Source: an uncultured Deinococcales bacterium
GTDB taxonomy: Bacteria; Deinococcota; Deinococci; Deinococcales; JAAFIG01
Assembly: GCA_964244895.1 (NCBI GenBank)
Contig: CAXTKV010000057.1
Location: 10,496-24,956 of the forward strand
DNA: 14,461 nt
Direction of reading: 5' to 3'
Positions within the stretch are counted from its first letter, which is position 1; each line of letters opens with the position of its first letter. This document shows positions 1 to 14,461 of the stretch, one piece after another. A program made the position numbers and the translations under genes. The notes below the pieces were generated by a model. It had not been told where the DNA came from. It made no database searches and worked only from the letters and a program-made list of their open reading frames with translations.

Positions 1-34
1 CACGATCTTCGGCGATCAGTGAGTTCAGCCCCGT

Positions 35-76
35 AACCAGCCTCGAGTCCCCAGCTTCGAGTCCCCAGCCCCGAAG
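35..76. repeat. Short heptamer-based tandem repeat
   Basis: AACCAGC-CTCGAGT-CCCCAGC-TTCGAGT-CCCCAGC-CCCGAAG; 14-bp period, about 3 copies. Confidence 0.7.
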
Positions 77-118
77 CGCTTCGCTCGCTTCTCGCGGGTT
101 TACTCGAAGCCTACATCA

Positions 119-181
119 GAAAAAGACCGTCCAGCACGCGAATTTCGAATGCTCGAGAAGACCGTGCTGGACGGTCTTCTC
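119..181. repeat. Paired palindromic element, copy 1 (35-bp spacing); possible dhaKL terminator
   Basis: Perfect 16-bp inverted repeat, AAGACCGTCCAGCACG (123-138) with CGTGCTGGACGGTCTT (163-178). The second unit is itself palindromic (155-181). On the minus strand the stem is followed by TTTTT. Confidence 0.9.
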
Positions 182-191
182 AAAACTCGGT

Positions 192-848
192 TCAAGAAAT
201 TGTCGATCCAGCGGGGCTGGCTGGAACCTGCAAAATGGCTTCCAGAATCGTCACGACCAGCACCGTGCCGGGGTCAATCTTGCCTTCGGTGCCGCCGACC
301 CAGTTGGCGCGCCCGATCATGGATTTGAGCGGGATGGCGGCGTCCCGCCCCCGACGGGCTGCATCCAGCATGGCCGCGCCCGCGTCTTCGAGGCTCGAGC
401 CCGACTGAATCGCGTCGCGGAAGGCTTCTGCGGCGGGATGGAGCGCGTCCACCAGGGTTTTGTCGCCGGGTTTGGCCTTGCCGCGCTCCTGAATGCCGGT
501 GTCTGCGGCCACCAGCATTCGCACCAGGGTTTCGGCATCCACGCTGGATGCGCCCACAGCTTCCTTGCCCGCGCGCATCAATGCGGTCGCGACCAGGGCT
601 CCCATCGTGCTGGGTGCGTGGCGGTTGTACGTCATGCCGACGCCCGCGAACCACTTGCCCAGGTCATCGCCCGGCGGGTTGGCGGCCATGTGATCCAGCA
701 CGCCCTGAGCACCTTTGGCGACGCTCAGTCCGGTGTCGCCATCGCCCATCGCGCCGTCGAGTTGGTTGAGCTGGTCGGTGATCTCGAGCAAGCGCCGCGC
801 GGCGCGCTCGATGGCGGATTGGAATTCGGCAGCCGCAATCGTGCTCAT
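192..848 (-). CDS. dhaL: Dihydroxyacetone kinase family, ADP-binding subunit L (DAK2 domain)
   Basis: LNQLDGAMGDGDTG, RGKAKPGDKTLVDAL, GRA and DPG motifs of DhaL/DAK2; its start overlaps the dhaK stop by 4 nt. Confidence 0.9.
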   Translation of the reverse strand: MSTIAAAEFQSAIERAARRLLEITDQLNQLDGAMGDGDTGLSVAKGAQGVLDHMAANPPGDDLGKWFAGVGMTYNRHAPSTMGALVATALMRAGKEAVGASSVDAETLVRMLVAADTGIQERGKAKPGDKTLVDALHPAAEAFRDAIQSGSSLEDAGAAMLDAARRGRDAAIPLKSMIGRANWVGGTEGKIDPGTVLVVTILEAILQVPASPAGSTIS

Positions 849-1840
849 ATCTTGAAGAACGGCGTGCTGGCCGGGTGATCGAGCAGGGTGCTCAGTTCAT
901 CGTCGAGCTTCATGACGGTGATGCTCGCGCCCGCCATCTCGAGGCTGGTGGCGTACTCACCGACGAAAGCCCGGTGAACGCCGACGCCCTGGGCTTCGAG
1001 CAGGGAATGGACGCGCCGATACAGGATGTACAGTTCCTCCGGCGGGGTCGCGCCGAGCCCGTTGACCATGACTGCGACCCGGTCGCCGCGCGTCAGGGGC
1101 ATGTCCGCCGCGATCGTCTCGAGGATCGTCAGCCCGATCTCGTCGGCGGTTTCCAGCGGGCCGTGGCGCACGCCGGGTTCGCCGTGGATGCCCATGCCGA
1201 GTTCCATCTCGCCGTCCGGCACGGTAAACGTCGGCTTGCCGACCGCGGGCAGGATGCACGGCCCCAGGGCCACGCCCATGGTGCGCATGTTGGCCAGCGC
1301 CTTGACGGTCGCGGCTTCGACTTCGTCCAGGCTGCCGCCCCGCTCCGCCTTCGCCCCCGCGATCTTGAAGGCGAACACCATGCCCGCCACGCCCCGGCGC
1401 GTCTGGGCGCGGTCTGCGGTGGCGCTCGCCACGTCGTCCTTGACCAGTACGGTGCGCACCGGGACGCCTTCCAGGTCGGCCATCTCGGTGGCCATGTCGA
1501 AGTTCATGACATCGCCTCCGTAGTTACCGTAGATGTACAGCACGCCCTGGCCGCCGTGAATGCGCTTGGTGACCTCGAGCATCTGATCGGCGCTCGGGGA
1601 CTGGAACACGTCACCGATGGCGCAACCGTCCAGCATGCCCTGCCCGACGTAGCCCAAAAAGACGGGCAGGTGGCCCGAGCCGCCGCCCGTGGCCAGCGCC
1701 ACCTTGCCCTGCATGGGCGCATCGGCGCGCACCAGACAGTGCAAGTCACCGACGTGCGCGACCATCTTCGGGTGCGCCATGTAGACGCCCTCGAGCATTT
1801 CAGAGACGAAATTCTTGGGGTCGTTCAAAATTTTTTTCAC
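845..1840 (-). CDS. dhaK: Dihydroxyacetone kinase family, substrate-binding subunit K (DAK1 domain)
   Basis: MKKILNDP N-terminus, GGGSGH, NYGGD.MNF, RRGVAG, GMGIHGEPG (substrate-binding His), VNGLGATP and TSLEMAG; GTG start preceded by GGAGGT. Confidence 0.93.
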   Translation of the reverse strand: MKKILNDPKNFVSEMLEGVYMAHPKMVAHVGDLHCLVRADAPMQGKVALATGGGSGHLPVFLGYVGQGMLDGCAIGDVFQSPSADQMLEVTKRIHGGQGVLYIYGNYGGDVMNFDMATEMADLEGVPVRTVLVKDDVASATADRAQTRRGVAGMVFAFKIAGAKAERGGSLDEVEAATVKALANMRTMGVALGPCILPAVGKPTFTVPDGEMELGMGIHGEPGVRHGPLETADEIGLTILETIAADMPLTRGDRVAVMVNGLGATPPEELYILYRRVHSLLEAQGVGVHRAFVGEYATSLEMAGASITVMKLDDELSTLLDHPASTPFFKI

Positions 1841-1976
1841 GCTAAACCTCCGACGAGTCTGGAACCTCGAGCGATGCTGGACTCCCTATTCCGACGCGGC
1901 AATCATACAGGCGCAGAACGCGGCTCGGGCCACCGATGATCGCGACCCGAGCGCAGCTTGACTGGATTCAAAAATC

Positions 1977-2037
1977 GAGAACAACGTCCAGCACGCACAT
2001 TTTTGGCATCGAGAATTCACGTGCCGCACGGTCTTTC
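1977..2037. repeat. Paired palindromic element, copy 2 (degenerate, 35-bp spacing)
   Basis: GAGAACAACGTCCAGCACGC ... CGTGCCGCACGGTCTT; centres at 1990 and 2025. Confidence 0.75.
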
Positions 2038-2190
2038 CACGCAACCTCGCCCAATTCATCCGGCGCCTAGCGGAATCTTCAGGTGCGCTGCGCCGAAACC
2101 ACCCCATGCGAAGGTCTGATCGGCGCGTGGGCAACACCCGTGAGCGGGTTCATGAAATCGACATCCTGACCGAAGCGTGAGCCGCACCAC

Positions 2191-2219
2191 TTGACCTGAA
2201 GCGCTCAAATTCGGAGAAT
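2191..2219 (+). promoter_or_regulatory. Candidate sigma70-type promoter for the ABC-mtnKA-aldolase operon
   Basis: TTGACC (2191-2196), 17-bp spacer, GAGAAT (2214-2219); the -10 is imperfect. Confidence 0.35.
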
Positions 2220-2296
2220 GGGCGCGTTCAACAATTCAGATAGACCGCGTCCGACATGGACATTTTGCGCCACCATGTTGGCGGAATGCACCGAAT

Positions 2297-2312
2297 TTGC
2301 AAACGATTGCAA
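2297..2312. promoter_or_regulatory. LacI/GalR-family operator-like palindrome
   Basis: TTGCAAACGATTGCAA is an AT-rich near-perfect palindrome matching TGnAAnCGnTTnCA, about 40 bp upstream of the first permease start. Confidence 0.7.
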
Positions 2313-2352
2313 GCGTGCGGCACGCGACCTAAACACCATTCGAGGAGTTCAC

Positions 2353-3363
2353 TTGCGGCAACTGCTGACGGACACCCACCTGCGCTTTCTGGTCGCCGCC
2401 AACCTCGCGATCCTGGTCGTGGCGTCTATCCTTTCAGGCGGAACCTTCCTCGATCCGTACAACTTTCAGAGCATGGCCACGCAATTGCCCGAAATCGGCC
2501 TGCTGGCCATCGCCATCGGCATCACGATGATCTCCGGCAACGGCGGCATCGACCTTTCCGTGGTCAGTATCGCCAACCTGTCCGCCATCGTCGCGGGATT
2601 GGTGATCCGCGCCACGCTCGGCACGGAAGGTCAGGGCGTGACCTTCACGCTGGTGTTCGTGGTGATCGCGCTGGTGGTCGGCACGCTCTGCGGGCTGATC
2701 AACGGCCTGCTCGTCTCGAGGGGCAACTTCCCGCCGATCCTCGCGACGCTCGGCACGCAGTTCGCATTCGTCGGGCTGGCGGTCGCGCTCTCGGGCGGGC
2801 CAGCGGTCGGATTGGGGTACGTCGAACCGTTCGTGGAAATTGGCAACGGCAACCTGCTGGGAATCCCGATCCCGTTTCTGATCTTCATCGCGGTCGTGCT
2901 GGTCTTTTCGTGGGCGCTGACCCGCACGCGCTTCGGCTTCCGGCTGTACCTGATGGGCACGAACGCCAAAGCTGCGCATTTCACCGGAATCGACAACAAA
3001 GCCGTGCTGCTGGTGACCTACACGCTTTCGGGCGTGGTGGCATCGATCGCTGGAACCGTGATCGCGTCGCGCGCCTCGAGCGTCAAATGGGATTACGGCA
3101 CGTCGTACCTGCTGATCGCGATCCTGATCGCCGTGATGGGCGGCGTCAACCCGTCCGGCGGGTACGGCAAGATCCTCGGACTGGTGCTCTCGAGCTTCGC
3201 CCTGCAGATGCTCTCGAGCACGCTGAACCTGCTGGGCACGTCAAATTTCTTGAAGGATTTCACCTGGGGGCTGCTGTTGCTCCTGTCGATCATGTTGACC
3301 AGCGCACGATTCAATCCCTTCCCGAAAACACCCACGCCACCCAAGGAGGTGAAGGCGAGCTAG
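2353..3363 (+). CDS. Sugar ABC transporter permease (CUT2, RbsC/LsrD-like)
   Basis: Hydrophobic protein with GGIDLSV, GLINGLLV, PILATLGT, TRFGFRLYLMGTN and GGVNPSGGYG. Start moved from the ORF-track 2218 to the in-frame TTG at 2353, which follows GAGGAG (2342-2347). Confidence 0.9.
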   Translation: MRQLLTDTHLRFLVAANLAILVVASILSGGTFLDPYNFQSMATQLPEIGLLAIAIGITMISGNGGIDLSVVSIANLSAIVAGLVIRATLGTEGQGVTFTLVFVVIALVVGTLCGLINGLLVSRGNFPPILATLGTQFAFVGLAVALSGGPAVGLGYVEPFVEIGNGNLLGIPIPFLIFIAVVLVFSWALTRTRFGFRLYLMGTNAKAAHFTGIDNKAVLLVTYTLSGVVASIAGTVIASRASSVKWDYGTSYLLIAILIAVMGGVNPSGGYGKILGLVLSSFALQMLSSTLNLLGTSNFLKDFTWGLLLLLSIMLTSARFNPFPKTPTPPKEVKAS

Positions 3364-3426
3364 AAGCAACACGCGGTTCTTGAGGTCTCGATAGCCAACG
3401 TTCCGAAGCCAATTCCAGGAGGTCGT

Positions 3427-4416
3427 ATGAAGAAAGCCATGATTCTCGGAGCTGGACTGCTGGTCGCCGCCGCCACGGGCGGAGTTCTGGCGCAGAAGAA
3501 ATACACGATCTACACGGTCGTCAAAATCACCGGCATCAACTGGTTCAACCGCATGGAAGAAGGCGTCAAGCAATACGCCAAGGACACCGGCAACAACGCC
3601 ACCCAGACCGGCCCCGCCCAGGCGGACGCCGCCCAGCAGTTGCAGGTCATCACCGACCTGGTGGCCAAGAAGCCAGACGCGCTGGCGGTCGTGCCATTCG
3701 ATCCGGCCACGCTGGAACCGATCTTCAAACAGGCGATCGATCGCGGCATTAAGGTCGTGACCCACGAAGCCGACAACCAGGTCAACACCCTCTACGACAT
3801 CGAAGCCTTCGACAACGTGGCCTTCGGCGCGAACCTGAACGCGCGCCTGGAAAAGTGCATGGGCGGCGCGGGCAAATGGACAGTCTTCGTCGGTAGCCTG
3901 GGATCGAAAACCCACAACCAGTGGGCGGACGGCGGCATCGAGAACGCCAAGAAGAACTCGAAGATGGTGCTGGTGGACGCCAAGCAAGAAACCAACGACG
4001 ACGCCGACAAAGCCTACGAGAAAGCCAAGGAAATCATCAAGAAGTACCCGGACATCAAGGGCTTCCAGGGCAGCGCCAGCACCGACGTGGCCGGCATCGG
4101 TCGCGCCGTGGAAGAGGCCGGGTTGAACGACAAGGTCTGCGTTTACGGCACCAGCCTGCCCTCGATCGCCGGTAAGTACATCGCCACCGGCGCGGTCGAC
4201 GGCATCGGTTTCTGGGACCCGAAGGACGCTGGCATCATCATGAACAAGGTCGCGCAGATGGTGCTCGAGGGCAAGACCGTCAAGGACGGCGCGGACCTGG
4301 GCATCAAGGGCTACAACAAGGTTTCCGTCACCAAGGGTAAGGGCGCTGGTTTCGTGATTCGCGGCAACGCCTTCGTGGACGTGGACAAGAGCAACTACAA
4401 GGAATTCCCGTTCTGA
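3427..4416 (+). CDS. Sugar ABC transporter substrate-binding protein (type 1 PBP, LsrB/AI-2-like subfamily)
   Basis: Sec signal peptide [58 protein letters not shown] and [17 protein letters not shown]. Confidence 0.9.
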
Positions 4417-4433
4417 TCTGAAGCAATAATGCA

Positions 4434-4486
4434 AACACCGTCCAGGACGCGATTCCTGAAGTGCGTCCCGGACGGTGTTCTCGAGA
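4434..4486. repeat. Paired palindromic element, copy 3 (25-bp spacing)
   Basis: AACACCGTCCAGGACGC (4434-4450) with GCGTCCCGGACGGTGTT (4463-4479), one mismatch, followed by CTCGAG. Confidence 0.9.
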
Positions 4487-4660
4487 AGCGGATCGAAGTG
4501 CAATGGTGCATTCCTCGGAACGCCGAAAGGTCAACTCGAGATTCGCCTTCAAAGCAACGTCAAGACGGTTCGAACGCGGAGCGGCGGACGCGCGCTCGAG
4601 CACCAGGTGAGTCCTGATGACTTGCACACCACACACAACGCGAAAACAAGAGAAAACCCA

Positions 4661-6208
4661 ATGACGACACCGACAAACGCGCACAACCTCAAACCCGGCG
4701 ACGAATTCCTGGCGCTCAACGACATCACCAAAACCTTCGGCGGCGTGCGCGCCCTGCGCGGCGTCAGCCTGAGCATCCGCGCGGGCGAGATCTACCACTT
4801 GCTGGGCGAGAACGGCTCAGGGAAATCGACGCTAATCAAGATCGTCTCCGGCGCGCAACCGCCCGACAGCGGCACGATGACGGTGCGCGGCAAGGAATAC
4901 AGGAAGCTCGAGGCGCTCGAATCGCTCGAGGCGGGCATCGAGACGGTCTACCAGGACTTGAGCCTGTTCCCGAACCTGAGCGTCGCGGAAAACGTGGCGC
5001 TGACCGCGCAGCTCGTGCAGAACGACGGGCGTCTGGGGCGAATGCTCAACTGGAAGAAACTCCAGGAGACCGCCAGCAGCGCCCTGGAACGCGTCGGGCT
5101 CGAGTCCACGACGGAATTTCTGGATCAAAAAGTCGAAAGCCTGCCGATCGCCGTGCGGCAACTCGTGGCCATCGCCCGTGGGCTGGCGACCAGCGCGTCA
5201 TTGGTGATCATGGACGAACCCACGGCGGCGCTGACGCAAAAAGAAGTCGAGAACCTGCTCTCGATCATCTCGAGCCTGCGCGCGGACGGGGTGAGCGTGC
5301 TGTTCGTCAGCCACAAACTCGACGAGGTTTTCCGCATCGGCGGCAACGTGATCGTGCTGCGCGACGGACTGAAAGTCGCGGATGGCAAGCTGAGCGATTA
5401 CAGCCAGGAGCAAATCAGCTTCCTGATGACCGGCAAGCACCTGGACAAAACCAGCTACCGCACCGGCAAGCCCGGCGCACAGGCGCTCCTCGAGATCAAA
5501 GGGCTCTCGCGCAGCGGGGCATTTTCAGGCGTGAGCTTCAACCTGCACCGGGGCGAGGTGCTGGGCATCACGGGCTTGCTGGATTCCGGGCGCAACGAAC
5601 TGGCGCTGGCGATTTCTGGCGTGCAACCCGCAGACGGCGGCCAGATCGTGCTGGACGGTCAAACCATCAGCGTCCAGAACCCGCGCGATGGCATCCGGCT
5701 CGGCATCGGCTACGTGCCCGAAGACCGACTGACCGAAGGTTTATTCCTGCAAAAACCGATCCGCGAGAACATCGTGGTCAGCATCCTGGATCGATTGATG
5801 CGCGGCAACCAGATCGACTTCCAAAAAAGCACCCTCGCCACCGAAACACTGGTCAAGGATTTGCAGATCGCCACGCCGAACGTGATGCTGCCCGCCCAGA
5901 GCCTGTCCGGTGGCAACCAGCAACGCGTGATGGTCGCGCGCTGGCTGGCGATCAACCCGAAAGTGCTGCTGCTGCACGGCCCGACCATGGGCGTGGATGT
6001 CGGCAGCAAGGACGCTCTCTACAGGATCGTGCAAGATTTAGCGCAGAAGGGATTGGGCGTGATCATCATTTCCGACGACCTGCCGGAATTGTTGATGAAC
6101 TGCGATTCGATTCACGTCATGAAAAAAGGCCGCATCGCCCGAACCTTTCAGGTCGAAGGGCTCGAGGAATCCGTGTTGTCTCACGAACTCCTGACCGAGG
6201 CCGCATGA
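4661..6208 (+). CDS. Sugar ABC transporter ATP-binding protein (two fused ABC domains, RbsA/MglA type)
   Basis: Walker A GENGSGKST, Q-loop VYQD, IMDEPT, VSH, YVPEDR and LSGGNQQ. Start taken as ATG 4661 because the ORF-track extension to 4475 begins inside a repeat. Confidence 0.93.
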   Translation: MTTPTNAHNLKPGDEFLALNDITKTFGGVRALRGVSLSIRAGEIYHLLGENGSGKSTLIKIVSGAQPPDSGTMTVRGKEYRKLEALESLEAGIETVYQDLSLFPNLSVAENVALTAQLVQNDGRLGRMLNWKKLQETASSALERVGLESTTEFLDQKVESLPIAVRQLVAIARGLATSASLVIMDEPTAALTQKEVENLLSIISSLRADGVSVLFVSHKLDEVFRIGGNVIVLRDGLKVADGKLSDYSQEQISFLMTGKHLDKTSYRTGKPGAQALLEIKGLSRSGAFSGVSFNLHRGEVLGITGLLDSGRNELALAISGVQPADGGQIVLDGQTISVQNPRDGIRLGIGYVPEDRLTEGLFLQKPIRENIVVSILDRLMRGNQIDFQKSTLATETLVKDLQIATPNVMLPAQSLSGGNQQRVMVARWLAINPKVLLLHGPTMGVDVGSKDALYRIVQDLAQKGLGVIIISDDLPELLMNCDSIHVMKKGRIARTFQVEGLEESVLSHELLTEAA

Positions 6209-6221
6209 GCGCCGCAGCACC

Positions 6222-6270
6222 CGAGAAGACCGTCCTGGACGCGAAATATAAAGTGTGTCCAGGACGGTGT
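6222..6270. repeat. Paired palindromic element, copy 4 (25-bp spacing)
   Basis: ACCGTCCTGGAC (6229-6240) with GTCCAGGACGGT (6257-6268), a perfect 12-bp inverted repeat. Confidence 0.9.
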
Positions 6271-6329
6271 CCCATGCAACTTCCAGAATCAATCCAGCAT
6301 CTTCAAATTGACTCGACTCGAGGTCAGAC

Positions 6330-7343
6330 GTGTCCGTGATCGCACCGACGCAACCCAGAACCCCGATCCGCGCCTGGCGGTCGTTTACCCGCCGACCCGA
6401 GTTCATCACGCTCGCCCTGATCGTGGTGTTTTCCCTGGCGGTCGGGATCATCAACCCGAATTTTTTCTCGCCGAAGACCGTGACGGACACGCTGCGCGCT
6501 TCCATTACCACGGGCATTTTCGCGTTGGGCGTGCTGCTGGTGCTGGCGGCGGGCGGTATCGACGTGTCGTTCACAGCCATCGCGATTTTCGCGCTCTATT
6601 CCACTACCCGGCTGATGCTGGCAGTCTGGCCGGGCGCGCCGTACCCGGTGATGATCCTGTTGTGCCTGGGCATCGGCTTGCTGATGGGCATGCTGAACGG
6701 CTTCCTGGTGTGGCGCTTCGCCGTGCCGTCCTTGATCGTGACCATCGGCACGCAGTATTTGTTCAGCGGCTTTCTGAAAGCCTTCATCGGCAGCAGGCAC
6801 ATCATGGACATCCCCGCCGCGATGGATTCGGCGGGCACGACCGCGCTCTTTCAGACCGTGACCGCCGACGGCACGCGCATCGCCGTACCGATACTGGTGC
6901 TGGTGCTGGTGCTGGCGATTATCGTGACGTGGTTCATCTTGAACCGCACGCTGCTGGGCCGCGCCGTCTACGCCGTCGGCGGCAGCATCCCGATCGCGGA
7001 ACGGTTGGGGTTCAGCGTGCGCACCGTGATGCTGTTCGTGTTCGGTTACGCGGGCATGTTGGCCGGATTGGGCGGACTGATGCACGGGTCGTTGAACCGT
7101 CAGGCCAACCCGTCCGATCTGGTTGGCTCTGAACTGAACGTGATCGCGGCGGTCGTGCTGGGCGGTGCGCGCATCACGGGCGGCACGGGCACGGTGCTGG
7201 GCACGCTGTTGGGCGTGGTGCTGATCGAGTTGCTGACCAACAACCTGATCCTGATGGGCGTGCCTTCCACCTGGCAAAAAGTGGTGATCGGCGTGATTAT
7301 TCTGGCGGCCAGCGGCGTGTTCTCGAGGCGCGGTACAGCGTGA
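6330..7343 (+). CDS. Sugar ABC transporter permease (CUT2)
   Basis: GGIDVSF, GMLNGFLV, PSLIVTIGT, TLLGRAVYAVGG and ELNVIAAVVLGGARITGGTGTVLGT; GAGG upstream of the GTG start. Confidence 0.92.
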   Translation: MSVIAPTQPRTPIRAWRSFTRRPEFITLALIVVFSLAVGIINPNFFSPKTVTDTLRASITTGIFALGVLLVLAAGGIDVSFTAIAIFALYSTTRLMLAVWPGAPYPVMILLCLGIGLLMGMLNGFLVWRFAVPSLIVTIGTQYLFSGFLKAFIGSRHIMDIPAAMDSAGTTALFQTVTADGTRIAVPILVLVLVLAIIVTWFILNRTLLGRAVYAVGGSIPIAERLGFSVRTVMLFVFGYAGMLAGLGGLMHGSLNRQANPSDLVGSELNVIAAVVLGGARITGGTGTVLGTLLGVVLIELLTNNLILMGVPSTWQKVVIGVIILAASGVFSRRGTA

Positions 7344-7346
7344 TGT

Positions 7347-7462
7347 ACCGATCTGGACGGGTTTCTCGGGCATTCGCAAAAAGATCGTCCCAGACGGCTT
7401 TCCTTGCATTGAACGCCCTCGCTCGAGCACGCGCATCACTCAATCTGGACGGTGCTCTCGAG
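7347..7462. repeat. Palindromic element cluster, copy 5 (three degenerate units)
   Basis: ACCGATCTGGACGGGTTTCTCG, AAGATCGTCCCAGACGGCTTT and CTGGACGGTGCTCTCGAG; centres at 7354, 7391 and 7446. Confidence 0.7.
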
Positions 7463-7476
7463 GGAAGTGAACGGGC

Positions 7477-8727
7477 TTGAGTTACCGAATTCTCGACGCT
7501 GAGACCGTTCTCGAGTACATGCAGTCGCACCCGAAAGCACGGGATGTGATCGACGTTGACGCCCCCCTTCAGAGCGCGGAACTTTCGGATGGCAACCTCA
7601 ATTTCGTGTTTCGGGTTTTTGAAAAAGACCGTCCAGAACGCAGCATCCTGGTCAAGCAGGGCGTTCCTTACTTGCGCGTGGCGGGTGAATCCTGGCCGCT
7701 CTCCCCTGCCCGTGCGGGCTTCGAAGCCCGCGCGCTCGAGCTTCAGCACCGTTTCGCGCCGGGGCTGGTGCCGACACCGTACTGGTTCGACGAGACCATG
7801 TGCGTCAACGCAATGGAAGATTTGCGCCACCACAACGTCATGCGCAAACCGATGGTGGATCGTGTGCGGTTCGAGCATCTCGGCGCGACGATTGGAGACT
7901 TTCTCTCGAGAACGCTGTTCGGCACGTCGGATTTTGGGCTCGAGGCGAAGGAGAAAAAAATGCTTCAGACCCGATTTGCCAACGCGGAACTCTGCGAGAT
8001 CACCGAGGATTTGATTTTCACCGAACCGTTCGAGCCCGCGCTGCTGGGAGGCAAATCCAACCGCAACCGCTTCGATCCTGGAATCAAAAACACGCTCGAG
8101 ATGCTCCAAGCTGATCTCGAGGTCAGGGCGCAAGTCTCGAGCCTCAAGCACCGCTTCATGACGGTGGCGCAGGCGCTCTTGCACGGCGACCTGCACACGG
8201 GTTCGATCATGGCTTCCGACCCGGACGAGAAAGGTGCATCGGATATTCGGGTGATCGACCCGGAGTTCGCGTTCTTCGGCCCGGCCGGATTCGACGTGGG
8301 GTTGTTCGTGGCGAATCTTTTTTTGAACGCCAGCGCTCAAGCCGGTCACGCGCCTGATGAAGACTCGAGAACCGCGTACCGGACGTATTTGTTTGGTCAG
8401 GCCAGGGCCTGCTGGACGGTCTTCGAGGGCGGTTTCCGCGAGCGTCTCCACTCGTCCAACAGCGTTTCGTGGCGATCCCGAGCGTTCCGTGACGCGTTCA
8501 TGCTCGAGGTGCTGCAGGACGCGGCGGGCTTCGCGGGCTGCGAGATGATCCGCCGAAGCGTCGGTTTCGCGCACGTTCTCGACGTGGACAGCATCGCGGA
8601 TGACGCGAAACGCGCCGAAGTGCTCGAGATGAATCTACGCGTAGGTTCAGAACTGATTCGGTCGCACCGAACCATCTCGAGTTTCAATGAAATCGAGGGT
8701 ATCGTAAAAAGCGTGATTCGCGCATGA
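7477..8727 (+). CDS. mtnK: S-methyl-5-thioribose / 5-deoxyribose kinase
   Basis: DGNLNFVF, VKQ..PYLR..GESWPL, LCEITEDLIFTEPF, LLHGDLHTGSIM, IDPEFAFFGP.GFDVG and GFAGCEMIRR motifs. Confidence 0.95.
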   Translation: MSYRILDAETVLEYMQSHPKARDVIDVDAPLQSAELSDGNLNFVFRVFEKDRPERSILVKQGVPYLRVAGESWPLSPARAGFEARALELQHRFAPGLVPTPYWFDETMCVNAMEDLRHHNVMRKPMVDRVRFEHLGATIGDFLSRTLFGTSDFGLEAKEKKMLQTRFANAELCEITEDLIFTEPFEPALLGGKSNRNRFDPGIKNTLEMLQADLEVRAQVSSLKHRFMTVAQALLHGDLHTGSIMASDPDEKGASDIRVIDPEFAFFGPAGFDVGLFVANLFLNASAQAGHAPDEDSRTAYRTYLFGQARACWTVFEGGFRERLHSSNSVSWRSRAFRDAFMLEVLQDAAGFAGCEMIRRSVGFAHVLDVDSIADDAKRAEVLEMNLRVGSELIRSHRTISSFNEIEGIVKSVIRA

Positions 8728-9785
8728 TTCAGCCCGTCCCGACCGTGGTTTTCGAGAACGACACCGTGAGCTTGCTCGATCAGACCTTGCTGCCGCTCGA
8801 GCGCAAAATGATCGAGATTCCGGACGCCGAAAGTATGTGGGAAGCCATTCAGGTTTTGCGGGTGCGCGGCGCTCCGGCCATCGGCGTGGCGGCGGGGTTC
8901 GGGCTGTGGCTGGGCGTCAAGGGCGTGCCGGATGACGCACCTCGAGAAACCTTCCTGGCGAGGCTCGAGGAGGTTCGGGCGTACCTGGCGACCTCGCGCC
9001 CGACCGCCGTGAACCTGTTCTGGGCGCTGGATCGGGTGGTCGCCGGGACTCGAGCATCGGTTGGAACGGTCGCAGGAGAACTCAAGAAGACCGTCCTGCA
9101 CGAAGCGCTGGCCATTAAAGCCAGTGAGGAAGCCACGTCGCTCGCCATCGGAAAGTACGGCGTGCCGCTCCTGAACGGTGTTCAGAACGTGCTAACGCAC
9201 TGCAACGCGGGTTCGCTTGCCACGACGGGCATCGGTACGGCGCTCGCCCCGATTTACGCGGCGGCGGCGCAGGGGCAGATCGTGCACGTCTACGCCGACG
9301 AGACGCGCCCGTTGCTGCAAGGCTCCCGACTGACCGCCTGGGAATTGCAGCAGGCCGGGCTGCCCGTGACGGTCATCACCGACAACATGGCGGCGACCGT
9401 CATGCGCGACAAGAACATCGGCGCGGTCATCGTCGGATGCGACCGCGTGGCGGCCAACGGGGACTTTGCCAACAAGATCGGCACCTACGGCGTGGCCATA
9501 CTGGCTCGAGAACACGGCATTCCTTTTTACGTGGCCGCACCGTTCAGCACGATCGATTTCGGCACGCCGGACGGGTCGCGGATCGAGATCGAGCAGCGCA
9601 GCGCGTCGGAAGTCACGAGTTTCGGCTCGAGGCGCACCGCGCCGGATGGCGTGGACGCGTTCAACCCGGCGTTCGACGTGACCCCCGCGAAGTACGTCAC
9701 GGCCTTCATCACCGACAGGGGCGTCATTGAGGCCCCGTACACGGAAAATCTGGCGCGGGCTCGAGAGGCGTTCGAGGTCGGCTGA
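8724..9785 (+). CDS. mtnA: S-methyl-5-thioribose-1-phosphate (5-deoxyribose-1-phosphate) isomerase
   Basis: LLDQTLLP, VRGAPAIG, RPTAVNL, THCNAGSLAT, DETRPLLQGSRLTAWEL, ANKIGTY and NPAFDVTP; ATGA overlap with the mtnK stop. Confidence 0.96.
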   Translation: MIQPVPTVVFENDTVSLLDQTLLPLERKMIEIPDAESMWEAIQVLRVRGAPAIGVAAGFGLWLGVKGVPDDAPRETFLARLEEVRAYLATSRPTAVNLFWALDRVVAGTRASVGTVAGELKKTVLHEALAIKASEEATSLAIGKYGVPLLNGVQNVLTHCNAGSLATTGIGTALAPIYAAAAQGQIVHVYADETRPLLQGSRLTAWELQQAGLPVTVITDNMAATVMRDKNIGAVIVGCDRVAANGDFANKIGTYGVAILAREHGIPFYVAAPFSTIDFGTPDGSRIEIEQRSASEVTSFGSRRTAPDGVDAFNPAFDVTPAKYVTAFITDRGVIEAPYTENLARAREAFEVG

Positions 9786-9797
9786 ACTCGAGCAGAA

Positions 9798-9851
9798 CGA
9801 GAACACCGTCCAGCACGCGAATACAAAACACCGTCCTGGACGGTGTTCTCG
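9798..9851. repeat. Paired palindromic element, copy 6 (25-bp spacing)
   Basis: 20-bp arms CGAGAACACCGTCCAGCACG and CGTCCTGGACGGTGTTCTCG with one mismatch; the second unit is the perfect palindrome AACACCGTCC-T-GGACGGTGTT (9827-9847). Confidence 0.92.
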
Positions 9852-9864
9852 GAAAGGTGAGCGA

Positions 9865-11850
9865 ATGGAAAGCCTCTGGGACGACGCACAAGCAGCCAAA
9901 TGCACGACGGAACTCGAGCTGCGGGCGTACACGTCCAGGTTGCTGGGCGCTCGAGAAGACCTGGTGCTGGCGGGCGGTGGCAACACGTCGGTCAAGCTGA
10001 GCATGACGGACGTGTTCGGACAGGATCTCGCGGGCATGTGGGTCAAGGGCAGCGGCGGCGCGCTGGTCAGCATCACCCAAAAAGGTTTCGCACCCGTCAG
10101 GTTGGATCATCTGCTGGCGCTCTCGAACCTCGAGAAGCTGTCCGACGCGGACATGATGCGCGAGTACAGCTTGAGCCTGCTCGACCCGGACGCGCCCTTC
10201 CCGAGCGTCGAGGCGATCCTGCACGCGCTCCTGCCGCACACGTGGGTGGATCACACGCACGCCGACGCCCTAGAAACCATCATGGACACGCCCTCCGGCG
10301 AGGCTCGCGTGCGCGAACTGTACGGCGAGACCGTCGTGTACGTGCCCTACGTCATGCCGGGATTCGATCTGGCGCTGGCCTGCAAAAAGGCCTACGCGGA
10401 GCAGGCGTCGCATAAAACCATCGGCATGGTGCTGCTGCACCACGGCATTTTCTCGTGGGGCGAGACCGCGCGGGAATCCTACGAACGCATGATCGATCTG
10501 GTCACGCGAGCTGAGCAGTACCTCGAGGTGCGTGGCGCGTGGCATCTCGAAATCCAGAAGCCCGAGGCGGCGAAACCGCTCGGTGCCGACATCGCGCGGC
10601 TCCGGCACGAGATATCCAGCGTCGCGGGCGCACCGATGATCGTGCAACGGTTGGAGGACGATCTGAGCATCGCCTTCTCGAGACGAGCCGATATTTCAGA
10701 CGTGGCGACGCGCGGCCCCGCAACCGTGGATCACGTCTCCTGGACGAAACACCAGCCGTTGATCGGGCGAGACGTTCGGGCCTACGCCGACGCCTACCGC
10801 GCGTATTTCGAGCGCCACGCATCCACGGCCCGCACCGGTTCGACCCTGGCCGAATTGAGCATGATCGACCCTGCGCCGAGGGTCGTGATCGACGCGCGGC
10901 TGGGCGTGCTGACGGCGGGACGCACCGTGCCCGACGCGCGCACGACGGGCAAGATTTACGCGCAGACCATCCAGATGATCGAGCGCGCCGAACGACTGGA
11001 ATCGTGGAACACGCTGCCCGAAGGACAATTCTTCGAGATCGAATACTGGGAATTGCAGCAGGCCAAATTCAAGAAAGGCCCGAAGCTCCCGGACTTTTCC
11101 GGCGAGGTGATGCTGGTCACGGGCGCGGCCTCCGGCATCGGCAGGGCGTGCGCGGAAGCGTTTCTGGCTCGAGGCGCCGCCGTCGTCGGGCTCGACCTGA
11201 ACGCCAGCATCACGACCACGTTTGAGCGACCCGAGTACCTGGGCATCCAGTGCGACGTGACCGACGAGAACGCGATTCAGTCCGCGCTCGAGCGAACCGC
11301 GCAACGCTACGGCGGGCTGGACATGCTGGTGCTGAACGCCGGAATTTTCCCCTCGAGCGAGATGATTTCTTCGCTCGACCTCGAGCGTTGGCAGCGCGTC
11401 ATGCGCGTCAACCTGGACGCCAACCTGAGCCTGATGCGAGAAGCGCACGGGTTGCTGAAGCTCGCGCCGAACGGCGGGCGAGTCGTGGTGATCGCGTCTA
11501 AGAACGTGCCCGCACCGGGGCCTGGAGCGGCGGCCTACAGCGCATCCAAGGCCGCACTGACCCAACTGGCTCGGGTTGCCGCACTGGAATGGGGCGCGGA
11601 CGGGATTCGCGTCAACGTGCTGCACCCGAACGCCGTGTTCGACACGGGCATCTGGACGGAAGACGTGATTTCAAAACGCGCCGAGAGCTACAAGCTGAGC
11701 GTCGAGGAATACAAGAAGAACAACGTGCTGCACACGGAAGTCTCGAGCGCGAACGTCGCGGAATTGGCAGCGGTGATGTGCGGGATGGCGTTTGCGAAGA
11801 CGACGGGGGCGCAACTCCCGATTGACGGCGGGAACGACAGGGTCATTTAG
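9865..11850 (+). CDS. Bifunctional class II aldolase / short-chain dehydrogenase (RhaD-SDR, RhaEW-like fusion)
   Basis: N-terminal GGGNTSVK, WVKGSG, PSVEAILH, VDHTHAD and HHGIFSWG; linker EYWELQQAK; C-terminal SDR motifs TGAASGIG, NAG and YSASK. Start taken as ATG 9865 after GAAAGGTGA because the ORF-track extension crosses the mtnA end and a repeat. Confidence 0.9.
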   Translation: MESLWDDAQAAKCTTELELRAYTSRLLGAREDLVLAGGGNTSVKLSMTDVFGQDLAGMWVKGSGGALVSITQKGFAPVRLDHLLALSNLEKLSDADMMREYSLSLLDPDAPFPSVEAILHALLPHTWVDHTHADALETIMDTPSGEARVRELYGETVVYVPYVMPGFDLALACKKAYAEQASHKTIGMVLLHHGIFSWGETARESYERMIDLVTRAEQYLEVRGAWHLEIQKPEAAKPLGADIARLRHEISSVAGAPMIVQRLEDDLSIAFSRRADISDVATRGPATVDHVSWTKHQPLIGRDVRAYADAYRAYFERHASTARTGSTLAELSMIDPAPRVVIDARLGVLTAGRTVPDARTTGKIYAQTIQMIERAERLESWNTLPEGQFFEIEYWELQQAKFKKGPKLPDFSGEVMLVTGAASGIGRACAEAFLARGAAVVGLDLNASITTTFERPEYLGIQCDVTDENAIQSALERTAQRYGGLDMLVLNAGIFPSSEMISSLDLERWQRVMRVNLDANLSLMREAHGLLKLAPNGGRVVVIASKNVPAPGPGAAAYSASKAALTQLARVAALEWGADGIRVNVLHPNAVFDTGIWTEDVISKRAESYKLSVEEYKKNNVLHTEVSSANVAELAAVMCGMAFAKTTGAQLPIDGGNDRVI

Positions 11851-11851
11851 T

Positions 11852-11900
11852 ACCGTCCAGCACACGTTCTCAAATCCGTGTCCTGGACGGTGCTCTCGAG
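11852..11900. repeat. Paired palindromic element, copy 7 (25-bp spacing)
   Basis: ACCGTCCAGCACACG (11852-11866) with CGTGTCCTGGACGGT (11877-11891), followed by GCTCTCGAG. Confidence 0.9.
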
Positions 11901-11940
11901 CTTGACCCGTCGGATCAAATCGTCTGGATCGCAGGCCGCG

Positions 11941-11946
11941 TAGAAT
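11941..11946 (+). promoter_or_regulatory. Leaderless -10 promoter element for kynU
   Basis: TAGAAT lies exactly 6 nt before ATG 11953, with no Shine-Dalgarno sequence. Confidence 0.65.
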
Positions 11947-11952
11947 CACGCC

Positions 11953-13188
11953 ATGATCTCGAAAGAAGATATTCTGGCGCTCGACCAGTCCGATCCGCTC
12001 GCAGGTGTCCGCGATGAATTCAGCGTGCCGGACGGACTGGTGTACCTGGACGGGAACTCGTTGGGCGTGCTGCCCAAGCGCGTTCCTTCACGCCTCGAGC
12101 GAGCGATCAGGCAGGAATGGGGCACCGACCTGATCCGGTCGTGGAACAAAAACGATTGGATCGGTTTGCCCGCGCGGGTCGGCGCACAGATTGCGCGGCT
12201 AATCGGTGCAAACGCAGATGAGGTGATCGCGGCGGATTCGACCAGCGTGAACCTGTTCAAAATCCTGCTGGCCGCGCTGAAATTGCGCCCCGACCGGCGC
12301 GTGATCGTCAGCGACATCGATAATTTCCCAACCGATCTGTACATGGCGCAGGGCGTGAACGCGCTCTTGGATGATCGGCTCGAGTTGCGGTTCGTCAAAC
12401 GAGATCAGCTGATGACTGCGATGGACTCGAGTGTGGCGGTCGTGATGCTGACGCAAGTCGATTACCGCACGGGCGAGTTGCTGGACATGAAGGGCATCAC
12501 GGACGCGGCGCACGCGAACGGCGCGTTGATGATCTGGGATCTGGCGCACAGCGCGGGCGCGTTCCCGGTGCACCTGAACGCGTGCGACGTGGATTTCGCG
12601 GTTGGGTGCGGTTACAAGTACCTGAACGGCGGCCCCGGCGCTCCTGCGTTCTTGTTCGTTGCGCATGAACACCAAACCCAGGCCGTGCCGGTGCTGTCGG
12701 GCTGGATGGGGCACAAGAACCCGTTCGAGTTCACGCCGTGGTACGCGCCCGCAGAGGGTGTCGGGCGGTTAACGGCGGGCACGCCGAGCGTGCTGGGACT
12801 GACCGCGCTCGAGGCGGCGCTCGAGGTCTTCGATGGGATCGACATGAACCTGGTGCGCCAGAAATCGCTCGGGTTGACGGGCGCGTTCATCGCGTTGATG
12901 GAACCGTTGCGCCAGGAATTTGGGTTCGAGTTGGTGACGCCAAAGGATGGCGCGCTGCGCGGTTCGCAGGTCAGTTACGCGCACGATCAGGGCTACGCGA
13001 TCATGCAGGCATTGATCGCGGACGGTGTGATCGGTGATTTTCGTGCGCCGAACATCGTGCGCTTCGGGTTCACACCGTTGTACACGCGTTACGCGGATGT
13101 TCAGGAGGCTGTGGATCGGTTAGCGCGGGTGATGCGAGAAAAACGTTGGAATCTCGAGCAGTACAGGGAACGCGCCGCCGTGACCTGA
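11953..13188 (+). CDS. kynU: Kynureninase (PLP-dependent)
   Basis: YLDGNSLG, DSTSVNLFK, NFPTDLY, WDLAHSAGA, GCGYKYLNGGPGAP (PLP lysine), RGSQVS and GVIGDFR. Confidence 0.95.
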   Translation: MISKEDILALDQSDPLAGVRDEFSVPDGLVYLDGNSLGVLPKRVPSRLERAIRQEWGTDLIRSWNKNDWIGLPARVGAQIARLIGANADEVIAADSTSVNLFKILLAALKLRPDRRVIVSDIDNFPTDLYMAQGVNALLDDRLELRFVKRDQLMTAMDSSVAVVMLTQVDYRTGELLDMKGITDAAHANGALMIWDLAHSAGAFPVHLNACDVDFAVGCGYKYLNGGPGAPAFLFVAHEHQTQAVPVLSGWMGHKNPFEFTPWYAPAEGVGRLTAGTPSVLGLTALEAALEVFDGIDMNLVRQKSLGLTGAFIALMEPLRQEFGFELVTPKDGALRGSQVSYAHDQGYAIMQALIADGVIGDFRAPNIVRFGFTPLYTRYADVQEAVDRLARVMREKRWNLEQYRERAAVT

Positions 13189-13230
13189 ATGAAAGTAGGC
13201 GTCTCGAGGATTGGCTTTGTCGAGATTCGC

Positions 13231-13650
13231 TTATTGATCCAGCACCTTCGACCAGATCGCTGGGCTGGCCGGGTTGGCGCTGGCGGTGATTTTCAGGATC
13301 GTGTGGGCGTCGGGGTACTCGAGCAGACGCGTGAATTCGTGAGGTGCCATGACGCATTCCTTGAAGTTGATCGCGCCTTTGGCGGAAAGTCCTTCCAGCA
13401 AATCCTCGAGCGCTCGCTTGCCGCTCGCGCCGTAGCGCGGGCCGAAGGCGTCCTCGGAGAGCGCGATGCGTTCGCCGCTTTTGATCAGCACGGCGTAACG
13501 GGCGGTATCGCGGCGATCCTGCCAGTCGGAAAGGATCGTGACGATGGCGTGTTTCAGGTCGAAGCCCTTGACGGCGGATTGCAGCGCCGACAGGGTTTCG
13601 AGCGGTGAGCCTTGCAGGCCGATGGGGTCGAGGTTTGGGGCTTCGGTCAT
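13231..13650 (-). CDS. Conserved hypothetical protein, probably DUF3197-like (Deinococcus-Thermus)
   Basis: Clean 139-aa ORF with its own leaderless -10. DPIGLQGSPLETL, SDWQD.R..ARYA and AFGPRYG..G..AL resemble DUF3197 proteins as recalled; not verified by search. Confidence 0.7.
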   Translation of the reverse strand: MTEAPNLDPIGLQGSPLETLSALQSAVKGFDLKHAIVTILSDWQDRRDTARYAVLIKSGERIALSEDAFGPRYGASGKRALEDLLEGLSAKGAINFKECVMAPHEFTRLLEYPDAHTILKITASANPASPAIWSKVLDQ

Positions 13651-13656
13651 GGCTCG

Positions 13657-13662
13657 AGCCTA
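13657..13662 (-). promoter_or_regulatory. Leaderless -10 promoter element for the 13231..13650 gene
   Basis: The minus strand reads TAGGCT-CGAGCC-ATG, a TANNNT hexamer 6 nt before the start codon. Confidence 0.55.
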
Positions 13663-13697
13663 CGGCGTCCGGCGCAGCTGTGGCAAGAGCGTGACGG

Positions 13698-13750
13698 GAA
13701 GACCGTCCAGCACGCGAATTCTTTGATCTCGAGAGCACCGTCTGGGACGC
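13698..13750. repeat. Paired palindromic element, copy 8 (35-bp spacing)
   Basis: AAGACCGTCCAGCACGCGAATT (13699-13720) is identical over 22 bp to 123-144; the second unit is CTCGAGAGCACCGTCTGGGACGC. Confidence 0.88.
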
Positions 13751-13782
13751 TCTACTGGAAATGATTCAGGTTTGAGGGCGGG

Positions 13783-14460
13783 TCATTTGAAAATCAGCGC
13801 GCCGCCAGCCCGTCCCGCGAACATCGGCACGATGGTCGAGCGGGAGATATCCGCGCTGAAAGCGATGTCGGTTTCCAGGCCGACCGCGATGATCAATTCA
13901 GCCGCCCTGGACATCCGCAGAGGTTCCAAGGGGTCGGCGATCTGGCGGCGCACGGTCAACGCCACGCGAGCGCCATCGTCCAGATCCCAGTCGCCCATGG
14001 CGGACAGGTATTCGGCCAGCACGCCCGCCGTGTAGACATCGTCCAGCCCGACCCGTCCGTCCGATCCGGCGCACAGAATGGCGACTTCCTCGCTCGAGAC
14101 CTCTCGGGCTTTGCGGGCGGCGGCGTGGGCGTTTCTGAGGCACGCCAGGATCACATTCTGGCCGGATGCGCAGGCGGTCTCGGCGGCTCGCGTGCCGTTG
14201 GTGGTGCTCATCACGACCGTCTGGGCGTCGTAGCGACGATCCAGGGCCTGCACGGGGGAATTGCCCAGGTCGAAATCCTCTGGCGGCAAGCAGTTGCGTT
14301 CGCCCGCCAGCACGATGCCCTCGGCGCGGAATGCCCGAGCCGTCTCGAGGTCGGGGGTCAGGTACAGCGCGTCAGCACCATTTTCCAGGAACGATAAGGC
14401 CGTGGTCGTGGCGCGCAGCACGTCGATCGGGGTGCGCCCGTCGAGCAGCTGGCCGCTGAC
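13783..14460 (-). CDS. comB: 2-phosphosulfolactate phosphatase family protein (5' end outside the window)
   Basis: IDVLRATTT, LAGER, FDLGNSP, STTNGT, ILCAG and LDD...AG motifs; the frame stays open to the window edge. Confidence 0.88.
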   Translation of the reverse strand, partial: VSGQLLDGRTPIDVLRATTTALSFLENGADALYLTPDLETARAFRAEGIVLAGERNCLPPEDFDLGNSPVQALDRRYDAQTVVMSTTNGTRAAETACASGQNVILACLRNAHAAARKAREVSSEEVAILCAGSDGRVGLDDVYTAGVLAEYLSAMGDWDLDDGARVALTVRRQIADPLEPLRMSRAAELIIAVGLETDIAFSADISRSTIVPMFAGRAGGALIFK

Positions 14461-14461
14461 C

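What the first reader, a model, noticed from the sequence alone, without database searches (positions are those of the whole stretch)
126..13744. Paired units are spaced 25 or 35 bp apart, a difference of one helical turn
Seen, centre to centre: 4444/4469, 6236/6261, 9812/9837 and 11859/11884 are all 25 bp. 133/168, 1990/2025 and 13709/13744 are all 35 bp. 7391/7446 is 55 bp, and 7354/7391 (37 bp) is the one exception. Spacer sequences differ substantially between loci while length is fixed. Inference: an RNA hairpin would not need loop lengths quantised in 10-bp steps. This points to two protein dimers binding dsDNA in a fixed rotational phase (nucleoid-organising, recombinase/relaxase or repressor-like). 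Two ancestral element subtypes that spread separately would be an alternative explanation.
Basis: partly seen in the sequence, partly recalled or inferred. Interest (0 to 1): 0.8.

Follow-up and report, generated by a model that had tools for sequence, protein, structure and literature searches.

The report
Helix-phased palindrome pairs at gene ends
This bacterium carries about 1,750 pairs of a short palindromic DNA motif, almost all between genes and spaced either 25-26 or 35-36 bases apart while the DNA between them drifts freely, a layout that likely marks paired docking sites for an as yet unidentified DNA-binding protein rather than ordinary RNA hairpins.

Summary
The spacing is real and genome-wide. 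Of 2,006 neighbouring motif pairs within 120 bp, 984 lie at 24-26 bp and 802 at 34-37 bp, with almost nothing between; minor peaks sit at 30-31 and 41. The predicted 45 and 55 peaks are absent (0 and 2). Spacers are only about 40% alike, yet shifts of two or more bases are rare (about 2% against 11-39% expected). RNA-hairpin selection fails three tests: no arm covariation in the 35 class, no G-U bias, no polarity. The 25 class shows weak covariation. The family is absent from 363 other genomes of the phylum. It was inserted (gaps about 85 bp longer than in a sister genus) and kept at both orthologous loci found in congeners. In PheT and MiaA it overlies coding sequence with no indel. The resident RAYT-like gene has its own, different GTAG repeat. 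No cognate protein was found. Best reading: a REP/REPIN-like element read as two phased double-strand binding sites. An earlier scan note on another piece of this genome called the family ordinary REPs; the phasing evidence is new.

The parts
122..179 (.). 35-bp doublet (centres 133/168), downstream of dhaL
   Evidence: 27.7/24.9 bits; near-identical copy (2 differences across the core) at G000 C288 in unrelated flanks
1979..2036 (.). 35-bp doublet (centres 1990/2025), divergent dhaK/ABC intergenic region
   Evidence: 20.2/18.1 bits; a related organism in run X1 aligns across it with other letters at two of its non-consensus positions
4433..4480 (.). 25-bp doublet (4444/4469), after the sugar-binding protein stop codon
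   Evidence: 29.8/26.5 bits
6225..6272 (.). 25-bp doublet (6236/6261), after the ABC ATPase stop codon
   Evidence: 26.7/20.7 bits; gap 81 bp longer than the orthologous gap in G003
7343..7457 (.). Lone unit at 7391 with two half-site remnants (7354, 7446); not a true 37- or 55-bp pair
   Evidence: 15.6, 1.7 and 3.2 bits
7624..7646 (+). Single unit inside mtnK (centre 7635)
   Evidence: 25.1 bits; no indel against 6 of 8 homologues, the other 2 are three residues shorter here
8402..8424 (-). Single weaker unit inside mtnK (centre 8413)
   Evidence: 17.4 bits; no indel against 8 of 8 homologues; may be chance
9086..9108 (+). Single unit inside mtnA (centre 9097), collinear with homologues
   Evidence: 23.8 bits; no indel against 9 of 9 homologues
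9801..9848 (.). 25-bp doublet (9812/9837) between mtnA and the aldolase/SDR gene, which abut in the sister genus
   Evidence: 30.4/28.2 bits; aligned gap 103 bp here against 1 bp in G003
11848..11895 (.). 25-bp doublet (11859/11884), starting at the aldolase/SDR stop codon
   Evidence: 15.9/22.8 bits
13698..13755 (.). 35-bp doublet (13709/13744) after the phosphosulfolactate phosphatase gene; folds no better than its shuffles
   Evidence: 28.4/19.6 bits; folding z = -0.03

Best explanation
These pairs are a genus-restricted interspersed DNA element, inserted about 1,750 times mostly just behind stop codons, whose two 21-bp palindromic units are likely read as double-stranded binding sites by two dimers of one unidentified protein that would fit side by side only at 25-26 or 35-36 bp, one helical turn apart. 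Shown: the unit (AAC-ACCGT-5 variable bases-ACG, with TT mirrored at +9/+10), the two spacings, spacer drift at fixed length, insertion relative to a sister genus, usually one pair per gap, and retention at both orthologous loci found in congeners. Inferred: the protein is probably the element's mobiliser or a domesticated descendant. Its paired binding, with phased A/T runs easing a bend, would keep both the cores and the spacing under selection. The same preference, or short-patch conversion from the 4,000-plus donor units, would complete partial matches in place, even inside PheT and MiaA. The likely host role is chromosome organisation or insulation at gene ends; this last step is the least supported.
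For: Two sharp peaks 10 bp apart with empty bins between them, unchanged at a low partner threshold; outer-side partners peak at 30-31 and 41-42. Shifts of two or more bases: 16 of 1,000 and 19 of 808 observed, against 11-25% and 19-39% expected from measured non-coding indel/substitution ratios. Conserved columns show almost no dependence on each other, within a unit or between arms. In class 35 the centre pair is complementary 0.31 against 0.29 expected, and real elements fold no better than chimeras of unrelated arms (-23.9 against -24.4 kcal/mol, p=0.90). G-U against A-C mismatches on the transcribed strand: 423/438 and 365/403; no downstream U-tract; no arm polarity. Orthologous loci L020 (80% identical) and L021 (adjacent gene 77% identical) keep the pair and its class (25/25 and 36/35), with 39 of 40 key positions identical but spacers at 4/13 and 7/23. 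In PheT and MiaA the pair overlies host codons with no indel against 7 of 7 homologues each. In-gene pairs at the class spacings number 26, against 0-3 in four synonymous redraws. The resident RAYT-like gene has its own unrelated GTAG repeat.
Against: No cognate protein was found, and the assembly is 91% complete. There are no 45 or 55 peaks. The 25 class shows weak arm covariation (centre 0.53 against 0.40; +2 position 0.57 against 0.44; folding p=0.04) and forms strong hairpins. Position behind stop codons and preference for convergent gaps (347/499, against 230/603 for divergent gaps) are what RNA-acting REPs also show. The classes differ in inner sequence, so the 10-bp offset could be a coincidence of two founders. 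Orthologous retention rests on two loci, both found by a search that selected intact pairs. The indel expectation assumes a star phylogeny.
Confidence: 0.5

Rival explanations
1. Ordinary untagged REPIN/REP-dimer family: two founder subtypes, by chance 10 bp apart, spread as single-stranded hairpins by a RAYT-type enzyme that is lost or unassembled, and now act as mRNA hairpins at 3' ends.
For: Inverted doublets, extragenic and near stop codons. Inserted without target duplication. Five of the seven window pairs fold at z = -5.4 to -7.7. Near-identical copies exceed simulation (32 of 822 within 2 mismatches, against 1-6; seven identical-core pairs). Pseudomonas REPINs also have discrete spacing classes and unique spacers (PMC3337134).
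Against: REPINs are described with common compensatory changes (PMC3116915); class 35 has none. There is no G-U bias or polarity and no unpaired GTAG or CGTC tag before a stem. A hairpin would not need a fixed loop length. The resident RAYT-like gene carries a different repeat. In-place pairs in PheT and MiaA are not insertions.
Confidence: 0.3
2. DNA-uptake or self-recognition signal (DUS/USS-like) driven up by biased uptake, with inverted pairs accumulating at gene ends.
For: Density of about one unit per 1.1-1.2 kb, like neisserial DUS (PMC2397512). Scarce on several contigs, three of which carry IS remnants. Units completed in place inside genes above the synonymous null (72 against 6-11 at 20 bits or more). 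A ComEA-like HhH gene is flanked by lone units.
Against: 1,658 of 1,750 pairs of the two main classes are intergenic and only 31 are in genes. Pair-bearing gaps are insertions. One DUS is enough for uptake and DUS pairs are terminators, whereas these pairs lack U-tracts and have fixed spacing.
Confidence: 0.1
3. Neutral relics of an old MITE-like burst, with no present function; core sharpness comes from detection bias and ectopic conversion among copies.
For: No transposase with matching ends was found; no dominant master copy exists (commonest spacer region occurs 3 times); outer flanks carry no copy-descent signal.
Against: Unit scores in pairs peak at 22-30 bits, far above the 12-bit cut-off. 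Length shifts are depleted. Cores are kept while spacers are saturated at orthologous loci. Two pairs per gap occur about ten times less often than Poisson predicts (29 against 342 in tandem gaps).
Confidence: 0.1

Closest known systems
REPINs of Pseudomonas fluorescens SBW25 with RAYT (PMC3337134, first third of the text read; PMC3116915, passages read)
   Same: Inverted doublets of a short palindrome, extragenic, in discrete spacing classes, with hardly two spacers alike and singlets partly remnants.
   Different: No compensatory hairpin changes in the 35 class; the spacer does not pair; about 1,750 pairs against about 560; main classes exactly one turn apart; no linked RAYT; pairs completed in place inside genes.
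GTAG and CGTC REP dimers (PMC3733652, passages read) and E. coli BIME-1/BIME-2 (PMC3333891, passages read)
   Same: Located downstream of ORFs and in convergent gaps; some in frame in genes; BIMEs bind IHF, Pol I and gyrase; CGTC repeats also lack a dedicated transposase.
   Different: No unpaired terminal tag; the unit's own stem is only 3-5 conserved pairs; almost no tandem arrays (27 of 3,021 clusters have more than two units); linker length is fixed but its sequence is free.
Tn3-family res sites (PMC12217951, passages read)
   Same: Dyad binding sites for dimers whose centre distances vary by whole helical turns; this is what the element works like geometrically.
   Different: Two subsites, not three; thousands of copies; no resolvase found in the genome.
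Neisserial DUS / Pasteurellaceae USS (PMC2397512, passages read)
   Same: Density, lineage specificity, inverted pairs at gene ends, in-place origin of some copies.
   Different: Palindromic unit, overwhelmingly intergenic and inserted, no terminator U-tracts, quantised spacing.

Membership tests
REPIN / REP-RAYT | Over-represented extragenic palindrome, mostly in inverted doublets with preferred spacings | tested here: met
REPIN / REP-RAYT | Hairpin kept by compensatory changes between arms | tested here: not met
   Class 35: none; class 25: weak only; no G-U bias
REPIN / REP-RAYT | RAYT gene flanked by the same repeat | tested here: not met
   The only RAYT-like gene (50.2 bits, below the 80-bit cut-off) carries a different GTAG hairpin, and no unit of 12 bits or more lies in its flanking gaps. 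The genome is 91% complete, so another RAYT could be missing.
GTAG/CGTC REPs | Unpaired GTAG or CGTC tag at the foot of an 8-9-bp or similar stem | tested here: not met
   Consensus: CGTC lies inside the palindrome, not before a stem
MITE (DDE type) | Target-site duplication | tested here: not met
   No offset with more than 36 of 970 matches at k=3, or any coherent signal at k=2-8
MITE (DDE type) | Autonomous transposase with matching ends | tested here: inconclusive
   IS630 and IS4/IS5-type hits are not enclosed by units; IS110 and IS1595 not found; other families not searched
Intrinsic terminator | Polar hairpin followed by a U-tract | tested here: not met
   T count downstream equals its mirror (3.42/3.44 and 3.40/3.47); no polarity
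Integron attC sites | Integron integrase and oriented cassettes | tested here: not met
   No hit over the TIGR02249 cut-off; elements follow housekeeping genes without orientation
Tn3-type res sites | Resolvase gene beside three subsites | tested here: not met
   PF00239 not found; two units per element
DUS/USS | Sequence-biased DNA uptake | not testable with these tools
   Needs a cultured strain
DUS/USS | Origin mainly in place, including coding DNA | tested here: not met
   31 of 1,750 pairs are in genes; pair-bearing gaps are insertions; a minority of in-place cases exists
Phased protein-binding site pairs | Specific double-strand binding that depends on spacing | not testable with these tools
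   Only indirect sequence evidence

The most novel reading that the evidence does not exclude
One genus has acquired a new chromosome-wide code: about 1,750 helically phased pairs of operator-like sites, about one per gene end, for an unknown dimer-of-dimers protein (a domesticated mobiliser turned nucleoid organiser). The pull of this protein is strong enough to rewrite codons of essential genes such as pheT and miaA into correctly spaced site pairs.
Probability: 0.3. Interest if true: 0.8.

Novelty: new variant of a known kind. Interest (0 to 1): 0.58.

Why it matters
Whether REP-like repeats are parasites, RNA hairpins or protein docking sites is a long-standing open question. This genome offers an unusually clean case. 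It holds a conventional RAYT-linked GTAG family beside a family more than 40 times larger that lacks RNA-hairpin signatures and keeps a one-turn geometry. The 25, 35, +5 and +10 probes make the protein hypothesis directly testable. A hit would reveal a new sequence-specific chromosome-binding protein or mobiliser in Deinococcota.

Tried and rejected
Rfam: no match in the window. Cognate-protein hunt, all negative: Y1_Tnp; the RAYT-like gene, which has a different repeat; 11 tyrosine-recombinase hits, none enclosed by a distinctive unit array; resolvase, reverse transcriptase, IS110 and IS1595 not found; DUF559 and GIY-YIG single hits, the latter in a 613-aa frame; 14 of the 76 genes lying between lone units were scanned and none was a nuclease or transposase; no small multi-copy family is consistently flanked. 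A TSD reading in which the central 5 bases are duplicated was rejected, because direct-register identity is at or below expectation. An attC reading was rejected. A split into target site and element at position 8/9 was considered: outer flanks are no more alike in close pairs than in random pairs, but no empty-target word is enriched, so this is left open. My covariation control on the GTAG repeat was mis-registered and is uninformative; its compensatory variants are visible only by eye. The GTAG-family gap ratio (0.055) was kept as the lowest indel control. Viral contigs: 0 matches. No RNA holder was listed. Run X1 output was truncated, so spacers could not be compared. Literature searches for the motif letters and for phased extragenic repeats found nothing relevant; supplements were not read.
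Full report
Observation. The 37- and 55-bp cases rest on half-sites scoring 1.7 and 3.2 bits and should be dropped. The genome (5.12 Mb, 328 contigs, 62.7% GC, 91% complete) is placed in Deinococcota by earlier scan notes; I did not test that label directly. A weight matrix grown from the seed finds 4,923 units at 12 bits or more (about 342 expected) and 4,217 at 16 bits or more (about 96 expected). Of 2,006 adjacent pairs within 120 bp, 984 are at 24-26 and 802 at 34-37; 51 are at 30-31, 27 at 41, none at 44-45 and two at 55. A 5-bit partner threshold around 2,728 strong anchors gives the same picture, with outer-side partners peaking at 30-31, 35-36 and 41-42.

Anatomy. The unit is a palindrome of about 21 bp: AA at -10/-9, ACCGT at -7 to -3, five variable central bases, ACG at +3 to +5, and TT near +9/+10. 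Pairs are inverted. Inner flanks come in two types that differ between classes: a full-palindrome inner side is present in 92 of 822 pairs at 25 bp but 314 of 537 at 35 bp. Spacers carry T-runs then A-runs at fixed offsets but are only 0.42 and 0.40 alike on average, and 821 of 822 and 537 of 537 elements are distinct. Using my own gene calls (4,502 genes; all 12 window genes were recovered, some with shifted starts), 1,846 of 3,021 clusters are pairs and only 27 are larger. Of 1,750 pairs in the two main classes, 1,658 are intergenic, 31 in genes and 61 at contig edges; they crowd behind stop codons (median 24-27 bp) and avoid starts. They fill 1,042 of 1,978 tandem, 347 of 499 convergent and 230 of 603 divergent gaps of 70 bp or more. 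Two in one gap is rare: 29 against 342 under Poisson for tandem gaps (a null that ignores gap length).

Is it an RNA or single-strand hairpin? Most pairs can fold (five of seven window pairs at z below -5; two no better than shuffles), as any inverted repeat must. But in the 35 class the arms do not covary and fold no better than chimeras of unrelated arms (p=0.90, 300 against 300). The 25 class shows only a weak excess (p=0.04; centre pair 0.53 against 0.40), which shared descent or repair of near-palindromes could also give (recalled mechanism). On the transcribed strand, G-U mismatches do not outnumber A-C (423/438 in 565 elements; 365/403 in 436), there is no U-tract, and neither arm type prefers the upstream side. 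Length, by contrast, is held. Non-coding indel/substitution ratios measured here are 0.10 in sister genera and 0.14 in own paralogues, and 0.055 in the GTAG repeat. They predict 11-25% and 19-39% of elements shifted by two or more bases; 16 of 1,000 and 19 of 808 are. Counting every off-peak pair up to 45 bp raises this only to about 7% (my arithmetic). The estimate assumes a star phylogeny.

Origin. A loose doublet pattern has 883 matches here and 0-2 in each of 363 other genomes of the phylum, including all 18 of the family. Against 1.94 Mb of the 4.5-Mb sister-genus genome G003, 260 syntenic gaps were compared. Gaps with a 25- or 35-class pair are a median 81 bp (n=29) and 88 bp (n=30) longer, empty gaps 7 bp (n=155; p=4.5e-11). 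Where the G003 gap is 60 bp or less, 26 of 26 are at least 58 bp longer. In the window, mtnA and the next gene abut in six genomes of that genus but are split by the 9812/9837 pair here. So the family spread by insertion, without target duplication. Near-identical copies in unrelated flanks exceed simulation, but no master copy dominates. The copies are old. Two metagenome contigs from congeners (80% identical overall; 77% in the adjacent gene) carry the pair at the orthologous place and in the same class, with 39 of 40 key bases but only 4/13 and 7/23 spacer bases shared. Both were found by a search for intact pairs. Run X1 holds a closer relative with the same family.

In-gene copies. Units in coding DNA exceed a synonymous redraw (72 against 6-11 at 20 bits or more), and pairs at the class spacings number 26 against 0-3. 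Six pair-bearing proteins were aligned with family homologues. MetH has the pair in a length-variable linker, a molybdopterin enzyme has it in a C-terminal extension, and two proteins are 2 and about 3-8 residues longer. PheT (36 bp) and MiaA (34 bp) show no indel against 7 of 7 homologues each, and the spacer still encodes host-like residues; in PheT the homologues already carry partial matches at both places. Of 44 in-gene units of 16 bits or more with a G003 alignment, 20 have no gap within ten residues and 10 sit in insertions of five residues or more; some low scorers are chance. Partial matches are thus completed in place, by selection or by short-patch conversion; my data do not separate these.

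Protein. None was found. The genome has one RAYT-like gene, below the family cut-off, but its repeat is a GTAG hairpin with 62 copies and no relation to this unit. Resolvase, reverse transcriptase, IS110, IS1595 and integron integrase were not found. Other transposases, tyrosine recombinases, DUF559 and GIY-YIG genes are not enclosed by units in any distinctive way. Following a lead from earlier notes on nuclease-cassette repeats, 14 of 76 genes between lone units were scanned with no nuclease hit. The assembly is incomplete and most proteins were not annotated.

Mechanism and comparison. Fixed bases with free centre and spacer, independent columns, phased A/T runs and a length allowed to change only by about a turn are what two dimers bound side by side on duplex DNA would leave. 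Tn3 res subsites vary by whole turns in this way (PMC12217951, passages). In layout and spread the element works like REPINs, which also have spacing classes and unique spacers (PMC3337134, first third read; PMC3116915, passages), and like REP dimers and BIMEs (PMC3733652; PMC3333891; passages). It fails their tests of compensatory pairing, terminal tag and linked RAYT, so I do not file it as a member. It resembles DUS in density and in-place completion (PMC2397512, passages) but not in location. I give 0.5 to phased duplex binding, 0.3 to an ordinary REPIN with two founders, and 0.1 each to an uptake signal and to neutral relics. Searches for the motif and for phased extragenic repeats found no description (open-access library only, supplements unseen). 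Verdict: a real feature and a new variant of the REP-like kind, interest 0.58.

Noticed in passing
G000 C12:40622-41188 (L030:1405-1971): RAYT-like gene (NF047646, 50.2 bits, below cut-off) inside an operon, with one GTAG hairpin at its start and one inside it; 62 copies within 5 mismatches genome-wide, many as doublets: a conventional REPIN family living beside the one studied.
   Followed up: partly
whole genome and family relatives: CTCGAG is extremely frequent (4.3 per kb here; 4.0-7.2 per kb in stretches of eight relatives) and abuts the element at a fixed offset (298 of 1,940 outer flanks of the 25 class), but it is family-wide while the element is not.
   Followed up: partly
G000 C64:8373-8639: A GTAG REPIN sits between two lone, inward-facing units, as if inserted into a doublet.
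   Followed up: no
G000 C5, C15, C36, C50, C130, C173, C190, C221: Contigs nearly free of the element (0-5 units); C5 and C130 carry IS remnants and share paralogous blocks, probably recently acquired DNA.
   Followed up: partly
G000 C7:42992/43022, C17:20136/20166 and others: 8 of the 40 in-gene pairs are at 30 bp, some as in-frame direct repeats of ten codons, against under 2% genome-wide.
   Followed up: partly
G000 C225:5440-5742 (L212) and C206:645-962: A ComEA-like helix-hairpin-helix gene flanked by lone units, and a four-member family of similar small proteins (the second label is my reading of the sequence, from no call).
   Followed up: no
G000 C29:31918-32080: A 25-class doublet whose right arm is interrupted by three tandem copies of a 36-bp unit.
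   Followed up: no
window 192-13188: Dihydroxyacetone kinase genes, a sugar ABC transporter, mtnK, mtnA, a bifunctional aldolase/dehydrogenase and kynureninase; the mtnK-mtnA-aldolase order is shared with genus g4: an ordinary salvage cluster.
   Followed up: partly

Follow-up and report, generated by a model that had tools for sequence, protein, structure and literature searches.

A degenerate 27-bp palindrome is repeated about 5,450 times in the genome of an uncultured Deinococcales bacterium, and a weaker form of the motif lies at the IHF position in the replication origins (oriCs) of many of its relatives, which makes it likely that the repeat represents a docking site of an HU-type DNA-bending protein in multiplied form. 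We somewhat favour the view that it is the putative site of an HU-family bender that has been multiplied into a BIME-1-like repeat. HU is commonly treated as sequence-blind. On the matter of how bacteria that lack IHF set a sharp bend at oriC, att sites and plasmid origins, the more than 5,000 naturally amplified copies yield a concrete predicted site. If this reading is true, the motif could be used to spot origins and att sites across the phylum. Moreover, an architectural-protein site would itself be the repeat, spreading without insertion, which would bear on the origin of REP-like elements and on their role at gene ends.

The paired element in the window and in the genome

The window (the whole 14,461-nt stretch of DNA that was analysed) had been described in an earlier note as carrying a dispersed palindrome in eight of ten intergenic gaps. 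This description holds: the window's genes leave ten gaps, the two without the element are 63 and 42 nt long, and a symmetric 29-column profile of the unit gives a unit pair at each of the eight loci, all of which lie where they had been placed. Pairs with centres 35 bp apart occupy 119–182 (just past the stop of a dhaL-like gene; centres 133/168, 26.9 + 33.1 bits), 1976–2039 (the divergent dhaK/permease gap; 1990/2025, 25.6 + 17.2 bits) and 13,695–13,758 (the gap between a comB-like gene and a hypothetical gene; 13,709/13,744, 25.0 + 22.3 bits). Those with a spacing of 25 bp lie at 4430–4486 (14 nt past the stop of a sugar-binding protein gene; 4444/4469, 29.0 + 27.8 bits), 6222–6275 (past an ABC ATPase stop; 6236/6261, 23.1 + 21.9 bits), 9798–9851 (past the mtnA stop; 9812/9837, 23.8 + 36.9 bits) and 11,845–11,900 (abutting the stop of an aldolase/SDR gene; 11,859/11,884, 10.4 + 23.3 bits). 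At 7340–7462 there is a decayed pair (7354/7391, spacing 37, 7.9 + 23.8 bits) with a lone half-unit at 7445–7462. The motif ACCGTCCNNNACG, allowing up to one mismatch, occurs 33 times against 1.85 expected, a count reached in none of 200 shuffles.

Two features that the note had put forward fared less well. The hairpin is not the conserved property: five of the eight loci fold strongly (z −5 to −7.5 against shuffles), but folding at 1972–2042, 7344–7466 and 13,692–13,756 is no stronger than in shuffles. The outer CTCGAG, too, is no constant component of the unit: just 935 of 10,906 unit ends have it exactly in phase. Its excess is family-wide, in genomes without the repeat, and pairing in the palindromic CTCGAG flanks is no higher than in shuffles. 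Nor is placement exclusively intergenic, as single units also lie within mtnK (7621–7649, 19.7 bits; 8366–8394, 17.8 bits), mtnA (9083–9111, 19.7 bits) and, more weakly, the aldolase/SDR gene (11,715–11,743, 12.7 bits) and kynU (12,015–12,043, 12.0 bits). The mtnA unit aligns without gaps to three family orthologues and is therefore not an insertion.

The motif, whose confinement to this locus the note had raised as an objection to its own reading, is found genome-wide. The unit consensus is aagAAcACCGTcC.GgACGGTgTTctt, with a core of CCGTCC-N-GGACGG and A-rich flanks, and about 1,770 pairs of units have centres 25/26 or 35/36 bp apart. A spacing of 45–46 bp is almost absent, though pure helical phasing predicts it. 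Spacers are fixed in length and variable in sequence (706 of 758 distinct in one class, 467 of 467 in the other). The paired copies are all distinct (758/758 and 467/467), none being identical to another over its full length, and a few pairs have an identical 46-bp interior with unrelated flanks. Within the unit, the invariant core CGT-N5-ACG sets half-sites about one turn apart, the identities of G−4 and T−3 are 97–98% conserved, and A stands at −9/−10 in 76–81% of unit halves. The −5/−4 step is CG, TG or CA in 10,691 of 10,906 halves, which puts two pyrimidine-purine steps at a distance of 9 bp, the kink spacing of IHF and HU, though such a step would stay pyrimidine-purine under transitions alone. 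The element's flanks carry AA/TT with a period of 11–11.5, phased to the element (power 63–65, against at most 9 for control anchors), and the same phasing is seen in coding flanks.

Convergent gaps carry an element in 408 of 490 cases, divergent gaps in 310 of 535 and co-directional gaps in 1,298 of 2,528; the elements peak within 25 nt of stop codons, and their density is low in some contigs. Gene interiors, 77% of the genome, hold 388 of 5,880 hits (7%); strong sites there nevertheless number 55, against 3–4 after synonymous resampling. The pheT gene carries a 36-spaced pair in gap-free alignment to five orthologues, its length unchanged, and purD a 46-bp pair that adds about one codon. Together with the mtnA unit and the interior excess, we count these length-neutral or nearly neutral copies in favour of overwriting.

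The note had also seen neither a GTAG/GGAG-type tag nor a RAYT transposase, and neither was found: in 3,728 element ends GTAG occurs 38 times (about 45 expected) and GGAG 55 times (about 69), and the assembly, 91% complete, has no match to PF01797 (Y1). A transposase search that covered Y1, IS110 and TnpB likewise found no IS110 or TnpB gene. Target-site duplications, which the note had suggested looking for, did not emerge as a clear excess of 2–8-nt direct repeats at 14 boundaries in three classes. A MITE is disfavoured by the lack of a clear duplication signal, the all-distinct copies and the failure to find Y1, IS110 or TnpB genes, the transposase types that the search covered. At the RNA level, the transcribed orientation has no pairing bias (G.U 529, A.C 601), the element has no strand asymmetry, and left-right covariation is absent from the 49 class. 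It is seen in the 39 class at two pairs of positions, 7/32 and 9/30 (z about 7.5), a pattern compatible with either a hairpin stage or subfamilies. Given the lack of G.U bias and of 49-class covariation, and the phased AA/TT flanks, we read the constraint as probably acting on DNA and not on RNA.

Use of the unit across the phylum

As a high-copy repeat the element is restricted to this genome and its close relatives (1,987 matches here, at most 42 in any of 363 other Deinococcota genomes). Paired copies are present in relatives at 82–93% identity, and element position and sequence turn over between them. The sequence comparisons support the unit as a predicted double-stranded protein site, used at IHF-type positions across the phylum. 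Of the note's two alternatives, a REP-like family specific to the lineage and a protein-binding site found genome-wide, both are supported at once: the repeat is lineage-restricted, and the unit behaves phylum-wide as such a site.

In a first set of 25 oriCs, the best profile match precedes the R1-equivalent DnaA box by 19 nt in 15 cases and by 20 nt in 3. In this set f5 peaked at −54, and the same z was reached at some offset by 29% of shuffled profiles. In an independent set (one genome per genus; 30 test origins, of which 12 were not anchorable and were dropped), the best match is centred 18–20 nt from the box in 12 of 18 anchored Deinococcota oriCs, while 1,000 column-shuffled symmetric profiles gave a mean of 0.9 and a maximum of 9. 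In absolute terms these 12 matches score low (−15 to +15 bits), and they are unevenly spread over the families, falling in 7 of 9 Trueperaceae-like (f2), 2 of 2 f4, 2 of 5 Deinococcus-like (f3) and 1 of 2 f5 origins. The IHF consensus in the oriC of E. coli begins with the base at nt 19 from R1, and Table 1 of PMC12854757 makes that base the centre of the 9 bp between kinks. The R1-R5M interspace is described as bound by IHF, and by HU with DnaA (PMC10325909).

Perfect palindromes occur nine times in the 363 other genomes (control, 0). Seven lie 13–16 nt past a tRNA 3' end, four of these beside a Pfam-confirmed tyrosine integrase, and the remaining two are in loci with direct-repeat arrays adjoining Rep genes. 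Five of the seven tRNA-adjacent copies share the same tRNA-Ala site and are therefore not independent; these copies are also readable as intrinsic terminators. The contexts of the perfect copies are tRNA/integrase junctions and iteron origins, with a terminator role possible for those next to tRNA genes.

Candidate readers of the site

In the reading that we favour, the unit would be the preferred site of an HU/IHF-family DNA-bending dimer, the Deinococcota counterpart of an IHF site. An HU-type dimer would introduce kinks at the two CG steps, which are separated by 9 bp, and would wrap the flanking A/T-rich DNA. In a pair, with about 2.4 or 3.4 turns between the units, two dimers would come to lie on nearly opposite faces, giving an S-shaped double bend. 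Bends of this kind at gene ends would anchor supercoil loops, or act as insulators against supercoiling driven by transcription, a role proposed for E. coli BIME-1/RIB elements. Spread of the repeat is likely a slow process of short-patch copying or gene conversion, in which existing copies overwrite near-matches, and not one of cut-and-paste insertion. A bolder version, in which the HU proteins of Deinococcota act as IHF equivalents guided by sequence, with CCGTCC-N-GGACGG as their symmetric code, the site propagates itself in the genus by overwriting near-matches through short-patch conversion (even in essential pheT), and some 1,800 double U-turns at gene ends, trans-phased and with curved flanks, form a nucleoid-loop scaffold encoded in the genome, strikes us as doubtful.

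IHF is described as bending DNA at points 9 bp apart, aided by an A-tract (PMC8421141), with kinks at TT/AA steps, not CG (PMC12854757), and HU is presented as sequence-non-specific, its occupancy of the oriC interspace requiring ATP-DnaA (PMC10325909; PMC11194088). HU genes were found in 31 of 31 genomes searched, and this genome has three. The arm tip GV[KR]PGT is present in 25 aligned HU proteins, where E. coli IHF chains have RNP. This genome's HU genes look ordinary for its family and thus offer no explanation for the amplification of the site.

It is fairly unlikely that the element is an ordinary selfish hairpin of the REP/REPIN kind, retained because it terminates transcription or stabilises mRNA 3' ends and mobilised by a single-strand transposase that the assembly lacks, its resemblance to oriC and att sites being secondary or coincidental. 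Its bias to convergent gaps and stop codons is of the REP type (compare PMC3733652), and the five strongly folding window copies, the 39-class covariation, the shared 46-bp interiors, the turnover between relatives and the incomplete assembly all suit such an origin. However, it would leave the oriC register and phased flanks unexplained, and the three window copies that do not fold, spacers fixed in length and not in sequence, the missing G.U bias and strand asymmetry, and the failure to find the tag or a Y1, IS110 or TnpB gene argue against it. We also think it unlikely that the double-stranded site is read by another conserved Deinococcota dimer (helix-turn-helix, Fis-like or XRE type). Such dimers read half-sites about one turn apart, as in CGT-N5-ACG; the 17-bp DdrO motif RDRM, TATGYYHTTARCRKA, described from repair-gene promoters (PMC8533742), has a similar geometry, Deinococcus prophages carry repeated promoter-like units with this palindrome at their flanks, and HU's reported non-specificity points the same way. 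Yet the site occurs at the IHF/HU register of oriC, near att cores and in iteron origins, not in promoters alone, and 19 of 20 Deinococcus prophage proteins had no tblastn match in this genome, the single match being weak (E 0.004). DdrO's own motif was rejected, having an AT-rich centre and other flanks, whereas the unit is GC-rich at its centre and located downstream of genes.

Natural transformation offers another route. Neisseria DUS and Haemophilus USS are signals for biased DNA uptake, and a motif of that kind could accumulate by point substitution. Length-neutral sites in coding DNA, the excess in gene interiors, contigs of low density, and inverted pairs past stop codons with phased AT-rich flanks would all be in keeping with this. 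We nevertheless consider it improbable, as gene interiors hold so few of the matches and neither the rigid 25/35 spacing nor use at oriC, att sites and plasmid origins would be expected. Least probable is that no dedicated protein is involved, and that an intrinsically bendable sequence was selected wherever a sharp bend is needed and is bound indirectly by any nearby nucleoid protein. Flexible CG steps, A-tracts and phased flanks would suit this, and HU is reported to occupy pre-bent DNA (PMC10325909), but the conservation of G−4 and T−3 seems to exceed what shape alone needs.

Relation to known repeats and architectural sites

With the GTAG and CGTC REP superfamilies and REPIN-RAYT systems (as described in PMC3733652) the element shares high copy number, inverted doublets, a convergent/downstream bias and lineage restriction. 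It differs in having no unpaired terminal tag (CGTC lies within the stem), no G.T pairing bias and no RAYT. GTAG REP/REPIN-RAYT fits poorly, as neither the terminal tag nor, in the 91% complete assembly, a Y1/RAYT gene was found, although the extragenic inverted doublets and their bias agree. CGTC REP families 1–4, with an unpaired terminal CGTC, an 8–9-bp stem starting with AT and a CCA tail (PMC3733652), were set aside too, as CGTC here belongs to the paired core and is rarer than expected at the ends of elements (93, with about 228 expected). According to PMC2229807, Neisseria Correia/NEMIS is a small repeat with an IHF site and a MITE with clean filled and empty sites, and Caulobacter CIR a highly conserved repeat with the methylation-site pentamer GANTC (compare the CTCGAG hexamer here); in contrast to both, the present element has no target duplication and its coding copies are length-neutral.

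E. coli BIME-1/RIB, as presented in PMC3333891, is likewise a dispersed extragenic repeat at gene 3' ends with an architectural-protein site (putative here). There, two GTAG-tagged REPs, tied to TnpA-REP, enclose a conserved linker that holds the IHF site. In the present element it is the arms that would be the sites, the linker varies, neither a tag nor a Y1 transposase was found, and copies number in the thousands.

IHF is reported absent from D. radiodurans (PMC11194088); PMC10325909 describes the oriC interspace of Thermotoga maritima as bound by HU and includes T. thermophilus among the origins surveyed for potential HU regions. The unit is symmetric and GC-cored and does not match the IHF consensus WATCAAnnnnTTA, the E. 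coli IHF site scoring −56.9 bits on its profile. Still, it shares with that site the 9-bp step spacing, an A-tract flank and use at att junctions and iteron origins, and, with both the E. coli oriC IHF site and the HU-bound interspace of T. maritima (PMC10325909), the place and 19-nt register at the DUE-proximal DnaA box.

The repeat unit and its placement in the genome

All eight element loci of the earlier note were found at the positions it gave, in eight of the ten gaps between the window's genes, and the element core occurs 33 times in the window against 1.85 expected. The genes are dhaL-like and dhaK-like, a sugar ABC transporter, mtnK, mtnA, aldolase/SDR, kynureninase, a comB-like gene and a 139-aa hypothetical protein (13231-13650, minus strand) with no NCBIfam match at 1e-10. 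Between 192 and 11850, genes for DHA kinase subunits are divergent from the sugar ABC transporter, mtnK, mtnA and aldolase/SDR; this set likely provides methylthioribose or 5-deoxyribose uptake and a DHAP-shunt pathway.

The motif is not confined to this locus, and the repeat is real and genus-restricted. Across the assembly (5.12 Mb, 328 contigs, 91% complete), a half-site profile gives 5,880 matches in 2,810 clusters, compared with 18 matches in the reversed genome; 388 of the 5,880 fall inside genes called with our own codon-model caller, though 77% of the genome is gene interior. In consensus the unit reads aagAAcACCGTcC.GgACGGTgTTctt, a degenerate palindrome of 27 bp, and its symmetric profile finds 5,453 units versus 118 in the reversed genome. 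Centre-to-centre spacings are 25/26 (n = 963) and 35/36 (n = 804), with minor classes at 30/31 (n = 57) and 41/42 (n = 41), and 45-46 nearly empty. Within pairs the outer halves are kept and the inner halves degraded, and paired copies are all mutually distinct (758/758 in pair class 39, 467/467 in class 49).

An element is present in 408 of the 490 convergent gaps, in 310 of the 535 divergent ones and in 1,298 of the 2,528 between co-directional genes, at about one per gap and with a peak at most 25 nt from stop codons. A link to expression was rejected, with no clear trend across codon-bias quintiles: occupancy is close to 50% in the upper four and 36% in the lowest. In the flanks, AA/TT dinucleotides keep phase with the elements at a period of 11-11.5 bp. 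The power is 63-65 for classes 39/40 and 28 in coding and non-coding flanks alike; it is at most 9 at intergenic control anchors (three sets) and falls to about 2 after jitter. Five contigs (C164, C173, C187, C190 and C5), probably islands of recent acquisition, have no or almost no elements, and native DNA may be recognisable by its element density.

Distribution among relatives and spread

A 16-nt pattern matches 1,987 times in this genome, 42 times in G193, 17 times in G069 and at most nine times in each of the other 361 Deinococcota genomes. The G069 matches examined are coding matches within an IS-like gene. G193 has its own conserved repeat, one strong unit with a weak partner, 36 nt apart in 7 of 16 matches. 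This separate family, to which the 42 matches belong (loci L025, L030, L035, L040, L045 and L227-L230), has a conserved core, about 70 bp long, that holds the site, with arrays of short degenerate repeats on its flanks. No congener was present among the genomes searched, and the family of our bacterium is represented by incomplete assemblies. Its proteins and relatives suggest that the order is Deinococcales. Sequencing run X1 contains a close relative, with four long pieces about 89-93% alike to the window and with paired copies. Dozens of contigs from this run end at element edges. Alignment of three of the four long pieces stops at an element edge (window 4485, 11849 and 13687), hinting that elements mark points of rearrangement or replacement. 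Elsewhere, metagenome contigs hold 27 loci with the single-unit pattern (four with pairs, likewise from close relatives) and no match to the paired pattern, a viral sequence scan gave one unrelated-looking match, and plasmid and phage BLAST gave only short, chance-level matches.

The comparison of orthologous gaps that the earlier note had proposed was made at three loci (82-90% identity). Elements follow the same genes there, and since their sequence and offset differ, the family turns over. Some copying of elements takes place: a neighbour at four differences or fewer exists for 56 class-39 copies, compared with 15-37 in the nulls, and a few element pairs share an identical interior between unrelated flanks. 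Confident genes contain 55 strong sites against 3-4 after synonymous resampling, and the partners of these sites cluster at 25, 30 and 34-36 bp. Three genes were compared with orthologues. Alignments with five orthologues for the 36-spaced pair in pheT, and with three for the mtnA unit of the window, contain no gaps, and in both genes amino-acid changes complete the arms; the purD pair takes 15 codons versus 13-14 in most of 13 orthologues. These data fit a repeat that would spread by short-patch conversion from existing copies, the alternative being strong selection on point changes.

A candidate reader and the replication origin

The best conserved positions of the unit are C-5, G-4 and T-3 with their mirror images, counted from the centre; C-5/G-4 being conserved on both sides, there are two pyrimidine-purine steps 9 bp apart. 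The unit also has A at -9/-10, and the A-tract of an IHF site lies at about -9 to -14. The prolines of IHF bend DNA at points 9 bp apart, helped by an A-tract (PMC8421141). D. radiodurans is described as having HU and no IHF, H-NS or Fis (PMC11194088), and HU is called non-specific in the literature. HU was found in all 31 genomes searched, and its arm tip reads GV[KR]PGT in 25 of 25 aligned proteins. Our genome has three HU genes (C103:16593-16886, C117:13596-13862 and C10:5198-5500), one of them closest to the HU of PDB 5EKA. Thermus-type and Deinococcus-type HU both occur in its family, the third HU being found in this genome, and an HU heterodimer is possible. On balance, we lean towards the unit being the equivalent, in Deinococcota, of the IHF site, with HU as its predicted reader. 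In the literature searched, which covered the HU specificity of Deinococcus, its oriC and the excess of CTCGAG, the motif is not described.

Proteobacteria use IHF at tRNA/integrase junctions, iteron origins and prophage promoters. The perfect palindrome has nine copies in 363 other genomes (control, 0). Seven have their centre 13-16 nt beyond the 3' end of a tRNA, five of them at the same tRNA-Ala site and four with a tyrosine integrase within 1.5 kb; some tRNA-linked sites have short direct repeats, read by eye, between site and integrase. Two of the nine lie at loci where direct-repeat arrays adjoin RPA or Rep3 initiator genes, and at both a unit has the repeats on one side and an AT-rich tract on the other (at L078 a second site, 272 nt away from the perfect palindrome, takes this place). 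In our genome, a unit of at least 10 bits follows 10 of 70 tRNA calls at +15 to +17; on contig C151, an array of 24 tRNA calls has an element after several of them. In Deinococcus prophage-like regions, unit pairs flank promoter-like units at 77, 79, 79, 88, 88, 88, 89, 89 and 73 bp, spacings that fit 25.5 + 10.5n except for 73 bp, but the promoter-like units are homologous to each other. This promoter-like unit, conserved and about 160 bp long (L001 960-1125 and 1940-2115; L002, L003, L058, L059, L063) has TTTACT-17-CAGACT between two site copies, followed by an RBS, and drives two Pfam-less genes. A prophage-encoded binder was rejected, as 20 proteins searched in our genome gave one weak match (E 0.004).

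Given these IHF-type places, a site in oriC was therefore predicted. The first set started from 29 dnaA loci; contig ends truncated two and a third lacked an origin downstream, which left 25 besides our own. In 15 of 25 origins the best profile match precedes the last full DnaA box, beside the CTA trios, by 19 nt, and in three by 20 nt; our genome's own oriC has a 7.3-bit unit at -19. The -19 signal is equalled by 1 of 1,000 shuffled profiles, 291 of 1,000 reach that z at some offset, and group f5 peaks elsewhere. For the second set the prediction was fixed beforehand: of 30 new loci, one per genus, a motif-blind pattern anchored 18, and the other 12 were dropped. The best match fell at -18 to -20 in 12 of 18 origins (Trueperaceae-like f2, 7/9; f4, 2/2; Deinococcus-like f3, 2/5; f5, 1/2), and shuffled profiles reached a mean of 0.9 and a maximum of 9, none attaining 12. 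The oriC sites, with the consensus gct.t..gcCGTcc.ggACGgc..a.agc, are degenerate, as their low scores indicate. Counted from R1 in E. coli oriC, nt 19 is where the IHF consensus has its first base; this base is the centre of the 9 bp between kinks, going by the overlap of two IHF dodecamers in Table 1 of PMC12854757. The sections on the oriC interspace in PMC10325909 describe IHF binding there through sequence and HU only with ATP-DnaA; they include T. thermophilus in a survey of origins for potential HU regions and give no motif.

Comparison with known repeats and sites

The earlier note had offered a lineage-specific REP-like family or a genome-wide protein site; the repeat is indeed genus-restricted, and the unit is likely an IHF-site counterpart. 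As that note had seen, element ends lack GTAG and GGAG tags; a terminal CGTC is also absent (definitions in PMC3733652). Of the transposase families searched, Y1, IS110 and TnpB, none has a gene in the 91% complete assembly, and no target-site duplications flank the elements. Rfam gave only a chance miRNA match in the window (E 0.23), and only a tRNA over seven Deinococcus loci.

The hairpin folding proposed earlier did not hold throughout, as three of the eight window copies fold no better than shuffles. In transcribed orientation, class-39 stems have 529 G.U versus 601 A.C mismatches, and class 50 alone leans toward G.U (176 versus 149). Arm covariation in class 39 (positions 7/32 and 9/30, z about 7.5, also -1/40) counts against a protein-site reading; in class 49 it is almost absent. 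Elements as serine-integrase attB/attP (classes 39 and 49) were rejected, the hybrid 44/45 class being rare. Type II topoisomerases cut with a 4-nt stagger; the unit as such a cut site was set aside by reasoning, its dyad centre being odd. The Deinococcus matches were also rejected as IS ends, since they are prophage promoter-like units or coding matches in IS-like genes (G069, G049).

The hexamer CTCGAG, which the earlier note had included in the unit, is in excess 12.7-fold here (21,883 copies), 13-34-fold in sampled family members, all without the repeat, and 2-10-fold in several other families; six sampled Deinococcus-like genomes show no excess (0-1.3-fold). Because the excess occurs family-wide without the repeat and is absent from Deinococcus-like genomes, it is a separate phenomenon, and CTCGAG as an integral part or target of the element was rejected; we liken it to a HIP1-like hexamer. 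The element itself would work like BIME-1/RIB, yet by their defining features it belongs to none of REP, CGTC, MITE and BIME-1.

Follow-up and report, generated by a model that had tools for sequence, protein, structure and literature searches.

All cells that use SAM make MTA and 5'-deoxyadenosine, and many genomes hold only the first two genes of their salvage. The closest described systems to the operon analysed here are the DHAP shunts, exemplified by DrdK-DrdI-DrdA from Bacillus thuringiensis, which salvages 5-deoxyribose (PMC6079011), and by MtnK-MtnA-Ald2, together with a permease, from ExPEC strains of E. coli (PMC10986504, PMC12632272). Transporter genes are already known in such clusters (four clusters in Fig. 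1b of PMC6079011). RhaEW (YuxG), in turn, couples aldol cleavage to the NAD+-dependent oxidation of the aldehyde (PMC3870299). On the side of uptake, the AauA and Rbl systems import D-ribulose (PMC12307932, PDB 9I1M). Finally, Rapp et al. described cyanobacteria with mtnP and mtnA and without MtnB or Ald2, which "must employ another pathway" (PMC8102628).

The window—the whole stretch of 14,461 nucleotides analysed here—holds an operon that is likely a new variant of the DHAP-shunt pathway. It does not represent a new kind of system, because its chemistry recombines known steps. As in the DHAP shunts, the kinase and the isomerase belong to the same families, share one operon, and precede a class II aldolase domain. 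However, the aldolase of those shunts is a stand-alone FucA-like protein, whereas here it is part of a 661-residue RhaEW-like fusion with a short-chain dehydrogenase (SDR), and the operon is further distinguished by an AauA-subfamily importer of the CUT2 ABC type and an attached DhaK-DhaL pair. E. coli leaves the aldehyde product to general dehydrogenases. The features of the locus are as follows.

192..848, minus strand: DhaL-type nucleotide-binding kinase subunit (Dak2; PF02734, TIGR02365 below cut-off)
845..1840, minus strand: DhaK-type ketose-binding kinase subunit (Dak1), transcribed divergently to the importer (profile matches and motif)
2353..3363, plus strand: CUT2 ABC permease 1 (PF02653; TTG start behind a GAGGAG site)
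3427..4416, plus strand: sugar-binding protein of the AauA/5BRA subfamily (PF13407; PDB matches)
4437..4476, no strand: copy of an intergenic palindromic repeat (genome-wide family, not operon-specific)
about 4661..6208, plus strand: two-domain CUT2 ABC ATPase (PF00005 twice; AraG/XylG/RbsA-like, under each curated cut-off)
6330..7343, plus strand: CUT2 ABC permease 2 (PF02653)
7477..8727, plus strand: MtnK/DrdK-type 5-methylthioribose/5-deoxyribose kinase (TIGR01767, 442 bits, cut-off 275)
8724..9785, plus strand: MtnA/DrdI-type 5-substituted ribose-1-phosphate isomerase (TIGR00512, 420 bits, cut-off 279)
9865..11850, plus strand: class II aldolase/classical SDR fusion, 661 residues, RhaEW paralog (PF00596 and SDR; NF006196, PRK08324.2-4)

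Open reading frame and profile checks found all seven plus-strand genes intact and co-directional, as a preliminary description of this DNA had stated. The start of mtnA overlaps the stop of mtnK, and the start of permease 1 agrees with those of its relatives. The core unit of that description stands, but its gene list left out the divergent dhaK-dhaL pair (1840..192), which is part of the conserved unit. The kynureninase gene downstream was rejected as a member, adjoining the importer in one of 14 loci, the window's own. Further copies of the palindromic repeat lie at 126-175, 6229-6268, 9805-9844, and 11852-11891, and a search for a RAYT/Y1 transposase for this family found none. No known RNA, riboswitches included, was matched in Rfam across the window, and eight aligned dhaK-permease spacers, inspected for a common operator, gave zero invariant columns. 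Both mtnK and mtnA are single-copy in the genome, and the HGD, DPEF, and twin-Arg motifs of MtnK align to B. subtilis MtnK (2olc). In the MtnK pocket, the Leu of B. subtilis is replaced by F364 in 14 of 17 rows; since Arabidopsis has Val there, the position is uninformative.

The fusion protein is a full-length member of NF006196 (956 bits, cut-off 831, profile positions 1-657), a family whose name, "bifunctional aldolase/short-chain dehydrogenase", is purely descriptive and carries no assigned substrate. It conserves GGGNT, E116, H130/H132/H193, TGAASGIG, D444, and S545-Y558-K562, with E116 and the three histidines identical in all 118 aligned members. A structure model (pLDDT 87) and a fold search confirmed the two domains and did not indicate the substrate; the closest protein in both fold (TM 0.94 over the target) and sequence (E 5e-42) is 3m4r, the uncharacterised N-terminal domain of a Thermoplasma acidophilum protein. 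With respect to the stand-alone type, no FucA-type family matched the fusion, and a domain sequence search did not find the DrdA/FucA structures.

The fusion shares its two-domain architecture and catalytic motifs with RhaEW, to which it is 33% identical, and the coupling of cleavage to oxidation is likely common to both. These similarities would also suit a redundant rhamnulose-1-phosphate aldolase/lactaldehyde dehydrogenase, a reading that is hardly credible here, as several lines of evidence oppose it. The fusion scores below the cut-off of TIGR02632, the RhaD-SDR family (421 bits against 568), while the same genome encodes, in a separate rhaI-rhaEW-rhaB cluster on another contig (C174), a RhaEW reaching 865 bits. 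The 17 RhaEW-type proteins cluster in a clade of their own, separate from the group of the window (FastTree support 1.0 and 0.999), and all 16 of their loci fetched hold rhaI and/or rhaB, with mtnA, mtnK, or mtnP in none. Conversely, neither rhaI nor rhaB was found in the window, and rha genes occur in 0 of 80 metagenome loci of its clade. A rhamnose role is rejected on the evidence of the host's own RhaEW, the separate clade, and the context of the RhaEW-type loci. The preliminary description had considered that the fusion might act only on rhamnulose-1-phosphate with rhaA/rhaB elsewhere; the rha genes elsewhere come with a RhaEW of their own. Rhamnulose-1-phosphate has the other configuration at C4 than dRu1P, and therefore the clade of the window must differ from RhaEW in stereochemistry if it is active on dRu1P, a demand that weighs against such activity. 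dRu1P has the (3R,4R) configuration (PMC6079011).

No family match to mtnB, mtnC, mtnD, mtnW, or mtnX appeared among the 12 window proteins scanned, in agreement with the preliminary description, and the recommended check of the whole genome (91% complete) found no mtnB, mtnC, or RuBisCO-like gene, on which ground classical or universal methionine salvage was rejected. The only ARD match above the Pfam cut-off (PF03079, contig C46) is partial and lies in a 124-residue cupin with no NCBIfam match. An MtnN-type nucleosidase gene is present, and the only stand-alone class II aldolase-family protein found is AraD, adjoining araA. MtnB has the same fold as the N-terminal domain of the fusion, most fusion carriers are without mtnB, and plant DEP1 has both activities; these observations favour a reading in which this domain works as a dehydratase of the MtnB kind and the resulting diketo-phosphate is reduced by the SDR domain, in an unknown branch of methionine salvage or detoxification. 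Such a role is very unlikely, as the fusion has no match to TIGR03328, the characterised protein closest to it is an aldolase/dehydrogenase, and the search for an mtnC or RuBisCO-like partner found none, with only the partial cupin for ARD.

The association of the fusion with mtnA, whose conservation in other genomes the preliminary description had left to be established, is kept in several phyla and is far broader than the operon of the window, the usual partner being the MtnP phosphorylase, not MtnK. Within the clade, mtnA or mtnP flanks the fusion in 47 of 80 metagenome loci and mtnA in 6 of 28 GTDB loci, the flanks of the remaining 33 and 22 loci, many of them short, holding no mtn gene. 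The mtn-linked members are spread over several subclades with differing gene orders. Raw counts overstate independence, because the link shrinks after clustering (26 of 62 clusters at 80% identity, 6 of 24 at 70%). Among 161 genomes sampled from the order Burkholderiales, mtnA occurs in 21 of 21 fusion carriers versus 67 of 140 non-carriers, with the fusion within about 2 kb of mtnA in 19 of the 21, and mtnB occurs in a single genome, not a carrier. Of 181 cyanobacterial genomes sampled, 24 carry the fusion; 23 of these hold mtnA, next to the fusion in only two. Cyanobacterial carriers are not depleted in mtnB (3/24 versus 25/157, p=1.0; top 17, p=0.14). Other class II aldolase-family genes are found in 4 of 24 carriers versus 80 of 157 other genomes, and in none of the 17 top-scoring carriers, a soft depletion because many of these genes encode PRK06208 adducin-like proteins of unknown role and the genomes are related. 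Close outgroup fusions belong to operons for sugar catabolism, alongside an FGGY kinase or glycerol-3-phosphate dehydrogenases. A literature search found no report of the fusion-mtnA link, though North et al. 2020 or its supplements may mention this fusion.

The tie to mtnA/mtnP, the separate RhaEW, and the failure to find mtnB, mtnC, or RuBisCO-like genes argue that the fusion likely replaces Ald2/DrdA and oxidises the aldehyde; its role as their stand-in after MtnK and MtnA, as the preliminary description proposed, is well supported by gene context. The reading favoured here, held with somewhat more confidence than doubt, is a DHAP-shunt variant in which the fusion would cleave 5-deoxy- or 5-methylthio-ribulose-1-phosphate and oxidise the aldehyde within the same polypeptide. 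The free 5-deoxyribose or methylthioribose would be released by the host's own MtnN-type nucleosidase, or else enter through the importer, for which the chances of these being the main ligands are about even. To judge from the B. thuringiensis and E. coli orthologues, MtnK would phosphorylate C1 and MtnA would isomerise the product to the ribulose-1-phosphate. The metal-dependent aldolase domain, whose catalytic residues are conserved, would then cleave C3-C4 of a substrate suggested by gene context, giving DHAP and a two-carbon aldehyde, and the SDR domain would use NAD+ to form acetate or methylthioacetate, oxidation, as in RhaEW, being modestly favoured over reduction to the alcohol. If true, the fusion supplies a dedicated enzyme for the aldehyde, and a likely rhamnose-type mis-annotation is corrected.

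In Deinococcota, the gene order of the window is found again in G011 and G015. G285 and G311 hold an identical set of genes, G017 has a rearranged cluster, and G016 keeps mtnK-mtnA-fusion plus the last permease; because of this recurrence, the cluster is not due to chance. A fusion orthologue occurs in 11 of 19 genomes of the window's family, including all 10 with mtnA and all nine with mtnK. The role of the importer is less certain than that of the fusion, since the importer travels with dhaK-dhaL at least as faithfully as with mtnK: in the eight loci from a binding-protein search, dhaK-dhaL adjoins it in eight, mtnK in seven, and the fusion in two, and a DhaL gene adjoins it in 11 of 14 Deinococcota loci. 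Outside this phylum, no mtn gene lies next to the importer subfamily in nine annotated loci, nor in the 80 metagenome fusion loci, and dhaK-dhaL adjoins it in four of the nine, which are proteobacterial. Sinorhizobium meliloti pSymB has the same divergent dhaKL/permease-binding protein-ATPase-permease layout and no mtn gene; a literature search on this importer found no paper. This layout, together with G329, where importer and dhaK-dhaL are present and mtnA and an NF006196-type fusion were not found, and G018, where 2.6 Mb separate the fusion and the importer, fits an independent importer-dhaK-dhaL module for dihydroxyacetone or a tetrulose, a mere neighbour of mtnK-mtnA-fusion in Deinococcota, with the shunt disposing of internal SAM by-products only. 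This is unlikely, since mtnK follows the importer in three Deinococcota families with differing gene orders, including three genomes of genus g8 with mtnA on a different contig, and the retention of a free-sugar kinase beside an importer suggests that the kinase's substrate is taken up. Such a module leaves room for the aldolase role and competes only with the claim of scavenging. That claim of the preliminary description, an importer dedicated to SAM by-product sugars, is weaker than its inference on the fusion: the loci elsewhere, the company of dhaK-dhaL, and G329 speak against it, and the interpretation as a whole is supported in part.

To judge from its partners, the importer carries a ketose or some other small pentose more probably than MTR. 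Its binding protein belongs to the same subfamily as AauA/Rbl (PDB 5bra, 3d02, and 9i1m, E 4e-78 to 3e-55), and of the D-ribulose ligand residues K37, W43, E118, H167, E196, and S223 of AauA (PMC12307932), five are identical (K33, W39, E114, H163, S218) and E196 is replaced by D191. The same pattern holds in all 14 Deinococcota binding proteins; a deoC-linked group has H to Q. Entry of a ketose through the importer is therefore plausible from these residues. In AauA/Rbl systems, FGGY kinases (RblK, AraB) feed the pentose phosphate pathway, whereas the kinases of the window are MtnK and DhaK-DhaL, a profile scan finding no FGGY kinase there. DhaK-DhaL could provide a second entry, phosphorylating imported D-ribulose or 5-deoxyribulose at C1 for the same aldolase, although the odds of this are somewhat below even. 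Unlike PTS-dependent DhaKLM, which has DhaM and a KNYxGD motif, the pair has GNYGGD (YGNYGGD versus IKNYTGD in E. coli DhaK, whose Lys is absent), and no DhaM-type (EIIA-man) phosphodonor domain, PF03610, was found in the genome; contig C44 encodes another DhaK, of the conventional kind (VKNYSGD, TIGR02363, 461 bits).

The whole cluster might also be a ketopentose or pentose scavenging unit, in which D-ribulose or a related ketose enters through the importer, DhaK-DhaL forms D-ribulose-1-phosphate, and the fusion yields DHAP and glycolaldehyde, oxidised to glycolate, with MtnK-MtnA as a side entry. The ligand residues, the constancy of dhaK-dhaL, and the two kinds of DhaK speak for it, as do the promiscuity of DrdA for aldehydes, a ketose 3-epimerase-like gene in three of 14 importer loci, and, in G018, a gene resembling D-lyxose isomerase. 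It is nevertheless fairly improbable, given that those residues do not tell one small furanose from another, that mtnK adjoins the importer in seven of the same eight loci, that no DhaM-type phosphate supplier was found, and that fusions outside Deinococcota pair with mtnA/mtnP/apt and with dhaK in 0 of 80 loci; DrdK, moreover, is inactive on ribose and 5-deoxyribulose (PMC6079011).

Beyond the favoured DHAP-shunt variant, a broader proposal is tentative. NF006196 fusions may constitute a widespread, so far unrecognised third terminal module of SAM by-product metabolism, cleaving any 5-substituted D-ribulose-1-phosphate and oxidising the aldehyde in one protein, in bacteria with mtnP or mtnK plus mtnA and without mtnB or ald2. 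The Deinococcota cluster would then be a two-entry funnel, with a DhaM-independent split DhaK-DhaL acting next to MtnK-MtnA as a novel 1-kinase for (5-deoxy)ribulose, and the cell would feed on the aldose and ketose waste sugars of neighbours. The clade offers a concrete candidate to fill part of the gap noted by Rapp et al., being carried by 24/181 cyanobacterial and 21/161 Burkholderiales-order genomes sampled. Five positions that are otherwise conserved are substituted in the fusion of the window's lineage (H36A, W65G, P288V, I292S, and R293W), changes common to 6-7 of 118 sequences, and its pocket may therefore differ from that of the rest of the clade.

The preliminary description had placed the importer, mtnK, mtnA and the fusion in this order on a single strand, and the arrangement is real, with coordinates and profile matches in agreement. 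The operon, located on contig C57 of a host assembly of 5.1 Mb (91% complete), is likely a variant of a known pathway.

Features of the window (coordinates, strand, identity)
848-192, minus: dhaL, divergent from the importer
1840-845, minus: dhaK, divergent from the importer
2353-3363, plus: ABC permease of the importer
3427-4416, plus: sugar-binding protein of the importer
about 4661-6208, plus: ABC ATPase of the importer
6330-7343, plus: second ABC permease of the importer
7477-8727, plus: mtnK, curated cut-off passed
8724-9785, plus: mtnA, curated cut-off passed
9865-11850, plus: aldolase-SDR fusion, 661 aa; NF006196 score 956 (cut-off 831), TIGR02632 score 421 (cut-off 568, failed)
11953-13188, plus: kynureninase
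126-175, 4437-4476, 6229-6268, 9805-9844 and 11852-11891: intergenic copies of a palindromic repeat

The kynureninase, DUF3197 and 2-phosphosulfolactate phosphatase genes at 11953-14421 are ordinary neighbours whose presence beside the cluster is not conserved. The palindromic repeat occurs genome-wide in 920 hairpin-pattern copies that fall into two length classes, 40 and 50 bp (about 10 bp apart). Its exact half-site is present 1976 times, where about 5 occurrences would be expected; a Y1/RAYT transposase for this family was looked for and not found.

An alternative already considered in the preliminary description is that the fusion represents a rhamnose enzyme whose rha genes lie elsewhere. 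RhaEW converts rhamnulose-1-phosphate into DHAP and lactate in an NAD+-dependent manner, and its orthologues are always found within rha loci, according to Rodionova et al. (PMC3870299). The host genome holds three PF00596 matches: the window fusion, AraD adjoining araA, and a second fusion on contig C174, which lies between rhaI and rhaB, is 33% identical to the window fusion, and scores 865 bits with TIGR02632. Sixteen Deinococcota loci of the RhaEW type, chosen by hand among the matches of lower score, were compared: rhaI and/or rhaB are present in all 16, and mtnA, mtnK or mtnP in none. In a FastTree tree of a reduced set, the RhaEW-type proteins also separate as a clade from the group of the window fusion (support values 1.0 and 0.999). 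With the TIGR02632 cut-off failed, the rha cluster on C174 provided with its own RhaEW, and the two proteins in distinct clades, a rhamnose role is rejected.

The proposed mechanism, which we consider rather probable, is that MtnK and MtnA would make a 5-substituted D-ribulose-1-phosphate, which the fusion would cleave into DHAP and an aldehyde, the latter being oxidised by its SDR domain. Genes, family membership, catalytic residues and context are direct observations in this scheme, in which the substrate, its C4 stereochemistry and the redox direction are predicted. The intact fusion keeps the GGGNT loop, E116, the metal triad H130/H132/H193, the SDR motif TGAASGIG, D444 and S545-Y558-K562, and E116, H130/H132/H193, D444, Y558 and K562 are invariant in all 118 aligned members. 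In SDR enzymes, acidic residues at the place of D444 go with a preference for NAD(H), and the residue in the fusion indicates that NAD(H) would be preferred. The structure model (mean pLDDT 87) has an uncharacterised Thermoplasma domain (3m4r) as its top structural match. At five positions that are conserved elsewhere, substitutions (H36A, W65G, P288V, I292S, and R293W) co-occur in the window's lineage only (L046-L051); they are common to genus g4 and the window, are absent from genomes G285 and G311 despite the same gene set, and possibly alter the substrate pocket.

The host genome yielded no other candidate for the third step. The preliminary description had left open whether further mtn genes lie outside the window; neither mtnB over the cut-off, nor mtnC, nor a RuBisCO-like protein was found in this 91% complete genome, and the ARD match is partial, within a small cupin. 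Both mtnK and mtnA are present in one copy each. Seven genes belong to the nucleoside phosphorylase family, none of which matches an MtnP model at E 1e-25; one of them is a predicted MtnN-type nucleosidase, through which the cell's own MTA and 5'-deoxyadenosine can supply MtnK with substrates.

In several phyla, the NF006196 fusion clade is linked to mtnA. The preliminary description had named a lack of conservation in other genomes as a refutation of its reading; the link with mtnA recurs in GTDB, metagenome and Burkholderiales-order loci. The GTDB scan gave 39 loci, reduced to 28 by dropping 11 SDR-only matches; mtnA flanks the fusion in six of these, three with mtnP-apt and one with mtnK. 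Among the best 80 of 596 metagenome matches, the flanks hold mtnA in 44, mtnP in 14, apt in 15, and mtnA or mtnP in 47, and mtnK, rhaI, rhaB, araD, dhaK, and the binding protein or permeases of the window importer in none. These loci are related: clustering at 80% identity leaves the mtn link in 26 of 62 clusters, and clustering at 70% in 6 of 24; the linked fusions in the clustered set are spread over several subclades, with differing gene orders. Of 161 Burkholderiales-order genomes (the order of G020; locus L008), 21 carry the fusion over the cut-off, and mtnA is present in 21/21 carriers versus 67/140 others (Fisher p 1e-6, inflated by kinship), within about 2 kb of the fusion in 19/21; mtnB occurs once, in a non-carrier. 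In the window's family, the fusion orthologue is found in 11 of 19 genomes, among which are each of the 10 mtnA genomes and each of the 9 mtnK genomes, and the eight genomes of genus g2 lack all three genes. The outgroup fusions from Rhizobium and Shinella, however, are located in other sugar operons, which calls for caution against over-reading the link.

In cyanobacteria (the class of G019), 24 of 181 genomes carry the fusion, 23 of them with mtnA, adjacent in only two. Another class II aldolase-family gene is present in 4/24 carriers versus 80/157 non-carriers (0/17 top-scoring carriers), and mtnB depletion among carriers is not seen (3/24 versus 25/157). The related subfamily NF006192 lies beside mtnP-mtnA in G098 (L151:1494-7100), a small cyanobacterial genome with mtnB as well, and a FucA-like gene adjoins mtnA in other cyanobacteria, as expected of interchangeable third steps. 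In the cyanobacterium G082 (L141:4066-5806), the gene directly downstream of mtnA encodes a divergent class II aldolase-family protein of 203 aa that matches no NCBIfam model; this gene may be another candidate third step, and about 20 weak PF00596 matches of similar span may belong to the same family. On a Halobacteriovoraceae contig (L029:4958-5869), an adenosine deaminase-like gene overlaps the fusion stop codon, another nucleoside link.

Both the DHAP shunt and clusters with linked transporter genes are already described (PMC6079011, PMC10986504, and PMC12632272). Among papers judged by title and start of abstract, none assigning the fusion to the shunt was found, and the passages on fusions in PMC6079011 and PMC12632272 do not assign an aldolase-SDR fusion to it. 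PMC8102628 names a cyanobacterial gap in the salvage of SAM by-products, which the NF006196 clade may partly fill.

The importer is a story partly separate from the fusion-mtnA link. Its binding protein has named homologues from Meiothermus and Deinococcus, which places the host in Deinococcota. This protein was found in 8 of 201 Deinococcota genomes besides the host; within 9 kb, these loci hold dhaK-dhaL in 8, mtnK in 7, mtnA in 4 and the fusion in 2. The proposed dedication of the importer to SAM by-product sugars is less certain than the role of the fusion. Adding 6 family loci fetched via the fusion or mtnK gives 14 Deinococcota loci, with mtnK in 13, dhaKL in 11, mtnA in 10 and the fusion in 6, some contigs ending early. 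In three genus-g8 genomes, the importer is grouped with dhaKL and mtnK; their mtnA lies on a different contig, and stand-alone class II genes are found at other sites. G329 carries the importer with dhaKL, and a search for mtnA found none.

Regarding the ligand, AauA (9I1M) is among the top three closest solved structures of the binding protein. AauA binds D-ribulose at 2 uM through K37, W43, E118, H167, E196, and S223, as stated in PMC12307932; the window protein has K33, W39, E114, H163, D191, and S218, differing in D191 for E196. All 14 Deinococcota binding proteins have the same six residues as the window protein, and the deoC-linked proteins have Gln in place of His. The window DhaK has GNYGGD where that of E. 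coli has KNYTGD, a second, conventional DhaK is encoded on contig C44, and a DhaM-type domain was searched for in the host genome and not found. The erythrulose kinases LerK and DerK are DhaK-family proteins. They are mentioned in PMC13753588. For the importer and DhaKL, we infer a ketose larger than dihydroxyacetone, the best guesses being D-ribulose or 5-deoxyribulose, and DhaKL would act as a second entry. DrdK cannot use 5-deoxyribulose (PMC6079011), so that it would be complemented by a kinase acting at C1 of the ketose.

Homologues also occur in 185 plasmid records. The nine sampled hold dhaK/dhaL (four), deoC with a ribokinase (three), an FGGY kinase (one) or a sugar kinase only (one), and an annotated mtn gene in none. 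Sinorhizobium meliloti pSymB (L155:2897-12628) shows dhaKL in the same divergent layout as the window; papers naming the substrate of its importer were not found. In this record and L175-L177, the importer is accompanied by two DhaK/DhaL sets and no mtn genes; in three of these records, one DhaK forms a single protein with a sugar-binding regulator.

Other layouts are found in Deinococcota. In G018 (L152:8145-19998), importer-mtnK-mtnA is followed by ketose 3-epimerase-like and D-lyxose isomerase-like genes and dhaK-dhaL, with deoC upstream and the fusion 2.6 Mb distant. G387 and G350 (L166:12482-17348, L167) hold importer-dhaK-dhaL-(tartronate semialdehyde reductase-like)-mtnA-mtnK without a nearby fusion, which makes another variant whose oxidoreductase is a different one. 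Finally, 7 of the 14 Deinococcota loci have an aldo-keto reductase gene close to the importer (e.g., L160:10523-11605), with a 69% orthologue on contig C75 of the host genome.

Follow-up and report, generated by a model that had tools for sequence, protein, structure and literature searches.

The motif that recurs between and within the genes of an uncultured Deinococcales bacterium is, in our best explanation (probability roughly 0.4), a lineage-specific REP-like repeat that was spread by insertions, came to serve as a DNA site for a protein, and is now acquired by genes through substitution. Each copy would be one arm of a pseudo-palindromic repeat that probably spread between genes by insertion, and a putative intracellular dimeric protein would bind the repeat. 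The single copies in genes probably came about where codons are weakly constrained, through substitutions in place, with a weak pull toward the protein-bound site. Selection would be the force behind these in-gene sites, and the explanation assumes that the fitness gain per site would be big enough to alter amino acids.

Sites were scored with a matrix of 20 columns, trained only on intergenic copies (maximum 31.3 bits). This genome (G000) has 4,749 arms in 2,931 elements, including 1,776 doublets, and none of 363 other genomes from the phylum has the doublet. About 95% of the strong sites lie outside called genes and 197 of 3,962 (5%) inside; for the 9-mer core, 156 of 2,149 copies are in genes, and 40 contigs (409 kb) are nearly motif-free. 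The full unit of about 27 bp is GAGAACAC-CGT-N5-ACG-GTGTTCTC, with an inner half that is decayed in most copies and a pseudo-palindromic core CGT-N5-ACG with mirrored AA/TT flanks. Its conservation is position-specific, from 2.3 bits at the matrix column of the core T to 0.3 at the centre. The repeat frequently starts with CTCGAG, a hexamer which, unlike the 20-27-bp motif, behaves in this genome in a HIP1-like way. Doublet spacing peaks at 25 (722), 26 (110), 35 (490) and 36 bp (181), a step of 10 bp, with minor classes at 30/31 (36 pairs) and 41 (20 pairs), and 702 distinct spacers were counted in 752 doublets. In two of three metagenome contigs of a sister lineage the orthologous element has the same position and the same outer arm, with a different centre and spacer; the 12-nt spacer length is kept in the one fully displayed (L239). 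A pattern search of metagenomes gave no stretch with the strict doublet and three with the relaxed one, and the relaxed pattern gave none in viral sequences.

The window, i.e. the whole stretch of 14,461 nucleotides analysed, contains doublets of both main classes between its genes. Those of the 35-bp class are at 120..181 (arms of 28.0 and 27.9 bits; hairpin of -36.7 kcal/mol, z -8.4), 1977..2038 (22.9 and 17.8 bits) and 13696..13757 (26.0 and 22.7 bits), and those of the 25-bp class at 4431..4482 (26.3 and 28.8 bits; hairpin z -5.2), 6223..6274 (27.9 and 18.4 bits) and 9799..9850 (30.1 and 30.7 bits; hairpin z -7.8). One arm of the doublet at 11846..11897 is decayed (9.2 and 24.2 bits), and a degenerate pseudo-palindromic unit at 7378..7404, upstream of mtnK, scores 21.3 bits on the plus and 15.4 on the minus strand around a common centre. 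All three doublets that were folded gave hairpins with z between -5.2 and -8.4. Arms of 25-bp doublets share minor variants more often than expected (e.g. 29 vs 7.5 and 105 vs 47.4), a pattern which suggests that the arms pair in a hairpin, are corrected by template switching or are copied together rather than being independent sites, and which counts against our explanation. Covariation between the halves of a single unit was absent, except at the +/-8 position in the 35-bp class and in gene singles, and a hairpin within the single unit was therefore rejected.

Intergenic copies probably arose by insertion, since gaps bearing an element (n=120) are 90 to 98 bp longer than their counterparts in G003, a relative without the motif, vs 9 bp for element-free gaps (n=212). 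The original prediction had offered a DNA signal rather than an inserted mobile element; this length gain of about 90 bp, together with in-gene doublets that are often insertions, speaks against such an either/or choice. Elements are denser in convergent (3.74/kb) than in divergent gaps (1.89), and 76% of 867 are located at gene 3' ends. These preferences are as expected of RNA hairpins or of tolerated insertions and count against our explanation. A transcription-factor operator was rejected because divergent gaps are the poorest in elements.

Going by PMC3116915 and PMC3733652, the closest parallel is REP/REPIN with its RAYT: a short imperfect palindrome in thousands of lineage-restricted copies, arranged mainly as intergenic inverted hairpin doublets biased to gene 3' ends, with some copies in frame within genes. 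The repeat described here is likewise an abundant extragenic imperfect palindrome of 20-40 bp. It differs in lacking the terminal GTAG or CGTC tag before a 5-13-bp stem which PMC3733652 sets for REPs (the consensus carries CGTC inside the palindrome, and no GTAG), in having two spacing classes 10 bp apart with unique spacers, in the register of most aligned in-gene singles with their orthologues, and in flanking no recognised transposase. PF01797 (RAYT) has no match in this 91% complete assembly and matches in 16 of 18 relatives; the sole RAYT-like ORF, below the cut-off, carries an unrelated GTAG repeat of two copies. Of five DDE_Tnp_1 matches three have no motif nearby, one has a single weak site, and the fifth, the C225 remnant, is not bounded by the motif. 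IS110 was absent, so that no cognate transposase was found among these three families. By eye, no transposase was recognised in the N-termini of genes in 58 stretches between inverted single arms; one such gene resembles a phage integrase. Unlike a MITE, the repeat has neither a target-site duplication (a 4-bp direct flank occurs in at most 18 of 752 doublets at any one offset) nor a conserved internal sequence.

Inside genes of the window, the two strongest copies are both single and on the plus strand. One is located at 7622..7641 in mtnK (7477..8727, plus strand; TIGR01767, 442 bits), the other at 9084..9103 in mtnA (8724..9785, plus strand; TIGR00512, 420 bits); both host genes are intact and above the cut-offs. 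The mtnK copy (26.4 bits) encodes E-K-D-R-P-E-R in a variable protein stretch. It is gap-free against six of eight same-family orthologues, the other two being three residues shorter there, and in the sister organism it is kept with one synonymous change (7635 A>C) at the variable motif centre and no indel. The mtnA copy (25.6 bits) encodes K-K-T-V-L-H-E and is gap-free against all eight same-family orthologues (80 distant mtnA loci retrieved by search did not enter the comparison); the five closest have K-N-[AS]-V-L-[AT]-[EQ], with K, V and L in register and three residues different. Neither copy folds into a hairpin (z 0.15 in mtnK, -0.5 in mtnA).

All six strings quoted in the original prediction were found where it placed them, including the 95% identity between 7621-7641 and 119-139 (family D2), and its copies at 7621 and 9081 are these two strong members, which align without gaps to most or all of their same-family orthologues. 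Its weaker hits fared unevenly. The copy reported at 8410 in mtnK (8407..8426, minus strand, C-W-T-V-F) is moderate at 14.0 bits, a score at which about half of the matches are due to chance, and its family membership is uncertain; it is gap-free against 14 of 14 homologues, and C-W-x-x-F is conserved in eight of eight same-family orthologues, T-V alone being specific. Its match at 4273-4289 is a moderate copy at 4270..4289 (plus strand, 16.5 bits) in a sugar-binding protein gene, and two further moderate copies, absent from that prediction, lie on the plus strand at 7908..7927 in mtnK (15.5 bits) and at 11716..11735 in an aldolase/short-chain dehydrogenase gene (17.3 bits). The null rates predict about 2.6 matches of at least 8 bits in the roughly 11 kb of gene interior, so the matches at 1625-1635 (below 9 bits) and in the ATPase, proposed at 5647, represent the yield of chance. 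The latter (5639..5660, I-V-L-D-G-Q; 9.5 bits at 5639-5658) was excluded from the family; the three orthologues compared, of seven loci, have L-E instead of L-D, and G.I.[LVIF]DG is present in nine of 41 ABC-like ORFs of the motif-free G003. In the same interior two sites of at least 24 bits were seen vs about 0.03 expected, and six of at least 14 bits vs about 0.4, in a window that was selected for these matches and lies at the upper extreme for this genome (maximum 5 among 305 blocks of 11 kb).

Genome-wide, the claim that in-gene copies exceed amino-acid-preserving shuffles held. Across 4,087 of the 4,533 called genes, 107 matches of at least 20 bits were present vs 17.0 +/- 3.2 in 30 within-gene synonymous shuffles. 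Unpaired matches of at least 18 bits number 92 vs 34.2 +/- 4.1 under a dicodon null, and the excess of in-gene singles over amino-acid-preserving nulls is 2.7-5.3-fold. The better the match, the larger the excess (1.4 at 8-10 bits, 6.3 at 24 bits or more); with 53 permuted matrices it is 1.0 +/- 0.2, a control range which includes the excess at 8-12 bits taken alone. The 92 singles lie in both orientations (48 sense, 44 antisense), as predicted. Genes of the lowest identity tercile hold 62 sites per Mb, those of the highest 14, and the T-rich mirror flank, which is outside the matrix, is present at strong in-gene singles (59 T vs 27.2, z 6.9). A decayed partner at +25 was found for 3% of in-gene singles vs 16% of intergenic ones, and this rarity led us to reject the singles as leftovers of decayed doublets.

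Comparison with G003 orthologues indicates how these copies probably originated. Among 18 unpaired sites of at least 22 bits, 11 are gap-free, three near a gap, two insertions and two outside the alignment; among 20 paired in-gene sites of the same strength the numbers are two, four, five and nine. In 2,748 gap-free blocks (340,359 codons) this genome has 32 sites of at least 18 bits and the DNA of G003 has one. The expectation is 11.8 from its own residues, 3.1 from the residues of G003 with its codon use, and 1.4 from reversed proteins, which means that amino acids were shifted too. Tetrapeptides that the motif can encode were counted 273 times here and 166 times in G003; in reversed controls the counts are 165 and 143. 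Identity at the 11 gap-free strong sites (0.41) resembles that of their flanks (0.44; random 0.07). The gap-free sites, the peptide shift, the flank-like identity, the quality-dependent excess and the T-rich flank were all counted in favor of an in-place origin. Gaps at or near five of 16 aligned strong singles (8% of background windows) and the small excess of unpaired copies, about 60 sites in 3.5 Mb, weigh against our explanation. Ordinary REP/MITE insertions plus chance, with in-gene copies being in-frame insertions, trimmed remains or codon coincidences, would agree with the in-gene doublets, with the third or so of unpaired matches of at least 18 bits expected by chance, and with the intragenic REP insertions known from PMC3733652. 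This is very unlikely as a complete account: for singles it is largely refuted by the gap-free alignments and the tenfold excess in gap-free blocks, where residues remain in register with orthologues, and decayed partners are rare.

A neutral spill-over is less easily dismissed, although we hold it to be somewhat unlikely. Single-stranded copies of the approximately 4,700 arms would pair with similar sequences in genes and replace these in a single step, purifying selection leaving only tolerated, functionless patches; such short-patch illegitimate recombination (SPDIR) is described in bioRxiv 10.1101/2023.11.22.568220. Gap-free sites often differ at several adjacent residues (e.g. ENTV vs CTPM in gene 2294), the doublet in gene 1905 is aligned in its entirety without gaps, and 13 sites of at least 24 bits in the gap-free blocks, with about none expected from G003 residues, resemble whole copies, and the T-rich flank would have been copied along with them. 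At strong sites, moreover, substitutions are less conservative (mean BLOSUM -0.59) than in the flanks (0.0), as expected of one-step patches, which counts against our own explanation. On the other hand, the cited preprint has SPDIR as rare and below detection in wild type, identity at the sites does not fall below that of the flanks, and copying alone leaves the position-specific conservation unexplained. No donor signature was found in 58 in-gene singles (longest exact match to another site on average 20.6 nt vs 19.6 in flank-swapped controls). The median distance to an intergenic copy is also greater for in-gene singles (1155 bp) than for random coding positions (690 bp), and minor variants do not cluster locally among intergenic copies genome-wide (0.156 vs 0.159 +/- 0.012).

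Returning to the protein-bound site, the 10-bp spacing step, the distinct spacers, the position-specific conservation and the orthologous elements of the sister lineage were counted for recognition of a protein type, and the lack of a hairpin in the two folded in-gene copies, with no orientation bias, for the DNA rather than the RNA level. The repeat would thus be recognised as double-stranded DNA by a putative dimer, and two such dimers would be displaced by one helical turn between the two spacing classes; these classes could also be two old subfamilies, which counts against our explanation. The chromosome-organisation or recombination signal of the original prediction is unlikely in its polar form (Chi/KOPS-type), as strand bias is absent: 189 singles are oriented with and 193 against transcription, and consecutive singles have the same orientation in 199 cases and different ones in 242. 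No binding protein for the motif was found in this analysis.

The other proposal, accumulation like that of DUS/USS, fits in part. In PMC2817400, DUS/USS of Neisseria and Pasteurellaceae occur singly in genes in both orientations and as inverted pairs between them, with enriched encoded peptides, a preference for poorly conserved genes and positions, and sparse parts of the genome. A probable substitution origin, peptide enrichment and the preference for poorly conserved genes and residues are found here as well. The label fits poorly because the site is pseudo-palindromic, whereas uptake sequences are non-palindromic in that source, and because 5% of strong sites are in genes instead of 34.5-65% (PMC2817400, Table 1); intergenic copies here also bring a length gain, and an uptake role is putative. 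Nevertheless, a true uptake sequence, with a surface or periplasmic receptor preferring site-bearing fragments, transformation driving substitution into genes and the intergenic excess as the remainder of a seeding repeat, would account for the proteome footprint, both orientations and the nearly motif-free contigs. We regard it as unlikely. Motif 9-mers in genes are only 1.2-1.7-fold over the null (rank 50 to 4,578). ComEC is present, and ComEA-like domains have seven matches in six genes vs one to five matches in 18 relatives, but ComEA is generally a non-specific binder, the sequence-specific receptor in Neisseria being ComP. A receptor test with PF16732 gave nothing here and likewise nothing in 14 control genomes; PF04555 had no match here or in controls. 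That the family is an early, third independent origin of uptake sequences, with REP-like seeding, a competence-protein preference and a rewriting of the proteome by substitution just begun, is more doubtful still; if true, a selfish repeat supplies the first signal of a starting uptake sequence.

Further parallels can be drawn from PMC2229807. Rickettsia palindromic elements are, like the in-gene doublets here, palindromic repeats in frame within proteins, but are insertions of 105-146 bp. Caulobacter CIR have a linker as well as two arms and are associated with a short methylation-type motif, comparable to CTCGAG, but are about 110 bp long, conserved between species and absent from genes. Cyanobacterial HIP1 is an abundant palindromic DNA word within and between genes, with proposed roles in chromosome structure or transformation (PMC5861425 and bioRxiv 10.1101/2024.09.10.611283), but is an 8-mer spread through coding DNA. 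A search of the literature, mostly at the level of listings of papers outside subscription journals, gave no description of this motif, of an uptake sequence in the phylum, or of substitution as the way in which a REP-like family enters genes; on this last point Additional file 3 of PMC3733652, on intragenic REPs, may be relevant. Short repeats of bacteria are usually assigned either to families that multiply by insertion (REP, REPIN, MITE) or to families that accumulate by substitution (DUS/USS). This family shows features of both, a length gain between genes and, inside them, in-register copies that have measurably shifted the amino acids. Should a protein be the selecting agent, a repeat confined to one lineage has turned into a chromosome-wide binding site. 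Should it be uptake, the system would be a new one and would indicate how uptake systems can arise. Should it be copying, abundant repeats would be a source of templated protein mutations, a possibility seldom taken into account.

Local templated copying from neighboring elements was rejected, as spatial clustering is absent and in-gene singles are not near intergenic copies. The distance of in-gene singles to intergenic copies is also larger than for composition-matched chance matches (p 0.002-0.012); its peak at 1.2-1.6 kb was noted post hoc. A within-gene test of even spacing (gap filling) was not significant (p 0.14-0.36), and long genes contain more strong sites. A minor G variant is present on about half of the window's sites, and a residual hint of local copying is that the neighbors of 23 in-gene singles with this variant carry G at 0.217, vs 0.119 for the 61 others.

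The original prediction held that the intergenic motif also occurs in single copies within protein-coding sequence. An excess inside genes was upheld genome-wide against amino-acid-preserving shuffles: at a score of at least 20 bits there were 107 matches versus 17.0 ± 3.2 after within-gene synonymous shuffling, a count that takes in doublets (two inverted arms at fixed spacing) and palindromic double counts. Against a dicodon null, unpaired in-gene sites numbered 92 at 18 bits (34.2 expected), 36 at 22 bits (10.1 expected) and 26 at 24 bits (4.9 expected), and paired sites 42 (2.3 expected), while 14 permuted matrices gave 24 matches with 35 expected. Under a richer null the in-gene ratio climbs from 1.4 (8-10 bits) to 6.3 (at least 24 bits); since 53 permuted matrices, averaging 1.0 ± 0.2, reached maxima of 1.5-1.9, the weakest score bins are not significant by themselves. 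As an independent check, the T-rich flank outside the matrix is present at strong in-gene singles (59 vs 27.2). Genes were called by a purpose-built hexamer model (4,533 genes, 80.6% coding), which agrees with the ORF list of the window in 12 of 12 reading frames, with later starts in three. Because start-proximal mis-calls are possible, null-model counts were limited to gene interiors, with the first 90 and last 30 bases removed. The in-gene effect is solid but small: 197 of 3,962 strong sites lie within genes, and 116 of the 4,533 gene interiors are touched.

All strings quoted in the prediction were found in the window (contig C57, 10496-24956). It carries a DhaKL-like pair, the genes of a sugar ABC transporter, mtnK, mtnA, and genes for an aldolase/dehydrogenase, a kynureninase and a phosphatase; NCBIfam matches cover 11 of its 12 ORFs. 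Under a matrix built from intergenic copies only, the matches at 7622-7641 in mtnK and 9084-9103 in mtnA reach 26.4 and 25.6 bits, those at 4270-4289 (sugar-binding protein gene) and 8407-8426 (mtnK) 16.5 and 14.0 bits, the ATPase match (5639-5658) 9.5 bits and the match at 1625 less than 9 bits. Two additional in-gene matches score 15.5 and 17.3 bits. Null rates predict about 2.6 matches of at least 8 bits and about 0.03 of at least 24 bits in the coding DNA of the window, so two matches are firm (7622 and 9084), four moderate and two, the proposed copies in the ATPase and at 1625, noise. The longest ORF at 4475-6208 begins within an intergenic doublet, the start by the coding model being 4661; longest-ORF annotation would therefore misassign part of the repeat to the ATPase.

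The assembly (5.12 Mb, 328 contigs, 62.7% GC, 91% complete) holds 4,749 non-redundant arms of at least 14 bits. They make up 2,931 elements, of which 1,776 are doublets, 1,135 are singles and 20 form larger groups. Each repeat unit spans about 27 bp and is pseudo-palindromic, with its inner half usually worn down to a T-rich remnant. In doublets the two centres lie 25/26 or 35/36 bp apart, and minor classes exist at 30/31 and 41; spacers are distinct in 702 of 752, and no target duplication was found at doublets. Elements prefer convergent gaps and gene 3' ends, and no strand bias of elements was seen. An exact 14-mer of the motif has 660 copies here and 0-2 per genome across 40 relatives; the doublet pattern has 353 occurrences here and is absent from all 363 further genomes compared from the phylum, this genome being the sole representative of its genus in the set. 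The motif is also carried by three metagenome contigs and by a sister organism in sequencing run X1, about 87-93% identical to the window. Forty contigs (409 kb; C5, C15, C36, C50 and 36 more) are nearly motif-free yet rich in CTCGAG, and 39 of their 334 genes have partners in the relative used for orthologue comparison (G003); these are possibly plasmids, islands or mis-binned contigs.

Compared with their G003 counterparts, gaps that hold an element are longer by 90-98 bp and those without one by 9 bp; of the G003 gaps opposite doublets, 36-45% are shorter than 45 bp. This points to an origin of the intergenic copies by insertion, with the caveat that the gain is greater than the 51-61 bp of an element and that longer gaps may simply gather more elements. 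Between genes the repeat behaves like a REP/REPIN, yet it fails some of the tests that define this class. The lone RAYT-like ORF (C12:40619-41188; NF047646, 50 bits, below cut-off) is accompanied by a GTAG-tagged palindrome of its own, located once at the 5' end and once internally, which has two exact copies in the assembly. A frameshifted, single-copy DDE transposase remnant (C225:6016-6720) sits between two motif elements without being bounded by them.

Intragenic REPs are recorded as insertions (PMC3733652). At the mtnA site all eight same-family orthologues align gap-free, and the five closest have K, V and L in register. At the mtnK site (7622) six of eight align in this way, the other two being three residues shorter there. 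In the sister organism the 7622 site is retained and differs by a single synonymous substitution, at its variable centre, but 7600-7720 is little diverged there in any case (3 changes listed). Among 1,165 reciprocal pairs, taken from the 2.2 Mb of G003 examined (out of about 4.5 Mb), 11 of 18 strong in-gene singles are gap-free (2 outside the alignment) versus 2 of 20 strong paired sites (9 outside). Whole doublets lie in frame within long proteins (e.g. C7:42986-43035, C25:8751-8802, C61:6153-6199, C274:3656-3700); compared with G003 some in-frame doublets are insertions, and one (gene 1905) aligned gap-free. Insertions plus chance, a combination that we hold improbable, would account for the in-gene doublets but leave the singles unaccounted for. 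Within gap-free blocks, 32 sites at 18 bits compare with 11.8 for the genome's own residues, 3.1 for G003 residues and 1 in G003 DNA; the excess is hence part synonymous and part amino-acid. G003, at 51% GC, may bias this block test; reversed-protein controls were similar for both genomes (1.4 and 2.5). G003 has unrelated low-copy repeats of its own (loci L113-L232), the top 14-mers having 12-26 copies in 2.2 Mb. One-step copying from the abundant donor arms would explain the clustered changes at in-gene sites, but neither a donor signature nor an effect of proximity to donors was seen, and we regard it as rather unlikely. No description of the motif or of its mixed insertion/substitution behaviour was found in the part of the literature searched.

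The two in-gene singles that were folded are hairpin-free, and in-gene singles occur in both orientations, so any force on them would work at the DNA level. Spread by an uptake preference is the best-known route to such a footprint, and competence genes are present. In-gene sites prefer poorly conserved genes and variable patches, a preference also on record for uptake sequences (PMC2817400). Within genes the repeat resembles a weak DUS, yet fails some of the defining DUS tests: the site is palindromic and its in-gene share is 5% against 34.5% for the lowest DUS/USS value, about one seventh. We consider uptake drive doubtful, slightly more so than copying. Six small ComEA-like helix-hairpin-helix genes lie on C39, C115, C206, C225 (two) and C240, and ComEA-like domain matches outnumber those of each of 18 relatives.

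Our preferred, still tentative reading, with a probability of roughly 40%, is that each arm may be a DNA site for a putative dimeric protein, because conservation is position-specific, spacing is constant with free spacers, and the spacing classes follow a 10-bp step. Against such a dimer-bound site we count that the arms of 25-bp doublets covary, that of 16 aligned strong singles 5 are situated at a gap or close to one, and that substitutions at the sites are less conservative than neighbouring ones.

CTCGAG, which heads 535 of 1,147 GAG-starting intergenic arms (30% background), is a HIP1-like hexamer common to the family. It has about 21,900 copies in the genome, 4.3 per kb (3.8 inside genes and 6.4 between them), with 70 sites in the window (1-14461); samples of four same-family genomes (46-60% GC) gave 4.7-6.9 per kb and six loci of another family less than 1 per kb. 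Other palindromic hexamers are strongly avoided genome-wide, namely GGCGCC, CGGCCG (60 versus 6,442 expected), CCGCGG, CCCGGG, GCCGGC, CGATCG, TCGCGA and GACGTC, which suggests a trace of restriction systems, past or present.
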